64,000 nucleotides of DNA from an uncultured virus (IMG/VR IMGVR_UViG_3300000553_000007) (IMGVR_UViG_3300000553_000007); one strand, 5' to 3'. Counted from the first letter of the stretch, positions 1 through 64,000 are shown. Notes: generated by a model from the letters alone, not told the origin. A program made the numbers and translations.

Positions 1-536
1 TCTTCTGCGACGGCCGTAACACCAGTGAATGATGCGGTAATGTTCTTATTATTAATGGTGTAGGAGAATCGTCCTGCGCCATACAATCCGCCGACTGGGG
101 CGTCCGTTGAACCGAGCTTAGCGCCCGTTCCACCGAATAATGATTGATAATACGAACCTGATTTGTCTGCTGGTTCACCACGGGTTGCCGAACCATACTT
201 GAAATCCAAGTAGAATACCAAACCTGATGGTAGATTCATAGGTTGAACTGACACGAATTCCTTCGCGGCAAATTCTGCGAATACACGACGAACTAATGGG
301 AGCGCTACGCCGGCCCATTGTTCTGAGTTTGCGGAAGTTCCAGTTGCGGTAGCTTCTTCAATCAGCTGTTTAGCCTGATTTTCCAAGAGAACTGCCATGT
401 TGGATTTCTCGATATCACTCTTAATACCTTCAAGGAGGCCGGTCTTATCCCACTTGGTCACTAGACCACGGGTTTCCTGCATCAAACGGGCTTGAGGATT
501 TAGAGTATTTGTTAACAATGATTTAATGTTTTCCAT
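1..536 (-). CDS. Major capsid protein, T4 gp23-like (5' part, runs off the window start)
   Basis: Manual translation from ATG at 536: MENIKSLL...KWDKTGLLEG...LLENQAKQL...ALPLVRRVF...VSVQPMNLPSGLVFYLDFKYG. These are typical gp23-family motifs, and the gene lies directly downstream of the scaffold gene. Confidence 0.93.
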   Translation of the reverse strand, partial: MENIKSLLTNTLNPQARLMQETRGLVTKWDKTGLLEGIKSDIEKSNMAVLLENQAKQLIEEATATGTSANSEQWAGVALPLVRRVFAEFAAKEFVSVQPMNLPSGLVFYLDFKYGSATRGEPADKSGSYYQSLFGGTGAKLGSTDAPVGGLYGAGRFSYTINNKNITASFTGVTAVAE

Positions 537-580
537 ACTTTTATTTTTTTCTTTTTTTATTTTTTATTTACTCACTAATA

Positions 581-2134
581 TTACTTCTTGTTAGAAGCAT
601 TTTTCGGCGCATCCTTGATTCCAGCGAGTTTTCTGAATCTTAGAGCCATCTCTCCACCTTCAGTGATTAACTGATTTGGTTTCGTAGATGATACCGGCTT
701 TGATGCGAATCCTTCGGTAATCTGTTTCACAGAAGTTCTTGTTGCTACAGGTCTTGCGGCCTGAGTTCCACGAGCTCTTGTTACTTGTGTACCGAAATTA
801 AGAGACTCCGCCAACAGGGCGTAGGCCAGTTTAACTTCACGAACATTCTTGGTTAAGTCAAATGATTCGACGATTTTCATACGATATGGGTCGTCCAAAA
901 CACCTGCGAATTCTTTAAATAGCTTGTTCGTATAGAGCAATTTAGCATTCAATAGGTTGACTTCATTAATTTGTCCACGGAGGAATTCAATGGTTTTGTA
1001 AGATTCCTTGAGGGCAACCTTATATTGAATAACTTCGGATACCGGTTTGCCGCCGACGGCGCCTGTTCCAATGTTACCATTACCACTGATGTTATGGTTC
1101 TTTCCTTTGAGTTGATTCTTAGAAGCATCTTGTGGAGCAGCTGGATATCCTTTGACTCCGCCGGATTTGTGCGTACCACTCTTGTCGCCTGCAGAATATC
1201 CGGTTTTGACTGATTCATCCATATCTTCTTCAGATTCGTCTTCTTCTTCTTTTTCTTTCTTACCACCCTTTTTCAACCAAGGCGGAAGTTTACCTTCCGA
1301 TACTTTTCCTTCGTCTTCTTCATCTGCTTCTTCATTAAGAGCAGCGAGTAATTCTTCGAGATTGATGTTTTCATCTTCTTCTGGAGTCGTTGGGGCTGCT
1401 GGAGCTGGTTGTTGTCCCATTTCTTCTCCTGGCATTCCACCAGCATTCATGCCTGGTTGAGCTTCGCCGCCTTCTGCGCCTTCTTCTCCACCAACTTCTT
1501 GACCGACTTCTGGGCCGAGGTCAATATTGACTTCTCCGCCTGCGGCTGGGTCTGCGTTGATATCGGTTTCTTGTCCACCGAATTCGTCTCCGTCTGTCGG
1601 AGCTGGAACTTGTTCTCCACCTTCTCTTCCGGCAAAATCTGCTTCAGGAGCCGGTTGTTGTGGTTGTCCTTCTTCTTCATTTCCGACTTCATTTTCCAAT
1701 TCCTGGATAATTTCGTCTAAATCTTCGGAAGTTAATCCTGCTTCGTCCAATTTGGATTCTTCTTCTTCTTCGGCAGTCTCATTGACTTTCTTACCGAGTT
1801 TAGGAACTCCATTCGGGCCTAGTCCTGCTTGGACTGCTTTAAAATCTGTGTCACCTGCTCCACCTTTTGGTGTCTTAGGATTGCCTTTAGATACTGCTTT
1901 GGTCGACGGTCCCTTAGCTTCTCCACCTTTTCCGGAGACTTGATTTGGGGCTTCGACTTCCTGCATCATACCTTCTTCATTCTCTTCGGCTTCCTCTTTT
2001 AGTTTATCGGCAAACATTGCTTCAAAACGAGGGGCGAAGGCTTCTTCAAGAGCTGCTTTAGCGTTGGCGAGGGAAGTTGCCCTTACTGCCTTTGCGTCTG
2101 CAATTGCTTCTTTCAATAGTTCACTATTAATCAT
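581..2134 (-). CDS. Prohead core/scaffolding protein (gp22-like)
   Basis: Very acidic, low-complexity protein immediately upstream of the capsid gene, with N-terminal LLKEAIADAKAVR and a C-terminal coiled coil (LNAKLLYTNKLF). The likely start is MINSELL at 2134, not 2209. Confidence 0.75.
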   Translation of the reverse strand: MINSELLKEAIADAKAVRATSLANAKAALEEAFAPRFEAMFADKLKEEAEENEEGMMQEVEAPNQVSGKGGEAKGPSTKAVSKGNPKTPKGGAGDTDFKAVQAGLGPNGVPKLGKKVNETAEEEEESKLDEAGLTSEDLDEIIQELENEVGNEEEGQPQQPAPEADFAGREGGEQVPAPTDGDEFGGQETDINADPAAGGEVNIDLGPEVGQEVGGEEGAEGGEAQPGMNAGGMPGEEMGQQPAPAAPTTPEEDENINLEELLAALNEEADEEDEGKVSEGKLPPWLKKGGKKEKEEEDESEEDMDESVKTGYSAGDKSGTHKSGGVKGYPAAPQDASKNQLKGKNHNISGNGNIGTGAVGGKPVSEVIQYKVALKESYKTIEFLRGQINEVNLLNAKLLYTNKLFKEFAGVLDDPYRMKIVESFDLTKNVREVKLAYALLAESLNFGTQVTRARGTQAARPVATRTSVKQITEGFASKPVSSTKPNQLITEGGEMALRFRKLAGIKDAPKNASNKK

Positions 2135-2285
2135 AATTTTTATTTTGTGTTCTGAACTTATTAGAAGTCCAATAATATTTGAATTGACCAGAATGGTCTT
2201 TGGCGGCAAAAGATTGTCGCATTTCTAATTGATATATATAATCAAATATTGTAAACATATAAAAATTGTTGATATTTATTGATGT

Positions 2286-2828
2286 ATGATAAAACTCAAA
2301 GATTTAATATCTGAAATAACCTATGATAATTCGGTGTGGTTTCATGGGTCTGCGTCAGTAGATTTGAGGGGAGGGAAAACAGGTCTTCATTTAGGAACTG
2401 CCTCGGCGGCAAAAGAAGCGTTAGAGGCTACTATCGGAATTCCTGTGGAAGGAGAATGGGATGGGACAAGAGAATATGGAAAAACTTTACTTTGTGGTAA
2501 AAATACATTAAAACAAAGAGGAATATTTGCGACTGGATTTAATTGTGATGTTCCTAATGAAGATTTTTATCCTACTTTACCAATGATTCGTAGATGGTCT
2601 TCTTTTATTACATTAACAATGAAACCGGCAATAAAGAAGTATAAAATTATTTGTCCAATGACTAATACAAATACTTCGTTTTATAATGATGGGCCGGCAA
2701 ATGGTTATATGAAAGCATCATTAAAACGAGGAAATGCAAAAAGAGGATTTTATTATAGAAATGTGTCAGAAGACCCAGGTAGTATATCTGCGGTAGTTCC
2801 AAGTGGAAATTGTGTAAAAGAAGTTTAA
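2286..2828 (+). CDS. ADP-ribosyltransferase-fold-like protein (putative)
   Basis: WFHGS, GLHLGT..AA and YYRNVSEDPGSISAV resemble the H-G-S/T and catalytic-strand motifs of ART-like domains; carries an MIKLKDLISE leader. Confidence 0.4.
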   Translation: MIKLKDLISEITYDNSVWFHGSASVDLRGGKTGLHLGTASAAKEALEATIGIPVEGEWDGTREYGKTLLCGKNTLKQRGIFATGFNCDVPNEDFYPTLPMIRRWSSFITLTMKPAIKKYKIICPMTNTNTSFYNDGPANGYMKASLKRGNAKRGFYYRNVSEDPGSISAVVPSGNCVKEV

Positions 2829-2832
2829 TATT

Positions 2833-3618
2833 ATGCATTATAGTGAAGTAAAAAAATATTGCAAAAATTGTAACAGTATAGTTTTTCTTAGAAATAATAG
2901 AGATGTTCTTAAAAAGAAATTTTGTTCACGCAATTGCAATGCACAGTATTACGCAAAACAAAGAATTAAATCCGACCCTACATTTTTAGAACGATTTATA
3001 AGAGCAGGACAAACTGCAGAAGCTAATAAAAAGAAAGGAATTCATCCAAATTATATCCCCACTTACAAAATTCATAACTGTTTAATTTGCAATAAAGAAT
3101 TTAACGTTCAATTAGCTAGACATAATAAAGGATATGGAAAGTGTTGTTCTAAAAAATGTTATTATCAATATTATAAAGTAGATGATATTAAAACACAATG
3201 CATAATTTGTGGAATTGATATATTGGATAAACCGAAGAAAAATAGAAGATATTGTAGTTGTTCTTGTAGAGCTATAGATTCAATATCAAAACAAAAATTT
3301 AAAAATACTGATATAGAATTAAAACTTAAAAAATTTTTAGAACAAGAAAATGTTTCGTTTCAATTCCAACCTTTAATAAAAGATATAGTAAATGCCGACT
3401 TTTTGGTTTATCCGAACATAGTTATATTTGCGGACGGTGACTATTGGCATAGTTTACCCCACGCAATAAAACGTGATATAGAAGTAGATAAAAAATTATT
3501 AGAAAATAATTATAAAATATTGCGATTTAAAGGAAGTGAAATTAATAAAAATTTTGAAGTGGTAAAAACTAAAATAAAGGAGATTTGTCATGCCGTCCAT
3601 CAGTCAAAAACAACGTAG
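2833..3618 (+). CDS. Putative homing endonuclease: Cys-rich zinc-finger repeats plus a Vsr/DUF559-like nuclease domain
   Basis: Three CxxC...CSxxC repeats followed by TDIE...ADF...DGDYWH...D...L...ILRF. Confidence 0.7.
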   Translation: MHYSEVKKYCKNCNSIVFLRNNRDVLKKKFCSRNCNAQYYAKQRIKSDPTFLERFIRAGQTAEANKKKGIHPNYIPTYKIHNCLICNKEFNVQLARHNKGYGKCCSKKCYYQYYKVDDIKTQCIICGIDILDKPKKNRRYCSCSCRAIDSISKQKFKNTDIELKLKKFLEQENVSFQFQPLIKDIVNADFLVYPNIVIFADGDYWHSLPHAIKRDIEVDKKLLENNYKILRFKGSEINKNFEVVKTKIKEICHAVHQSKTT

Positions 3619-4327
3619 ATTTTTTCAAGCCGTTAAAGGTGCCAAACACAATCCTAACGCTCCTGCTAATCTAAGAAAGGTGGCAAATTCAATGAGTGAG
3701 AAGGATATCGACGATTTCATTAAATGTGAATCGGAATTTAAAACCAAGAAGGCAATCCTATCGGTTTTAAAGGATATCGCAGAGCCGACTTATCTAAATG
3801 AGGGAGATGAAGGAGATTCATCTATAGACCCAGTGGCAGATACATTTCATAAAAAAGATGAGTGGGCAACTTATATAAAACCATATATCGGTCAACCGTT
3901 TACACCAAAAGAATTAGAAACGATAGGAAATTTTAAAGAAAAACAACCAACTACGACTGCTAGAACCGAACTTTGGTATAAGACTACTGATTCCTTCGGT
4001 ATTAGTCATACGACCGTAATTAAGAAAATGAAAGATAGTGGACAATTTTCTTATACCGCTTTTCAAAAACAAGAACGTCCGACCCCAGGTGGAGAATCTG
4101 GAGATGTCGATAAACAGACGCCGGTTGCCAGTGGTATGGATGCCGGCGGCCCAAGTGAAGAACCCCAAGGACAGTTGCCTCCTGGCTCACCCACCCCTCC
4201 ATCAGAAGAGCCGGCTAAGGCCGAAGTTGAGAAGGATGATATCACTGTCACAAAATCAATTCTATTTAAAGATGATATCAAAGGAGCCTCGATTTTGATT
4301 GCATTCCTAAAGAAATTGGATTTATAA
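3590..4327 (+). CDS. Hypothetical protein (possibly virion/head-associated)
   Basis: 245-aa ORF in the plus-strand block with a Pro/Gly-rich insert; no recognisable catalytic motif. Confidence 0.6.
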   Translation: MPSISQKQRRFFQAVKGAKHNPNAPANLRKVANSMSEKDIDDFIKCESEFKTKKAILSVLKDIAEPTYLNEGDEGDSSIDPVADTFHKKDEWATYIKPYIGQPFTPKELETIGNFKEKQPTTTARTELWYKTTDSFGISHTTVIKKMKDSGQFSYTAFQKQERPTPGGESGDVDKQTPVASGMDAGGPSEEPQGQLPPGSPTPPSEEPAKAEVEKDDITVTKSILFKDDIKGASILIAFLKKLDL

Positions 4328-4328
4328 T

Positions 4329-5045
4329 ATGATTAAATTGATGGATTTAATAATGGAGAGTCAAGAAAAATCTAAAGGATATCTTAATATTATTAATAAT
4401 TCAAATTTTAAAAAATGGTTTGGTTATAGTAAAGTGGTTGATACGCAAGGAAATCCCATGATTGTTTTTCATGGAACCAAATCTCCACCAAAAAATTTTT
4501 CAAAAAAAAGAATAGGGTTTGGTTCTACAATATTAGGAAATTATGAAGTAGAAAGACATGGTATTTTTGCCGCAGAAGACTCCCAATTAGCCCACGAATT
4601 CGTCACTGCTGGTGATTATGAAAACGAACGTGATTTTGGTCATTCTATTATGCCATTATTTATGAAAATAGAATCTCCATTAGATACCACTAAAATGTAT
4701 TATACCGACGCATTATTTAATACTGTAGAAGATTGGGGAAATGAACATAAAGAATGGTTTAATAATAAAGAAGATAAATATAACGGATACCGACTCGCCC
4801 GAATATTAGGAGATAAATGGAGTTCTAAGATGTGGTTATTGTTTGATAAAGATGAAGGAAATGACCCTGAAATGTGGATTTCTATGTTTAAAGATTTAGG
4901 ATATGATGGATTAAAAATATACGAAAGGTCAGAATTAGAAAATAATACATCGTGGGTAGCATTTGAACCAGAACAAGTTAAATCGGCAATAGGTAATACC
5001 GGCGAATTTAGCAATGACTCAAATATTTTGAAAGAAAAATTATGA
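4329..5045 (+). CDS. ART-PolyVal-like ADP-ribosyltransferase domain protein
   Basis: FKKWFGYSKVVDTQGNPMIVFHGT...GIFAA...MPLFMKIESPLD...LGYDG...WVAFEPEQVKSAIGNTGEFS matches the ART-like domain of phage polyvalent proteins. Confidence 0.7.
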   Translation: MIKLMDLIMESQEKSKGYLNIINNSNFKKWFGYSKVVDTQGNPMIVFHGTKSPPKNFSKKRIGFGSTILGNYEVERHGIFAAEDSQLAHEFVTAGDYENERDFGHSIMPLFMKIESPLDTTKMYYTDALFNTVEDWGNEHKEWFNNKEDKYNGYRLARILGDKWSSKMWLLFDKDEGNDPEMWISMFKDLGYDGLKIYERSELENNTSWVAFEPEQVKSAIGNTGEFSNDSNILKEKL

Positions 5046-5350
5046 TAAAACTAATGGAATTACTAAATACAATTCGTCAAGAAAATGAAGAAGGATTGGT
5101 GCCTGTCGATAATTGGTCGGCGCAACACGCAATGTATTTGGAGGATATGGGATTTAAAAATGATGGAATTTATCATTATTCTTTAAAAAAACCAGAAATA
5201 AAATTAAGTTATAAAAAAGGTATGGGATTTATAGTTGATGATAAGGTAAAAAATGAAAAAACTACACTCCCAAAATTCAAAGATGTAGAAGAGTTTTTTA
5301 TGAATTATAAACAACAATTTGATAATACTCCGTATGAAGACAGAAAATAA
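5042..5350 (+). CDS. Hypothetical protein with an MIKL leader
   Basis: 102-aa ORF that overlaps the upstream gene (ATGA). Confidence 0.6.
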   Translation: MIKLMELLNTIRQENEEGLVPVDNWSAQHAMYLEDMGFKNDGIYHYSLKKPEIKLSYKKGMGFIVDDKVKNEKTTLPKFKDVEEFFMNYKQQFDNTPYEDRK

Positions 5351-6032
5351 ACAATATAAAAGAAACTGTCCTAAATGTGGAAAAGAGTTATTCTATAAGA
5401 TAGAACGTTCTTGTATTAATGCTAATAAAATTAATTCTATGTGTTGTAGTTGTGCAAATAGAATAATATCTACAAATAGAATTCCGTCAAATGGATTTGG
5501 GTTTCTTGGAAGAAAACATTCGGATATTACTAAGAAGAAAATGTCTAATTCGCAACTTGGAGAAAAAAATCATATGTATGGAAAAAGACATTCTATCGAG
5601 CAAAATATAAAAAATTCAAATATCCAAAAAGAAAGATATCTTAATCCAGAAGTAAGAAAGAAAACTTCCAAAATGACAAAATTGGCATTAAATAAACCAG
5701 AAATTAGAAAGAGACATCTAATTGCGATGGCCGAAACAAAATATTTAGGTCGTAAAACAGATAAAGGGCAATTAGAATTTTTAGAAAAATGGAATAGATT
5801 GGGATTCAATTTTATTCCAAATTATCAAGTTCATACTGATTTAGATTTATTCTATATTGATGGATATGACCCAATTCATCAAATTGTAATAGAATACGAT
5901 ACAAAATACCATAAAAGATTGGGTCAAATAGAAAAAGATTTAGTAAGACAACAAAAAATCATTGAAATTCTTAAACCAAAGAAGTTCTGGAGATACAATT
6001 CAGAAGACAAACAATTTAAGAGTATTTCATAA
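5334..6032 (+). CDS. NUMOD3-containing putative homing endonuclease
   Basis: KRNCPKC zinc finger, NUMOD3-like repeats (GRKHSDITKKKMS; NHMYGKRHS) and a C-terminal IDGYD...IEYD...YH nuclease domain. Confidence 0.7.
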   Translation: MKTENKQYKRNCPKCGKELFYKIERSCINANKINSMCCSCANRIISTNRIPSNGFGFLGRKHSDITKKKMSNSQLGEKNHMYGKRHSIEQNIKNSNIQKERYLNPEVRKKTSKMTKLALNKPEIRKRHLIAMAETKYLGRKTDKGQLEFLEKWNRLGFNFIPNYQVHTDLDLFYIDGYDPIHQIVIEYDTKYHKRLGQIEKDLVRQQKIIEILKPKKFWRYNSEDKQFKSIS

Positions 6033-6054
6033 ATTCAACCATATTTATAACCAT

Positions 6055-6585
6055 ATGAACAAATTTGAAAATTTAGAAGTCAAGCAATTTAGTCTTAAAC
6101 AAATAGTTGAAAATCTTGGAAAGATTCCTGCTGACGGGGGAGCGAAATTTGGCAACGACCAACAGAAGCTATCACCACAACAGAAAAAAGAGTTGATGGA
6201 GAAAGTTCGTAAATTCAATGAATATGGTAAAGTATTACGATGTGAAACCGCTCTTATGGAAATGTCAAAGACATTGGCTGAGATTGGTCAGATGGCAGAA
6301 TCGTATGCTATGACAGAATCCGGCGATTACTTCCAAGCCGAAACCGTCAAGAGAGATTTCGGTGACGTAAAGAAAATCACAAAAGACTTTTCAAAACTAT
6401 CAAGAGAATGTTACGGCGGACTCCAACAATTGAATGCTCTCTATGAGGATATGGGAAGAAAGATGGAACGTTATTTTGAAATATCTTCTTTAGAAGAAAT
6501 CGCATCAGCTATAAATCCTCAACAGAAATCATCTCCGGCTCCTGTAGTCGGTGAAGTCGCACGTGAAGAGGAAGAAGGATTCTAA
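6055..6585 (+). CDS. Hypothetical helical protein
   Basis: ATG at 6055 lies 5 nt downstream of a TATTTATA motif; last gene of the plus-strand block. Confidence 0.6.
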   Translation: MNKFENLEVKQFSLKQIVENLGKIPADGGAKFGNDQQKLSPQQKKELMEKVRKFNEYGKVLRCETALMEMSKTLAEIGQMAESYAMTESGDYFQAETVKRDFGDVKKITKDFSKLSRECYGGLQQLNALYEDMGRKMERYFEISSLEEIASAINPQQKSSPAPVVGEVAREEEEGF

Positions 6586-6625
6586 TATTACAATTTGTTC
6601 GGAATGGGGAGAACGGTCAGTTTAA

Positions 6626-7198
6626 TTACTGGCCGTTTTCTTTTTTCACAGGCCAAACATAAGGAATATTATCAGGTTCAGACCAATTGAATTGGGCATA
6701 ATAATTTTTTTGAAGTTCCAACCCCTCGGATTTTATAATACATTCCAATCGAAGTATGTCTTCTGATTTGAATACATTTTTAACCGGAAATCCATTTTCA
6801 ACTAACCACGTATTTATACTTCTGACTTTAAGATGGGACTTTAAGGTTATTGCAGCGGCGTCAACACGGCCTTTAAATAAAAGTCTAGAACGATGACTCG
6901 AATGAATTTCTTCCTTACCAAGCCAAGACGGCAAAACGAGAAGCGCAGGATATGTGGTTGCCCTACCTTTGAATCCACGGATTTTACATTCCTCCGAACT
7001 ACAGTAGATGTAAAGTTCCAATGCCTTTTCATAACCTTTCCACTGTAATACCGCTGGGTGGTTTGCCCAACCTTTTGCCGTCGGATTATTGAGGACTTTT
7101 AGGATTTGTTCTGCTTCGGTTTGTTGTTTACGCAGTCGTGACCCGTCGAGGACTTTTAGAGATTGAACGAAACTGGCGAATGGTAAAAATGTTTGCAT
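6626..7198 (-). CDS. Pyrimidine dimer DNA glycosylase/endonuclease V-like (MSMEG_6728 family)
   Basis: MQTFLP...LDGSRLRKQ..EA.QIL...GWANHPAV.QWKGYE.AL...HSSHRSRLL.K...YVWP. Confidence 0.8.
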   Translation of the reverse strand: MQTFLPFASFVQSLKVLDGSRLRKQQTEAEQILKVLNNPTAKGWANHPAVLQWKGYEKALELYIYCSSEECKIRGFKGRATTYPALLVLPSWLGKEEIHSSHRSRLLFKGRVDAAAITLKSHLKVRSINTWLVENGFPVKNVFKSEDILRLECIIKSEGLELQKNYYAQFNWSEPDNIPYVWPVKKENGQ

Positions 7199-7249
7199 GA
7201 CGTTATTATACATCATCGTCTACCACTGGCAACTTCCTTTTTTTATTTC

Positions 7250-7681
7250 TCACTTGTATTTATTTTTGACGACTACTAATTGCCCAATGACGTAACTATT
7301 AGGATAACAGAGATTCCAAAATTCGGATTTCAATTCATGTCCATGAAATATATGGATGTACAAAGCCACAGCCGAACTACGACTTATACCAGCAGAACAA
7401 TGGATTATAAAATTTTTATCCTTATTGATATTTATGAAATTTAGAATTTTTAAAGCCAATTCAACTGATAACGGATTATAGGCTCTTCCATCGTAACTAT
7501 CAAATTGTTTAGCGGTGATATCTGAGAATTGTAAGGTTAAAATATCCTTGGTATTATTTCTATCAAGATTTAATCTATGCAATTCTTCGTGTTCATTATT
7601 TATGGAAATAAGAACCGTATTATTAGGAAGTGTATGTATTGTTTCTGCTTCCACACAGGATATATTTGTAGCTGTTAACAT
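7250..7681 (-). CDS. Protein tyrosine/dual-specificity phosphatase-like protein
   Basis: CX5R motif IHCSAGISRSSAVA, with an upstream LQFSD acid loop and a downstream PN. Confidence 0.8.
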   Translation of the reverse strand: MLTATNISCVEAETIHTLPNNTVLISINNEHEELHRLNLDRNNTKDILTLQFSDITAKQFDSYDGRAYNPLSVELALKILNFININKDKNFIIHCSAGISRSSAVALYIHIFHGHELKSEFWNLCYPNSYVIGQLVVVKNKYK

Positions 7682-8017
7682 TTATAAGGTGTTCTTTGTT
7701 TTCTTTTTATTTCGCTTCTTATTCCGTTCTGGCATTTCTGTTATGAAGGAACCGATATTACTCTTGATGTGAATGCCATTCAAATGGGCGAATGTCCAAC
7801 ATCTATCTTTGTCGTCGGATGTAAAGAAGACCGCAGGACTTCCTTTATCGTCATAACCTTGAAAAAAGGCCACGACCAATTCTTTCTTTCCACCAACATC
7901 AATTTCACTTTCTCCGACACATATCAAAAATAATTCGTTTAAACTTTTTATTTCTTCGGACGATTTAAATTTAATTCCCAAATTTCTCCAATTAGTTATT
8001 AACTCTTTATTAGTCAT
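7682..8017 (-). CDS. Hypothetical protein
   Basis: 111-aa ORF abutting its neighbours in the same orientation. Confidence 0.55.
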   Translation of the reverse strand: MTNKELITNWRNLGIKFKSSEEIKSLNELFLICVGESEIDVGGKKELVVAFFQGYDDKGSPAVFFTSDDKDRCWTFAHLNGIHIKSNIGSFITEMPERNKKRNKKKTKNTL

Positions 8018-8018
8018 T

Positions 8019-8921
8019 TTATATAATACGTTTTAATTCTCCCGTCCAAACTATAAATCTTAAAAATTCTTTTAATGGATTTCCAATAGATTCATAATAT
8101 TTTATAATATTATTTTGTCTTATTAAGTCTTCTTTTTGTTGTGAGTGATATTTGTGATACAAACTGTCATATTCAATCCACGAATGCAAATTTTCATCAT
8201 ATCCATCGGCGTCATAACCAACATTTAAAAATCTACGGGGTTTATAATTTGTATTGTGTTCTTTATTATATTTTTCAAACCATTCTCTTGAGCCTTCATC
8301 AACTTTTGTTCCTATACCCAATCGTTTAAGTCTTTCTAATAAAGAAATTCTTATTTTTCTTTTATGTTCTTCTGAAAGTTTCTTTCCATAATGACAACTT
8401 TTAACTCCTAACTGACTTTTGGATAAATTTAATCTATGCGTTTCTGAGAAGATTTTTGTTTTTCCAGATTCGCTTAATTTTTTTCTTGTTTCATCTGAAA
8501 ATGTTCTATTTTTAGCAACACAACTTCCACAAATAGTTTTATTTCTTAAACAATCAGTCAAATATTTTAAAGAAGAATATTCTTGAATTTTACCGCATTT
8601 AGGACAGTTTTTAATATACGGACCATTATTTTTTCTCAAATGGGCTTTAAGACCCAAAACTTTAGTATAACACTTTTTACAAACGGAATTAAGTTTTGTG
8701 GATTTATCATAAGAACGTTTTGTAGAATATTGATGTTCGGTTCCACATTTAGGACAATTTCTTTTCCAAATCTTTTTGTTCCCAGTATTTTCGCATGTTT
8801 TCTTTACAAATTCGTTTTTTGTTTCGTTGATACCAACGTTTTGAACGAATGTTGGTCTGTTCTCTGATTTCGTCTTCGGTTCTGTGGAGTTTCTTTCTTC
8901 CCATAATGTCATATCTTTCAT
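8019..8921 (-). CDS. NUMOD3-containing putative homing endonuclease (paralog of 5334..6032)
   Basis: Two NCPKCG zinc fingers, NUMOD3-like repeats and ADGYD...IEYD..YH...DL.RQ..II. The likely start is 8921. Confidence 0.7.
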   Translation of the reverse strand: MKDMTLWEERNSTEPKTKSENRPTFVQNVGINETKNEFVKKTCENTGNKKIWKRNCPKCGTEHQYSTKRSYDKSTKLNSVCKKCYTKVLGLKAHLRKNNGPYIKNCPKCGKIQEYSSLKYLTDCLRNKTICGSCVAKNRTFSDETRKKLSESGKTKIFSETHRLNLSKSQLGVKSCHYGKKLSEEHKRKIRISLLERLKRLGIGTKVDEGSREWFEKYNKEHNTNYKPRRFLNVGYDADGYDENLHSWIEYDSLYHKYHSQQKEDLIRQNNIIKYYESIGNPLKEFLRFIVWTGELKRII

Positions 8922-8953
8922 ACCATATAAATATGGCGTCAAAATATAAAACG

Positions 8954-9097
8954 TCAAAATGTTTTATGAATTTTATTAATAAATTCTTTACATTTCTTCT
9001 TAGACTTTAAAATCTTTTTGGCTGCCCGTTTAATGGATTTTATTTCTTCATGAATTTCTTTCGATGATTGGAATTTTTCTGAAATAAATTTGTTCAT
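8954..9097 (-). CDS. Small basic hypothetical protein
   Basis: MNKFISEKF... 47 aa, starting just after the stop of the upstream gene. Confidence 0.4.
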   Translation of the reverse strand: MNKFISEKFQSSKEIHEEIKSIKRAAKKILKSKKKCKEFINKIHKTF

Positions 9098-9098
9098 A

Positions 9099-10217
9099 TT
9101 ATTTGTGATAATTCTCATACAAACTATGATATAGTTCGTTAATTTTCTCATAATCTACAGATTTTGGTAACGTAGTTGTTTTGTATGCGGTGTCTAATTT
9201 AGATTGAAATTCGGTTGCATATTCCATCAATTTATCATATGACCATCCTCCATTTTTAATATGAAGAATCTCTTCCGCATCGGGCCTTTTTACAATAACT
9301 TTATGGTCATTCAAAATTTCTAATCCCATTCTAAGCAGACGGACTAAGTGAGAACCGTGTTTGCAATCGTATTGATACTTGACTTCAAGTTCGTGTCTGG
9401 CTGGATTACGGTTCTTTTTCCAGTTAAGCCAAGATTTATATGATTCAGTTTCTTTTTTAAATTGCCGTTCACGATTAATTATATCTACTACTTCATCTTT
9501 TAAATTGTATTCAGTTGCCAATCGTTCAACAACTCCATCTCCATAAATAGATGGCCAATTGCCTTCATTTATTTCAAGATTTGAAAGAGTGTATATTAGT
9601 TCCCATATTGTAGATTTTAAATCGTCCCGTTGCATTTCATCTAACGGATATTGAGTTAAATTCCAACGTTCAACTTCTGATTTTATTAATCCAAACGCTT
9701 CTTGTATTTGTGGTGGTGTATGAGGAGGAAGACCAAAATCTTCTCGTTTTGGTTCTTGTAATTCTCCCTTCACAATCCATTTTCTATGTCTTTCTATTTT
9801 ATGTAATTGTGCCCATGCGTATCCTGAAAATGTAAACTTTGCCTTAGAAGATAGAAATAAATCTCTATTTTCCATCAAAGCTTCCATAGGACTCTTGAAC
9901 ACGAAATGGTCGGCTGGGTCCGTCCATAATACTTCGATGATGTTTGGATTGACGTTGGCCGCCAAGACCATGAACTTCTTCAAAGAATAAAGAGAAGACT
10001 CAAACTTCGGATTCTTGGGATTCTTTAAATATTCTAAAGATGTCTCAAGTTCCTTGTTATCAATCGCCTGTTCAAATTTGTGAAAAAGGTTGTTCTCGAC
10101 GTCCCTTGGGGGGATGACGATGCCCTTAACATCCACGTCAGACAGTTCATTGTTCAAACCGTAAGCCTGTGAACCGTGTAAGGTCACATAAATTGTATTT
10201 GGGACTAGCCATTTCAT
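9099..10217 (-). CDS. DNA polymerase beta-superfamily nucleotidyltransferase (RlaP/YcgL-like)
   Basis: HGSQAYGL...SDVDVKG, NPNIIEVL, FSGYA..QL, YDCKHGSHLVRLL.MG.EIL and IKNG motifs. Confidence 0.85.
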   Translation of the reverse strand: MKWLVPNTIYVTLHGSQAYGLNNELSDVDVKGIVIPPRDVENNLFHKFEQAIDNKELETSLEYLKNPKNPKFESSLYSLKKFMVLAANVNPNIIEVLWTDPADHFVFKSPMEALMENRDLFLSSKAKFTFSGYAWAQLHKIERHRKWIVKGELQEPKREDFGLPPHTPPQIQEAFGLIKSEVERWNLTQYPLDEMQRDDLKSTIWELIYTLSNLEINEGNWPSIYGDGVVERLATEYNLKDEVVDIINRERQFKKETESYKSWLNWKKNRNPARHELEVKYQYDCKHGSHLVRLLRMGLEILNDHKVIVKRPDAEEILHIKNGGWSYDKLMEYATEFQSKLDTAYKTTTLPKSVDYEKINELYHSLYENYHK

Positions 10218-10226
10218 AATAGTAAG

Positions 10227-10254
10227 ATTCTATAGGAGATTTTATAAATGTCAA
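10227..10254 (-). promoter_or_regulatory. Sigma70-like promoter (TTGACA-N16-TAGAAT)
   Basis: Read directly, just upstream of the nucleotidyltransferase start at 10217. Confidence 0.55.
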
Positions 10255-10264
10255 GCGTTCGTCA

Positions 10265-10786
10265 TCATTTAATTTGTTCAAACGGTTTCTCACATAAAAG
10301 ATTTACAAACATCATTATCTCTTTATAAACGTCATCGGAATCATTAAATCCAAACTTTTTTGTGGCGTAGTCATTTATCCACGTTCTCAAATCCGTACCA
10401 AACTCTTCTGAACGAGCCTTTACGTCACAACAAAATTCGGCCAAATATACTGACGGCATTTCTTTAATTCCACCGTTCCATGATTCCGGGTGATGTAAAT
10501 TGGTAGTATTATGGTGATGAATCGCCAACTTCAATTTTAATTTATTACTCTCTTCGGTTGGATTGTACAAAGACAGATATTCGAATTCAATCCCTGTAAA
10601 CTTACTAGCATCGTGAATAAATCCATTTGCGATGAGTTGTTTACCGAGGTCGGTTCTACCCTGCAAAATTAACTTCTCGCCTAAAATAAGACAATTATCT
10701 TCGACATTTCTTATATGTCTAGTAATACTTCTTATCTTAGACAAGGTTAATTCTGCTTCTTTACGAAGTCTGTCCGTCTTTTTCAT
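10265..10786 (-). CDS. HD-superfamily protein (DUF5662-like)
   Basis: RH..., HDASK, HHH..N.HHPE.W and EFCCD motifs. Confidence 0.7.
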   Translation of the reverse strand: MKKTDRLRKEAELTLSKIRSITRHIRNVEDNCLILGEKLILQGRTDLGKQLIANGFIHDASKFTGIEFEYLSLYNPTEESNKLKLKLAIHHHNTTNLHHPESWNGGIKEMPSVYLAEFCCDVKARSEEFGTDLRTWINDYATKKFGFNDSDDVYKEIMMFVNLLCEKPFEQIK

Positions 10787-11007
10787 ACTTTACAATCGTT
10801 CAATTTCTTTTCAATTTCGTCGAATGTTTCTTTAACTTTCAATTGACTATTATCTTTGAACAAAATAACACAAGACATCTCATCGGCATATTGCCAATAA
10901 TATTTTATTTCATTAACATTTATGCTGATATCTGCCCATTTTTGGGTTGGAGTTTCAAATTTTTTAAAATGTAATTTAATAAACATAATTTTAATGTAAT
11001 TTTCCAT
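10783..11007 (-). CDS. Small hypothetical protein
   Basis: 74-aa ORF (INVNEI...LKVKETFDEI) overlapping its neighbours. Confidence 0.5.
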   Translation of the reverse strand: MENYIKIMFIKLHFKKFETPTQKWADISINVNEIKYYWQYADEMSCVILFKDNSQLKVKETFDEIEKKLNDCKV

Positions 11008-11467
11008 CGCTGATAATACAACGGGTCAAATCCTTCGTTTTTATTTTCAGTTTTTTTGGAGTTAACCATTTAGATTTCAATGATTCAAACGCTTCTGTCA
11101 AATTTGTCATTGAATGCTTCTTTCTCTTAGCACCAGCGTTTTGGTCTTTAACCGCGTCGGAAATCCTCGAAACAATCAGACCTGCATCGGCATTTTCTTC
11201 TTGTTGGACAACCCATCCGGCAATTTCCTTGTCTTTCAAATATCCTTCCTTGTCATTCAAAACGATGACGTATTCATATTTGACCTTAGGCAAATCCTCA
11301 GAATTATCAGTTAAATCTTCGTTGGTAGGGGATTCTTCCTCAACTTCCGGTTGAAGTTCTTCCTCAGCCATCTCTGATTTTAATTGAGTGATTACAGCGG
11401 CAATCACTTCTTCATCAATACCATTCTCACTCATTGCGGTTTCAATTTTTTCAATATCAATTTTCAT
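10991..11467 (-). CDS. Hypothetical protein
   Basis: 158-aa ORF with an acidic N-terminus, preceded by a sigma70-like promoter. Confidence 0.6.
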   Translation of the reverse strand: MKIDIEKIETAMSENGIDEEVIAAVITQLKSEMAEEELQPEVEEESPTNEDLTDNSEDLPKVKYEYVIVLNDKEGYLKDKEIAGWVVQQEENADAGLIVSRISDAVKDQNAGAKRKKHSMTNLTEAFESLKSKWLTPKKLKIKTKDLTRCIISDGKLH

Positions 11468-11494
11468 ATTTTTATATTTGTTTATTACACTACC

Positions 11495-11523
11495 ACTATA
11501 CTACAATATCCGATTAATGTCAA
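11495..11523 (-). promoter_or_regulatory. Sigma70-like promoter (TTGACA-N17-TATAGT)
   Basis: Read directly, upstream of 11467. Confidence 0.55.
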
Positions 11524-12497
11524 TGAAAAGGTAAAATTCTACCCCATTCCACTGATTTGAAGGATGTTAGGTCAGTTCCGCCGGCATAGGAAATTGCGGA
11601 TTGTAAGGAATCTTTGATTTCCTCAAGTCTCTGTTCACATGTTATGCCTTCGACTAATTCGACTGCCCGGCCTTCTATATTTTTCTTATGTCCTTTGAGT
11701 TCGTAAGAGGTCGACCCACGATAAACTTTCATACCATCGATTATTTTAGCCGGAGAATCGATACAAGACGCGAACCAACCACCACTCATAACCATCGTGG
11801 CGCCGAATGTGAGGGCTTTGGCGACGTCGCCATAGTGTTTTGCCCCACCATCCGCTATGATTGGTATAGAATCTCCGACCGTATCGAAGGCATATTTAAT
11901 AGACTGCAGGGTTGGAATGTGGAATCCGGTCATATAACGTGTAGTACATATTGAACCACCTCCAATTCCTACTTTTATAGCATTTACTCTCAACTTTACT
12001 AAATGAAAAACTCCATCAGTGGTAGCTACATTGCCGGCTATCAATTTCGTATTTGGAAAATTTGATTTAATATAATAGATAATTGGCTTGACATTTTCAT
12101 GGTGGGCATGGGCAACATCAATCGTAATGAAATCAACTCTCCACCCTCGTTCTTTAATGGTAGTCAATTCTTTAATCGACTCATCATTAACGCCGGTCGA
12201 TATGCTAATCAATTTCCAGTTTTCTGTATTTGCGTTCTTAACAAAATCGAGTGTGTTTAATCCCAATTCTTCATGATAGGATTTACCGAATCTGTGATAG
12301 ATATAAAAATAACCATTCTCGGATAAAAACTTAGCGATTGAAGGGCTTATGACATCTTGCATGTTAGCCGGAACCACAGGCATCTTAAATTTATATCCAC
12401 ATAATGTAGTTGTGGTATCACCATTACTCCTACTTGGTAAAGAAGAGAGATTTGGAAATAATGTAACCGTATCGTAAGATAATAAAAAATCGTTCAT
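11520..12497 (-). CDS. guaC: GMP reductase (IMPDH/GMPR family)
   Basis: PVVPANM, YIYHRF, FITIDVAHAH, IAGNVAT, KVGIGGGSICTTR, IIADGG...GDVAKAL.FGATMVM and LQSAISYAGG; no CBS domains. Confidence 0.88.
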   Translation of the reverse strand: MNDFLLSYDTVTLFPNLSSLPSRSNGDTTTTLCGYKFKMPVVPANMQDVISPSIAKFLSENGYFYIYHRFGKSYHEELGLNTLDFVKNANTENWKLISISTGVNDESIKELTTIKERGWRVDFITIDVAHAHHENVKPIIYYIKSNFPNTKLIAGNVATTDGVFHLVKLRVNAIKVGIGGGSICTTRYMTGFHIPTLQSIKYAFDTVGDSIPIIADGGAKHYGDVAKALTFGATMVMSGGWFASCIDSPAKIIDGMKVYRGSTSYELKGHKKNIEGRAVELVEGITCEQRLEEIKDSLQSAISYAGGTDLTSFKSVEWGRILPFH

Positions 12498-12547
12498 AAC
12501 AGCGAATTATATCACTGATATGAACGATTTTCAAGTTTTTATATTAT

Positions 12548-13108
12548 TTAGTCTCTGTGGTCGTCATCGCCTTGAGTATCATGTTCATGATATGCCACAT
12601 CACTCAAATATTCATCCATTGACTGGTCGTGGAATTGGTCGCCTTGATTAGGCCACAATACATTTGCCAATTCTCTTGAGAAAAACTGGGAGTATCGTTT
12701 CATGTGGTCATCTAAATGTCTACGGCTTATAGCATTTCTAATCTCAGCTTCGATTTGGTCTTCTTTTGAAGAACCTGTTCTGGCTGGATTTTCATCTTGC
12801 ATTCTATCACCATGTAAATCTGCCTGATTTCTTGAGTCATTATCATCGTATTGATACCCACTACTTAGATATCCTTTAGTAATTATAGAATCCATCGTCT
12901 TTATATCAGTTAACGCTTGCGTAGAAACCGTCTTCACTTCGTCATCCGCGTTAGGCGATTTTGCGGCGGCGTTGATATATTCAGCCTGAGCTTTCAACAT
13001 TCTGCGGCTGGTATTAATGTTTCCATTATGTTCTTGTGTGGTCTTCCAATCCGATTCTTTTACTAATTTGAATTGGTTGCCGTTAACATTTTCGAATAAT
13101 TTCTTCAT
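12548..13108 (-). CDS. Hypothetical protein in the head operon
   Basis: Acidic 186-aa ORF downstream of the protease. Confidence 0.6.
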   Translation of the reverse strand: MKKLFENVNGNQFKLVKESDWKTTQEHNGNINTSRRMLKAQAEYINAAAKSPNADDEVKTVSTQALTDIKTMDSIITKGYLSSGYQYDDNDSRNQADLHGDRMQDENPARTGSSKEDQIEAEIRNAISRRHLDDHMKRYSQFFSRELANVLWPNQGDQFHDQSMDEYLSDVAYHEHDTQGDDDHRD

Positions 13109-13109
13109 A

Positions 13110-14042
13110 TTATTTTCTTTTAGGTATAGCTGAAACGTAAGCGGTTATATCGTATCTGTCCAGTGGTTGTTCTATAGAACCCGCTCCATGAGCGGTAATC
13201 TGACCGACTAATTCCATAGGTTTTCCTACTTTATTAGTAAATGGTATGGAGATTTGCCATTCTTTATATTTAGGCATTCCGTTCGATGTATCTGCGTGTC
13301 CTCCGTATTTGGCGTTCAATATAGTAACATCTAATCCAGTAGAACGTAATTTTTCAAAAATTCTATTTATAGCTTCCCAACTATTGTCCGAAAACATACC
13401 CTTCGATAAGTCAGATAGAATCTTGTTCACCTTTCCAGCGGCGACGTTGTTGGATTGTCCGTCGATTGGATTTGATACATTCCCATCAGTTTCCTTTAAA
13501 GTACCTCTATCGATTCCCTGTTTTATTCTAGACCAATCCATATCCCTTACATCGGTTTGTTTTGGTTTTGGGGTTTTACCAAAAAATTTGGTCGATTTCT
13601 GTTTTGATTTCTGGTTCGGTGTAGAACCATAATGTTTGTGATAATGGTCAGCTTCATCATCGGCATCCATATCACATGCAGCATCTGCTTCATCGCCTTC
13701 CATCAAACCTTCGCCGCCTTCTTCATCAACTAAATTCTTAGCTGTAGTAGCCGCAAGTTTCAAAGCATTTTCAAAATCTCCGATTTTCAATGCCTCTTCG
13801 ATTTCATCGCATCCATGAGCCAAAGTAGCAGTATCAGGCAAATCTTCCAATCCAATACCAAGTTTATTCGTTACTATGATGTTTACGAGTTTGTATGCGG
13901 CGCCTCTACTACCAAGTTCTCTCAACAAATTTCCAATTTTTTCTTGGGTTTTTGGTGAAATGTTCTCATTAAGTTTCTTCTGAATCTTAACAGATTCATT
14001 GATGATTTTCTTAATTAATAATTTTAGATGTGACAATTTCAT
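13110..14042 (-). CDS. Hypothetical head-associated protein
   Basis: 310 aa, with an N-terminal LKLLIKKIINE leader, downstream of the protease. Confidence 0.6.
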   Translation of the reverse strand: MKLSHLKLLIKKIINESVKIQKKLNENISPKTQEKIGNLLRELGSRGAAYKLVNIIVTNKLGIGLEDLPDTATLAHGCDEIEEALKIGDFENALKLAATTAKNLVDEEGGEGLMEGDEADAACDMDADDEADHYHKHYGSTPNQKSKQKSTKFFGKTPKPKQTDVRDMDWSRIKQGIDRGTLKETDGNVSNPIDGQSNNVAAGKVNKILSDLSKGMFSDNSWEAINRIFEKLRSTGLDVTILNAKYGGHADTSNGMPKYKEWQISIPFTNKVGKPMELVGQITAHGAGSIEQPLDRYDITAYVSAIPKRK

Positions 14043-14049
14043 ATATGAA

Positions 14050-14682
14050 TCAACCGATTTCAGTTAGAATATCTCTTACGATGTCTTCTACACGTTCCCA
14101 TTTATGATTTATTGGGTTCTGTACGACATTTCGATTTACGCCTTCTTGGAGATTTCCAGAAGGAAACATGAATGCTCCTCTTGTACTAGGATTTGAAACG
14201 AAGTCGAATGCTATTAATTCAAAATCATCTTGAACGATGTCGGCTTCTTCATTCATACTCTTGTTCACCGTTCCAAGTCCACGACTTGAAATACCAAGTC
14301 TAATATTAGCCTTGAATAGTTCTTTTAAAATATTTCCATTTGGGGTAGGAAGAACTTCCACAGTTCCAATCAAATCGTCACCTTCCCAATGCATCTCAAC
14401 TACGTTATGAGATACGTTTTGTAAGTTTACCACGGATGATTCTGGATGGTCTAACTCACCTAACGCACGTCGTTCTTTTATGAAATTTTCTTCATATTTT
14501 TTAGACTCACGGAAGAGAGTGTCTTTTGGATATACTCTACCATTTTGATTTTTAACTTTCGCACGTTGTAGAATGCCTTTGACAATTAAACGTCTATTTT
14601 GGTCACGGACTGCCTCTTCAAAGAGGTTATCCTTGACGAATTCAAATGTTATACAATCTACTAATAGTTGTTTTTGGTTCAT
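14050..14682 (-). CDS. Prohead core protease, T4 gp21-like
   Basis: NQNGRVYP, ALGELDHP, VSH, LPTPNG, GISSRGLG and FDFVSNPST motifs. Confidence 0.95.
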   Translation of the reverse strand: MNQKQLLVDCITFEFVKDNLFEEAVRDQNRRLIVKGILQRAKVKNQNGRVYPKDTLFRESKKYEENFIKERRALGELDHPESSVVNLQNVSHNVVEMHWEGDDLIGTVEVLPTPNGNILKELFKANIRLGISSRGLGTVNKSMNEEADIVQDDFELIAFDFVSNPSTRGAFMFPSGNLQEGVNRNVVQNPINHKWERVEDIVRDILTEIG

Positions 14683-14683
14683 A

Positions 14684-15814
14684 TTATTTATTCCATCCTA
14701 TTTCTTTTACATATTCCAATAGATAATATCTACCGGTCTTGTTTACTTCAATGGAACCTTTAGAATATTGACCGCTATACGTTCTCTGTCTCATGGCATT
14801 TATGGCGGCTAATTTAATGTCTCTATTATCGACATTTACCATGTGACTCTCAGGAATCAATAATTTAACTTTTACTTTGGTAGCATCTACTCCCTCAGCT
14901 AGCATCTTCGATGTCTCTTGTATGTAATTAACAAAATTAACATTTCCACGACTATTTTTTACTTCGTCGGACATAAATTCCAATAGGAACTTACTTAAAT
15001 CTTCTTGAATCCACTCTGCGACCGGTGGAAGCTTCTTTTTCTTTTTAGGGTCTACTTCCGGCGCTACGTTCGGTTTCGCTTGTGGCGGCGCCGAAGGTTT
15101 CTCAGGAACTTCTTGATTAGGAACGGTCGGTGCGGCTGGCGGTTGCGCCGTTGCGTCGGGTTGAACTCCTTGTGGTTCCGGAGCAGGTTCTCCACCAGTA
15201 GGTTGTGGCGCATTTGGTAATTCTTGTGCGCCGGTATCTTGAGCTGGTGGTTGTGTCGAGCCAGGAGGCCCTTCTTGACCATCTTGTCCTACTGTAGGAG
15301 GTTGTTCCTCACCGCCTGGAGCCGGTTCTGACCCTTCACTCTCGATTTTGATATTAATTCCTGGGGTCAAGAAATATTTCTTATCATTTTCGTCGGAGGC
15401 AATAACTACATAATCTTTATACCAAAATTCCACGCTAATCTTCTTTACACTTTTTATAGTATAATCGGTCTTTGGTTGACCATAACCACGGGATGCATTG
15501 GCGACAATAGTCTTACCTAAAAGTCTTTTGTTCATCTTTTCTAACAAAACCTTCTTAGCATCAGATTCGGCCTTATTTTTCTTATCTTCAAAAGCTCTAA
15601 AATCTCTGGTGAAATCATATTCTCCTGGGTCTTCCGGTTCAGGTGATGTATCAGGAGCAGCAGCCGGTTCCGGTGTCTCTTGGTCTGGCCCACCTGCATT
15701 CATTCCTTGTGGTGGCATAGCTGGGGAACCTGCTGGGCCGGCCGGGTCTTCCATAGGAGGTTGCGGCGCCTGCTCGGTCAAATTTATTAGTGTTCTTAGT
15801 TTAATTCTGCTCAT
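14684..15814 (-). CDS. Pro-rich hypothetical head-associated protein
   Basis: 376 aa, between portal and protease, with Pro/Gln-rich linkers. Confidence 0.6.
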   Translation of the reverse strand: MSRIKLRTLINLTEQAPQPPMEDPAGPAGSPAMPPQGMNAGGPDQETPEPAAAPDTSPEPEDPGEYDFTRDFRAFEDKKNKAESDAKKVLLEKMNKRLLGKTIVANASRGYGQPKTDYTIKSVKKISVEFWYKDYVVIASDENDKKYFLTPGINIKIESEGSEPAPGGEEQPPTVGQDGQEGPPGSTQPPAQDTGAQELPNAPQPTGGEPAPEPQGVQPDATAQPPAAPTVPNQEVPEKPSAPPQAKPNVAPEVDPKKKKKLPPVAEWIQEDLSKFLLEFMSDEVKNSRGNVNFVNYIQETSKMLAEGVDATKVKVKLLIPESHMVNVDNRDIKLAAINAMRQRTYSGQYSKGSIEVNKTGRYYLLEYVKEIGWNK

Positions 15815-15815
15815 A

Positions 15816-16634
15816 TTAATCTATATCTTTTACTTTTTTGTATCCCATCTTAGTAGTCACGTCCATTGCCCTTTTACTACCACCCTTCTTTTTACTAAAC
15901 GCAAATGGGGTAGAATATCCACCTACTGCGCCTGTACCTGTTTCTTCATTTATATCATTTTCGGTTTCCGTCTCTTTAAAATATTGTGGTCTTGGAGAAC
16001 CGGTTCCTTCTTTATATCCGATATTAAATTCACGTCTGGCCTGTAAAGCATATTGCCCATCTTTTTCTAATATTATAGCTTTATTAAACCAATTTAAAAA
16101 ATGAGAAACTAATCCAGTATCTCGATTCTTCTGTGCAGCTCCACATTTTACCCCGACGTCATGATATGATTTTAAAGAATTCATTTTAACGGATTCTTTA
16201 GATTCTTCGTCGGCTTCATCTAATCCGTGTAATTTCTTTACTGCTACGCCGCTTTCCATATCGTCATTATATTTGCCATCCATTCCTATAGCTTCATTTT
16301 CCGGTTCAATTGGTTCATCTACATCGGATTGGTCATATCCTCTAAGAATTTCAGGACGATATCTGGAAAGTTTCTGAGTCTTACACTTAGAACAAACTTT
16401 ACATAATGGTATTCCCTGCGCATCATTAACCCACTGACTATGTAATCCACTGCCACAATTACATCCATTGTTACCTGTGGATTCGCCAACATTGACTGCT
16501 TTCATTACATTCTGTCTTCCAGCATCAAAGTCGTGGTCATTTTTTACTCCACCAATAGGTTGACCTTCGCCTAGTTTTCCAGTCGATTCTTTAATGATGT
16601 GTCGTATTAACGATTTAAGAGATGATTTTTTCAT
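15816..16634 (-). CDS. Hypothetical head-associated protein with a Cys cluster
   Basis: LKSLIRHIIKE leader; CNCGSG...CKVCSKC; C-terminal GGYSTPFAF. Confidence 0.6.
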   Translation of the reverse strand: MKKSSLKSLIRHIIKESTGKLGEGQPIGGVKNDHDFDAGRQNVMKAVNVGESTGNNGCNCGSGLHSQWVNDAQGIPLCKVCSKCKTQKLSRYRPEILRGYDQSDVDEPIEPENEAIGMDGKYNDDMESGVAVKKLHGLDEADEESKESVKMNSLKSYHDVGVKCGAAQKNRDTGLVSHFLNWFNKAIILEKDGQYALQARREFNIGYKEGTGSPRPQYFKETETENDINEETGTGAVGGYSTPFAFSKKKGGSKRAMDVTTKMGYKKVKDID

Positions 16635-17518
16635 TTTTTATTTTCGACTTGATTATTGATTTCTTTTAACAATTCATATGAAAGTAACACTACCATTACT
16701 TGATTGTCTTTTACAATTTTATTTGATTGTGGTTTTATTTTATCCAACTGACGAATTACTTCATTGATTTTAATTTGAATCACATCGTTATCATTGATTT
16801 TAGATGATAACACCCCCAACTGTCGTTTTACATTATCGACTTGTGATACGATAAATGTTCCGAGAGAATTGGTATTAGAAATATTATTTATATATTCACG
16901 TAGAACGTTCTTCTGATTATCATCCAAGTCTTTATATTTCTTATTCATTCCTTCGACTAAAATACGATATGATAAAAGACGGACGTCTTCGTTCTGTTGG
17001 GCATAGAAACTTAGAATATCATCATCCTCATTGGCCTTCTTAGGTTTATTAACAATGTTCTCTATGATGCAGGTTTTTGCCTGATAAATTTCTTGGACGT
17101 CAAATTTAAGGTCTTTAGACGACGCATCTTCAAAAAGTTTAAATATGGAAGCTAAACTTCTATAATCCTTGATACTAGATTTTAGGAAATCGTCTATTGG
17201 ATAGAGTTCTTTAATTTCTTTAATTAGTTCGTATTTTTCTTTGGTCAACTTAGATGTACTAAGTTTTTTACGTTGTTCGACGATGACTGATAAAAATCTA
17301 TCCGCGTCCGAATTGTCACGCTTTTTTTCCGATAAAAGAAAATTATATAGTCTCCATTCCCTACCCAATTCCGTATTTTCTTTGAAATACTTGAAGAGTA
17401 AATCCTTGGCATCGGAACCTTCTTTTCCGGCCATGATGTCCGCAGTCAATTGTCGTGTTAATAATTCAAACAAAATACCGGTGTTTTTAAACTTTGAATG
17501 GCGTAATTTTTTAAGCAT
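16631..17518 (-). CDS. Conserved hypothetical phage protein (portal-adjacent)
   Basis: KLRHSKFKNTGILFELL N-terminus; helical 295 aa. Confidence 0.65.
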   Translation of the reverse strand: MLKKLRHSKFKNTGILFELLTRQLTADIMAGKEGSDAKDLLFKYFKENTELGREWRLYNFLLSEKKRDNSDADRFLSVIVEQRKKLSTSKLTKEKYELIKEIKELYPIDDFLKSSIKDYRSLASIFKLFEDASSKDLKFDVQEIYQAKTCIIENIVNKPKKANEDDDILSFYAQQNEDVRLLSYRILVEGMNKKYKDLDDNQKNVLREYINNISNTNSLGTFIVSQVDNVKRQLGVLSSKINDNDVIQIKINEVIRQLDKIKPQSNKIVKDNQVMVVLLSYELLKEINNQVENKK

Positions 17519-17580
17519 ATGTTCAACTCTTCCACATAATTTATAAATATATACATAATACGTGAAAATGTATTATTTCA

Positions 17581-19644
17581 TTATTCTGCAATTATGTTAC
17601 TTTCATCGAGAAGGGATTTATTACCCGACTCTTTTGACTCTTTTATTAACTCTTTCTTTTCCGATTTTGACTTCAAATAAGACCCTAGACTTTGTAATAA
17701 ACTACCTCGTTCTAGCGTTTCTAGACTTAATGGTGAATTTTTACTCCATTTAGGAGTCAAAGAGTCGTGTCCTTTTCTAGCGGACCTGTTATTTTCTAAA
17801 TTTCCCAACGGGTCTTCTCCAAATGGGTGTTGTTCTCTTGCATCGTGTTCGCCTGCTTGAGACGGTCTTTCATAGTCATCCGCATGTTCTCCTTGTACTT
17901 CATCCATGCTTCCACTACCATTCATTTCAGATTTTTTCATCTGATTCCATTTGAAGTTATTTACCTTGCCTTTGACCCTAGCTTCTTGTAATGGAGGAAG
18001 GCCGCCGCCTAAATCAGGCAACTCTTCTCCGGGACCACCACCGCCCAAATCCATTGGAGGGCCGCCCATGTCACCACCCATGCCGCCGCCACCTTCTCCA
18101 CCAGCGGCCTGAGGATTAATCTTTTGAAATGGCTTTGCCGGGTCATTACCTTCTTCTTCAATTGATTTAAATCTCCACATTTGTTTAGAATCTTCGACAA
18201 TTTGGTCTAGTAATTCATCCGAGTCATTTTTTGAAAGATTGAATACGTTTTTGTAAATCCAGGCTTTTGAAAATAATTTATTTTCCATCATGTTCTTGGC
18301 CAACTCAGTCTTATTGCCCCAAACTTCAATCTTTTCTTTTTCAAAGATAGTAGATGGATTGGTAAGTTCTAATTTAAAATTGACCAACGTCTCGTCTCTA
18401 TATCCTTGAGAATATAAATGGACTATGGCAATTTTCTCTAATTCAGATATGAGGCATCGTTGAATACGTCCAATCGTTCTAGCGAAACGAACATCTTCTG
18501 ATGCTAATGTAGCCTTACCTGATAATTCTTCTTCATATCCTAAGAATGCCTTAGGAATTTTAAGGGCAGACATTAACTTATTACGAAGGTATTCGATATC
18601 GTCAATACCTGTAAATTCCATGCCTGATAACGTATCAATGGATGTACCACTATCACTACCACGAACAGGAAGATAAAAATCTTCTACCATGTTTTGAAGA
18701 TTAAATCTAAGATTGTAGTCGCCGGTTTGTGGGTCGAGATAAGGAACCTTCTTCATCTTACTGATGGCCTTTTCCATGAAACTATCAACATCTTGTGGTG
18801 GAATATTACCAACATCCAACTTAAAGATACGCTTTTCAGGAGCTCTCATAATACGATGGATTAACATAGCATCTTCCATCAATGACAGCTGTTTCCAAAC
18901 TCTACGTGCGCCTTCTACCATTGCCTTACCATATGGTAAGAAATTTGAATCAGATAACAATCTAAAATGCGCACATTCGAAAAATTCTAAAGTTTCTACT
19001 TGGGATGTATCGGTAGGACGGATTTGGAACTTAACATAGTTCTTGTTGAGTGGGTCTGTGTTTTCAAGACGTTCAACATTGTAAGCGGAAATCGGTTCAA
19101 TTTGGTAAACTCCATATTCAGGTGATACATAAAGTCTCATGTAGAAATCGCCATATTTACATAAATTTCTAGTCCAAGACCAAATATTATGTTCGATATT
19201 TAAAATATCATAAAATAAGTTTTCTAGAATACCTTTTATATTAGCATCGTCAGCATTTACCACTAAAATTTTACCTAATTCATTCGGAGTTGTAGATTCA
19301 TCTGCGTAGATATCCAACGCAGACGCCAAGATAGGGTCCATATCCATCGTATCATAATCTCTAAATAAATCGATACGGGCTGCTTGATATGCTAATGAAA
19401 AATCTCTAGTATAAGCGTTATATGAGGTAGAACGAACTCTATTAAAACGGTCACGTAGACTGTTTCTATCCGTCGCATACATCAAATCGCTGGTATCTTT
19501 AACTTTAAGTTTCTTGCCACCGACGTTTCTTACTACTACACCTGCAGAAAATAATTTTTTTAGACGAGCGAACAACGATTTTTGTTTTACATCAATCTCA
19601 TCGTTATCTACGTTAACTTCTGGTCGTATTGGTCCGTTTGCCAT
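17581..19644 (-). CDS. Portal protein, T4 gp20-like
   Basis: MEDAMLIHRIMRAPEKRIF.LDVGNIPP, EDFYLPVRG, IDDIEYLRNKL..ALKIPK and EDVRFARTI motifs. Confidence 0.95.
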   Translation of the reverse strand: MANGPIRPEVNVDNDEIDVKQKSLFARLKKLFSAGVVVRNVGGKKLKVKDTSDLMYATDRNSLRDRFNRVRSTSYNAYTRDFSLAYQAARIDLFRDYDTMDMDPILASALDIYADESTTPNELGKILVVNADDANIKGILENLFYDILNIEHNIWSWTRNLCKYGDFYMRLYVSPEYGVYQIEPISAYNVERLENTDPLNKNYVKFQIRPTDTSQVETLEFFECAHFRLLSDSNFLPYGKAMVEGARRVWKQLSLMEDAMLIHRIMRAPEKRIFKLDVGNIPPQDVDSFMEKAISKMKKVPYLDPQTGDYNLRFNLQNMVEDFYLPVRGSDSGTSIDTLSGMEFTGIDDIEYLRNKLMSALKIPKAFLGYEEELSGKATLASEDVRFARTIGRIQRCLISELEKIAIVHLYSQGYRDETLVNFKLELTNPSTIFEKEKIEVWGNKTELAKNMMENKLFSKAWIYKNVFNLSKNDSDELLDQIVEDSKQMWRFKSIEEEGNDPAKPFQKINPQAAGGEGGGGMGGDMGGPPMDLGGGGPGEELPDLGGGLPPLQEARVKGKVNNFKWNQMKKSEMNGSGSMDEVQGEHADDYERPSQAGEHDAREQHPFGEDPLGNLENNRSARKGHDSLTPKWSKNSPLSLETLERGSLLQSLGSYLKSKSEKKELIKESKESGNKSLLDESNIIAE

Positions 19645-19695
19645 ATTAATATCCTTTCAATGTGTGTGTTGTGTTGTGTAATAAATACACATAGA

Positions 19696-21312
19696 TTATC
19701 GTAAAAGCCACGTTAAAGACGTAACATCTCCCGGTTTACCTCCTGTTTTCATTTGCCAGTAATCCCTACCAGTCGATTGCATACCAGCTTTATAGACTGG
19801 AGTTGCGGTATTGTTTTGACTAACGTGTATTTTATCTAACATAGTTTTAGTCAAGAGAATACCATCTGAACGCAGTCTTAGTGCGGTATCTCTAACCCAA
19901 AGCCCGATAGCGAATGACATTACCAAATCATCATTATAATTCTCAGCTGCTTGGGCCTTACCATTATCCCAAATAAATGTCTTTAATTCTTCGATTAATC
20001 TTGATGAATGAATAATAACCGACCTTTCTCTAAAATATGCCTCCATCTTTGAAATAATAACCGGCCTTGTACTGATGGTGGTTGTAAATCCTGGTTTCAA
20101 CTTTTTGTCTTCTGCGTTGAATCGATTGGTAAGTTGTCTGTGGACTTCAATGATTTTCAAATCCAAACTACTATAAAATGTGTTTTTATACTCACGGTCG
20201 ATGATTTGTTGTAATACTGCTGGCCCGAGTCCGTTATATTCTACAATCAACAAGGCATCGTTGTATTTTGTGGACATAATTACAAGTTCATTGCCGAAGT
20301 CTTTCATTGATAGTTGGCCGTGATATTCGGCAACCTGTTCCAAAGTATCTACATCGATGATATGAGCTGCGGAGTAATCTAAACCATCACCACGAGCAGG
20401 GTCTGCGCAAGTAATATAACTATGGCCGTCTTCCGGTTGTTTAAATATCCACCATTCTTCGCCTCGGTATGCCTCTATCCTGTCAAAAATCATTTCTGGA
20501 TTTTCTTCATATTCTTTAAGAATCATCAAATCTACAACGTTAGTTCCTGATGACAAGAAATCGCAGTCACACTCCTGATTGGCTCCCTTTACGCCTAATT
20601 GTTTCGTCTGCTCATCTCTCCAATGTTGATTACGTTCAGGATGTAATTGCCAAGGAAGTTTCAATGTCGTAAAATCGTTCTTCTTCTTCTCGGCATTTAC
20701 CCACATCTTATGGAACCAATTACCAACACCGTTAGGAGTAGAAAGAACAATGGCTCTACCACCAGTCGAAAGGGTATTATAACACGAAGTCCAAATATCT
20801 TCTGCTTCGTCGATGAATGCCGCTTCGTCGATAATCAAAAGACTCAACGCCTTAGAACGGCCGGCGTCTCTGGATGATGAAGTAGCAGCCACCTGCGAAC
20901 CATTTTCAAACCTAAGAGACATATGATTGTTAGTAGTTTCTTTTACCTTCAACCACGATGGTAAGTGTTCATTGGCAAAACGAACTTTAGTTACAATTTC
21001 CTTTGAAACTTCTTGTTTGATGGAAATAATAAGAACGCTCTTATCACTATTAAAAATCGACAACCATAAAGAATATGCGGCCACTAATGTAGTAATACCC
21101 AATTGACGAGATTTTAAAATTAAAAGGAATCTATCATCATGAAAATGTTGAAGTGCGTCCTCTTGAAATGGAAATAAATTAAAGGGTATAGTTCCCTTAT
21201 TTGGATGTTGAATTTTAACATACTTTCGCATGAAATATATCGGGTCTTCCATGCATTTTTTAGTTTCTTCACGTATTACATCTCTTAAATTTAATTTCGG
21301 TTGGGTCGACAT
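19696..21312 (-). CDS. Terminase large subunit, T4 gp17-like
   Basis: LKSRQLGITT Walker A region, LIIDEAAF Walker B, STPNG, and nuclease motifs ADPARG and NDDLVM. Confidence 0.95.
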   Translation of the reverse strand: MSTQPKLNLRDVIREETKKCMEDPIYFMRKYVKIQHPNKGTIPFNLFPFQEDALQHFHDDRFLLILKSRQLGITTLVAAYSLWLSIFNSDKSVLIISIKQEVSKEIVTKVRFANEHLPSWLKVKETTNNHMSLRFENGSQVAATSSSRDAGRSKALSLLIIDEAAFIDEAEDIWTSCYNTLSTGGRAIVLSTPNGVGNWFHKMWVNAEKKKNDFTTLKLPWQLHPERNQHWRDEQTKQLGVKGANQECDCDFLSSGTNVVDLMILKEYEENPEMIFDRIEAYRGEEWWIFKQPEDGHSYITCADPARGDGLDYSAAHIIDVDTLEQVAEYHGQLSMKDFGNELVIMSTKYNDALLIVEYNGLGPAVLQQIIDREYKNTFYSSLDLKIIEVHRQLTNRFNAEDKKLKPGFTTTISTRPVIISKMEAYFRERSVIIHSSRLIEELKTFIWDNGKAQAAENYNDDLVMSFAIGLWVRDTALRLRSDGILLTKTMLDKIHVSQNNTATPVYKAGMQSTGRDYWQMKTGGKPGDVTSLTWLLR

Positions 21313-21313
21313 A

Positions 21314-21931
21314 TTATTTCTTCAATGACAATTCAAATTCATCTATCTCTTCGGTTATAGTCTTTAATTCGACATCAACCTTAACCAAATCCAATTCAGC
21401 ATCAGGCAACCACTGAGGATTTGATGTTCCTGAAAATGTTATCTCAGTACCATCAGGCAACGATTCTTTTATTTTTCCAGTTTCATTTTGTAGAAAATGA
21501 ATCGCTTCTAAAACTTTTTCTCTAAAATCTTTTAATACCCCACGTCTATTTTTAAGGAGTTTCATCTTTTCATAATTGTCCCATTTTCCTGTAAGACGAT
21601 ACACCATCTCTTCTTTTTCTAAACAATCATAACATTTACTAGTTCTAGGAAATACTTTTTTATCTAATTTATTTCCAAAGACTCTAACGTTCATACCACA
21701 ATCCGAACATTTCGATGCTGTATTAATAGCATCAATCATAGGAGTATCAGTAGAACTCATTGGCTCTTTTCTACCATTCTTTTTAGTCCACTTTTTACCT
21801 TTAGAATCTTTCCATACATCGCCTTCTTTTCGTTTTTGATTAGATTCCGGGGTATACCCCACTTGAATGAATGGATTTTCTCCATCAACAACTTGTTTAA
21901 TAGTTTCTATATTCCAACGTCTTCTAGCCAT
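21314..21931 (-). CDS. Hypothetical protein with CxxC motifs, upstream of the terminase
   Basis: KEGDVW...W..KNG, CSDC and CYDC. Confidence 0.6.
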   Translation of the reverse strand: MARRRWNIETIKQVVDGENPFIQVGYTPESNQKRKEGDVWKDSKGKKWTKKNGRKEPMSSTDTPMIDAINTASKCSDCGMNVRVFGNKLDKKVFPRTSKCYDCLEKEEMVYRLTGKWDNYEKMKLLKNRRGVLKDFREKVLEAIHFLQNETGKIKESLPDGTEITFSGTSNPQWLPDAELDLVKVDVELKTITEEIDEFELSLKK

Positions 21932-21992
21932 AAATTATTCCTTTGTATTATATAGTGTACGAAATAGTATTATTGTATTTATAATAAGATAG

Positions 21993-24236
21993 TTACGGAC
22001 TAGTCTCTATTTGTTTAACTCCCGCAACCCAATATATTTTTCTTCCGGCCAATGAATCATATTCCGATGCCAATGATTTTTTAGTTGTGACCGTGGTGGA
22101 CAATCTATCAGTTCCATCTCCTAAAGATAAATATAAATATGAACTATCCGATGTAATATCAACTATTGGGTCGAATACTATAGCTCCGTCAGCTCTGATA
22201 GATAACATTCTACTTTGACTTATATCTGGAATTCCTGGTCTGGCTATTATATTTGGTATGTATAAATCTCCAAATTGGATTATTGCGCTTTGCGACACAT
22301 ATAAACTTCCCGACACATGTAAATCTTGATAACTTCCTCCACCGGGAATATACGGTATTAATGTACTACCCGACGGGTCAAAATTTTGTAATGCATTTAA
22401 ATCCGAATAAATTAAATTATTATTTACGTCAAATAATTCTGCTCTAATTTGAAAACATTCGTTAGCTACACTAACGGGCCAAGGGATTCTAGTGGTATAT
22501 ACATCAGGAGAAAATCCATCGTCTCCGAACACACTAAATGAGATATTTTTAATATATGCATTACACAATGTAGGGACTACCACCAACGTACCATACAAAT
22601 CTGACTTCGGTGTATAGAACGTGTAAACATCAGTAAAATCTACAATAGAACTGCTTTGATTGGCTTGTAATTCTGCAATTTTTATTCCATATTGAGTTGT
22701 ATACGCCGGGTCTTTGGAGGCTGCCGGTACCGAACTTGTAAAATAAAATGTCAGATTAGCATTTGTCTCGGCTGGATTTTTATTTATTACTGCGGAAATA
22801 TCAATTGCATATTGAACGTTAGCTTTCATGAACATGAAATTCGAATCATATGCAGAGCCGGATTCTGATAAAAATTGATTGACGTCGAATGGAACATAAT
22901 TAGCATCTCTATTAGTTGCCACCGAATCGTTTTTTACCATGAAATAGTCTTTGCCTGTCGGAGGAATTGACGCCGACATATACATACTATCTACGGCATA
23001 ACTAGGAGAATGCACCAATGACAAATTATTGGAACTGGTGAACCAGTATCGAGCTATATGTTGACTATTATAAAATTTACCTAATATCTCATAAAATTTA
23101 TTTTGAGACAACGCATCTAGTAGTATTTGGTTTGTGGATATTGGTTCATCTGATATGACTGTGAAGTCGGCTCCAGATAATAAACTCCTTCTATATATTT
23201 TATGACGGGCCACATATCCGGAAAATGTTCTGATATTTCTATAAGTTATATCGGCGTATGACTGTTTTACTATATAAGTTACTCCACCGATTGTAGTTGT
23301 TTGATAGCTAGATGTAGCATTGTTATAATTTATGAATGGATACTGTATAGAAAAATTTGCATTTGTAATATTAGTAACGGAATTATTTCCGAATGAATCC
23401 GTATAATAATACGGCATATCAATTTGAATAGTATTATTACTTATGACATTCTTGATTACATATGATGCGGTCTGAGACACTGCGATATCGGCGTGTGATA
23501 TCGGAGACTTTATAGTATTTATGTTAAGATGTACAGTTGCGCCGACCATTTGAGAATTGAAGGCATTATAGTCAGGAGTCCCGTTTGTCACTATAGGAGT
23601 AATTAGAGTTAATCTATAATCTACATCGGTTGTAGCTTTATTCACATTTGTAAAATTTACATTCGATGTAGGATTTATCGCTAAACCGTTGATAGTTCCT
23701 GTAAAGTTCTCATTACTTACGAGTCCGGATGAAACCACAGAACTAAGAATCGGTATTTCAGCCGAATCTACCTCTATGATTGGGGATTGATAAAATCTAG
23801 CTCTTGAGTGATTTTTTAGAGCTTTATTAATGGTTATGTTTTGTATCCACTTAACAGACCTACCATCAACGAGAGTTCCGTATAGAATTACTTTGCCTAC
23901 ACCGTCTGCCGTATCATTATATACGTGAATGGAGAAAACGTGTGAAGTAGCTTCTTTATAAGCGGCTGCGTTGGTCACATCCGAATACGTGGCCATTTCT
24001 ATGAAAAGATTCTTTCCGGTGGAATCCAGACATTCTATCAAAATTTCTCCACCATTAACTAAAAACGAAGAACCGTTCGCCGCAAACGAATTTTTACCAG
24101 CGGCGAACGTTGGATTGAATTCGGATACTACGAAGTATCGTGAAAGATACTCCGTATCAATTACATCGGCGTGCGCCGTATATAATCCATATGATACGCC
24201 TTTTGCGCCAAAACTGTCCAATAGGTTTAATGCCAT
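21993..24236 (-). CDS. Putative virion structural protein
   Basis: 747-aa protein rich in S/T/N/Y, with a TATTTATA motif just upstream. Confidence 0.55.
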   Translation of the reverse strand: MALNLLDSFGAKGVSYGLYTAHADVIDTEYLSRYFVVSEFNPTFAAGKNSFAANGSSFLVNGGEILIECLDSTGKNLFIEMATYSDVTNAAAYKEATSHVFSIHVYNDTADGVGKVILYGTLVDGRSVKWIQNITINKALKNHSRARFYQSPIIEVDSAEIPILSSVVSSGLVSNENFTGTINGLAINPTSNVNFTNVNKATTDVDYRLTLITPIVTNGTPDYNAFNSQMVGATVHLNINTIKSPISHADIAVSQTASYVIKNVISNNTIQIDMPYYYTDSFGNNSVTNITNANFSIQYPFINYNNATSSYQTTTIGGVTYIVKQSYADITYRNIRTFSGYVARHKIYRRSLLSGADFTVISDEPISTNQILLDALSQNKFYEILGKFYNSQHIARYWFTSSNNLSLVHSPSYAVDSMYMSASIPPTGKDYFMVKNDSVATNRDANYVPFDVNQFLSESGSAYDSNFMFMKANVQYAIDISAVINKNPAETNANLTFYFTSSVPAASKDPAYTTQYGIKIAELQANQSSSIVDFTDVYTFYTPKSDLYGTLVVVPTLCNAYIKNISFSVFGDDGFSPDVYTTRIPWPVSVANECFQIRAELFDVNNNLIYSDLNALQNFDPSGSTLIPYIPGGGSYQDLHVSGSLYVSQSAIIQFGDLYIPNIIARPGIPDISQSRMLSIRADGAIVFDPIVDITSDSSYLYLSLGDGTDRLSTTVTTKKSLASEYDSLAGRKIYWVAGVKQIETSP

Positions 24237-24253
24237 GCCTATAAATAGGCATA

Positions 24254-27200
24254 TTACGTGAAATTGACCTTGGAAAATCCGTTATCTTTGGTTATTTCTA
24301 TATGATTGTCAACCACATCCCTTAGAGCCTCAAGGTGAGACACTATCATAATAAAGTCAAAATGGCTCTTTAAGTATCCAAATAACGAACTCATTTGGGT
24401 CATATTCTCCGCGTCTAGAACCCCGAACCCCTCGTCTATGATAAGGAAGTTCGGTCTTGGTAGGTTTGATATGTTAATCAACGCCACACGGATAGCCAGA
24501 GACAAGGCGAACTTCTCAAATCCACTCGTCAAACTCATTAACCACTGCCCGTCATCATAAACTATGTAAGGTATGATGTTCTTACCGTCAGTCTCAAATA
24601 AAGCAGTAAACTCACTAATCTGACTCAAGATACTGTTAACTTCATTCTGAATCTCTGGAACTGTGGCAGTAATCACTTCAAATGGAATTCCATCACGGCT
24701 AACCGCTTGGCAGTAGATTTCATAAAGTTTGTGTTCTTCTTCGACGAGTTTAATCTTTGAAATAGTATTATTTATATCATTTATTTGATTCTTACATACG
24801 GACATTTTACTATTAATATCCATTAACGTTTTAGTCTTGGTTTTATATGAATATTCAACTTGAACCAATTCTTTTTCATATTCTACAATCTGTTTTTTGA
24901 CATCATCATTAAACGTCATTGACTCTATGTTCTTGTTATAGAGTTCAATATTCTGATTATGTTTTTTTACTTCGTCTTCTAATTTAGACAAATTTCTTCT
25001 CAATGAATTGACTCCATCAGTCAATTTTATTCTATTATCCTTCAACGTATTTCGTTTAGATAATAATCCCAACAGTGTCAAATTAGCATCAAACGCCCAT
25101 CGGGAGCTCTCTATTTTAGACTCAATTTCATCCAATTTGGTCTTAATTTCAGATGCATCTACTTGAATTTTTTCCATTCTTTCCTTTGCATCTTTGGCAT
25201 CCTGCGCAATTGACCCAGCGTGTTTTACGCAAAATTCGCAGTCAGGATTGTAATCGATATCTCTCGCCCTATCAAAAATTTTCACATCTCGTAGGTAACT
25301 TGTCTTCAATTGTTCACGTTTATCGTTTATGTTTTTTTGGTCTAATTGAAGCATTCTAAACTGAGCCGACAGTTCGGAAACGTCCTTTGATTCGAGGTTG
25401 GCTATCTCCGATTCGACTTGTACTAGTTGCGCAGATACAATTTCAATGCCTAACTCCCTATTAGAAATGTCCTTCTTTGAATCGTTAAAAACGAGTTCGG
25501 CCTTCTGTAACATCATTTGGCTGTATCCCAACATTGGAATATCACCATCAATCTTAATGAGTTTCTTGGTCGTTTCGAGGACGGATTGTTGAATCAAATC
25601 ACGTCTCTTGCCTACCTCAACCAACGACAATTGTTCCGATTCATACAATAATTCGGCTTGTTCCAAGAAGTTCTGATACTCTAGAATTTTACTCGTATAG
25701 TCATCGTTACGATAGGTCTTAATCATTACTAACAGTTCTTTTAGACGGTCATTACCCTCGGTATAGAGTCTATCGAAGACGGTAAGACCCATGAATTGAG
25801 CGAACAAATCCTTTCTATCCGAGTCGCCCATATCGATGATTGATGCATTGTTTTTACCATTTTGAACGCTTAAAGAGGTCAATACGAAATCATCATATGA
25901 CCCTAAATACTCCCTAATTACCTCATTTGTATTGCGTCTTTGTTCGCCATTTAGGTCAATTTCTTCTCCGTTTTCAATCTTCCAAAACTTGACATCGACC
26001 TTAGCTTTACCCTTCTTATCGGTCTTAGCATCACGTTTTATGAAGTATCTTTTACCGTCCAATTCGAACTCAAATTTACAACTAAACGTCGCTTTTTTGT
26101 CGTTCATTATGTTTTTAGCGCTGGACGCACGTTCACATTTGTCGAACAAACAGAACGTTAAAGCGGAGAAAATACTTGATTTTCCGGAGGTATTAGACGC
26201 AAATAAACCAACCAAATCCTTCGTTTTTGTGAAGTCTATAACATTCCCTTCAGCATAAGAAAACATATTTTCCCACTCAAATTTGATAGGAATCCAACGA
26301 ATGTTCCTTGCGAATTCATCCTTTTTGACCACGTTATTTACATCATTATTTATCTTAATCACTCCATCGATTGTGGTTTGGTCAATCACGTTTAACTTCG
26401 TTTTCAAGTAATCTGTAATGAGTGTGGTCTGATAATCCTTATCATTAATGTCACCTAAAACGATATTTCCGTTAGCTGATGGTATCCTCGTAAGAGACTT
26501 TGTAGTATCCAATTTTTGATAAGATACTTCAACGACGTCGGTTAATCCTTTTACATAAACAACTGCCGCCTTTATTTCGGATGGTGTACAATCATCATGT
26601 TGAATACGAATTCTAGCCTTCTTTGGAATGTTTGTGGTGTTGGTGAGTATTTTCCCATGTTTAACTAATACACTAAAAAATCCATAATCATTCGGTATTT
26701 CTATATGAGAACATTCTTTTCTTGATAGGTTCCAAAATGAGTAACCGTGACCATTCAACGGCTCATCGTGTTTTTGTTGAATCATCGAACCGCAGTAATG
26801 GATGATAGGATTTCCCAATTGTTCATCACATGATTGTAAATCTTGGATTTTATGAATATCTCCCAATAAGGCCATATCATGATTATCGAACATATTAACC
26901 TTTACGAGAGGATTTATGAGTTTAAATCCGAGGTCAGTGACCGTACCATCTACTTGACCGTGATATGTGGCAATAAAGTATTCATATTTATTTCTATATA
27001 TCTCAGGAATATCAATGCCCTTTAAATATTTGTCTGTAGAATCGAACACACTATAATTATTTATACAAATATTACCAATACTAAATAATCCGGACGTTTT
27101 AAGATAAAATAAATTTGGATGGTTCAAAGCGGTTACTATAGGACTCAAACTATCCATTCTATGTCTATTGGTTAAATTCGTATCATGGTTGCCGGCGATT

Positions 27201-27463
27201 AAAATGGTAGGTCTAAGATTAGCTGCCTCTCTCAAAAACTCAGCGGCCAAATCAACACATTCAGGACTCAAATCCAATTTACTATTTACAACATCTCCTA
27301 GAATGAAAATTGCCGTGGTTTTTGGTGAATTGTAAACGTCCTCAAAAAATTTGTGGAATACCGTCTTATATTCATCGTGGCGGCGAGTTAATCGAATGTG
27401 AATATCTGCAACGTGAATTATGTGACTAAATTTTAGATTGGATTGAAGCTGAGTTATTGCCAT
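24254..27463 (-). CDS. Fused Mre11/SbcD nuclease and Rad50/SbcC ATPase (gp47-gp46-like)
   Basis: Phosphoesterase motifs DIH, GD, GNHD, GDIH and GS, then Walker A NTSGKSS, a coiled coil with a CEFC hook, signature SGFE, Walker B IIDEGFG.LD and VSH, all in one ORF. Confidence 0.92.
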   Translation of the reverse strand: MAITQLQSNLKFSHIIHVADIHIRLTRRHDEYKTVFHKFFEDVYNSPKTTAIFILGDVVNSKLDLSPECVDLAAEFLREAANLRPTILIAGNHDTNLTNRHRMDSLSPIVTALNHPNLFYLKTSGLFSIGNICINNYSVFDSTDKYLKGIDIPEIYRNKYEYFIATYHGQVDGTVTDLGFKLINPLVKVNMFDNHDMALLGDIHKIQDLQSCDEQLGNPIIHYCGSMIQQKHDEPLNGHGYSFWNLSRKECSHIEIPNDYGFFSVLVKHGKILTNTTNIPKKARIRIQHDDCTPSEIKAAVVYVKGLTDVVEVSYQKLDTTKSLTRIPSANGNIVLGDINDKDYQTTLITDYLKTKLNVIDQTTIDGVIKINNDVNNVVKKDEFARNIRWIPIKFEWENMFSYAEGNVIDFTKTKDLVGLFASNTSGKSSIFSALTFCLFDKCERASSAKNIMNDKKATFSCKFEFELDGKRYFIKRDAKTDKKGKAKVDVKFWKIENGEEIDLNGEQRRNTNEVIREYLGSYDDFVLTSLSVQNGKNNASIIDMGDSDRKDLFAQFMGLTVFDRLYTEGNDRLKELLVMIKTYRNDDYTSKILEYQNFLEQAELLYESEQLSLVEVGKRRDLIQQSVLETTKKLIKIDGDIPMLGYSQMMLQKAELVFNDSKKDISNRELGIEIVSAQLVQVESEIANLESKDVSELSAQFRMLQLDQKNINDKREQLKTSYLRDVKIFDRARDIDYNPDCEFCVKHAGSIAQDAKDAKERMEKIQVDASEIKTKLDEIESKIESSRWAFDANLTLLGLLSKRNTLKDNRIKLTDGVNSLRRNLSKLEDEVKKHNQNIELYNKNIESMTFNDDVKKQIVEYEKELVQVEYSYKTKTKTLMDINSKMSVCKNQINDINNTISKIKLVEEEHKLYEIYCQAVSRDGIPFEVITATVPEIQNEVNSILSQISEFTALFETDGKNIIPYIVYDDGQWLMSLTSGFEKFALSLAIRVALINISNLPRPNFLIIDEGFGVLDAENMTQMSSLFGYLKSHFDFIMIVSHLEALRDVVDNHIEITKDNGFSKVNFT

Positions 27464-27476
27464 AAATTATGATAGG

Positions 27477-28403
27477 TTACATGTTAAGTCTGGCTTTTAT
27501 TATATCACAAAAGTCAAACGGACTTGAATTATAAATTAATTCATTAATAGCTTCAAACCCTAATACTGATGGGTCTTTTTTTCCTAATTCTATTAAATGA
27601 ATGTCGATTTTATTTACTTGTAAATCTTCAATTCGGTCGAATATGTCGATGGATTGTTTTAACGCATCGTTATCCAAAACGATGTTCACTCGTTTTACTT
27701 TGTTTAAAACTATAGCCAATTTTAGTGCGAATGGCATAACAGTTCCAAATAAAGGTATCACGTTGTTTTTCACTGCTATTGCATCAAACGGTCCTTCTAC
27801 TAATGTTATCGGTTCATCCCAATTCAAAAATAATTCAAATCCTATTATATCCTTAGACCACGGCGGCAACATGTATTTCTGATAACTTGAATCATATGCT
27901 CTAGCGGCAAAGAAATTTATGTCACCGTTCTTATCAAATGATGGAATCATTACTCGATTCTCGTATATGCCGTTGTCACAATACCCGATATTATATCGAA
28001 TGATATCATCCATAGTTACATTACGGTCTTCCAGATATGACATAGCATGACCATAGCCAAACGACGACGTAGGCGTCCATAGTGGTATAAATTCATCAGG
28101 AAAACATAGATTTACCGGTCTGACATCGTTTTCTGGTTTGGACCAGTGTTGACCTACAATTTTATATAATTCTTCAAAATGACAATCTTTAGCTTTTAAT
28201 TTATAAAAAAGAGAACGAATTGATTTACCGGCGGAATTACAAATCCAACAATGCCACTCTTGGGTTCTAATATTTACTTCTAATTTCTTTTTATGATGTG
28301 AACAAAATGGACATTGATAAACCGCCTCTTCTCCTTTTCGGATATATGAGGTCTGATTTAAGACTTTATCAAGAAGAGAGAATAATTGTGACTCTTTTAG
28401 CAT
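27477..28403 (-). CDS. DNA primase (zinc finger + TOPRIM)
   Basis: CPFC...WHCWIC zinc finger; VEGPFDA, LDND and KDP TOPRIM motifs. Confidence 0.9.
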   Translation of the reverse strand: MLKESQLFSLLDKVLNQTSYIRKGEEAVYQCPFCSHHKKKLEVNIRTQEWHCWICNSAGKSIRSLFYKLKAKDCHFEELYKIVGQHWSKPENDVRPVNLCFPDEFIPLWTPTSSFGYGHAMSYLEDRNVTMDDIIRYNIGYCDNGIYENRVMIPSFDKNGDINFFAARAYDSSYQKYMLPPWSKDIIGFELFLNWDEPITLVEGPFDAIAVKNNVIPLFGTVMPFALKLAIVLNKVKRVNIVLDNDALKQSIDIFDRIEDLQVNKIDIHLIELGKKDPSVLGFEAINELIYNSSPFDFCDIIKARLNM

Positions 28404-28411
28404 TTTGGCAA

Positions 28412-28440
28412 ATACTAATCCATAAACACAACCGAGTCAA
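28412..28440 (-). promoter_or_regulatory. Sigma70-like promoter (TTGACT-N17-TAGTAT)
   Basis: Read directly, upstream of the primase start. Confidence 0.5.
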
Positions 28441-28456
28441 TTTATTATAACAGGAA

Positions 28457-28972
28457 TCACCCAAAAAGCGCACAAACACAAGCGTCGTACATATCGCTGT
28501 TATGAGCATCCCAATTACCGTCACGGTTTAATTTTTCAAATTTTGTTATGTTTGATGCCACCAATGGAATTTGTTGTTTAACATACTCTTTTGGTTTTAT
28601 GCCCTTGATTCTGGCTTTGCCGAATACCTTTTTTCTCATAGTATTAACATTACATAAAATTAATGGAAATTTAAAACTCTCACCCATCATATATTCAAAC
28701 ACAGCATTCCATCTTGATAGGGTTATGATAGTCTGCTGAGAGGTCAATCCTCCACCGAAGCCGGATAATGCGGCTTCTAGATTTGCGTGGTCGACTGATT
28801 CTATCAATGTGTGTTTAGAAAGAAAATCTATAACAAACAACCCCTTTTGTTTATTAGTTTCAATCTTTGAAATATTAAGAAATCCGGCATCTATGACTGA
28901 ACCGCTTTGTGAAAATGCCCATCCTACAGTTGAAGTGGATGCATCGATACCTAGAATCATATTTTTGGACAT
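28457..28972 (-). CDS. RuvC-like Holliday junction resolvase
   Basis: ILGIDASTSTVGW, a conserved E (NLE) and C-terminal D..DA acidic residues. Confidence 0.8.
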   Translation of the reverse strand: MSKNMILGIDASTSTVGWAFSQSGSVIDAGFLNISKIETNKQKGLFVIDFLSKHTLIESVDHANLEAALSGFGGGLTSQQTIITLSRWNAVFEYMMGESFKFPLILCNVNTMRKKVFGKARIKGIKPKEYVKQQIPLVASNITKFEKLNRDGNWDAHNSDMYDACVCALFG

Positions 28973-29029
28973 AAAAAAACTCCTTACGACAATTATACAT
29001 AGTCCATAAGAAGTCTTTTATAAGTTTAA

Positions 29030-29293
29030 TTACTTTTTATAAGGTCTTGTATCTAATCCTTTAACGTATGACGACAACCCAAGACCGTCATTTTTAAAAT
29101 CAGATTGACCTTGTTGGGCTTCTGTTGAGAATCCATTTGCGGTCTGAAATGTGGCTCCCTGATAACTTGCGGCGATTGAATCAACACCCTTTTCTATGAT
29201 ATTGCGTGCGTCGAATGCGCCACCGACTTTTTGAGTCTCGTATCTGGATGCTAGGTCGGTTGTTATTGACGGTCTTTGAATTGGTGTTGGCAT
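29030..29293 (-). CDS. Small hypothetical protein
   Basis: 87 aa, with an AAGGA ribosome-binding-like site and a TATTTATA motif upstream. Confidence 0.6.
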   Translation of the reverse strand: MPTPIQRPSITTDLASRYETQKVGGAFDARNIIEKGVDSIAASYQGATFQTANGFSTEAQQGQSDFKNDGLGLSSYVKGLDTRPYKK

Positions 29294-29323
29294 AATGTGT
29301 TATTCCTTTAATTATAAATATAG

Positions 29324-31996
29324 TTAGAAATCCATTTTCACCACGAAATTAATTGGAAAGTCGGGTGTAATCTTTATAGGCGACCCCAATTTTGCAATTG
29401 CCACTAAATCTAATCCACTATAAAGGCCTATTGAGGTTGCCGTAGGCGCCAGATATGAGCCTGTCGGGTCTTGTTTAGTAAGTGTAGAGTAATCAAGAAA
29501 ATTTTGATTAATCATAGGCGGACGTCCACGGAGGGTCTGAGAATTCATATAATCTATGATATCACTCAAATACTTCTTATTAGAGCTAGGAGTTATATAC
29601 GACATGTAATTCTGTTGAGTAAGTCTATAAATAAAATATTTCCATAAAATATTCATATCATTCGTATTAATTTTATTGTCACCGTTGAAATCCAGATTAC
29701 CATACATTGTATTATTTATATCAGAATAACTGGAAGAGAATAGTGAATCCGTTCCAGTCCAAGATGAGGAATACATATTATATACCGACGTTTCTTCATC
29801 TGTCGTTGTATCAATTATAGATGATGTCCAATCGGTATTTGGTTTTCCTGATGGTTCCGTACTTTTATAAGCCATGTATCGTAATAATACATCTGCGTCT
29901 TGGAAATCAAATTTACCATTATTATTAATATCAAAATTAGCATTGGGTAATACAATCGACGACGGATTTGTACTAACGTTAAATTCCCCTGGTTCTATAG
30001 GACATATAATTTGTTTTTCTAGAATAGTCTGCGCCGAGGTGAAATTAATATCATATTTATACTCTCCTGATGATGTTTCATTCAATTGTAATCCATCGAA
30101 ATTAGAACCGGAAGTCATAATTACAATTTTACCGTTACGATAGAATACATTTCCTACGTAAAGATTTTCTCTTAGATTTCCAAGATTATAAATATACGAT
30201 TTACCATTTAAATCGCCTATACTTCCTGTAGAATATTCAGGATTAATATCCATATCAACGACTGACCCCGATATCAACATCGGAGAACCTATTATAATAA
30301 ATTGACTTGATATACAACAATCCCATCCATACGTTCTATGTGGAGATAAAAATCGTTTTTTAACTTGATATACATTTGTCACATCCCAATCTATATTGGT
30401 AGTATCCGGTATTGAACCTGTCGATTTATTATATAGAACGAATTGTCCACATAATGCCGGAGAGTCAAACTCCGCACAGTAATGTTCTTGAGATAAAGAC
30501 CCTCGTAAATAACAAATAGAAGTTGATAATGCGTTCGTTTTAGGAACTCCCGCAATTGCATAATTATTGAAAATGCTGACTGATTGACCTAATAAATTAT
30601 CTTCCATTATGTTTTCATTGCCATATGATTTTCTAGCTAAATAATATCCATAATTTTGATTAACACATCGTTCAAAAAAATACACCGCTCCTTGTTTATA
30701 CATTGACGAGCCGGAATATTCATATACGATTCTATCCGTTGGTGCGCCGACCATAACACTATTACCGAACATAGAAACTGAATGACCAAATGAATCGGCG
30801 GTATTAGGATAATTATAAACGATAGGCGTAACTGGATAAAATGGCAAAGGATATATGGAACTGCTATCCGGATGTAGTTTGAATGTATTAGTCCAGTGTG
30901 TTCCGTTAAATTCGTAGACATATGCCCTAGAATTATTCGGTTTAGAACTACCAACTACCATACTCCAACTAAATGACGATGACGCTTTATTCATCTCTAC
31001 ATCAGAACCGAAATTATCTCCGATTGTTATTTCAGTAGGTAATGGCAACGTTTGAATAAATGACCAATTGGTATTATCATTATTTTGTTTTCTAAACATG
31101 AAAACCGACCCCCTACTTCCAGATTCCAGTGGAGAACCAACGGCTAGCCACTCGTTATTTATAGAAAGTGAATATCCGAATGATTGTGATACGTTAATAT
31201 TTGGATTATTTATAGTTGCGATGTATGGGTCCGTTCCAATCACACCTATTACTCTAGATGATAAAGCTGCATATTGAGTTGGAGTATAATGCGTTTGTAA
31301 ATTTACTATTCCGCCATTATTAGACGTCGATTGTATTGATACATTGACCCAAGGTGCATTTGGAGTTGAATCCATACTTTGTAAAATTACATATGTAAAA
31401 TTTTGTAATGCCGGAACATTAGTTAATACATAAATGTAACCGCCTATAGAACTGGACCCGATTATAGTAGGAGAAACTCTAGTTGCATATGGGTCGATAT
31501 TTAATATAGATAAATCGTATAAATCTACATAACCAGAACCGGAATAATATGTCGATGACATACCAACGTTCAAATTATCGGTATTATATGGGTTGCCTAC
31601 TGCTAGTAGTGTATCTTTAATATCTACAGCCACTCCATACCCATCTTCCACCGGTGTAAAATAATTACCACCTAATTCGATTGATAAATCTCTATCTGCG
31701 GTATACGGTATAGAACCCGTGTATTCTGTATGTAAATAATTATCTGGTCCCGTTGCGCCGGAATTTTTGAATTCGGTTGATATCAACATAGTTGATGTTC
31801 TAGGTCTATATATTATAGATTTAACATCATGTGCATCTTCATTGATGTTATATTTATAAACTTCTACCGAACCGGTTCTAATACAACTGGCTGATAATAC
31901 ATTAAATCTAAATGGATTTGGATTGCCTACGGCGGCCCAATTACCGTCACAGGCAACAGACCAGCCGAAATTTTGATTAGATATTTTTGCAATCAT
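29324..31996 (-). CDS. Virion protein with FG-GAP-like propeller repeats and a dockerin-like insert
   Basis: Repeated FGxSV...VGxP...GxVY blades; paired DINNNGKFDFQD and DFNGDNKINTND motifs; C-terminal IGLY...VAIAKL..PI...MDF. Confidence 0.7.
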   Translation of the reverse strand: MIAKISNQNFGWSVACDGNWAAVGNPNPFRFNVLSASCIRTGSVEVYKYNINEDAHDVKSIIYRPRTSTMLISTEFKNSGATGPDNYLHTEYTGSIPYTADRDLSIELGGNYFTPVEDGYGVAVDIKDTLLAVGNPYNTDNLNVGMSSTYYSGSGYVDLYDLSILNIDPYATRVSPTIIGSSSIGGYIYVLTNVPALQNFTYVILQSMDSTPNAPWVNVSIQSTSNNGGIVNLQTHYTPTQYAALSSRVIGVIGTDPYIATINNPNINVSQSFGYSLSINNEWLAVGSPLESGSRGSVFMFRKQNNDNTNWSFIQTLPLPTEITIGDNFGSDVEMNKASSSFSWSMVVGSSKPNNSRAYVYEFNGTHWTNTFKLHPDSSSIYPLPFYPVTPIVYNYPNTADSFGHSVSMFGNSVMVGAPTDRIVYEYSGSSMYKQGAVYFFERCVNQNYGYYLARKSYGNENIMEDNLLGQSVSIFNNYAIAGVPKTNALSTSICYLRGSLSQEHYCAEFDSPALCGQFVLYNKSTGSIPDTTNIDWDVTNVYQVKKRFLSPHRTYGWDCCISSQFIIIGSPMLISGSVVDMDINPEYSTGSIGDLNGKSYIYNLGNLRENLYVGNVFYRNGKIVIMTSGSNFDGLQLNETSSGEYKYDINFTSAQTILEKQIICPIEPGEFNVSTNPSSIVLPNANFDINNNGKFDFQDADVLLRYMAYKSTEPSGKPNTDWTSSIIDTTTDEETSVYNMYSSSWTGTDSLFSSSYSDINNTMYGNLDFNGDNKINTNDMNILWKYFIYRLTQQNYMSYITPSSNKKYLSDIIDYMNSQTLRGRPPMINQNFLDYSTLTKQDPTGSYLAPTATSIGLYSGLDLVAIAKLGSPIKITPDFPINFVVKMDF

Positions 31997-32027
31997 ATTC
32001 GTATAAGTAGAAAATTATATTATGTAA

Positions 32028-32687
32028 TTAAAAACTAGATGAAACGTAAGAATTACAATAACTAGAACTACCTGTTACAAAATAATTTTTAGATTCGCCG
32101 ATTTCTTGTTGTCGTGAAAACAAATTAGTTCCTGCTAATAGATTCCCAGACCCATCATCGGTTATAACATAATCATTATCTTGTGTAGTATCATACATTA
32201 CCACCGTATTTTTATTAATTACATCTCCAAATACATTCCTTGGTATATTAATAAGTTGGAACTGGTCCGATAGATGTCTTTTTGTTTTTGACAATTCAAA
32301 ATCTATATTTTCAATACCCCAAATTTTAGTAGGGTCCACATAACTATTATAAAACATAGTCTTTACTTGAGCGTAAATTGACCGTTTGTAAGTCCCATCG
32401 AAATTTTGAGGCTCTGTATCAGGATAAAATATTCCTACGACTTTTAATCCAGATACCGAGTCTATCACATCGCTATCTTGTTGTTCCAATGCTATATCAC
32501 AATTTGAATTTACGTATGATGATGATTCTGTGTAATCTATGAACGTCAAGGCCACAGGCAACCCATCATTAGAGCCTGTGGATTCAAGTATAATGAGACT
32601 CTCATTACTCGTATTACTTATATTCCACTGTTTAGTCGCTACAAATGGGGTTAGAAGTATTTGATTTCGTTTCAGTGATTTTATCAT
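32028..32687 (-). CDS. Virion structural protein (tail/baseplate region)
   Basis: IPRNVFGD.I and ITDDGSGNL motifs; lies in the structural operon. Confidence 0.6.
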   Translation of the reverse strand: MIKSLKRNQILLTPFVATKQWNISNTSNESLIILESTGSNDGLPVALTFIDYTESSSYVNSNCDIALEQQDSDVIDSVSGLKVVGIFYPDTEPQNFDGTYKRSIYAQVKTMFYNSYVDPTKIWGIENIDFELSKTKRHLSDQFQLINIPRNVFGDVINKNTVVMYDTTQDNDYVITDDGSGNLLAGTNLFSRQQEIGESKNYFVTGSSSYCNSYVSSSF

Positions 32688-32704
32688 GATAGAATTTCAT
32701 TTTA

Positions 32705-33895
32705 TTAGAAATCCAATCTCACCTTAATAAGAAGCTCATTATCAAATGTTTTTAATGCTGGTCTACTTAATTTGGCAACGGCAATCAATTCATTATTGTC
32801 ATTATACAAACCTACAGTGGTAATGTATGTGGTCGGATTTGTAATAAAATCTTGATTATAAATTGTACCTTTTGTATGATTTGGATTTCCGTCGGTTCCG
32901 TCATATACATACGTTGGATTATTGGAATAATTAAAATCTCGGTTTTTTACTCTCACAAAGTAATGTTGGGATGGGACATATTCACTTTTACGTACTTTGA
33001 ATGTACTATTGACCGCGTTTTGAATGGCGAAATTAAATACCTTATGATTCACAGTCGTCGGTGTTAACGTAGATTGTCCTGGAATAGCGATGCCGGAAAT
33101 ACTAGCTGTACTATAATTTGCCGGACATGGTGGTATTGACGTATTGGCTACAACGGAACCTGACATACCACTACTTAATCCAATTAACCAGTCTACTACC
33201 TGTGCGTTAAATATGGCGATGCCATCATTTGGATACAACAATCCTATACCTTGGTATGGTGGTAAAGTAGTCGTAGCATCATTAATAGAACCAGAAATCA
33301 AATTGTATACAGTAGACGTCTGAGAAAGAAATGGAGAATCGTCTCTAACCGTCAAAGACCCCTTAGACCCGGATAAAGTAATTTCAAAAATACCTTCGTC
33401 CACTTTATCTTTCATTTTATATGATGAAAAGTTAATAATGAAAATATCAGTTCCCGCTATTCCTTGTGGATTTGTAGAACTGCCTGACGCAAATTGAAAT
33501 ATTCCCGATGCATCCGTTCCTCCTATTAACATATTTTGGTATTGGGTATATATCGCCTTTGGAGAGAATGCTAATATACTTCCGGTATCCAAATCAAATG
33601 AACCACTACCAGAATCTCCATAAAAATTTCCATATGCTACTGAAAAATATGGGTCGTTATTAGTGTGAGTAGTAGAATCAGGAAAGACATCAACATAATA
33701 CATAGTTCTACGGACATCATAGATAGACGCTCCATAAGACGGTGATGGAGTTATAGATGATTGTGTTAATTCATAAAAATTGTCTAGAAATTTACTTTGA
33801 CTTGCAAACGTAACTCCATTTGGCCAGAATCCACTCGCTATGCGACTGGTTCTGCCTGACACTATATCCGTAGGGTCGAATTGATTAAATATCAT
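32705..33895 (-). CDS. Virion structural protein (tail/baseplate region)
   Basis: FNYSNNPTY and YITTVGLYNDNNELIAVAKLSRP...VRLDF C-terminus, paralogous to that of 29324..31996. Confidence 0.65.
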   Translation of the reverse strand: MIFNQFDPTDIVSGRTSRIASGFWPNGVTFASQSKFLDNFYELTQSSITPSPSYGASIYDVRRTMYYVDVFPDSTTHTNNDPYFSVAYGNFYGDSGSGSFDLDTGSILAFSPKAIYTQYQNMLIGGTDASGIFQFASGSSTNPQGIAGTDIFIINFSSYKMKDKVDEGIFEITLSGSKGSLTVRDDSPFLSQTSTVYNLISGSINDATTTLPPYQGIGLLYPNDGIAIFNAQVVDWLIGLSSGMSGSVVANTSIPPCPANYSTASISGIAIPGQSTLTPTTVNHKVFNFAIQNAVNSTFKVRKSEYVPSQHYFVRVKNRDFNYSNNPTYVYDGTDGNPNHTKGTIYNQDFITNPTTYITTVGLYNDNNELIAVAKLSRPALKTFDNELLIKVRLDF

Positions 33896-33908
33896 ATGTT
33901 ATACCTTA

Positions 33909-34550
33909 TTATGCAGTTGTTGGAACCGTCACAGTCACTTCGATACTTAAACTGCCGCCGGATTCGTTACCGACGATTGTAAGTGAAGTCGAGGTAGTCT
34001 TACCTAAACTGCTATTTGGGAGAAATCGGAATTTCTGACCTACGACGACTTGTGCGCTTGTTGTGTTTATATCACCGGCGAATGTTGGAATTGTACTAGA
34101 AACTGAGTTTATCGAATTCGCTTGGTCTACGATTAATACTCCAACATTTTTATTACCAAGAATCGCCGTATAACCCAATGTTAGATTATATGCTGGATTA
34201 GTCGACGGCGCTATGATAATATCTCCAGTATAATTACTTGGTACTGAAATTTTATCTTGTGCGATGCTAATGACAGGAATCGAGGTAACTCCTTGATTCA
34301 GACTGACTAATTTATATTTCATCACCTGAGTTTCGTCGGACACCGGCTCAAATACAGGCGTATTTCTTATGGCAATGTCATAGAATGCGCTACCATTTGG
34401 ATGATTTGGTTGATAAAGCGTATAATCGATTTCATCATCGGCTACTGAGAATGATGTGATGTTAAGATTTCCATTCTGAGCCAAAAGTTCACGTCCCTTT
34501 TTGGTGAGAATCGCGTCCACTGTAATTGTTTGATTGTCTATATATGCCAT
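33909..34550 (-). CDS. Virion structural protein
   Basis: VDAILTKKGRELLA...ITSF...DDEIDY N-terminal domain; lies in the structural operon. Confidence 0.6.
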   Translation of the reverse strand: MAYIDNQTITVDAILTKKGRELLAQNGNLNITSFSVADDEIDYTLYQPNHPNGSAFYDIAIRNTPVFEPVSDETQVMKYKLVSLNQGVTSIPVISIAQDKISVPSNYTGDIIIAPSTNPAYNLTLGYTAILGNKNVGVLIVDQANSINSVSSTIPTFAGDINTTSAQVVVGQKFRFLPNSSLGKTTSTSLTIVGNESGGSLSIEVTVTVPTTA

Positions 34551-34605
34551 ATGAGTATCTCTCTTCTGTATAAGTATTCCTATAAATATGTTTTTCCTAT
34601 GTTTT

Positions 34606-37600
34606 TTACTTTTTAACTTTACTTATATTACTTGATTTTATTTGATTTAAAAGTATTTGTGACTGATTTATGCTATTTTGTATAGTCGTGACTGTCGGCG
34701 ATTTAACAGTAGAACTACTGTTAGTGACTTGACCGCTAGTTGGCGATGGTATATTTTGAATCACAGGCGACGTATTTATAATTTTTATGTTACTGGTATT
34801 CAATTGTGTTACCGGACTCGTTCCGTCATTAATACCGTCTGAGTTTACTGTCGTGGACATCGTATTTTTACCTTTTGTAAAAATTCCCATATTATATGTT
34901 CCGAATTTGGATTTCGAAAATTGTTGGGATTTGTGAGTATAGTGATTTTTGGGATAACTTTTAACCAATTCAAAATATTGACCGTCGTCTAAGAAATTCA
35001 AATTAATCGGAGTCAATCCTGGTATAGGAATAGGGTTAGAATATGATGTGCTGATATTACTGACCGTTTGGTCAGGAGTATTCAAGAATGTATTTACTTT
35101 ATGTAAAAATGAATTGTCTACGCCATCATAGGTATAAGATAGACTGGATGAATCGTATATTGGTAAATAAACTAAATCTGTAAAATATACAAGATTTCTC
35201 ATATAATGTTCATCAATAATAACATATTTATATAAATAAACCGAGGCGGATGACTGTGTATTGTCTAATGGATTTTCCGAATGACAATAGTTTCCGGCTT
35301 TAGAGTAATAATGATATTTGTTCCAAAGTTTCATCATGTAGTAAATGGTTTGGTGATTGCCTCTATTTGACCCAGAAAAGAATTTCGTTGGATAATTTAC
35401 TCCGTGGTCTGGACCTATTACTAATCTACCATCACTATTAACATCGTTGTTATATGTCACCGACCCGATTATAGGTTTTGTATAGTTGAGTGGCAATGGA
35501 CCGGTTGATGATGTTTCCCATAATCTAGGCAACAATTCAAAATCAGGATAAAATCCTCTCTGAATATTGTCCATACAATCATTATAATATCCGTCGTTGA
35601 AATTTGCCGGCCAATTACGAACAGGGTTTCCGATATATTTTATATCAATTGTATTCTGATAATTTGGTGGCAACGAATTCAACATTGATAATTGTAGGGA
35701 ACTTGAATTTTGACCTGTATTTACCGATGAAAAATCCGTATTAAAATTGGCCCATAAAAGACCAGAATCGAAGTTATAAATATTGTTTATGACGCCGGGA
35801 TTTTGGTATGATACACATACACTAGATGTTATTGGTCTATTTTGATATTTAGGTCTTTCTAGAACTGTCGGTTCTATTATCACTCCCGTATAAGAATTGG
35901 CCCTAGCAGGCAATACATTCTTTATAGCTTGAAAAATTGATTTATCAAAATAAAATTTATAAACTGTCAATAATTCATTGAAATATGTTTTCTTATTTCC
36001 ATTGGAATTATATTCGGAATTTTTATTTCTCAGGTCGTAGTATCGGTCGCTATATAGATTGGATGGGTCGCCAATCATATTCATTATACCATTATTGCCG
36101 ACGTATCTTAAAATGTCTTTATTTTTAGAATCTTGTGGGTCAATAAAAAATCCTAATTGATTAGATTCCCCTGAAACTGTGATTGTAGGTTCATTGGTAG
36201 ACCTGTTAAATGCATCTAATCTAGAATCCAAATCGTAAGTTATTTTACGAATTTTATTATTTTTATATTTATTTGGCCCAAACTTCGAGGCATCAATATC
36301 TTGTTGATATGTTAGTTCATCAAATTGATATGGATATACCGATTGAGAAATCCACTGACATGTAGGGGCGCCAACCCACGATGCGGAGAATGCGTTACCT
36401 ATTACTTGTGGGAAGTTGTAAGCTATAATATCCACCGACCCCGTTGGATAATATGACAACCAACGGTTGTTTATTATGTTTAAAGATGCTGAATATAATG
36501 TCGGGTTTTTTGTCGTCAGAGATGCGTCGGTATAATAGTTTGGAATATTGTAATATGCCGATTCATTATTGACCCACACTTTACCGCCATTTGCATTCAT
36601 ATTTTGTGGATAATCCCAATTTAATCTTATCCACAGATTTTGATATGCCGCCGAACCGCTATAACCATACGAATTCAAGTCGTTGACATGTTCTTCAAAA
36701 TCTTTATCATCCAGAGCTATGTCCCATATAGATAATTTATCCAAAGTACCTTCAAAATTTCCATTGGATAGTCTGAATCTACCCCACTGAGAAAACACGG
36801 AATTATCAGTTTCGTATAATATTACACTCGACGTCGAATAGAAAATTTTTCGTCCATTTTCATTTCTTTGAACGGTTAAATCATACTCTAATGGGACTAA
36901 ATTTGAACCGGTAGTAGGCTCGAATTGTGAAAATGAATCATTACGTCTGACCATCACACTGAAAATGTCTCCATTGAATATAGGTAATGTACTACTGGTA
37001 ATTGAAGCTCCGGTAGAACCAGAACCAAATTGAACCATCAGTTTTCCTGTGTATTGTCCAGGAACTTTATAAAACCCAACCGTCCAATTGAAATTCGCTG
37101 AGCTAGAATATGGGTATGGAATACTAGTAAATAATGGTATATATTTATAATCTGAATAATCCGCGTCAGTATTAACTGAAAATTTCAATTCAACTGTTTG
37201 TGTGGAATATGGTATAGGCCCTTCAACGTAATCGTTTACGTCTGAGAATTTTAACATATAAGTCTTCTCATCTAACGTGTAAGTAGGTGTAGTATTATCC
37301 GAGTAATCAGTTCCACCATATTCCCTAACCGTAATCATTGAGGACGGTAAACCATAACACGTCATTAAATAATTTACACACTCTAAAGTTCCTTTGGTTT
37401 TATAAATTCCAGGCAAATTTACAAGAATGCGGTTCCAAATGGTTTGTAATCTTTCTTGTCCTGATAAGGCATCATAGGATGCCGAATCCATACTATTAAG
37501 ATATACTTCATCGATATCCAACGAACCTATAATATCATCAACATTCCAACCGAATGAATACAACATTTCTTTTAATGTATTTATAGGAACACTGGATGTT

Positions 37601-39489
37601 AATTCATTTTTAACTTGTCTCTCAACTGGCATGGCAGAGATGTATGTGTAGATATTATCAAAATGATGTCCCGCCATATTCAAAAATGTCAAATAATCTA
37701 TATTATTTGAATCGTCCGTAATATATTGTGGAACGTTTGCCAGTAGACTATCTCTATTGGTTGAATCATAATTGGAGGCTACTACATCGGCGTCATAAAC
37801 ATAATTGGGATTATAAAAGGAGCCTGATGCTGTTGAATATTTGTAATTTCCACTATTAAAAAGATAAGAATCATATCCATCAAATGAATTTACTATGTCA
37901 CTTATTTGTGTAGTTATGGTGGACTGTTCTTTAAAATAATATTGATATGGTGTGGATGATGATAATGATGAATTATATCTGTTATTTAATTCTACAAGAG
38001 AATCATTCAACACCGTCCATTGGATAATTTTCTTCTTAAAAATATCAAGTCGGCTTTTAACGGAAGAAAATACAATAAAATTTGAATAGTCGGAATAATC
38101 CGTGTTCAATTCCACCATATTTTTATTTATTTGAATTGAATCGGATGTGGTTGGAGTGTACGATAAATCGTTAGAGGAATACGTCTTATTTGAATTTTCT
38201 ACATTTATTAAATTCTGAGAAGCTCCAAAATTTGCAGATGAGATTTTTATGGTCTGATATTTGACTGGATTTTGAAGAATTGCAGTAAATACATACGGAA
38301 CCATACCATAATTAGAAATCCAACAAGAATCCTTGATGGATATATCAGACGGTAATTCCGCCGATAATTTTATAACCAATGTCAGTGGGTCTGATGCTGA
38401 TATTCTTTCATCTATATAATCCGAATTTAATATTGAAAAATATTTATTATTTCCAAAATTTAAAACGTTTTTAAAATACCCAAAATATTTAGTTTCATAA
38501 CTATTTTTTAACGGAGATACTGCTATATCATAAAAATAACCAACAAAGAAGTCATAACAAAATTGTATAGCCTCCAATTTTCCCTGTTCGTTAGAATTTA
38601 CAAATTGACTGAATCGTTCGGTCAATCTTGCATTTACAAATGATACATATTTATCTCTAATACCATCAAAATCTGCAATTTGTTCATAGTTCTGTAATAA
38701 AAAGTTGGTCTGATATGTTTTTATTCCTTGAATCCTTGTAATAATTGACTGTTGGTTATTGTTTATAACCGACGTATATTTTACATAATCTTCATAAAGA
38801 TTTTTTAAGAATGTTACAACCGAACCGTCATCAGGTAAAAAGAATGCAAATTTTAGAAAAGATATTCCGGTAGAATATCGGTCTAATGAACTCATAGTTC
38901 TGTAGATGGTATCATATTGAATATTTTTGTATATTGATAATAACACAGAAGCCACGTCACGTATAGGAAATTTCTTTACACAGAACGAGTTATATTGTAC
39001 ATCGCCACTTCCATTGGAAGGTATCAACTTAATTTCAGTACGGGATGTTGAAATGTCTTTAATTGTAAGCGACGACGAAATATTACCGGCCATCTCTCTT
39101 ACAAAATTATAAGATAATGAATAATTCCCATCTACAATTCCTATATTACTTAAATCGTCTGCGGGTTGTAATAAAATCGATTGATTTTTATAAACGGTAA
39201 ATGGATTTACTAATTGATTGTATGAGTAACTGTTTGGGGTATTTAAATTATCCAAATAAGTTAAAGTAACCGTTTGAAATGTTTTATCTTGATAAAGAAT
39301 ACCATAATTTTGTAAAGTCTGGTCTACGGTAGAAAACGCACTAACCTCTATTACATCATTTGGGGAGAGGCCAAACCATATATCAGAACTCTGAGATACA
39401 TAAAACAATGCCGTATCAGCTTCACTAAGAAATGACCCTGATTGGATGCTTCCTGTATATTCTCCTAATACTGCGTATGGTAATGACAT
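34606..39489 (-). CDS. Large baseplate/tail structural protein
   Basis: 1627 aa; IWNRIL.NLPGIYKTKGT...L..CYG tail/baseplate-wedge-like motif followed by a LamG-like region; downstream of the baseplate genes. Confidence 0.65.
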   Translation of the reverse strand: MSLPYAVLGEYTGSIQSGSFLSEADTALFYVSQSSDIWFGLSPNDVIEVSAFSTVDQTLQNYGILYQDKTFQTVTLTYLDNLNTPNSYSYNQLVNPFTVYKNQSILLQPADDLSNIGIVDGNYSLSYNFVREMAGNISSSLTIKDISTSRTEIKLIPSNGSGDVQYNSFCVKKFPIRDVASVLLSIYKNIQYDTIYRTMSSLDRYSTGISFLKFAFFLPDDGSVVTFLKNLYEDYVKYTSVINNNQQSIITRIQGIKTYQTNFLLQNYEQIADFDGIRDKYVSFVNARLTERFSQFVNSNEQGKLEAIQFCYDFFVGYFYDIAVSPLKNSYETKYFGYFKNVLNFGNNKYFSILNSDYIDERISASDPLTLVIKLSAELPSDISIKDSCWISNYGMVPYVFTAILQNPVKYQTIKISSANFGASQNLINVENSNKTYSSNDLSYTPTTSDSIQINKNMVELNTDYSDYSNFIVFSSVKSRLDIFKKKIIQWTVLNDSLVELNNRYNSSLSSSTPYQYYFKEQSTITTQISDIVNSFDGYDSYLFNSGNYKYSTASGSFYNPNYVYDADVVASNYDSTNRDSLLANVPQYITDDSNNIDYLTFLNMAGHHFDNIYTYISAMPVERQVKNELTSSVPINTLKEMLYSFGWNVDDIIGSLDIDEVYLNSMDSASYDALSGQERLQTIWNRILVNLPGIYKTKGTLECVNYLMTCYGLPSSMITVREYGGTDYSDNTTPTYTLDEKTYMLKFSDVNDYVEGPIPYSTQTVELKFSVNTDADYSDYKYIPLFTSIPYPYSSSANFNWTVGFYKVPGQYTGKLMVQFGSGSTGASITSSTLPIFNGDIFSVMVRRNDSFSQFEPTTGSNLVPLEYDLTVQRNENGRKIFYSTSSVILYETDNSVFSQWGRFRLSNGNFEGTLDKLSIWDIALDDKDFEEHVNDLNSYGYSGSAAYQNLWIRLNWDYPQNMNANGGKVWVNNESAYYNIPNYYTDASLTTKNPTLYSASLNIINNRWLSYYPTGSVDIIAYNFPQVIGNAFSASWVGAPTCQWISQSVYPYQFDELTYQQDIDASKFGPNKYKNNKIRKITYDLDSRLDAFNRSTNEPTITVSGESNQLGFFIDPQDSKNKDILRYVGNNGIMNMIGDPSNLYSDRYYDLRNKNSEYNSNGNKKTYFNELLTVYKFYFDKSIFQAIKNVLPARANSYTGVIIEPTVLERPKYQNRPITSSVCVSYQNPGVINNIYNFDSGLLWANFNTDFSSVNTGQNSSSLQLSMLNSLPPNYQNTIDIKYIGNPVRNWPANFNDGYYNDCMDNIQRGFYPDFELLPRLWETSSTGPLPLNYTKPIIGSVTYNNDVNSDGRLVIGPDHGVNYPTKFFSGSNRGNHQTIYYMMKLWNKYHYYSKAGNYCHSENPLDNTQSSASVYLYKYVIIDEHYMRNLVYFTDLVYLPIYDSSSLSYTYDGVDNSFLHKVNTFLNTPDQTVSNISTSYSNPIPIPGLTPINLNFLDDGQYFELVKSYPKNHYTHKSQQFSKSKFGTYNMGIFTKGKNTMSTTVNSDGINDGTSPVTQLNTSNIKIINTSPVIQNIPSPTSGQVTNSSSTVKSPTVTTIQNSINQSQILLNQIKSSNISKVKK

Positions 39490-39493
39490 ATTT

Positions 39494-39970
39494 TTAACCT
39501 AATGGTGATGATTGTAATTCTATTGGTATTGGTAGGTACGGATAGGAATTTGAGAAGTCATTCGTCGTCGAACCTTGACCCAATTGAATTCTAAGACCTA
39601 TAATTATATTTTTAATTGATTGTATGTCAGCCGACCCAGTATCCATTTCACTGATAGAAATTAATGACTGTAGCTGTCCTTGTAATTGATTATTTTGATT
39701 TGTTATTTCATTTATTTGGTCTATTGCCGCTTGTGGAAATGTGACCACAGAACCGGTGACTTTAATTGGAATAAACTCCGTAAATGTTGAATCGTAAAAT
39801 GACAATACTTTAGAATTATTATAATTATAATTTCCTAATGGCAATGAGAAGTAAACCTGCTGAAATACAGATGATGATGGATTTAAAATTTCGTTACCTA
39901 CAACGTCGAATATATAGTTGTACGTACCATAATTTATAAAATCTGTTATTTGTTGACTAAAATCTGTCAT
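39494..39970 (-). CDS. Hypothetical structural-operon protein
   Basis: 158 aa with a short coiled coil. Confidence 0.55.
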   Translation of the reverse strand: MTDFSQQITDFINYGTYNYIFDVVGNEILNPSSSVFQQVYFSLPLGNYNYNNSKVLSFYDSTFTEFIPIKVTGSVVTFPQAAIDQINEITNQNNQLQGQLQSLISISEMDTGSADIQSIKNIIIGLRIQLGQGSTTNDFSNSYPYLPIPIELQSSPLG

Positions 39971-39971
39971 T

Positions 39972-42281
39972 TTATCTCACAATCTTAAATATGTTATCCT
40001 TATCAAAGGTATATATAGTTCCATTATCCTCAACTCTGATTAAAAGTCTAAAATACCTTTCCTGTGGGTAGCCTGTGGTGTCTAATAGGAAATAATTTCC
40101 CGTCGAATCACAACTTATCCTGGTATAATTATCAAACCCAAGTATTATTTCTTCGGTTTCGTTATCTTTAATTTCATAATATGATGATGATGGTAAGTAT
40201 TGTGGGGTCAAAAACTGCGTGAATTGTGTTTGTCGGTTGAAATTCTTAATTGGAAATTCCTGACGAGCGAACACGTTTATTTTAATTATATCGCCTGCAT
40301 TAATCGTTGTAGGCATATTTTGAATTACTGCTGTAAATGGTTTTTTGGTGTCAATTGGAGTTAAACTAGATGATATTAAATTTAAACTTCCGGTATAGAA
40401 ATAACTAGAACTTAATATACTACCAGAAAATGGAGCGTGGATACTAATACCCATCAGAGGTCCTGAAGTGAACACTCCATCAAAAATACCATAATTATTA
40501 ACTCCATAACTAGATGATAAGTGTGTAATTCCTCCAAATGCCTGACCATTAACATAACTTCCTGTGAACCCTACCATTATAGCGGATGGATACATTGGAA
40601 TAAATGGATATGATGCGTTAATGTTAGTACCATTAATCATATATTGATTCCAACTGCCGACTAGATTTCCGTATCCAAGTATATACCCATTAATCAAACT
40701 GGACGTAAATGTACTTCCACTAAATATACCAGATTCTAAGGTTCCCATTAAAAATGACGATGTTACTTGATACGATGGGTCGCAATTTGACCCAGAAAAT
40801 CCTGGTCCAAATTCTTGTTGATATACGTGGTCACTAGTCCAATCATATTGATTAAATTCATTAAATGCGTGACCCCAACCGTATATATCGTGTCCTTCAT
40901 ACTGAGTTTGATTCTGTCCACCTGAATAATTAAATCCAGCATTAAACTGAGGTGTACAAGATTGACATGTTTTTATTACCGTGGCGATTGAACTACTAAT
41001 AGACCCCGAAAAATTTCCGACGATTGACATACTTAGTATTAATCCATTCACTCCCATCGCCGCCATTATTCCACTGGCATAGACAGTCGTAGTGGATGAT
41101 GTGGTAGACGTTTGAATATCAAAACTATAAGAAATACTAGATGACTGTATCATACTAGAAACTCCTGTAAATCCACCATATAATGCGCCGTTTATCACAC
41201 TATTATTTGAAACTATGCCCATCAAACCCGCGTCAACTGATGTTATGTTTGCGCTGGATGTTGTTATACTTCCGGTCGACCAGGAAAAATCATCATTCCA
41301 AGATACATCTAATCTAGGTTCGTAAATCGTATTAGTATCTTTACTAAAGAAATAAAGTCCCATACCTGACCCTGTGGTAGAAAACTCGTCACTACTTACA
41401 ATTAAAAATCCATTGTTTTGAGACCCGCTATAAATCCAACCATTTACTATGTTAGTAACATCCATGTAAACATCTCCGACCTGATAATTGAACTGTTGCG
41501 ATGCGACCGATGATGTATCATATGAAGAGCCTGTTACATCCCAATTTAATTGGTTGGTTGTATCTCTGTAAATCCAACTAGCTCCATCTAAAGAGCCGCC
41601 GTCGGATACATAACCAGTACCCATTACCCAACTTTGTAGTATAGGATATGCATAAATCGAATATTTGATAGGCAATTCTTCTTCTCTAGCTACATTCAAT
41701 TTTAATGAAAATTGTGGATTTGATATATCTCCCTTTACTATAGATTCTGAAATTTGGTTTAAATCAAATTGAATCAGAGCCCTATTAACATATATCAAAT
41801 TCTCTATGACCGTATTTTGTTGGTTTAATATATCTTCACCGACTAAATTTCCTGTAAGAATTTTTCCTGAAAATCCGGCCACAGAACCATTGAAATAATC
41901 CACATAAGATGCTAATAATATGCCGGATACGCTGCCGGTGATACTGCCGCTCATACTACCACTAAATCCATATACAGTAGAACCATCGACGTCTCCTGTA
42001 AAATACGATGTATAAATCGTGGACATGCTGCTGGATATTGTTCCAATTGCAACTGATGATGTCACATTTGATATAGATGCGTTAATAATTGAACCGGAAA
42101 ACCCAGATACACATATAGGAGCCGATGCGGACACTTCTGCTGTACGAGTCGGTAATATACGATTTACTGTTGTGACTTTCGTACCAACTCGTAAAATCTC
42201 ATCTAGACCAAAGCTACTACTGGCATAGCCGATTGTGTTGGTTATAAACGTGTCTTGAGATGGATAAATAAAATGATGCAT
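39972..42281 (-). CDS. Virion structural protein (DNRLRE-like domain, Gly/Ser-rich inserts)
   Basis: QDTFI, RALIQFDL, NNGFLI and FFSKDT...PRL motifs; likely start MHHFIY at 42281. Confidence 0.55.
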   Translation of the reverse strand: MHHFIYPSQDTFITNTIGYASSSFGLDEILRVGTKVTTVNRILPTRTAEVSASAPICVSGFSGSIINASISNVTSSVAIGTISSSMSTIYTSYFTGDVDGSTVYGFSGSMSGSITGSVSGILLASYVDYFNGSVAGFSGKILTGNLVGEDILNQQNTVIENLIYVNRALIQFDLNQISESIVKGDISNPQFSLKLNVAREEELPIKYSIYAYPILQSWVMGTGYVSDGGSLDGASWIYRDTTNQLNWDVTGSSYDTSSVASQQFNYQVGDVYMDVTNIVNGWIYSGSQNNGFLIVSSDEFSTTGSGMGLYFFSKDTNTIYEPRLDVSWNDDFSWSTGSITTSSANITSVDAGLMGIVSNNSVINGALYGGFTGVSSMIQSSSISYSFDIQTSTTSSTTTVYASGIMAAMGVNGLILSMSIVGNFSGSISSSIATVIKTCQSCTPQFNAGFNYSGGQNQTQYEGHDIYGWGHAFNEFNQYDWTSDHVYQQEFGPGFSGSNCDPSYQVTSSFLMGTLESGIFSGSTFTSSLINGYILGYGNLVGSWNQYMINGTNINASYPFIPMYPSAIMVGFTGSYVNGQAFGGITHLSSSYGVNNYGIFDGVFTSGPLMGISIHAPFSGSILSSSYFYTGSLNLISSSLTPIDTKKPFTAVIQNMPTTINAGDIIKINVFARQEFPIKNFNRQTQFTQFLTPQYLPSSSYYEIKDNETEEIILGFDNYTRISCDSTGNYFLLDTTGYPQERYFRLLIRVEDNGTIYTFDKDNIFKIVR

Positions 42282-42282
42282 A

Positions 42283-44271
42283 TTACAATACAGTTCCTCG
42301 TATATCACTATTCGGATATTTGATTTCAAACATTGATGGGTCCAATGATGGATAAATTACATCATTCTGAGTTGATGCTTTTATATCATATTCAACGGAA
42401 GAATAATTTCCTCCGTTGGTCGTTAATGGAGTTAGATTTACAATATTTAATGATGCAATTGTCTGTACACCTTCAATGTTGGCCATCTCCAATCTTAAAC
42501 TATTAAGATTGATTGCCTGTGAAAATTCCCACCGACTAATGTCAAAGAAATTTTTAATGGTTGATATAACATTTGATAATACGTCTTTTTTATTATACCC
42601 CTTAAACGTTGTTATAGAAAAATTAACTCCTATATTAATTATATATCCGTCTATAATATTTATACCATCCGTTAACATTCTGTAACGTTTCAAATAAGTT
42701 AATAAATTGGATGTTAACGCTTCATTAACTTGGGTTAGATTTTGATTTTCATCATATGATAGAACATACAAGTTTACGGCAAATGGATTACTTCCGTCGT
42801 ATGCAATATTTCTAAAATAATTTTGAGTGTTGTTGTTATTCACAGTCGCCGTGTTATTAGAATCTATAGTTCCTGTTAAAATTTGATTTTGATTCACGGT
42901 TAAACTGTTATATGTGATTATTTGGGCCTTGGCAACCGAACCGTATTTAGCAGGCAATGCATATATTCTTGCCAAATAATCGTCTTGAGTGACGACTCGA
43001 TTTTGAGCGGCGAATGCTGCTATAGCATTTTGACGTATATTATCATTACTCTCAGGTCCTGCGCCGCCGACTGTGGCGATGGAATTGTTCACTCTCAACG
43101 ACGTTTTAACTGTATTCAATAGATTAACTTGTTCAGGAGTAAGCCCGTCTACGGTGTTATTAATATTTATAGAATCAACGTTAATCACAGAATTAGATGG
43201 AGAATTGGACTGTATTCCACCTCCTATTGTATAAGTGACTGTTAGAGTTGTATTTTGTGGAGCCAATCCATACGTGTCATTTTTAAGAAAATTTGACGGG
43301 TCTAATGATAAATTTAAATTGTTTATATTAGATAATCCGACTCCGACTTGTTGTGAACTTAGATTTATTATTTCATCTGCGAATCCGTCAGTTCCTGCGC
43401 CAAATTGTAAAAATGTCATGTTATTCTCATCCACATTTTTTGTAAATCGTCTCGAAGTTTTTAAATAATCTAAAATATATGGTACATAACCTTGGTATTG
43501 TGATAAACTTCCTTCAAATGAATCCGTATTAGGAACGTCAGATAACACCATTTCCTGAGCCAAGAAATCCACTTCATACCATATATTATTATCTGCGTCG
43601 GTAACATTTAGTATTTCTAAAACATTAGTTTCATTCAAATAAAGATTTAAATATGGTTGTATTGTACTGACCGTAAATGTCTTTGTGACTGTTCTTCCAG
43701 AACGAACATTAGCAGATTTTTGTAATAAAAAGAATGTAGGAACTCCGGTAGAATCTCTTTGATATACAGATGACGTTAGTGGAGATAAACTTGTATTTAC
43801 TGAGAAGTCAACTGATGTAGATGTCAAAAACGATGCTCCTACATTATTAGACACCTGCATATTCTCTTGAATGCTTAATGCGTAATTGTTATCTGGTATA
43901 TAATTTCCATTATTATCGGTAGTGGATGGACAAATTTGAAATAAATCTACCTCGCCGACTGCTCCTTTGGCTGGTGATGTAGTATAACCTAAATATTTTG
44001 CCAAGGCTATTATGTTCTTTCTTTCGGTTGTATTGTAAAAAAGACCTTCTTTGAACGTATAGTCGGTATAATATGATAAAACGTCGCCTACATACGATGC
44101 CATGTCAATAAACATCATGCCGGGGGCAGCATCCGTGAAATCCGCATAAGTATTAGGATAGTAATATTTAGCAAAATTGATTAAATTATCTCGGAACGAT
44201 GAAAAATCTTTGTTAAGATATTTTACCTCTTTACTACCCGGTTTAAATGATTTTTGTGTTGTGGTGGCCAT
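42283..44271 (-). CDS. Baseplate wedge subunit (T4 gp6/baseplate J-like)
   Basis: YLNKDF..FR.NL, MASYVGDVLSYY.D, LQFG.G, GG..PES...IR and QNRVVT.DDY motifs. Confidence 0.88.
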   Translation of the reverse strand: MATTTQKSFKPGSKEVKYLNKDFSSFRDNLINFAKYYYPNTYADFTDAAPGMMFIDMASYVGDVLSYYTDYTFKEGLFYNTTERKNIIALAKYLGYTTSPAKGAVGEVDLFQICPSTTDNNGNYIPDNNYALSIQENMQVSNNVGASFLTSTSVDFSVNTSLSPLTSSVYQRDSTGVPTFFLLQKSANVRSGRTVTKTFTVSTIQPYLNLYLNETNVLEILNVTDADNNIWYEVDFLAQEMVLSDVPNTDSFEGSLSQYQGYVPYILDYLKTSRRFTKNVDENNMTFLQFGAGTDGFADEIINLSSQQVGVGLSNINNLNLSLDPSNFLKNDTYGLAPQNTTLTVTYTIGGGIQSNSPSNSVINVDSININNTVDGLTPEQVNLLNTVKTSLRVNNSIATVGGAGPESNDNIRQNAIAAFAAQNRVVTQDDYLARIYALPAKYGSVAKAQIITYNSLTVNQNQILTGTIDSNNTATVNNNNTQNYFRNIAYDGSNPFAVNLYVLSYDENQNLTQVNEALTSNLLTYLKRYRMLTDGINIIDGYIINIGVNFSITTFKGYNKKDVLSNVISTIKNFFDISRWEFSQAINLNSLRLEMANIEGVQTIASLNIVNLTPLTTNGGNYSSVEYDIKASTQNDVIYPSLDPSMFEIKYPNSDIRGTVL

Positions 44272-44272
44272 A

Positions 44273-44707
44273 TTACAATGTCGTATTATTGATTGTGACT
44301 AATACCGTATCAGTTTGTTTTGTCAAATTGACCGTAAACGTCACAGCAATCTGTAACATATAAATATCCCTGTTTGAACTTATTTGGTCAGTTGTTAGTA
44401 GGTTTGCTGTTATATCTACAACGGTCACGTTTGGTATCCACGTTAATATGTCTTCATTTACTATATTAATGGCCTGGTCTTTCAACGTATCTACGTTTTG
44501 TTCGAACACCAAATTCCAAAGTCTGGTTCCAAATGTCGGTTGAAATCGTCTTTCACCTTGACGAGTATTCAATAAATTGATAATATTAGTCTTTACTTGT
44601 GTAAGAGTATCAAAGGATTGATTAAAAAACCCACTATTACCATCTTGAATTGGTATAGTAAGACCTATCGGTTTAGCCGTCGTGGGGTTTATGATGTTTG
44701 TTGCCAT
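44273..44707 (-). CDS. Baseplate wedge/sheath initiator, gp25-like
   Basis: NIINLLNT.QGERRFQPTFGT.L...VFE...WIP.V motif. Confidence 0.9.
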   Translation of the reverse strand: MATNIINPTTAKPIGLTIPIQDGNSGFFNQSFDTLTQVKTNIINLLNTRQGERRFQPTFGTRLWNLVFEQNVDTLKDQAINIVNEDILTWIPNVTVVDITANLLTTDQISSNRDIYMLQIAVTFTVNLTKQTDTVLVTINNTTL

Positions 44708-44708
44708 A

Positions 44709-45263
44709 TTATCCGCCCATAATTGTTCCTGGATTTATAAATCCACCACCACCACCTCTTTTCTGTTCGTCCATTTTTCGCATAACTGCTCTAAAATCCT
44801 TCTTAAATACACCCTTTAAAACGTCTGGAATTTCTGCCCCAGAATCTAATACCGATTGTTGTTGTGGAACTGGAGAACTATTAACCATTTGTTTCAAGAA
44901 ACCTAGATTCGTTGCGGGTTCTTGAGTTTCTATCCCAACATTCTCATTTTGTCCAATTCGGTCAAATCCACCATCCATTAATTCAGCCAATCCAGAAGTT
45001 AAATCTCTAGTTCTCTGTAGAGGTTTTGAATGTCGGGCCGTTTCGGCTAATACCGAGTTATATTTTGGATTTTTAGTGTGTATTATCTCTGGAATTTCTT
45101 CCTCTACACCTTCGGTGAGTCTCTGGGCGTCATTGGATTTTATTTCCTTGACCATTTCAACTAATACCTTACCCATAACTTTACTTACTTCTTCGGCCAC
45201 AGCTTTTCGTACTTCTTCTCTGACCAATCCTCTTATCGCTTTTTTTAGTTCGTCTATTTTCAT
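44709..45263 (-). CDS. Hypothetical protein (baseplate operon)
   Basis: LKKAIRGLVREE helical leader. Confidence 0.6.
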   Translation of the reverse strand: MKIDELKKAIRGLVREEVRKAVAEEVSKVMGKVLVEMVKEIKSNDAQRLTEGVEEEIPEIIHTKNPKYNSVLAETARHSKPLQRTRDLTSGLAELMDGGFDRIGQNENVGIETQEPATNLGFLKQMVNSSPVPQQQSVLDSGAEIPDVLKGVFKKDFRAVMRKMDEQKRGGGGGFINPGTIMGG

Positions 45264-45275
45264 ATATGTATGTGT

Positions 45276-46898
45276 TTATTTATGATTAACTCCCGACCAT
45301 CCTCCGGGAACTCCATCCCCCGATGACGTCGAGATTGATATCGGAGGTTTTCCTCCAGAAATATTTTTTCCATTTTGTCCTGGAGCGAACCCGCCACCAA
45401 CCACGAATACTCTTCTACTCATAAGCGATTTAAGCGTATCTCTCAATATTTGTAATTTCATATATTGTACGGTTGTTTGTGTTTGTATCGGATTAGGATT
45501 GCCAACATCCCCGCCCTGCGCATCAGGATGTGTATGTTTATATAGATGAGTATGTTCCAACATCCAGTTACACATATCATACAACCAATTCACAGTCGTT
45601 TGACCTAACAAAACGGGTTCGGCCGTTTGATTATACTCTCCTAAATAAATAGCCGGGGAATTCAATACCGTTTTATTATTTGTTGTAATAACAATTTGAT
45701 TATGGGCGTCTATAGTATACTCGTCATCAGTAACAAATGCCATTCTTCGTTTAGAATAATGGAACATTTCATTCTTTTTTGATGAAATGACTATTCTATC
45801 GCTATTAATTACTATCTGGTCCCCTGTAAGTTTTGGATATACAAACGTCGTGGCTCCTGGCGGCTCGAATGTCGATTGTTCTTCTCCGACACCAAACATT
45901 GACTTATAACACGTAGTCTTATACCCACTCAACGTTACGCCTGATGTTATGTGGATGGATGACCCATCATTATTAACATCTTCTAACATATAACCACCTA
46001 CGTTCTTTTCATCGACATTACTCTTATCTAACGGTCTTTGGCGGTTACGTATAATAATCATTGGATTTCCGCCACCAGCTTCTTTTTTAGAAGATGGATT
46101 TATTACGCCACTTCCTTTATAGTCGGTATATCCTACGAAATCTGAATTATATCCTTTGTCATTATCTCTATTATCGTCATAAGACGCAAATCTAATAGAT
46201 TGTCCGAATCTACTTTCAAATACTAAGTCACCTTCTCGTCTTTTAATTGAACGAATTCTAGGATTATAAGTGAAATATCTTCCTAATGCCCCTGAATATC
46301 CGATACTACCTAATGAATTTAATTTTGATAGTGGGCCGACATATGGGACTTTTGGGTCTGTGGTTTTTAAAACTAATTCACGATTTCCCTGTACTATCGA
46401 ATTTTTAGAATCCCTAAATCCACCCGCAGAAATTTCAGAGTTGAAATCTGCATTTGCATTTGGTGTATTAAATGTGTTTATTTTTTTTGTATAGTAATAC
46501 TGACCAAGATAAAAAACAACACCCACAGTCTCATTTAATATTGGATATTCTGACGTATTTGAGTCTAATGGCATCGCCCAAATTAAATCTTCTTTCTCTA
46601 CATTCATCTGACTATAAACGAGTCTTACCAATACTCTACCAATCCAAGTATAATCTGGGTCATCTTTATCTGGTTGTTTCCCATTAATGCTTACCGGCCA
46701 TTGGTCTGGATTTAACTTAAATCTACCGTTGGTAAAATATGGGTGGGTTTTATCTAATATAATATCGAGAACTATGGCTGGTTCTATTTCATAAAATTCA
46801 TCCGACGAAGTAGACCTATTTTTACTAAGTCTATTTGATAATGATGTTACATCTAAGATTGGAGACGATGTACTAGATGGTTTATTCCAATATGACAT
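45276..46898 (-). CDS. Baseplate hub/central spike, gp5-like
   Basis: N-terminal OB-like region (YPILNETV), EGD..FESRFGQSIRF, QIVINSDRIV beta repeats, PVLLG and HTH..KHTH metal-binding tip motif; upstream of gp25. Confidence 0.65.
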   Translation of the reverse strand: MSYWNKPSSTSSPILDVTSLSNRLSKNRSTSSDEFYEIEPAIVLDIILDKTHPYFTNGRFKLNPDQWPVSINGKQPDKDDPDYTWIGRVLVRLVYSQMNVEKEDLIWAMPLDSNTSEYPILNETVGVVFYLGQYYYTKKINTFNTPNANADFNSEISAGGFRDSKNSIVQGNRELVLKTTDPKVPYVGPLSKLNSLGSIGYSGALGRYFTYNPRIRSIKRREGDLVFESRFGQSIRFASYDDNRDNDKGYNSDFVGYTDYKGSGVINPSSKKEAGGGNPMIIIRNRQRPLDKSNVDEKNVGGYMLEDVNNDGSSIHITSGVTLSGYKTTCYKSMFGVGEEQSTFEPPGATTFVYPKLTGDQIVINSDRIVISSKKNEMFHYSKRRMAFVTDDEYTIDAHNQIVITTNNKTVLNSPAIYLGEYNQTAEPVLLGQTTVNWLYDMCNWMLEHTHLYKHTHPDAQGGDVGNPNPIQTQTTVQYMKLQILRDTLKSLMSRRVFVVGGGFAPGQNGKNISGGKPPISISTSSGDGVPGGWSGVNHK

Positions 46899-46902
46899 AT
46901 AA

Positions 46903-47280
46903 TTATTTGTCTTTAGATATCTTAGTCACGGTTATAGGAGTTCCGTCAGCTATATTATTGATACTGGCCATTAGTTCTTTCTTTTCTTCTTCACTAAGAC
47001 CCAACGAACCTCCACCGGCTTCCGATGAAGCCTGCGCCGACATAATTCTCTGACATATTTGAGCTAATTTTACGAGATGTTCATCGTTGGAAATGCCAGC
47101 ATCAATGTATTGTTTAATCAGAGGGAATACTTGCATGGCGTCATTGATGGTTTTAATCATGGGACGTAAATCGGATATCATGACTTCAATCTGCGTTTTA
47201 CGAGCAGATTGATTAGTCACGATATCTTTACACAAATCCTTGAAAGATTTGCCATTATATAAGTCTAAATCAATATCCAT
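46903..47280 (-). CDS. Conserved hypothetical helical protein
   Basis: 125 aa; TATTTATA motif 5 nt upstream of the ATG. Confidence 0.6.
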   Translation of the reverse strand: MDIDLDLYNGKSFKDLCKDIVTNQSARKTQIEVMISDLRPMIKTINDAMQVFPLIKQYIDAGISNDEHLVKLAQICQRIMSAQASSEAGGGSLGLSEEEKKELMASINNIADGTPITVTKISKDK

Positions 47281-47311
47281 ACGTCTATAAATAGAACCAT
47301 ATGAATGTTTA

Positions 47312-48256
47312 TTAGACCTTAATGTAATTTTCAGTATTTATAGACCCACGATTTATATAAGAACGGGAGATATTATTCTGATATTGTTTCATCTTATTGA
47401 TGACTTTCGTTATTTGTTGGGTCTTACATGTAGAAATTTCTCTAATATACAAATACAGAGCCTTTTTATTAAAAGCGTCTATCCTCTCAGACGAACGAAA
47501 TAACTCAATAACGGCGTTGGCAATATCCAAATCTCGTTGTTTTGTGAATATCTTATTCACATTATTTTCCCAAAATTTTATCATTAAATTGATAAATTCA
47601 CGCATTTCCGCGTCTTTATAATGGGTGTCTTCGGTCTGTAACTGAACGGTGTGTTCGTCGTGTTCTTCGCCTATTTCAACGTGTTGATTACGTCTTTTAT
47701 AGTTAGAATTATTCAATGCTATTAAATAATGTTTTGCAATAATGGAGAAATATGCAAATGCTTTACCTTTACCGGCTTCAAATTTGTGTATGTTAGATAC
47801 TAAATGAGATACGGTTTCTCTCTGAGCATCTAATGGACTTGTCTCAAAATAACTGAATTTAAAGGTATTAAAGATGTTTTCCACCAATTTTTCAAATGGA
47901 TATTTAATTTTTGTATTGTAAATATCCTCTCTATATTGGATATCCTCCGATGCATTGTATTTTATAATATTATCTTCTGTCTCTTGTGTAAAATACATTC
48001 TATCTGGAGAGGTTCCGCCTTTACTTTTTCTACCACGTTTCTTTGGTAATGTTATCGGAACGGCAACAGTAGTAAGAATTGGAGTCGCAATAGGGGGTAC
48101 GACTGTCAAAGAGATTGGTGACTCTGTTGTTTGTGTAGGAGATTTTACCTTCTTGGTATATTTTCTTACAACCTTAGGTACGGTCTTTTTTTGTTTTTTA
48201 ATAACAACTTTAGATTTCTGTACACGATGATTCTTTAGGACTTTTTTCTTTTTCAT
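47312..48256 (-). CDS. Sigma-factor-like protein (gp55-like late sigma, putative)
   Basis: YFTQETE..I, then HKFEAGKGKAFAYFSIIAKHYL, resembling sigma region 2 and the AFAYF motif of gp55-like factors; basic, low-complexity N-terminus. Confidence 0.55.
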   Translation of the reverse strand: MKKKKVLKNHRVQKSKVVIKKQKKTVPKVVRKYTKKVKSPTQTTESPISLTVVPPIATPILTTVAVPITLPKKRGRKSKGGTSPDRMYFTQETEDNIIKYNASEDIQYREDIYNTKIKYPFEKLVENIFNTFKFSYFETSPLDAQRETVSHLVSNIHKFEAGKGKAFAYFSIIAKHYLIALNNSNYKRRNQHVEIGEEHDEHTVQLQTEDTHYKDAEMREFINLMIKFWENNVNKIFTKQRDLDIANAVIELFRSSERIDAFNKKALYLYIREISTCKTQQITKVINKMKQYQNNISRSYINRGSINTENYIKV

Positions 48257-48263
48257 AGAAAAC

Positions 48264-48554
48264 TTATTCTCCTTCTTCTGTGGTTTCTTCTGTCCTATCG
48301 TTGAGACTCTTTATAAGGAGCATCATGTCTTGGAAAACTACACCAACGTCATCATCCTTCTCGAACATTTGCTTGTCATCAAGCAATTTCATATGAGCCC
48401 AAATCTTAAATACTTGGGTTCGCCAGTCGGATATCCAATTAGAATAAATTTCATTTATCACTAACTGTCGTTCGCCTGCTCTCCAGAAGAGGACGTTGGC
48501 GACGATAGATACTGTTAACAATACCGATAATAATATAACTAAAAAAACTAGCAT
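48264..48554 (-). CDS. Small membrane-anchored protein
   Basis: Hydrophobic N-terminal helix; FEKDDDVG motif. Confidence 0.6.
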   Translation of the reverse strand: MLVFLVILLSVLLTVSIVANVLFWRAGERQLVINEIYSNWISDWRTQVFKIWAHMKLLDDKQMFEKDDDVGVVFQDMMLLIKSLNDRTEETTEEGE

Positions 48555-48559
48555 AATGC

Positions 48560-48694
48560 TTATTCTTCTTCGTAATGGGGTTCGTCTTGAAATTCTTGAA
48601 CGTATTCAAGAGCATCGTTGACTGAATCCCAATCATTTCTTTTTATGGCTTTGTTTAACAACTCTACTATATTATTTATATCTGTTTGATTCAT
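48560..48694 (-). CDS. Small acidic protein (44 aa, not in the ORF track)
   Basis: Manual translation MNQTDINNIVELLNKAIKENDWDSVNDALEYVQEFQDEPHYEEE*; fills the gap before 48554. Confidence 0.5.
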   Translation of the reverse strand: MNQTDINNIVELLNKAIKRNDWDSVNDALEYVQEFQDEPHYEEE

Positions 48695-48769
48695 CGTAGA
48701 TTACGCTTAAGTAATCGTGACATATATAGTTTAGTAATTAACCAAATGCTCAAAAATTTTAACTTTCTA

Positions 48770-48798
48770 AGTTTAGTACATAACTTACCATTTGTCAA
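48770..48798 (-). promoter_or_regulatory. Sigma70-like promoter (TTGACA-N17-TAAACT)
   Basis: Intergenic; upstream of the small-gene/sigma-like cluster. Confidence 0.45.
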
Positions 48799-48806
48799 GT
48801 ATCAAA

Positions 48807-49844
48807 TTAACTAATTTTGAACATACTTCTAAAAAAATCACTCATACCATCCGTTGAAGATGGGGTGGTGGAATCATTTAGTTTTTCTATTATTGGTTCT
48901 GCGGGTGTAGTAATAATCGTCTCGGCAGATTGTAATGGAGTGGAGATTGGTGGTTCTGGCTGTGTTGGCGGAGGTTGTACGACGTTTGTTTGTATCTGTG
49001 GTATTGTCGGTTCGTTTGGTGGAGTTATGATATTAATCGATTTGTCTTCTTTTTTATAAGTCGCTACATTGTATGCTAATATTAAACAAATAGCTAATGG
49101 GTCAAAGACAAAAATAATTGTAATTATAAACCATCTGGCCACAGTGTCCAGTGGTAATTTTAATGCATCTGCAACAAATTTAAATGTCTGAACGTCTTTT
49201 TTACCAGCAGTTCCCAGTTTTAATTGATTGATTTGGTCATCTATCTTAGCTACACCATCAATTGAATCTTGTATTTTTACATTTTCATCCTTGATAGTTT
49301 TGTCGGTATCACTAATCAAATCGACGTTTTGTTGTTGAAGTTGTCTTAGTTGTACAGGATTTCTTGAAATATATTCATTAGTTAATATCTGAGACATCCT
49401 AGATTCTTCTGATTCGCGCAATTTTACTAAATCATCTATTCTTTTCTTAGATGCGTCGATTTTATCGTGATAATAAGTTTTTTGGTCTTGTATGGCGACT
49501 ATTTTATCTTGAGTTACACCGAATTCAATTGAAGATTTTTGGAAAGCTGCTGATAGATATCCGAAAATACCTAGTGATGTAATAATCATTAGTATCAAAA
49601 TTGCAGATACTAAATAAGATTTTAACAATAATGTACATTCAGACCAATATCGATATAAGAATGTAGTACCTACTAATTTTCCTATTTCAAGAGTTGATGC
49701 CATCACCATAGCTGATATGGATGCTCCTGCAAATAACGTTGCAATTCCATATACACTAAAAAATGCAGAACAAAATGCTATTAGTAATGCTGAAATTCCC
49801 AATACCATCGGAAATTTTGACGGCGGCAATAATTTATCTTTCAT
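48807..49844 (-). CDS. Membrane protein with three N-terminal TM helices, a coiled coil and a C-terminal TM
   Basis: Hydrophobic segments; LEIGKLV, TSLGIFGYLS and IFVFDPLAI motifs. Confidence 0.7.
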   Translation of the reverse strand: MKDKLLPPSKFPMVLGISALLIAFCSAFFSVYGIATLFAGASISAMVMASTLEIGKLVGTTFLYRYWSECTLLLKSYLVSAILILMIITSLGIFGYLSAAFQKSSIEFGVTQDKIVAIQDQKTYYHDKIDASKKRIDDLVKLRESEESRMSQILTNEYISRNPVQLRQLQQQNVDLISDTDKTIKDENVKIQDSIDGVAKIDDQINQLKLGTAGKKDVQTFKFVADALKLPLDTVARWFIITIIFVFDPLAICLILAYNVATYKKEDKSINIITPPNEPTIPQIQTNVVQPPPTQPEPPISTPLQSAETIITTPAEPIIEKLNDSTTPSSTDGMSDFFRSMFKIS

Positions 49845-49857
49845 TTTATATAAATTT

Positions 49858-50802
49858 TTAATAATATCCGATAATATAACAATTTATATAATCTACTCTA
49901 CAGATATCAAATAATGTTATGAAACTTCCTGATAACGCGGATGTATCAAATGGAAAAATGGCCTGATTTGATACGATATAATGTTGGTCGCCGGATGCTG
50001 GAGTAGAATTTATTAAATATAAACTAGCGGCTTTAGATGAACTAATTGAAGTTATAACGTGACCGGTTCCACCACCAAGGCCGCTGGTGGACGCATACAT
50101 AATAAGAGCCGATGCTGAGACAATCCAAGGATAACTTGATGCTTGAATCGTAACTATAGAAGATGATGTCGTATTAGATGTATTAGTCGGAACTGTAGTA
50201 TTAAAAATTATCGGCGTTATAAATTTTGGGCCATAAACCGCTGAAGATACATAACTAGCTGAACGAGCGTTCAACGATGAAGATGCCCACGATGCCGATG
50301 TGGCTGATGTGGCCGATGTTGCAAATAATGCCGAGTTCGCTTGAGTAGATGAACTGGCATACGAAGAACTTGTAGATGTGATACTCGAATTCGATGTAAT
50401 AGATTGACTTGCAAATGAGGCAGATGTAGACGTAAATGAGGCAGATGCCCAAGACCCTGATACTTGAATTGGAGTAGTTTGTGCGAATGATGCCGATATT
50501 GATTTACTAGATGTAATCGAATATGAGGCGGTCGATGTATTTGGATAAATTAAATTACTGGAAGTTAACGATGTCGACGCAAATGACGATGAACATGAAT
50601 TGTCACTAAAATTTGAATGTGATGCGGATACTGATACTAATGATGAACTAGCGCCAACAGATGCTGATATCCAATTACCGACTTGAGTAAATGTGGTTCT
50701 ATACGTGGTTAATGATGAACTCTGAACTAATGGTATAAAATCACTAGAACTTATAGAAAATAATGGATTTAATCCGCTTATTGGTATGCTTATATTTGAC
50801 AT
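49858..50802 (-). CDS. Ser/Thr/Ala-rich fibre-like virion protein
   Basis: Repeated SASF/SASW/TASY units between globular ends. Confidence 0.6.
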   Translation of the reverse strand: MSNISIPISGLNPLFSISSSDFIPLVQSSSLTTYRTTFTQVGNWISASVGASSSLVSVSASHSNFSDNSCSSSFASTSLTSSNLIYPNTSTASYSITSSKSISASFAQTTPIQVSGSWASASFTSTSASFASQSITSNSSITSTSSSYASSSTQANSALFATSATSATSASWASSSLNARSASYVSSAVYGPKFITPIIFNTTVPTNTSNTTSSSIVTIQASSYPWIVSASALIMYASTSGLGGGTGHVITSISSSKAASLYLINSTPASGDQHYIVSNQAIFPFDTSALSGSFITLFDICRVDYINCYIIGYY

Positions 50803-50804
50803 AA

Positions 50805-51884
50805 TTAATATCCTATTACTTGAAAATTCATTCCCCAGGGTTCGTTCGGCGTGTTATCCCACGTCCCTTGTATTGACATAGTAAACGATGTAGTCGACCT
50901 ATTATTTAACATAGAGTGAGTTTGTGGTAAAAATACAACACCTACCTCAGCTCCATTTGTACCGGCAATTTCCCACGCATTACCGACGATGATATAATTC
51001 GTTGTATTTATTGGATTTAAAAATGTTACGCCGTAACAGAATTGAGTATGGTTAGACCCGGAATAAATTGCCAAAGTACCAAGAGAAACCACAGAACTAA
51101 TATTACATCCAGTAACTATAGTTAATGTATCCGTATCTTTATTACTAGCATCGCTTCCCGTAACCATGGCAAATGCTCTAAGTGATGGAGTTCCTAATGC
51201 GATATAACTGGCGGTATCCGCGTTTATGGTAGTTGTAGATTGTCCGGCAGTTGTGGCAAATGTTGCAAAATTTGCAGTCGCTGACGTTCCAGAACTGATT
51301 GAGTAATTCGATGTATCGGATGATACGGCATGTGATGCTGATGTTGAGTTACTTGATATAATAGAATATGATGCCGACGTTCCATTCATTGAATATGACG
51401 CTGTTCCATTCGGTAATCCACTATAAAACAAATTTAACGTGGTAGTAGATGAATCTGCCGAATTAGCTTTAACCGAATATGAAGATGTACCATTTGGTGT
51501 ACCAGTATATTTCAGGAAAGATGCGGTATCGGCGCTAGGCATAGTAGTTACACAAAATGCCGAATAACTAGCTGTGTCGGATTGTATAGCATGAGATGCT
51601 GATATAACTGTACCGGCGTAACTAGATGATATTGATTGACTGGAAATTGTTGCAACTGCAACAATTCCATGTATATTAGATGAGTCTATATAAGATGCGG
51701 TGTCTGCCAGCGTGGCTTTGTATGCCGGGAAACTTCCACTATTTTCTACAAATAATAGAAGTTGACCCACCTCTAATTGCTTAGATTCTCGTTGGCTTGT
51801 ATCAGTTACGAAGAATACATCATTTGATTGTATATCAGTCGCCGCCAATGACAATAATTCAGACACCCTCTTATTTTGACTCAT
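50805..51884 (-). CDS. Ser/Thr/Ala-rich fibre-like virion protein
   Basis: KRVSEL N-terminus, repeated ADTASY/GTASY units and a C-terminal beta domain. Confidence 0.6.
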   Translation of the reverse strand: MSQNKRVSELLSLAATDIQSNDVFFVTDTSQRESKQLEVGQLLLFVENSGSFPAYKATLADTASYIDSSNIHGIVAVATISSQSISSSYAGTVISASHAIQSDTASYSAFCVTTMPSADTASFLKYTGTPNGTSSYSVKANSADSSTTTLNLFYSGLPNGTASYSMNGTSASYSIISSNSTSASHAVSSDTSNYSISSGTSATANFATFATTAGQSTTTINADTASYIALGTPSLRAFAMVTGSDASNKDTDTLTIVTGCNISSVVSLGTLAIYSGSNHTQFCYGVTFLNPINTTNYIIVGNAWEIAGTNGAEVGVVFLPQTHSMLNNRSTTSFTMSIQGTWDNTPNEPWGMNFQVIGY

Positions 51885-51901
51885 AACAAATAAATATACG
51901 A

Positions 51902-52633
51902 TTAAATAGTTTTTTTGACTTTTTTTATGATGAATTTGACTAGAGCGCTTCTTACTATATCATCTTCTGTGAATTTAAACACATGGATTCCGTTAGCTCT
52001 TGATTCCTCATCATCAAAATAAGATATCATTTTTATAAAACCACTCTTACCGTTAATATCTGATTGGTCAGCGTCACCTAATATAAATACTTTACTAAAT
52101 TCGCCTGTTCTGGTTATCAATGTGAATAGTTCTTTCACGGTCATGTTCTGAGCTTCATCAGAAATTATAACCTTAGCATTCCAATTCAACCCTCTTAGGA
52201 ACCCTACAGGAACAGAAGATATTCTTTCTTCTTTTTTAAGTCCCTCAATTTCTTGTACCGGTAGTAATTCCATCAACTTGTCAACTAACGGAGCTAGATA
52301 AGGAGCCATTTTATCGTCTGCTTCTCCTGGTAGAAATCCGAGTTTTGATTCTGACGATTCAACTGCAGAACGAATGTAAATCAAATCACTAACTCTTCTT
52401 TCATTTAACATTTGAAGGGCCGCGTATACTGCCATATACGTCTTTGATGTTCCTGCTGGTCCAGATACAAATACTATTTTTGTATCTTTATTCATAGCAA
52501 CTTCTAAGAATTGCTTTTGTTTATCATTTAATTCTCTTTTGCGAATTGATAATTGATTTTTGATTTTATTACGTTGTGGAATACTCGGGCTTGTGTCCTG
52601 AACTTTAGTTTGGTCGATGCGTTTTGTTTTCAT
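51902..52633 (-). CDS. phoH: PhoH-like ATPase
   Basis: GPAGTSKT, LGFLPG..DDK..PY, FLRG, DEAQN, TRTGE, GD..QSD and DIVRS motifs. Confidence 0.93.
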   Translation of the reverse strand: MKTKRIDQTKVQDTSPSIPQRNKIKNQLSIRKRELNDKQKQFLEVAMNKDTKIVFVSGPAGTSKTYMAVYAALQMLNERRVSDLIYIRSAVESSESKLGFLPGEADDKMAPYLAPLVDKLMELLPVQEIEGLKKEERISSVPVGFLRGLNWNAKVIISDEAQNMTVKELFTLITRTGEFSKVFILGDADQSDINGKSGFIKMISYFDDEESRANGIHVFKFTEDDIVRSALVKFIIKKVKKTI

Positions 52634-52970
52634 CAGTTGTAGTTGTATTTGTGGACTTTTCCTTTAGTGTTTTTTGTAACCTAACCACCCTTGTACAATG
52701 TTCATATGTTTCATTTTTCATATAATATGAATATATGTTATCAAGATTGGTCAAATAATCTTTTTCTGATAATGTTATTACAAAATCAGAATTTTTGAAT
52801 TGGAATACTTCAACGAGAGGTAAGTTATGTTCTAAGGCGAACTCAATGATGTTTACAACTTGTTCCATCATATCAACTTTGAATTTTTGAGAAAAAGATT
52901 GCAAGTCCTTATTTTCAGACGGTAGGACATATAAAGACGGTGAATCGTTTGTATTCTTTTTTGCTGCCAT
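52605..52970 (-). CDS. Hypothetical protein
   Basis: About 121 aa, with a C-terminal E.YE.C motif; overlaps the phoH start. Confidence 0.55.
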   Translation of the reverse strand: MAAKKNTNDSPSLYVLPSENKDLQSFSQKFKVDMMEQVVNIIEFALEHNLPLVEVFQFKNSDFVITLSEKDYLTNLDNIYSYYMKNETYEHCTRVVRLQKTLKEKSTNTTTTDENKTHRPN

Positions 52971-53004
52971 ATCTTTCTCAACATAACTATAACGAAACAA
53001 ATGC

Positions 53005-53041
53005 AAAAAAGAAAAACGTGGCAGATTTCTCTACCACGTTT
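53005..53041 (-). terminator. Rho-independent terminator
   Basis: Minus-strand hairpin AAACGTGG-TAGAGAAATCTG-CCACGTTT followed by TTCTTTTTT. Confidence 0.7.
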
Positions 53042-53063
53042 ACGTATTAACTTGTATGAATGT

Positions 53064-53384
53064 TTAGTTAGTAAGTTCGGTCAATCTTTTACTGGCGACC
53101 TTCCGCCATTTTCTTACTGTTTTTGGACTAACATTTTTATAATCAGACTCTCCTTTTATTAGAAGATTATTAACTTCTTGTTTAGTCATTGCATTCTCAA
53201 TTAGATTTGAGAGTCCTGGTTCTGGTGTCGGTTTAAATGCTCCTTCATGTGGAGCATACATAATGGGAGTATTCCCATATTTCATTATCTCCTTCACGGC
53301 TGCTTTCTTTTCTTCAAAAGAACTCGAAGAGTTTACAACGGCTCGAATCTCTGCCGATTTTCTACTTTTTGGTGTAGTATTCAT
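53064..53384 (-). CDS. Hypothetical protein
   Basis: 106-aa ORF in an operon. Confidence 0.55.
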   Translation of the reverse strand: MNTTPKSRKSAEIRAVVNSSSSFEEKKAAVKEIMKYGNTPIMYAPHEGAFKPTPEPGLSNLIENAMTKQEVNNLLIKGESDYKNVSPKTVRKWRKVASKRLTELTN

Positions 53385-53388
53385 GAAT

Positions 53389-53673
53389 TTACCAAATACG
53401 ATGTTTTTTCTTATCGAATTGTACGATTTCTACTTTCGTCCCATCCGGCCAACGTTTTACGACTTTTTGCCAAAACGTCTTTTCATCTAGCGCTCTCTGT
53501 TCGTCAGGATTTGAATAATCTTTGTCGGAAACTCGTAACCCTCCACGAACAACTACGTAACGTGTAGATGCCTGACCAGGAGTCCAAGTTTCTTGTTCCA
53601 CCAATTCATTAATGGGAATCATCAGATTAGGAACTGCGTCTGAATGTGTCCGTTTTGTTTTTTCATTTGCCAT
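53389..53673 (-). CDS. Hypothetical protein
   Basis: 94 aa; RYVVVRGGLRVSDKDY...FWQ motif. Confidence 0.55.
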   Translation of the reverse strand: MANEKTKRTHSDAVPNLMIPINELVEQETWTPGQASTRYVVVRGGLRVSDKDYSNPDEQRALDEKTFWQKVVKRWPDGTKVEIVQFDKKKHRIW

Positions 53674-53998
53674 GTTTTTGTTTCCAGTTTTTATACTGCA
53701 TTCTACTTGTTTTTACTTTATCAGATAGAAACTTTGAAATAACTTCTGCATCTTCTATACTAACTATAACATCACTACCTGAAAGATTTTTACCTATAAT
53801 CAACTGCCAAATCATTTTTAACCTATCACTAAAACAATATGGGATTGGTGATTGATTCCATATGGAAAAATAAAAAACGGAGGCGATGTCATCACATATG
53901 CCGAGAGTATCATTGGTCACTTCTAATACATGTGAGTGACATTCACATCTGACCATCAATACATCCTCATTTGTATTTATTATTGGCATGATTATCAA
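53663..53998 (-). CDS. Hypothetical protein
   Basis: 111 aa; CECHSH motif. Confidence 0.55.
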   Translation of the reverse strand: MIIMPIINTNEDVLMVRCECHSHVLEVTNDTLGICDDIASVFYFSIWNQSPIPYCFSDRLKMIWQLIIGKNLSGSDVIVSIEDAEVISKFLSDKVKTSRMQYKNWKQKHGK

Positions 53999-54678
53999 AT
54001 TCTCTCTTCATTTTTAGAAAAAAACCATTTATCATATTCGCCACGACAGGCAGAATAATCTGCGCTGTGAATGATTCGTGGTAAATTCGTTTTCAAATAT
54101 AGGTCTTGGTTATATTGTTTCAAATATTTTTCAGTACCTTCATTGAACAATCCATCTGCCAATTTAATACCGAGATATTCTTTCCAATCATAAACAACTC
54201 CGAATTTTTGTAGAAGGAATACGGCTCTATCGGTTACTTCCATATAAGGTAGATTGGGATTCATTTTATAGAATTCGCCCTTTTTGTATTTCCAATCTTG
54301 GTCTTGTGGGTAGTAGTATTCACCAAACTCCGGGTCGCCCAATTTACCCAAATCGTGATGCATCGCTGCGAAGACCATCTGTTCATCTGTGAAGTCTATA
54401 TTACAACCGGCCACTTCGAATAATTTCTTTGAGGCGAATGACATTTTAATGACATTCATGATGTGTTGTAGATATCCGCCGGGATGACAGAGATGATAAT
54501 GTTCACACATAGCGGCCGGAGCCGTAGCTAATGATAATCCCAAAGAATCCTCATTTTCAGAATACATCTTTAGAAGTTTCGTCTTTCGGTCGCCTTTAAA
54601 AACGCTACTTATAAATTTTATAAATTCTTGATAATTTTCTTGAATTTCATTGTCAGTCAAATTTGGTTTGTCAATCAT
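53995..54678 (-). CDS. HD-domain phosphohydrolase
   Basis: APA...HYH...GGYLQH, HHDLGKLG and IIHSAD motifs. Confidence 0.8.
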   Translation of the reverse strand: MIDKPNLTDNEIQENYQEFIKFISSVFKGDRKTKLLKMYSENEDSLGLSLATAPAAMCEHYHLCHPGGYLQHIMNVIKMSFASKKLFEVAGCNIDFTDEQMVFAAMHHDLGKLGDPEFGEYYYPQDQDWKYKKGEFYKMNPNLPYMEVTDRAVFLLQKFGVVYDWKEYLGIKLADGLFNEGTEKYLKQYNQDLYLKTNLPRIIHSADYSACRGEYDKWFFSKNEERI

Positions 54679-54718
54679 GTGATGATATTATCAGAGTTGT
54701 AGAAGATATCAACTTATT

Positions 54719-55349
54719 TTAAAAGTATGGATTTGCCATGATGCTTTCGACGGTTCCGGACGGCATATCATCAAGAGTCTTTACGAATTCTCTCATAAGA
54801 CGAAAACTTTGAGGAATCAATTCATCAGGAACATTTGCCACTCTATCAGTATAAACCTTGAGTTGTTTGGCGGCCATTAATGCTGCAAGATGGGTTTTTG
54901 CCATCAAGGCATCATGAGAATCGGTAGTAAATTTTTGACCTATTCCGTCGTTTATTTGAACGGTTGAAACGGTTGACCAAATATTCAAGAAATCAGATTC
55001 AAGAGTATCTTCTGACAACCAAGTATCATTGCAGGCGGCATACGAGTGTGTGAGAATTGAATTTCTCTTATTGGCAGTTGTTCGTTTTCCAAATAGAGGA
55101 TGGATACTAGTAACTCTATCGGTGTATTGTAGAAGGATGTCCGTGGACGGTTTTTGAACACTACACACGTTGATTAGGTGTTTATCCCACATCTGCGCAG
55201 CCAGACCATGATAGGGCGGAGATAGGTACAGCTAATATAATACTTGGGGCCCCAAATGCTTCCGAGCCAGGGCCTATTTCAAATTTGTCTTTGAGAAGTT
55301 CTTTGAGGAATGTTCCAAAAACACCATCGCCTATGATTGTTAGTTTCAC
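54719..55349 (-). pseudogene. tyrA: Prephenate dehydrogenase (TyrA-like), split by a +1 frameshift near 55215
   Basis: A GTG start at 55349 gives MKLTIIGDGVFG (Rossmann)...IILAVPISA. Removing one base of the CCC at 55214-55216 joins it to LINVCSVQ...HPLFG...HDALMAKTH. Span is 631 nt (3n+1). Confidence 0.7.
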
Positions 55350-55355
55350 AGTTAA

Positions 55356-55384
55356 ATACTAACAGTGTTGTAGAAGGAAGTCAA
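55356..55384 (-). promoter_or_regulatory. Sigma70-like promoter (TTGACT-N17-TAGTAT)
   Basis: Immediately upstream of the tyrA-like GTG. Confidence 0.5.
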
Positions 55385-55397
55385 GAAGATTATAAAA

Positions 55398-55489
55398 TGG
55401 CGGTTAATGAGGGAATTGAACCCCCGCCGGACGCAATGCCGGATTAGTTTTCGAAACTAACGTAGCGAACCAACATCTACCTACTAACC
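55398..55489 (-). tRNA. tRNA-Ser(CGA)
   Basis: Anticodon arm TTAGT-TTCGAAA-ACTAA, long variable arm, GTTCAA T-loop, G73 and encoded CCA. Confidence 0.88.
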
Positions 55490-55493
55490 AAAA

Positions 55494-55715
55494 TTATTTA
55501 GACCAACGGTGTTTTCTGCTATGATATTCCCAACAAATGTTACAATTATTTATTGGTGGAGTTGAGCCGGTATAATCCGTATGAAGAGGACATGATTCCA
55601 TATCTAATTGAATTCTTAAAGAATCGATATTAAATGGTTTGCCATTTGGTAAGATGAACTTGGTAGTTATCTCAGGTTCTTCTTTTTTAAACCAGTTTCG
55701 TATCCAATTAAACAT
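55494..55715 (-). CDS. Small hypothetical protein between tRNAs
   Basis: 73 aa with C..H...C..C. Confidence 0.5.
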   Translation of the reverse strand: MFNWIRNWFKKEEPEITTKFILPNGKPFNIDSLRIQLDMESCPLHTDYTGSTPPINNCNICWEYHSRKHRWSK

Positions 55716-55719
55716 AAAA

Positions 55720-55813
55720 TGGCGGTTGTGATAGGATTCGAACCTACGGGCCGGCTTTCACCGAACCTCCTAATTTCCAATCAGGTGCCTTATAGCCACT
55801 CAGCCACACAACC
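55720..55813 (-). tRNA. tRNA-Ser(GGA)
   Basis: CCTGA-TTGGAAA-TTAGG, long variable arm, GCCA end. Confidence 0.92.
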
Positions 55814-55860
55814 AAAACGGTGAGTTATAATATAAATATATCAAATGATATTATAACATC

Positions 55861-55896
55861 AAAAAGAAAACACCAACCAAAAATGGAAGGTGTTTT
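55861..55896 (-). terminator. Rho-independent terminator after tRNA-Gln
   Basis: Minus strand AAAACACC...GGTGTTTT followed by a T run. Confidence 0.55.
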
Positions 55897-55903
55897 ATGA
55901 AAC

Positions 55904-55977
55904 TGGCTGGGGATGAAGGAATCGAACCTTCGTCTATCGGTTCAGAGCCGACTGTAATACCATTATACAAATCCCCA
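55904..55977 (-). tRNA. tRNA-Gln(CTG)
   Basis: TCGG-CTCTGAA-CCGA anticodon arm, U1-A72, GCCA end. Confidence 0.92.
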
Positions 55978-55988
55978 ATAAAGACAAC

Positions 55989-56162
55989 TTAAAGTTTCTT
56001 TGCATCAGTAGAGACTTCTGCCACTACTGTTTTTGCGGTTGTTGCCACTACTACTGCATCGGCCACTACTTTATTGACTACTGCGACGTGTTTACGTCCG
56101 ACCAATACGCCGACGATAAATGTTACAACACCGACAATGGATGCTACTATTACGATACTCAT
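55989..56162 (-). CDS. Small Val/Ala-rich membrane peptide (57 aa, not in the ORF track)
   Basis: MSIVIVASIVGVVTFIVGVLVGRKHVAVVNKVVADAVVVATTAKTVVAEVSTDAKKL*, with an AAGGA ribosome-binding-like site. Confidence 0.6.
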   Translation of the reverse strand: MSIVIVASIVGVVTFIVGVLVGRKHVAVVNKVVADAVVVATTAKTVVAEVSTDAKKL

Positions 56163-56252
56163 ATTTTTTCCTTTATGTTAATTGTTATTTCAACAAACCA
56201 TTGGGGTTTGTGATAATAAATATGACAATATAAGTATAAAAACTTACAAAAT

Positions 56253-56326
56253 TGGTGGAGCCGCCGAGAATCGAACTCGGGCCTTTTCATTGCGAGTGAA
56301 ACGTATTCCCACTTTACCACGGCCCC
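56253..56326 (-). tRNA. tRNA-Ala(CGC)
   Basis: TTTCA-CTCGCAA-TGAAA; G3-U70; ACCA end. Confidence 0.92.
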
Positions 56327-56375
56327 CATAAACTCCCTCACAAGAGGGAATTGTATCTTCTCATAATATAGAAGA

Positions 56376-56567
56376 CTAGATACAGAATTTTAAGGTTATC
56401 TCCTGGACCATTTTTACAACTTATCCATTGTTGAGTGGTCTTTTTACAACTTTACTCTGTTGGGCGTTTTTACAGTAGTCACTGCTACCCCTGTCAAAGA
56501 CAGGATTGTGAGCCTTGTTAGGCTTGTTTTTTAGCTAGATATTTTTATCTGCTGTTACCGTATCTAA
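56376..56567 (-). ncRNA. Unknown structured ncRNA with tandem hairpins and pseudoknots
   Basis: Terminal pairing AGATACGG/CTGTATCT, three hairpins and repeated CAAC..GTTG-TAAAAA units; no long ORF; lies between two tRNA-Ala genes. Confidence 0.55.
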
Positions 56568-56569
56568 AT

Positions 56570-56643
56570 TGGTGGAGCCAAAGGGAATCGAACCCTTATT
56601 TCAACACTGCCAGCGTCGTGTCTTACCATTGGACGATGACCCC
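56570..56643 (-). tRNA. tRNA-Ala(GGC)
   Basis: CGACG-CTGGCAG-TGTTG; G3-U70; ACCA end. Confidence 0.9.
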
Positions 56644-56647
56644 ATTT

Positions 56648-57045
56648 TGTGACGTAGCCGTAACCGCCGTTTTGTTTTATCTCTACATTTATCTCAGTAT
56701 TTCTACTGGTTCTCCGTTAAAGAGAACTGCTCCAACCTTTCCTTTACATCGGCCAACACTAGCCTTTGGAACTTTAGGATTACTGTTAATTTGTGGTACA
56801 AACGAATGTAATGAACAGGAACTATCGGACGTGTATTGGATTACTTGTCTACCTGTTTTCCCTTAAAGTCTTTCACTTTAAGTTTCCTCCGACTATTTTA
56901 TGGTTTTACCCACGTTACATTCTCCCAACATCTGCTGTACAGAGGCGAATTTCCTCTGGTAATATCTTGAACCATTGTCAAGCCTAGTTTCATCAACTTC
57001 CGATTCGAACGGACTTATTACCAGCGTAGAGTCGCTTACGTCACA
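56648..57045 (-). ncRNA. rnpB: RNase P RNA (catalytic subunit), phage-encoded
   Basis: P1 TGTGACGTA/TACGTCACA; P2 CTCTAC/GTAGAG; P3 CTGGTAATA/TATTACCAG; CR-I GAGGAAATTCGCC pairing with CR-V ACAAAACGGCGGTTAC (P4 with a bulged U); CR-IV AGATAAATG preceded by a GAAA-capped hairpin. Confidence 0.82.
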
Positions 57046-57050
57046 TCAAT

Positions 57051-57078
57051 AATATACATCTAAATTATTAAATGTCAA
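57051..57078 (-). promoter_or_regulatory. Sigma70-like promoter for the RNase P RNA (TTGACA-N16-TATATT)
   Basis: The -10 box ends 5 nt upstream of the predicted P1 5' end. Confidence 0.6.
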
Positions 57079-57090
57079 GCGTTGAAATTT

Positions 57091-57168
57091 TGGTGGTGTC
57101 TATGAGATTCGAACTCATACATTTTCACTTCTCAGGCGAACGACTCCTGCCAGTTGGTCTAAGACACC
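57091..57168 (-). tRNA. tRNA-Leu(GAG), short variable arm
   Basis: TTCGC-CTGAGAA-GTGAA; 5-nt variable loop; ACCA end. Confidence 0.85.
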
Positions 57169-57173
57169 GTAAA

Positions 57174-57251
57174 TGGTATGCGTGACAGGACTCGAACCTG
57201 TGATAAATCTCAGTGTAAATGAGACGCCGTTGCCGCTGGAGCCACACGCAC
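57174..57251 (-). tRNA. tRNA-Val(TAC)
   Basis: TCTCA-TTTACAC-TGAGA; ACCA end. Confidence 0.9.
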
Positions 57252-57259
57252 ATTAAATG

Positions 57260-57336
57260 TGGTCGGAATGCCGGGACTCGAACCCGGAAATCTCCTGGAC
57301 CCAAACCAGGCGCGATACCAATTACGCTACATTCCG
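57260..57336 (-). tRNA. tRNA-Pro(TGG)
   Basis: C1-G72; CCTGG-TTTGGGT-CCAGG; ACCA end. Confidence 0.92.
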
Positions 57337-57346
57337 ATTAAAAATT

Positions 57347-57438
57347 TGGCGGTTCCGACCAGATTCGAACTGGTGGCAGTTTTTTAGGCTGCGAGAGTTT
57401 AGCAAACTCTTGGTTTAATCCATCTCACCCACAGAACC
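57347..57438 (-). tRNA. tRNA-Ser(GCT)
   Basis: AGAGT-TTGCTAA-ACTCT; long variable arm; GCCA end. Confidence 0.9.
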
Positions 57439-57452
57439 ATAATCAATAACTA

Positions 57453-57977
57453 TTATATATCTTTAGTAATGTCAAGGTTTTTCTCAACTTTAAATCCTTG
57501 ATATATTAAGATTTCTTTACAAAGTTGTATAAAATCTTCTAAAATCATATCACCTTTAGCAAAATTTGCTTCTTTACAAGTTAATCCTAAATTATCAAAA
57601 GAACATCCCCCGCCCTTTGAAACAGGTATTATATGGTCACATTGATATGTTTTAGGTTGTAATAAATCTATTTTTCTACCACTTAAATAACAGATTGGAG
57701 TATTAATTAATTTGTCTTTAAATTCATTAGATGAAAAATTCAAAGATTTTCTTTTTTGTAAACAATGCCTATTTCCATTAACAAAACTAAAATTATCTTT
57801 TTTTCTTTTTAAAATTCCAGTAAGAGTTTTTTTATAATTTTTGACACGTAATTTACATTTGTCTTTTTGTCCATCGCCACAATGATAAGCAATGGTTCCT
57901 TTAGAGCATCCAAGAATAGATTTTATTTCATTATAGGATTTTCCCTCACTTCGTAATTTAAGTATTTCATTTTTCAT
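57453..57977 (-). CDS. HNH endonuclease with an N-terminal HTH
   Basis: ILKLRSEGKSYNEI...SKGTI HTH; CYLSG...CDHIIPVSKGG...DNL...C..AN..K. The true start is 57977, because the longer ORF runs through a tRNA. Confidence 0.85.
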   Translation of the reverse strand: MKNEILKLRSEGKSYNEIKSILGCSKGTIAYHCGDGQKDKCKLRVKNYKKTLTGILKRKKDNFSFVNGNRHCLQKRKSLNFSSNEFKDKLINTPICYLSGRKIDLLQPKTYQCDHIIPVSKGGGCSFDNLGLTCKEANFAKGDMILEDFIQLCKEILIYQGFKVEKNLDITKDI

Positions 57978-58035
57978 GAATATACATATAAACGAGTTCG
58001 AATAAATACGAATAAAAATATTCGAACTATTAAAT

Positions 58036-58128
58036 TGGCGGTTGGAGAGGGATTCGAACCCCCGGCGGTTTTTTAGGCCGCTATAGTTTTCAAGACTATC
58101 GCCATCAGCCGGACTCGGCCACCCAACC
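58036..58128 (-). tRNA. tRNA-Ser(TGA)
   Basis: ATAGT-CTTGAAA-ACTAT; long variable arm; GCCA end. Confidence 0.92.
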
Positions 58129-58137
58129 ATAAATTCT

Positions 58138-58245
58138 TTAATCAAAGCCTGTAATTTCCCAGGCATTTAATAATCCATCGTAGGATTCGGCTTCTTGTTG
58201 ACGACGTTCCTCTTCTTCGGCGTCATAATAATCATCTTCTTCCAT
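58138..58245 (-). CDS. Tiny acidic peptide (35 aa, not in the ORF track)
   Basis: MEEDDYYDAEEEERRQQEAESYDGLLNAWEITGFD*, directly after a sigma70-like promoter. Confidence 0.45.
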   Translation of the reverse strand: MEEDDYYDAEEEERRQQEAESYDGLLNAWEITGFD

Positions 58246-58253
58246 TGACAATA

Positions 58254-58281
58254 ACTATATCATCATTTATGAAATAGTCAA
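58254..58281 (-). promoter_or_regulatory. Sigma70-like promoter (TTGACT-N16-TATAGT)
   Basis: Read directly, upstream of the acidic peptide. Confidence 0.5.
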
Positions 58282-58290
58282 TAATAAATT

Positions 58291-58390
58291 ATGCAATTTG
58301 AGAAGGATTCGAACCTTCGACCAACCCAATCAAGGGTTCGGCATGGCTATCAAGGCCAATACGTTAAACCACTCCGACACCAAACTACAT
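58291..58390 (-). tRNA. Atypical tRNA-Ser(TGA)-like RNA lacking CCA
   Basis: D loop GAGTGGTTTAA, loop CTTGATA, long variable arm, T arm GAAGG-TTCGAAT-CCTTC; acceptor stem extendable to about 11 bp; no CCA. Confidence 0.55.
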
Positions 58391-58395
58391 ATTTG

Positions 58396-58803
58396 TTAAC
58401 AATCAAAAATCTGTTCGTATTTTCCAATAGTCATATGAAAACATTTTATATGACCCGATGGTGGTAATGTATATTTACTATAAATTGACATACCAAGTTC
58501 TTCTCTAATTGATTCCAATCTCTTACACCACACATTTAAAAAGAAATATCCATTTCCTTCAAGAACGTATGAGTCATACATAAACTCAACTTCTTCGCCT
58601 TCATAGTCATCCCAATATCGTATTCTTGGTGGAATTTCTAATTTAGGTCTTACGACTGTGATGTGAGCCGGCCACTTTGATTTAAATGGTCTTCTATATA
58701 ACGGTATTAACGAATAATAATCCGATAAATCTTGACCAACTTCAACCGTTACTCTAAATCCATTTTCATCGTTGTAATGAATTTTTCCTTTTCCTAAAAA
58801 CAT
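58396..58803 (-). CDS. 2H phosphoesterase-family protein
   Basis: Two HxT motifs, PAHITVV and CFHMTIG; likely start 58803. Confidence 0.7.
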   Translation of the reverse strand: MFLGKGKIHYNDENGFRVTVEVGQDLSDYYSLIPLYRRPFKSKWPAHITVVRPKLEIPPRIRYWDDYEGEEVEFMYDSYVLEGNGYFFLNVWCKRLESIREELGMSIYSKYTLPPSGHIKCFHMTIGKYEQIFDC

Positions 58804-58826
58804 TTCTGTAATATTACCTTTCAAAT

Positions 58827-58900
58827 TGGAGCCCGGTGTCAGAATCGAACTGACGTTTCTTCGTTACAAGGGAAGAGTAATGCCATTATACTAAACGGGC
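58827..58900 (-). tRNA. tRNA-Thr(TGT)
   Basis: CTTCC-CTTGTAA-CGAAG (one mismatch); GCCC start; TCCA end. Confidence 0.85.
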
Positions 58901-59202
58901 AAATTTTCACTGTCTTTTCTAGCTTTCTCGTATGATGAACCTATTTTTTTATATAAATCATTTGGATGAAACCCATCTGTATTCCATTTACCATGTGTAA
59001 TATGAAAATGTTCGGCATTCCAATGACAATCTGGACACAAGGAAATACCATTATTTAGAACATATCCACCATTTGGCATTTCGTGGCGGTCTGTAATATG
59101 ATGTGCATCTAATTTTTCTTTATTATTGCACATTCTACATTTACGACCGTCTCTTTCAAATACACCTTCACGGAATAGGTGTCTTTTTTGATATTTGTTC
59201 AT
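58891..59202 (-). CDS. Small HNH endonuclease
   Basis: VFERD..KCRMC...LDAHHI...NGISLCPDCH. Confidence 0.85.
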   Translation of the reverse strand: MNKYQKRHLFREGVFERDGRKCRMCNNKEKLDAHHITDRHEMPNGGYVLNNGISLCPDCHWNAEHFHITHGKWNTDGFHPNDLYKKIGSSYEKARKDSENLPV

Positions 59203-59467
59203 ACTTACTTTCTATTTGTTTCTTCGCTTCTTCAAATGTCACAGACTTTGGTTGTGCGTCAACTGTTGCTTGAACTTTTTTACGAGTAGCTTGTAACTTT
59301 TCATCTAGTTTGATACATTTCAATAGACGTTTTAATCCACGTTTTGAAAGAGGCATCATAGTTTGTAATTGTTCCAACGCTTGACGTTCTGTTGTCAATG
59401 GTTGATTTAATCTACCTTCTAAAGTAGGCCATTTATTTTTCATAAATGTGGTCATATTTACCAACAA
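59168..59467 (-). CDS. Hypothetical protein
   Basis: Basic ORF in an operon; start uncertain. Confidence 0.45.
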   Translation of the reverse strand: MLVNMTTFMKNKWPTLEGRLNQPLTTERQALEQLQTMMPLSKRGLKRLLKCIKLDEKLQATRKKVQATVDAQPKSVTFEEAKKQIESKYEQISKKTPIP

Positions 59468-59675
59468 ACTCGAATGTCTTTTCTATGTTGGGGAAATTTT
59501 TTAACCAACCATCAATTTTATCTTCATTATTCCCATACATTACCATTCCATTTGGTGTAATTGGCTCTTTACTACTACCATCATCACTGATGATGAACGC
59601 AGGCATTCCGTTTATATAAACTATATTTTTATATATGTCGTTTTCAAATTTGGAATTTACAATTTCACATATCAT
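59433..59675 (-). CDS. Hypothetical protein
   Basis: 80-aa ORF overlapping its neighbours. Confidence 0.5.
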   Translation of the reverse strand: MICEIVNSKFENDIYKNIVYINGMPAFIISDDGSSKEPITPNGMVMYGNNEDKIDGWLKNFPNIEKTFEFVGKYDHIYEK

Positions 59676-59884
59676 AAATTATAATTTTTCAGTAATTTAT
59701 CCAAAATAGATTTATCAATTGTTTGCGCTAAAAAATTAGCAGCAGCATCAGGGCAATAATCCCATCTATTACATGTGGGACATCTATAATGGGATGTTCT
59801 GACGGAAATGCCCATATCCCCAATTTTGGGGTCGCCGTGTTCGACGATTGTCATCTCAATATCGCACTTTTCACATTTCTTCAT
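59672..59884 (-). CDS. Small zinc-ribbon protein
   Basis: CEKC...CPTC; likely start 59884, just after a promoter. Confidence 0.55.
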   Translation of the reverse strand: MKKCEKCDIEMTIVEHGDPKIGDMGISVRTSHYRCPTCNRWDYCPDAAANFLAQTIDKSILDKLLKNYNL

Positions 59885-59889
59885 AAAAT

Positions 59890-59917
59890 ATAATAACACA
59901 TCTTGTGGATATGTCAA
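59890..59917 (-). promoter_or_regulatory. Sigma70-like promoter (TTGACA-N16-TATTAT)
   Basis: Read directly, between tRNA-Asp and the zinc-ribbon gene. Confidence 0.5.
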
Positions 59918-59928
59918 GCGTTTAAAAA

Positions 59929-60005
59929 TGGCGAGATAGACGAGACTCGAACTCGCAACTTTTCGGGCGACAGCCGAATACTCTAACCAATTGAGTTACT
60001 ACCCC
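59929..60005 (-). tRNA. tRNA-Asp(GTC)
   Basis: TTCGG-CTGTCGC-CCGAA; GCCA end. Confidence 0.92.
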
Positions 60006-60568
60006 GTTAATTGACATCCGAAATTTACTTTAAAAATTGTTCTGATGGCATCTTTACCACTCTCTTGCAATTCTCTAGTTCCGATACCGGCAAAATTTTG
60101 TGTCAACTTTGGAATTTCGCCCCAAAGACACTCAAATCCAACAATTGGCATATATCGAAACCAAGAACCTCCCATATCGTCTTGAAGAAATACAAACGTA
60201 GGTTTATCACAGTCAATTGCCATTTGAACCGCCCATCCTGTTCCTCCATCCACAGTCGATTTTGATAAAAACTTTTTCGCTATAGCGAAAACCGCATCTG
60301 AATTCTTGATTTGAAACCAATTCCTAGATAATAAATTTTTTATATAGGTTGGTTGACCTTGTGGATATTTTTTTAGAACTTTATTAGCTCTTAATACTGC
60401 TTCAAATCCTTCATTTAATTCCGGTCTTTCTAGAATCTTTCTATTCTTACCTTTTTGCGTATGACCATAAAAAGAATAAGCGATGGTTTTAACACCGTAT
60501 TTATCGCCTTCGTTTTCCCAGAACATATCAGCACCGGGACAACCACCACTATGACAAGTATAATTCAT
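59999..60568 (-). CDS. SLOG-superfamily (DprA/YspA-like) protein
   Basis: HSGGCPGAD, RN..QI.NSDAVFA, GGTGWAVQMA and AGIGTR motifs. Confidence 0.7.
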   Translation of the reverse strand: MNYTCHSGGCPGADMFWENEGDKYGVKTIAYSFYGHTQKGKNRKILERPELNEGFEAVLRANKVLKKYPQGQPTYIKNLLSRNWFQIKNSDAVFAIAKKFLSKSTVDGGTGWAVQMAIDCDKPTFVFLQDDMGGSWFRYMPIVGFECLWGEIPKLTQNFAGIGTRELQESGKDAIRTIFKVNFGCQLTG

Positions 60569-60963
60569 AAATTAAATCCTTTACCCAAAGTACAATGAAA
60601 ACATTTTAAATATCCTAATGGCGGAATTGTTATTCTACTTATTATAGACAATCCTAATTCTTTACGAATATCTTCCATTTCAACTGACCATAAATTGAAC
60701 CACCAATAATTTTTTTCATATAAAATATTATAGTCGTACACGAAATTTGCAACTTGGCCTTCTCTATTTCCCCATTTATCCCAATTAATAATTGGGTCTA
60801 TTGGGCTTACGACGGTTACGTGGGCATTCCATCTTGGTTTTAATGCTCGGTAATATTTAGGAATTAGAGAATAGTAATAATCTCCAATGGATTGTTCCAC
60901 ACTTACGGTAACTCTATCTCCATCGGATTTATCATAATGAATTATTCCACTAGACTTAAACAT
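60565..60963 (-). CDS. 2H phosphoesterase-family protein (paralog of 58396..58803)
   Basis: NAHVTVV and CFHCTLG HxT motifs; alignable end to end with its paralog. Confidence 0.7.
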   Translation of the reverse strand: MFKSSGIIHYDKSDGDRVTVSVEQSIGDYYYSLIPKYYRALKPRWNAHVTVVSPIDPIINWDKWGNREGQVANFVYDYNILYEKNYWWFNLWSVEMEDIRKELGLSIISRITIPPLGYLKCFHCTLGKGFNL

Positions 60964-60968
60964 CCCAA

Positions 60969-60996
60969 ATTATACATTACCGAATTGAGAAGTCAA
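60969..60996 (-). promoter_or_regulatory. Sigma70-like promoter (TTGACT-N16-TATAAT)
   Basis: Consensus -10 box 5 nt upstream of the 2H gene start. Confidence 0.6.
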
Positions 60997-61395
60997 GATT
61001 TAATTTCCATAACATCGTCAGAAGACCAAATAACGGTATCTTCTTCATCGTTATCCCATGTTACTTTATTAGACTCTAATTCAATTGCCAAATTTATCAA
61101 TTCTCTTTTCTGTAATTGATTCGGTTTGTGGAGAGAGTTGTTTGTGCACAATTCTTTAAGATAATTTGAATTTGTGATTCTTTGCCAACCGAGTTTCCAT
61201 AAATCTAATATATGGTCTGAGGCATCATTGAAATCGTTTTTATTTTTTGTGGCCTGCCATAATATATTACGAGCATCTGAACCGTGTGAGTATTTGATTG
61301 GAATAAAAGTTCCATTTGGCATCTGCCAAGAATATGCCCGTTTTTTATCGGATTCTAATGTCTCATTTAGTATGTCTTTTAGCTTAATCGCTCAT
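60993..61395 (-). CDS. Hypothetical protein with an IKLKDILNE leader; start apparently out of frame by +1
   Basis: The frame of 60993..61322 extends upstream as AIKLKDILNETLESDKKRAYSWQ; the ATG at 61395 is one base out of frame. Confidence 0.45.
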
Positions 61396-61432
61396 ATAAA
61401 TATAAAGTTAAAGATGATTTTACTATATAAAT

Positions 61433-61506
61433 TGGTGCATCCACCCGGAATCGAACCGAGATTAACAGGGTAAAAGCCTGCCAGCTTACCATTGACTTAT
61501 GGATGC
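61433..61506 (-). tRNA. tRNA-Lys(TTT)
   Basis: GCAGG-CTTTTAC-CCTGT; ACCA end. Confidence 0.85.
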
Positions 61507-61514
61507 GTTAAAAA

Positions 61515-61580
61515 CAAGATACCATCTTTTTTAGTTCTGCGTATTAGGCGGATTTTATTTTGATTGCGGTTGATATCTTT
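61515..61580 (-). ncRNA. Short structured element with a closing stem like that of 56376..56567
   Basis: AAGATATCA-ACCGCAA...TGGTATCTTG. Confidence 0.35.
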
Positions 61581-61583
61581 AAA

Positions 61584-61683
61584 TGGTGGAGTTTGAGGAT
61601 TTTTACCCCATGTTCTATTGTCGCCTGAACAAGGCTTACCCTACATACCCCTGCATAGGATAATACTTTCTGAACATCACTCA
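61584..61683 (-). ncRNA. CCA-ending tRNA-like RNA, atypical
   Basis: Ends ACTCCACCA; GGGG-TAAAAAT-CCTC T-arm-like hairpin; GAGT/ACTC and ATGTTC/GAACAT pairings. Confidence 0.35.
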
Positions 61684-61692
61684 ATGTACAAA

Positions 61693-61857
61693 TTACCTTA
61701 AAATCTTTAATACTAACCGAGCTTTCTTTAACTTTTGTTCGGTTTTAGTGTATTCTTCACCACTAACATTCTTCTTATAGTTTTCACTATTCAAACGTTT
61801 TTCAAGAAAGGCGATATAATCTTCCTCCTGTTTGATTCGGTTTTCTTTTGTATTCAT
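61693..61857 (-). CDS. Small helical protein
   Basis: MNTKENRIKQEE...LEKRLNSENYKKN; the true start is 61857, because the longer ORF overlaps a tRNA. Confidence 0.55.
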   Translation of the reverse strand: MNTKENRIKQEEDYIAFLEKRLNSENYKKNVSGEEYTKTEQKLKKARLVLKILR

Positions 61858-61861
61858 AAAT

Positions 61862-61940
61862 TGGTGTCTGTGGAGGGATTCGAACCCACACTTTACAAGT
61901 TTTAAGTTTGTTGCCATGCTTCCAGTTGGGCTACACAGAC
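61862..61940 (-). tRNA. tRNA-Leu(TAA), short variable arm
   Basis: ACAAA-CTTAAAA-CTTGT; ACCA end. Confidence 0.82.
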
Positions 61941-62003
61941 GTATAAATAAGCAGAACTGAAATATAAGTTCATTTTAAGTTGTTCCATTTATATTTATTT
62001 TAT

Positions 62004-62477
62004 ATGAAACACAAATATGAAAAAGAACAATTTTCGGAATGCGTAAAAAAATCTGAAAGTATGGGGCATTTATTAGAACTTTTAGGTATTATAAAAGCCG
62101 GTGGAAATTATGCTACAATGAAACGTAGAATATTAACGTGGAATATAGACACTTCCCATTGGGAACTAACAAAACGAAAACGTCAGGGATATAAAAATCG
62201 TGAAAGAGATAATTCCATTCCATTGTATAAAATTTTAATAGAAAATTCATCATATACTCACACTTATTGTCTTAAAAATAAATTAATTAAAGAAAAGGTG
62301 TTTGAGTTGAAATGTTATAGATGTGAATTAACTAATTGGCTGGATAGGTCAATTCCTTTAGAATTAGAACATATAAACGGAAATCGAGCCGATAATAGAA
62401 TTGAAAATCTTACATTATTGTGTCCAAATTGTCATGCTTTAACTAATACTTACCGTGGAAAAAATAAACGAAAGTAA
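62004..62477 (+). CDS. HNH endonuclease, antisense to the tRNA cluster
   Basis: CYRC...LELEHINGNRADNRIENLTLLCPNCHA.T. Confidence 0.88.
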   Translation: MKHKYEKEQFSECVKKSESMGHLLELLGIIKAGGNYATMKRRILTWNIDTSHWELTKRKRQGYKNRERDNSIPLYKILIENSSYTHTYCLKNKLIKEKVFELKCYRCELTNWLDRSIPLELEHINGNRADNRIENLTLLCPNCHALTNTYRGKNKRK

Positions 62478-62479
62478 AT

Positions 62480-62556
62480 TGGTAGTGGTAAAGAGAGTCG
62501 AACTCTTAAAATCATTATTTTGAGTAATAAATGTCTTCCAATTGCATCATACCACC
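62480..62556 (-). tRNA. tRNA-Leu(CAA), short variable arm
   Basis: TATTA-CTCAAAA-TAATG; ACCA end. Confidence 0.8.
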
Positions 62557-62564
62557 ATAAAATT

Positions 62565-62642
62565 TGGTAACATCTAAGGGATTCGAACCCATACATTTCT
62601 GTTTCTGAGACAGACGACTCCTACCGGTTGGTCTAAGATGTC
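62565..62642 (-). tRNA. tRNA-Leu(CAG), short variable arm
   Basis: TCTGT-CTCAGAA-ACAGA; ACCA end. Confidence 0.85.
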
Positions 62643-62705
62643 ATTAAATTGTGTCTTCTTCTCCCCTAACGCGGGGCTACCGACCGAAATGGTCGCCGAC
62701 TGAAT

Positions 62706-62781
62706 TGGGGTGAGTAGGGGGAATCGAACCCGCCATTGGAAGCTTCACAGGCCTCGACATTACCACTATGCTATACACACC
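62706..62781 (-). tRNA. tRNA-His(GTG)
   Basis: GAGGC-CTGTGAA-GCTTC; encoded G-1 opposite C73; CCA end. Confidence 0.9.
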
Positions 62782-62788
62782 ATAAAAA

Positions 62789-62943
62789 TTATTTGTCATA
62801 TGGCTAATGTGTGGAATGGAAAACCACTGATGTTACAATTAGACCACATTGACGGCAATCACCAAAATCACGTTATTTCTAATCTACGATTTATTTGTCC
62901 AAATTGTCATAGTCAGACAGAAACATTTTCTGGAAAAAATAAA
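62789..62943 (+). pseudogene. Truncated HNH endonuclease remnant
   Basis: WNGKPLMLQLDHIDGNHQNH..SNLRFICPNCHSQT resembles the C-terminal half of 62004..62477; there is no room for an N-terminus between the tRNAs. Confidence 0.65.
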
Positions 62944-62944
62944 A

Positions 62945-63023
62945 TGGCATCGGTGGAGGGAATCGAACCCATCATATCTTCTCATTGAGAATGAGACGTG
63001 TTAACCAATTACACTACACCGAC
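62945..63023 (-). tRNA. tRNA-Glu(CTC)
   Basis: TCTCA-TTCTCAA-TGAGA; GCCA end. Confidence 0.85.
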
Positions 63024-63030
63024 ATATTCA

Positions 63031-63134
63031 CAGACACGTCAGGTCACACGATATTCACTATATTTTTCCGTTATTCATGTGATTGGCAAAACCACCAGGC
63101 GCCATTTAGTCCACCCTTGTCAGGGATGTGTCTA
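63031..63134 (-). ncRNA. Candidate structured ncRNA
   Basis: Terminal AGACAC/GTGTCT stem with internal CCCT-GACA-AGGG and CACATG/CGTGTG pairings. Confidence 0.3.
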
Positions 63135-63665
63135 TGAAATTGTTGATACATACATGCCCATTACAATTGCCGCACACGAGCCGACATTTAATGAACGAAC
63201 TGTACCTCTAGCAGGAATAGTAACGATTCTTTCCGAATTGTCAAGCATGTATTCTGATAATCCCAATTGTTCTTCACCGACAACAAACACCGGCGGAAAC
63301 TGTAGACCGTTGAACGGATTATCATAGATTGAAACTGTCTTATTTTCATACTTTGGAACATTATTTTCAATACATACTAATGAATAATTTCCATTAATTG
63401 TTGAAATGAATTCTTCTTCGGTACGAATGAAATTGATAGGAATATAATGGTGCGTTCCAACGGTGGAACGTCGGTCATACTGCTTACTACCACCAATATA
63501 GATGGCTTCCTTGAAGCCAAAAAAGTTTGCCGAACGAATTACATTACCCAAATTGAAATCCCCTGACAAATGCGTCATACCAAAAGCAGCAGTGTGCGCA
63601 TGGTCACAATAGTTTTCCTTGATTTCTTCCGGTGATAGGGACTTTAAATAATCGTGAACATTCAT
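63132..63665 (-). CDS. SpoU/TrmH-family RNA 2'-O-methyltransferase
   Basis: FNLGNVIRSA..FG, VVGEEQLGLS and IP..G.VRSLNV..AAI SPOUT motifs. Confidence 0.9.
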   Translation of the reverse strand: MNVHDYLKSLSPEEIKENYCDHAHTAAFGMTHLSGDFNLGNVIRSANFFGFKEAIYIGGSKQYDRRSTVGTHHYIPINFIRTEEEFISTINGNYSLVCIENNVPKYENKTVSIYDNPFNGLQFPPVFVVGEEQLGLSEYMLDNSERIVTIPARGTVRSLNVGSCAAIVMGMYVSTIS

Positions 63666-63670
63666 AACTT

Positions 63671-64000
63671 TTATTTTTTTTCGTAGAGATTTAAGTAGTT
63701 TTTGCCATATTTTTTCTCTACATATTCAATATATGGTTTGATGTCATTTTTTCCTATGACTGTTAATGTGTGTGGAAAATGTAAAAATTTAGATTTATTT
63801 TTGTCTGTCATATATCCTTTTACTTCCACATACTCTCCATTATCTAATACAAAATCGGGATAAAATTTGTATTTTTTATTTTCAAATTTATACTCAAATC
63901 CTTGTGTATTCCTTTTAAATTTTAATTTGTGGTCTAATTGATAAATTACCCACGCCAATTCCCATGAAGATTGGCAAAAATATCCTTTATACCATCCCTG
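63671..64000 (-). CDS. PD-(D/E)XK endonuclease (TnsA-like/homing), partial, 5' end beyond the window
   Basis: GWYKGYFCQSSWELAW...FYPDF...YVEVKGY; the frame is open to the window edge. Confidence 0.7.
   Translation of the reverse strand, partial: QGWYKGYFCQSSWELAWVIYQLDHKLKFKRNTQGFEYKFENKKYKFYPDFVLDNGEYVEVKGYMTDKNKSKFLHFPHTLTVIGKNDIKPYIEYVEKKYGKNYLNLYEKK

Follow-up and report, generated by a model that had tools for sequence, protein, structure and literature searches.

The stretch of DNA analysed here (64 kb; hereafter, the window) belongs to an uncultured T4-like myovirus from freshwater; a Pfam scan of 70 ORFs matched the Gp23 capsid protein, T4-type portal, T4-type large terminase, gp25 baseplate wedge, gp21-type prohead protease, and PhoH. 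Nineteen tRNA genes, all on the minus strand, are located between positions 55398 and 63023 and are interspersed with ORFs for HNH endonucleases; 18 of the 19 encode the CCA end, and the four genes at 57091-57438 are spaced by 5-10 nt. Within this cluster, tRNA-Leu(gag) and tRNA-Ala(ggc) are separated by a gap of 447 nt that contains an RNase P-like element, 4 kb from the PhoH gene (Table 1). In agreement with an earlier note on this DNA, which described a non-coding stretch of ~400 nt, no ORF longer than 32 aa is present on the element's own strand in the gap.

RNase P RNA is the ribozyme that trims the 5' end of new tRNAs. Comparative sequence analysis shows that the element at 56648-57045 (minus strand) is genuine: it encodes a structured RNA that is conserved and related to the bacterial class A RNase P RNA. 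Helices P1, P2, and P3 all emerge in the unconstrained minimum-free-energy fold (z-score -2.88), and none of 100 shuffled sequences folds as well. P3 (56956..57024) closes a loop insertion of 51 nt that is absent from most relatives. These three helices and the conserved regions CR-I, CR-IV, and CR-V are all present in the sequence, on the minus strand, at the positions that the earlier note had assigned to them. A different assignment, in which GGUUGGAGCA was taken for CR-III plus the 3' strand of P5, was rejected; comparison with the relatives identifies this segment as L15 and the 3' strand of P15.

The TTGACA promoter proposed in the earlier note corresponds to a putative sigma-70-like site, recognized by consensus match (11 of 12 positions), from which transcription is predicted to start at about the first base of P1. 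Such sites number 41 in the region, with 31 expected, and a TTGACA box is also found upstream of the elements of most relatives.

Table 1. Features of the RNase P-like element and of the flanking genes, in 5' to 3' order along the minus strand (positions are those of the window)
Feature	Sequence	Position	Strand	Remark
tRNA-Leu(gag)		57091..57168	-	directly upstream of the element
Promoter-like site	TTGACA + 16 nt + TATATT	57051..57078	-	sigma-70-like, 11/12 matches; consensus match only
P1 helix, 9-nt strands	TGTGACGTA with TACGTCACA	57045-57037 with 56656-56648	-	
P1, 5' strand	TGTGACGTAAGCG	57033..57045	-	12 pairs
P2	CTCTAC with GTAGAG	57031-57026 with 56686-56681	-	6 pairs
P3	CTGGTAATA with TATTACCAG	57024-57016 with 56964-56956	-	9-bp stem
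CR-I (J3-4 and P4 5' strand)	GAGGAAATTCGCC	56956-56944	-	bulged U included
P5	CTGT with ACAG	56939..56942 with 56786-56783	-	
P6 pseudoknot	AGCA with TGTT	56933..56936 with 56758-56755	-	3' partner in the P17 loop
Conserved strand	GATG(A)TTGGGAG	56922..56932	-	replaces the 5' entry to the specificity domain; near-invariant in A1 and A2
Variable insert	118 nt	56804..56921	-	occupies the position of the specificity domain
Conserved strand	(C)GTT..ACCACAAATTA	56787..56803	-	runs into the P5 3' strand; ACCACA invariant
P5 3' strand and J5/15	ACAG and TAA	56780..56786	-	two A of TAA invariant
P15, P16, and P17	TCCTAA/TTGGAG, TTCC/GGAA, and hairpin GGCTAGTGTTGGCC	56730..56779	-	
L15	AGGT (GGU)	56738-56735	-	GG invariant; T invariant in A1, at least 90% in A2
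Hairpin A	GTTCTC TTTAACG GAGAAC	56709..56727	-	6 pairs
Hairpin B	CAGTA GAAA TACTG	56695..56708	-	P18-like by position only; ends directly before CR-IV
CR-IV	AGATAAATG	56694-56686	-	continues into the P2 3' strand GTAGAG (to 56681)
J2/4 and CR-V	ATAAAACAAAAC, P4 3' strand GGCGGTT, then AC	56660..56680	-	
CR-V	ACAAAACGGCGGTTAC	56675-56660	-	3' partner of CR-I in P4
P1, 3' strand	CGGCTACGTCACA	56648..56660	-	ends 4 nt before tRNA-Ala(ggc)
tRNA-Ala(ggc)		56570..56643	-	directly downstream; first base 4 nt past the P1 3' strand

Early pattern scans of sequence collections yielded identical copies only, plus unrelated or canonical RNase P RNAs; the nearest record (G001) and L027 each have an identical copy. 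The diverged relatives were reached solely through loci that encode PhoH. With PhoH as the bait, we collected 80 related viral loci (PhoH identity of 66-100%), and an nhmmer search with the window element produced matches in 25 of these, in every case on the same strand as the PhoH gene and upstream of it. In 24 of the 25 homologous loci, the first tRNA to follow downstream is a tRNA-Ala, and in 18 the tRNA that precedes the element is tRNA-Leu(gag). Twenty-eight PhoH-linked loci include 8 kb or more of upstream sequence, and 21 of them contain the element; the remaining seven have no copy within 10 kb of upstream sequence, so the gene may be dispensable. Conversely, a profile built from 15 relatives, with the window row left out, has a single match in the 64-kb window, namely the element itself (57045-56648, minus strand; E = 2.4e-52). 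This is more than chance would give, and homology and synteny are direct observations.

A family-specific sequence motif was subsequently found on 42 viral contigs, 26 of them new, and all were confirmed by the profile; counting a third contig that carries the window's own variant, the family is represented on at least 53 viral contigs. A blastn search of the element against GenBank phages gave no match. Among the genomes of 185,579 prokaryotic species, the motif occurs once, in a partial copy on a 20-kb MAG contig, next to tRNAs and an IS-like ORF; the same MAG possesses its own canonical RF00010 RNA (165.7 bits) on a different contig.

The secondary structure was assessed with two alignments. 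A1 is a MAFFT alignment of 16 distinct sequences that spans 483 columns, with a core of ~215-280 positions, and A2 combines the window row with 18 distinct sequences from contigs that were unused in A1; duplicates were removed, as were three loci that the profile covered only in part. Mean column identity is 43-44% in these alignments, and the PhoH proteins of the respective phages are 66-94% identical. A structure of 62 pairs, comprising P1-P6, P15-P17, and the two hairpins that precede CR-IV, with P4 and P6 as pseudoknots, was drawn by eye from A1, and because it was derived from that alignment, the count was repeated on A2. Over the 62 pairs, 88.5% of the cells are paired in A1 and 91.5% in A2, compared with 36-41% and 30-45%, respectively, when the 3' partners are slid by 1-3 columns. 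Changes on both sides were detected for 43 of the 62 pairs in A1 and for 41 in A2. Shuffling equalled the observed values in 0 of 500 trials for A1 and 0 of 500 for A2, but given the by-eye structure and the MAFFT alignments of kin, this control, which takes no account of relatedness, overstates significance; more weight should go to the slid control and to the sequences outside the original sample.

In the pseudoknotted helix P4, every sequence of A1 (16 of 16) and of A2 (19 of 19) forms all seven pairs, and four and three of the pairs, respectively, show changes on both sides. The compensated departure from the E. coli P4 that the earlier note had pointed out (CGCC/GGCG) turns out to be one of a wider series of such variants among the relatives, with the strand pairs CGCC/GGCG, CGCG/CGCG, CGAU/AUCG, CGCA/UGCG, CGCU/AGCG, CAAG/CUUG, CGGA/UCCG, and CGAG/CUCG; additionally, the window has an A-U pair (56950 with 56663) where the other 33 sequences (15 in A1 and 18 in A2) have G-C. 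P2 is paired in 99% of the cells in A1 and 100% in A2, with compensatory changes in five of the six pairs in each alignment, and the four outer pairs of P3, which also show compensatory changes, are paired in 100% of the cells in both. For P1, the values are 83.8% and 84.6%, with changes on both sides in 10 and 9 of the 12 pairs.

The remaining helices behave similarly. P5, with compensatory changes, is paired in 91% (A1) and 93% (A2) of the cells, and its four inner pairs are retained in 16 of 16 sequences through seven different strand sequences. P6 (98.4% and 100%) appears in the variants AGCA/UGCU, AACA/UGUU, AACU/GGUU, and AACU/AGUU, P16 is paired in 73% and 88% of the cells, and P17 in 89% and 91%; the values for P15 (76% and 80%) are depressed by a one-column register shift introduced by MAFFT in one subgroup. 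Hairpin A is paired in 80% of the cells in A1 and 92% in A2, with compensatory changes in all six pairs. Hairpin B likewise covaries, and its loop, GAAA in the window, is GAAA or GCAA in several members; both hairpins are absent from L125, L126, L199, and L213. A putative P7-like pairing between the two conserved linker strands (56922-56932 with 56787-56803) is formed in 91% of the cells, with very little variation.

Superimposed on these covarying helices is a set of columns that are invariant in A1 and A2, namely GAGGAA.UUC in CR-I, including two U, the bulged U among them; AA of J5/15; GG(U) of L15; AGA..AAUG in CR-IV; and C..AA....GG.UA in CR-V and the 3' strand of P4. In the E. coli and Thermotoga enzymes, the corresponding positions make up the active site, touch the base that precedes the cleavage site, and bind the 3' CCA of the tRNA by pairing.

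The window copy itself escapes the available RNase P models. No RNase P match was obtained for the window at the Rfam gathering threshold, and no Rfam family matched the element at E<=10, whether 701 nt or the 403-nt element alone was searched; similarly, the identical copy in L027 had no Rfam RNase P match at E<=1, and an nhmmer profile made from 13 viral-contig RNAs that Rfam confirms as class A did not match the window element. The case for RNase P, therefore, rests on the relatives. When the bacterial class A model RF00010 was run with Infernal over 16 related records, matches were obtained in three, positioned exactly on the homologues in L117, L125, and L127, with scores of 45.3, 42.3, and 44.1 bits, respectively, across model positions 1-367 (E-values from 2e-14 to 3e-13). 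For most of the other 13 records, a loose first look passed no candidate to Infernal, which makes these negatives uninformative. In the Infernal and Rfam check suggested in the earlier note, the window copy taken by itself thus gave the outcome that the note names as refuting, no significant covariance-model hit, whereas three homologues did match.

The cmscan alignment of the 212-nt L125 element to RF00010 (33.8 bits, E = 3e-9) places P1/P2, P3, CR-I, P5, P15-P16-P17 with GGGUA, CR-IV, CR-V, and P1; in this RNA, about 140 model positions of the specificity domain (S-domain) are swapped for 28 nt, and P18 is deleted. The scores of the homologues, 33.8-45.3 bits, are far under the RF00010 gathering score of 100. 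The family profile also reaches L105 (E = 1.4e-5), a viral contig of 385 kb whose class A RNA scores 86 bits in Rfam, and this link runs through the common UGGGAG and ACCACAA strands. No match to the window element was produced at E<=10 by the class B model (RF00011) or by the type T model (RNaseP-T). Type B RNase P RNAs lack P6, P16, and P17, all of which are present in the window family, and the P2 helix of this family consists of 6 pairs. Together with the covariation of the helices and the presence of the family on at least 53 viral contigs, the RF00010 matches bear out the main claim of the earlier note, that a divergent phage RNase P RNA resides within the tRNA cluster. Its statement that no L15 GGU was visible proved incorrect, given that AGGT is present in the expected loop (Table 1), and its view that neither the specificity domain nor the P15 region fit a known type held in one half: the S-domain is replaced, but P15-P17 and P6 are of type A and are backed by covariation.

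In RNase P RNA, the S-domain normally reads the T-loop and D-loop of the tRNA. In the window family, the S-domain with CR-II and CR-III (P7-P14) is replaced, and the segment between the 5' and 3' strands of P5 is reduced to an insert flanked by two conserved strands, GAUGAUUGGGAG and CGUUAAUACCACAAAUUA. The length of this insert ranges from 8 to 134 nt among the 16 members of A1 and is 118 nt in the window; the members with inserts of 8-11 nt retain all other elements. In one relative, the insert position is occupied instead by a small ORF encoding a zinc ribbon. Neither the class A profile nor Rfam at E<=10 revealed any likeness of the 118-nt insert to class A S-domains. Both L197 (E = 1.7e-19) and L210 (E = 8e-8) carry a version of this insert, and of the 25 pairs predicted for its fold, six show compensatory change among these three sequences. 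By its conservation and predicted fold, the window insert is a structured, conserved module of its own.

Taken together, these observations make it probable, in our assessment, that the phage encodes at this locus a remodelled RNase P RNA of class A descent, in which the catalytic domain (C-domain) was kept and the S-domain replaced, and which trims the phage's own pre-tRNAs. The catalytic domain is retained whole, with P1-P5, the bulged U in P4, J5/15, P15-P16-P17 with the L15 GGU, P6, CR-I, CR-IV, and CR-V; its conservation and structure are directly apparent in the alignments, and from these, we infer the catalysis, the protein partner, and the substrates. The RNA would be transcribed from its own putative promoter or together with the tRNA cluster. 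Only 4 nt separate the end of P1 from tRNA-Ala, so that a cut at the start of this tRNA would trim the 3' end of the ribozyme as well, which might be freed in this manner. The phage RNA would then remove the 5' leaders of the closely packed, CCA-encoding phage pre-tRNAs. The conserved L15 GGU matches the CCA encoded by nearly all tRNAs of the window, and would pair with the 3' CCA of the tRNA, whereas the reading of the tRNA elbow, normally a task of the S-domain, would be lost or performed otherwise. The missing or unrecognisable S-domain makes the efficiency and the substrate choice uncertain.

As noted previously from the window alone, no RnpA is apparent: the protein (PF00825) was not detected among the 70 window ORFs or in nine related records, one of which is rated 100% complete by CheckV. 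The RNA would thus need the host protein or act alone. The former fits the earlier suggestion that the phage borrows host RnpA, which the phage RNA would bind. Activity without an S-domain is plausible in view of two precedents: the E. coli C-domain alone cleaves substrates, with a requirement for a P6-like pairing and not for P18 (PMC5839562), and archaeal type T RNAs retain little of the S-domain (PMC3579882).

Several other readings of the locus have to be weighed. A non-catalytic look-alike that retains the surfaces by which RNase P RNA binds protein and CCA, acting as a sponge for host RnpA or for the 3' ends of pre-tRNAs and diverting tRNA maturation from the host, would be compatible with the loss of the S-domain, the departure of the window CR-I from the class A consensus, and the failure to find RnpA in the window and the nine related records, and catalysis by the phage RNA is, after all, something that we infer. 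However, the class A consensus columns of CR-I, CR-IV, and CR-V, the bulged U, and the geometry of P4 are invariant in the 16 and 19 sequences of the two alignments; in RNase P RNA, these elements make up the active site, and a sponge would not need all of them. P6, which is reported to be necessary for catalysis by the C-domain (PMC5839562), is retained with covariation as well, and we consider a non-catalytic role unlikely. Slightly less likely still, in our estimate, is an active RNase P-derived ribozyme with a different main substrate, such as phage mRNA or non-tRNA sites in the long transcript of the tRNA cluster, that would be read via the insert and not via the tRNA elbow. The wide variation of the insert among phages (8-134 nt), its character as a conserved structured module common to two other phages in the case of the window, and the small ORF at this position in one relative all speak for such a role of the insert. 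Nevertheless, the element is flanked by two tRNA genes at almost every locus, tRNA substrates agree with both the L15 GGU and the CCA ends encoded by the tRNA genes, and the members with the shortest inserts, of 8-11 nt, keep everything else.

The covariation and the Infernal matches, in turn, disfavour two readings that deny the element a function of this kind or a relationship with RNase P. That the element is a decaying, non-functional remnant of a host rnpB gene acquired along with tRNA genes would account for the lack of an Rfam match to the window copy, the lost S-domain, the absence of a copy from 7 of the 28 related loci, and the partial copy that adjoins the IS-like ORF on the MAG contig. 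Yet compensatory changes maintain the helices in phages whose PhoH proteins are 66-94% identical, the single-stranded core motifs are invariant, and the out-of-sample pairing of 91% is not expected of a pseudogene; moreover, 16 and 18 distinct sequences at a column identity of 43-44% do not represent a single recent clone, and we regard decay as very improbable. It is harder yet to believe that the element is a structured RNA unrelated to RNase P, with the likeness produced by chance or convergence. The failure of the class A models and profiles to detect the window copy directly is in line with this reading, but three homologues match full-length RF00010 with E-values around 1e-13, the Infernal alignment places every element of the C-domain, and five motifs and nine helices, including two pseudoknots, occur in the same order.

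Extending the preferred reading, that of a phage RNase P RNA that trims phage pre-tRNAs, from the window to the family, we lean, by a narrow balance of the evidence, towards an unannotated family of working RNase P ribozymes in T4-like phages from freshwater and soil, present on at least 53 viral contigs, in some cases only ~200-215 nt long, devoid of the canonical specificity domain, appropriating host RnpA, and tuned to each phage's own dense tRNA cluster. If this is the case, no natural RNase P RNA of the bacterial type would be smaller, and the phage of the window would have put a new 118-nt module, perhaps with another way of reading the substrate, in the place of the lost domain.

RNase P RNA is regarded as a housekeeping ribozyme that is strictly cellular, and a viral version would add a catalytic RNA to the translation functions of phages, beyond tRNAs and tRNA enzymes. 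The family amounts to a natural experiment on the minimal RNase P RNA, in which the C-domain, P6, and the CCA-binding loop are kept, and the elbow-reading domain has been discarded or exchanged. With the varied inserts found in place of the S-domain, among them a shared structured module and, in one phage, a small zinc-ribbon ORF, the exchange of recognition modules on a ribozyme scaffold could be studied. Standard annotation overlooks such genes, and because the window copy has no Rfam match, a dedicated covariance model is needed to chart the family. In the literature that we searched (full text, with few subscription journals), no account of a phage-encoded RNase P RNA was found; in the relevant passages of a 2024 JBC review, "phage-encoded" is used of tRNAs.

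Among the known systems, the phage RNAs are closest in layout to class A (RF00010), with which they share the P1-P2-P3 arrangement, the P4 pseudoknot of CR-I and CR-V with its bulged U, P5 followed by the AA of J5/15, P15-P16-P17 with the L15 GGU, the P6 pseudoknot, and CR-IV continuing into the 3' strand of P2. Unlike class A RNAs, the phage family has P7-P14 replaced, its members reach at most 45.3 bits, or no match at all for the window copy, against the gathering score of 100, and the gene is viral, without an RnpA gene found near it. CR-I reads GAGGAAGUUC in the relatives, GAGGAAAUUC in the window, and GAGGAAAGUC in the class A consensus, and the position of the class A P18 is taken by two hairpins in the phage family and by none in its smallest members. 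Near-canonical class A RNAs, that of L105 included, also occur beside tRNAs on other large contigs with a viral classification, where RF00010 gives them between 288 and 67 bits; unlike the phage family, most of these have a full S-domain and score above the Rfam threshold.

Two systems resemble the phage family in having lost the S-domain. The archaeal type T RNAs of Thermoproteaceae likewise keep the C-domain, have lost most of the S-domain, and were missed by the existing Rfam model of their own group (PMC3579882). They differ in that their C-domain is of the archaeal type, their proteins are archaeal, and they are the only RNase P RNA of the cell; furthermore, the C-domain of the phage family is of bacterial type A and has a P2 of 6-7 bp, compared with 3 bp in type T (PMC3579882). 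The engineered E. coli RNA known as Eco CP RPR is, like the phage RNAs, a type A C-domain without an S-domain, and its need for a P6-like pairing, but not for P18, mirrors the retention of P6 in the phage family and the loss of the hairpins at the P18 position in some of its members. Whereas Eco CP RPR is a laboratory construct of reduced efficiency, the phage RNAs are natural and conserved, with linker strands and inserts of their own.

The 118-nt insert that occupies the position of the specificity (S-) domain in the window's RNase P RNA is a conserved structured module, marked by the stretches GAGUGAAAG and AAUAAUCC(A/G)AUACACG. The same module recurs in two phages, L197 and L210, where it sits on RNase P cores of other subtypes, which suggests that insert modules have been swapped between RNase P RNA cores. 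The corresponding insert of another relative, L137, contains an ORF of 52 aa. Its sequence, in which Cys residues occur as two pairs (CPKC ... CPDC), looks like that of a small zinc ribbon.

In most relatives, the sequence separating P1 from the promoter-like TTGACA/TATAGT boxes includes a conserved stretch, AGTTCTTTGAGATTT, some 15-30 nt upstream of this helix. The stretch is missing from the window copy, where the promoter-like site abuts P1.

Several family members are rearranged. L133 carries a second copy of the 5' strands, a leftover, upstream of the working P1; L139, L201 and L225 have an additional hairpin between the 3' strands of P4 and P1; and in the L196/L216/L219 group and in L228, some 90 nt are inserted into the last hairpin.

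Three HNH endonuclease ORFs break up the tRNA cluster of the window, and a gene for a SpoU-type RNA methylase lies at its border; together with an RlaP-type RNA-repair nucleotidyltransferase encoded elsewhere in the window, these genes suggest a wider RNA-maintenance gene set. A second non-coding gap, between two tRNA-Ala genes, is without an Rfam match.

Features of the window and of compared contigs
Feature	Location	Strand	Remark
HNH endonuclease ORF	window 57453-58166	-	interrupts tRNA cluster
HNH endonuclease ORF	window 58891-59202	-	interrupts tRNA cluster
HNH endonuclease ORF	window 61980-62477	+	interrupts tRNA cluster
SpoU-type RNA methylase	window 63132-63665	-	borders tRNA cluster
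RlaP-type RNA-repair nucleotidyltransferase	window 9099-10217	-	away from tRNA cluster
Non-coding gap, 243 nt	window 56327-56569	-	between tRNA-Ala(cgc) and tRNA-Ala(ggc)
Insert module	window 56804-56921		118 nt
Insert module	L197 437-556
Insert module	L210 439-556
52-aa ORF	L137 3347-3505	+	inside RNase P RNA gene
AGTTCTTTGAGATTT	L117 5860-5880		example
Second copy of 5' strands	L133 2104-2135
Additional hairpin	L139 1800-1830
Partial copy	L234 340-760		MAG contig

The sole match in cellular genomes is a GC-rich, partial copy in L234, which retains the portion from CR-I to ACCAC, with no clear CR-IV or CR-V. Two tRNAs precede this copy and an IS-type ORF follows it; elsewhere, the MAG carries a canonical RNase P RNA of its own.

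Class A RNase P RNAs that are recognised by Rfam, with scores from 288 down to 67 bits, also adjoin tRNA genes on large contigs (52-446 kb) classed as viral, namely L052/L104, L085, L096, L108, L106, L008/L032, L105 (=L053) and L090 (=L025). In L052, this RNA is directly flanked by a tRNA on both sides.
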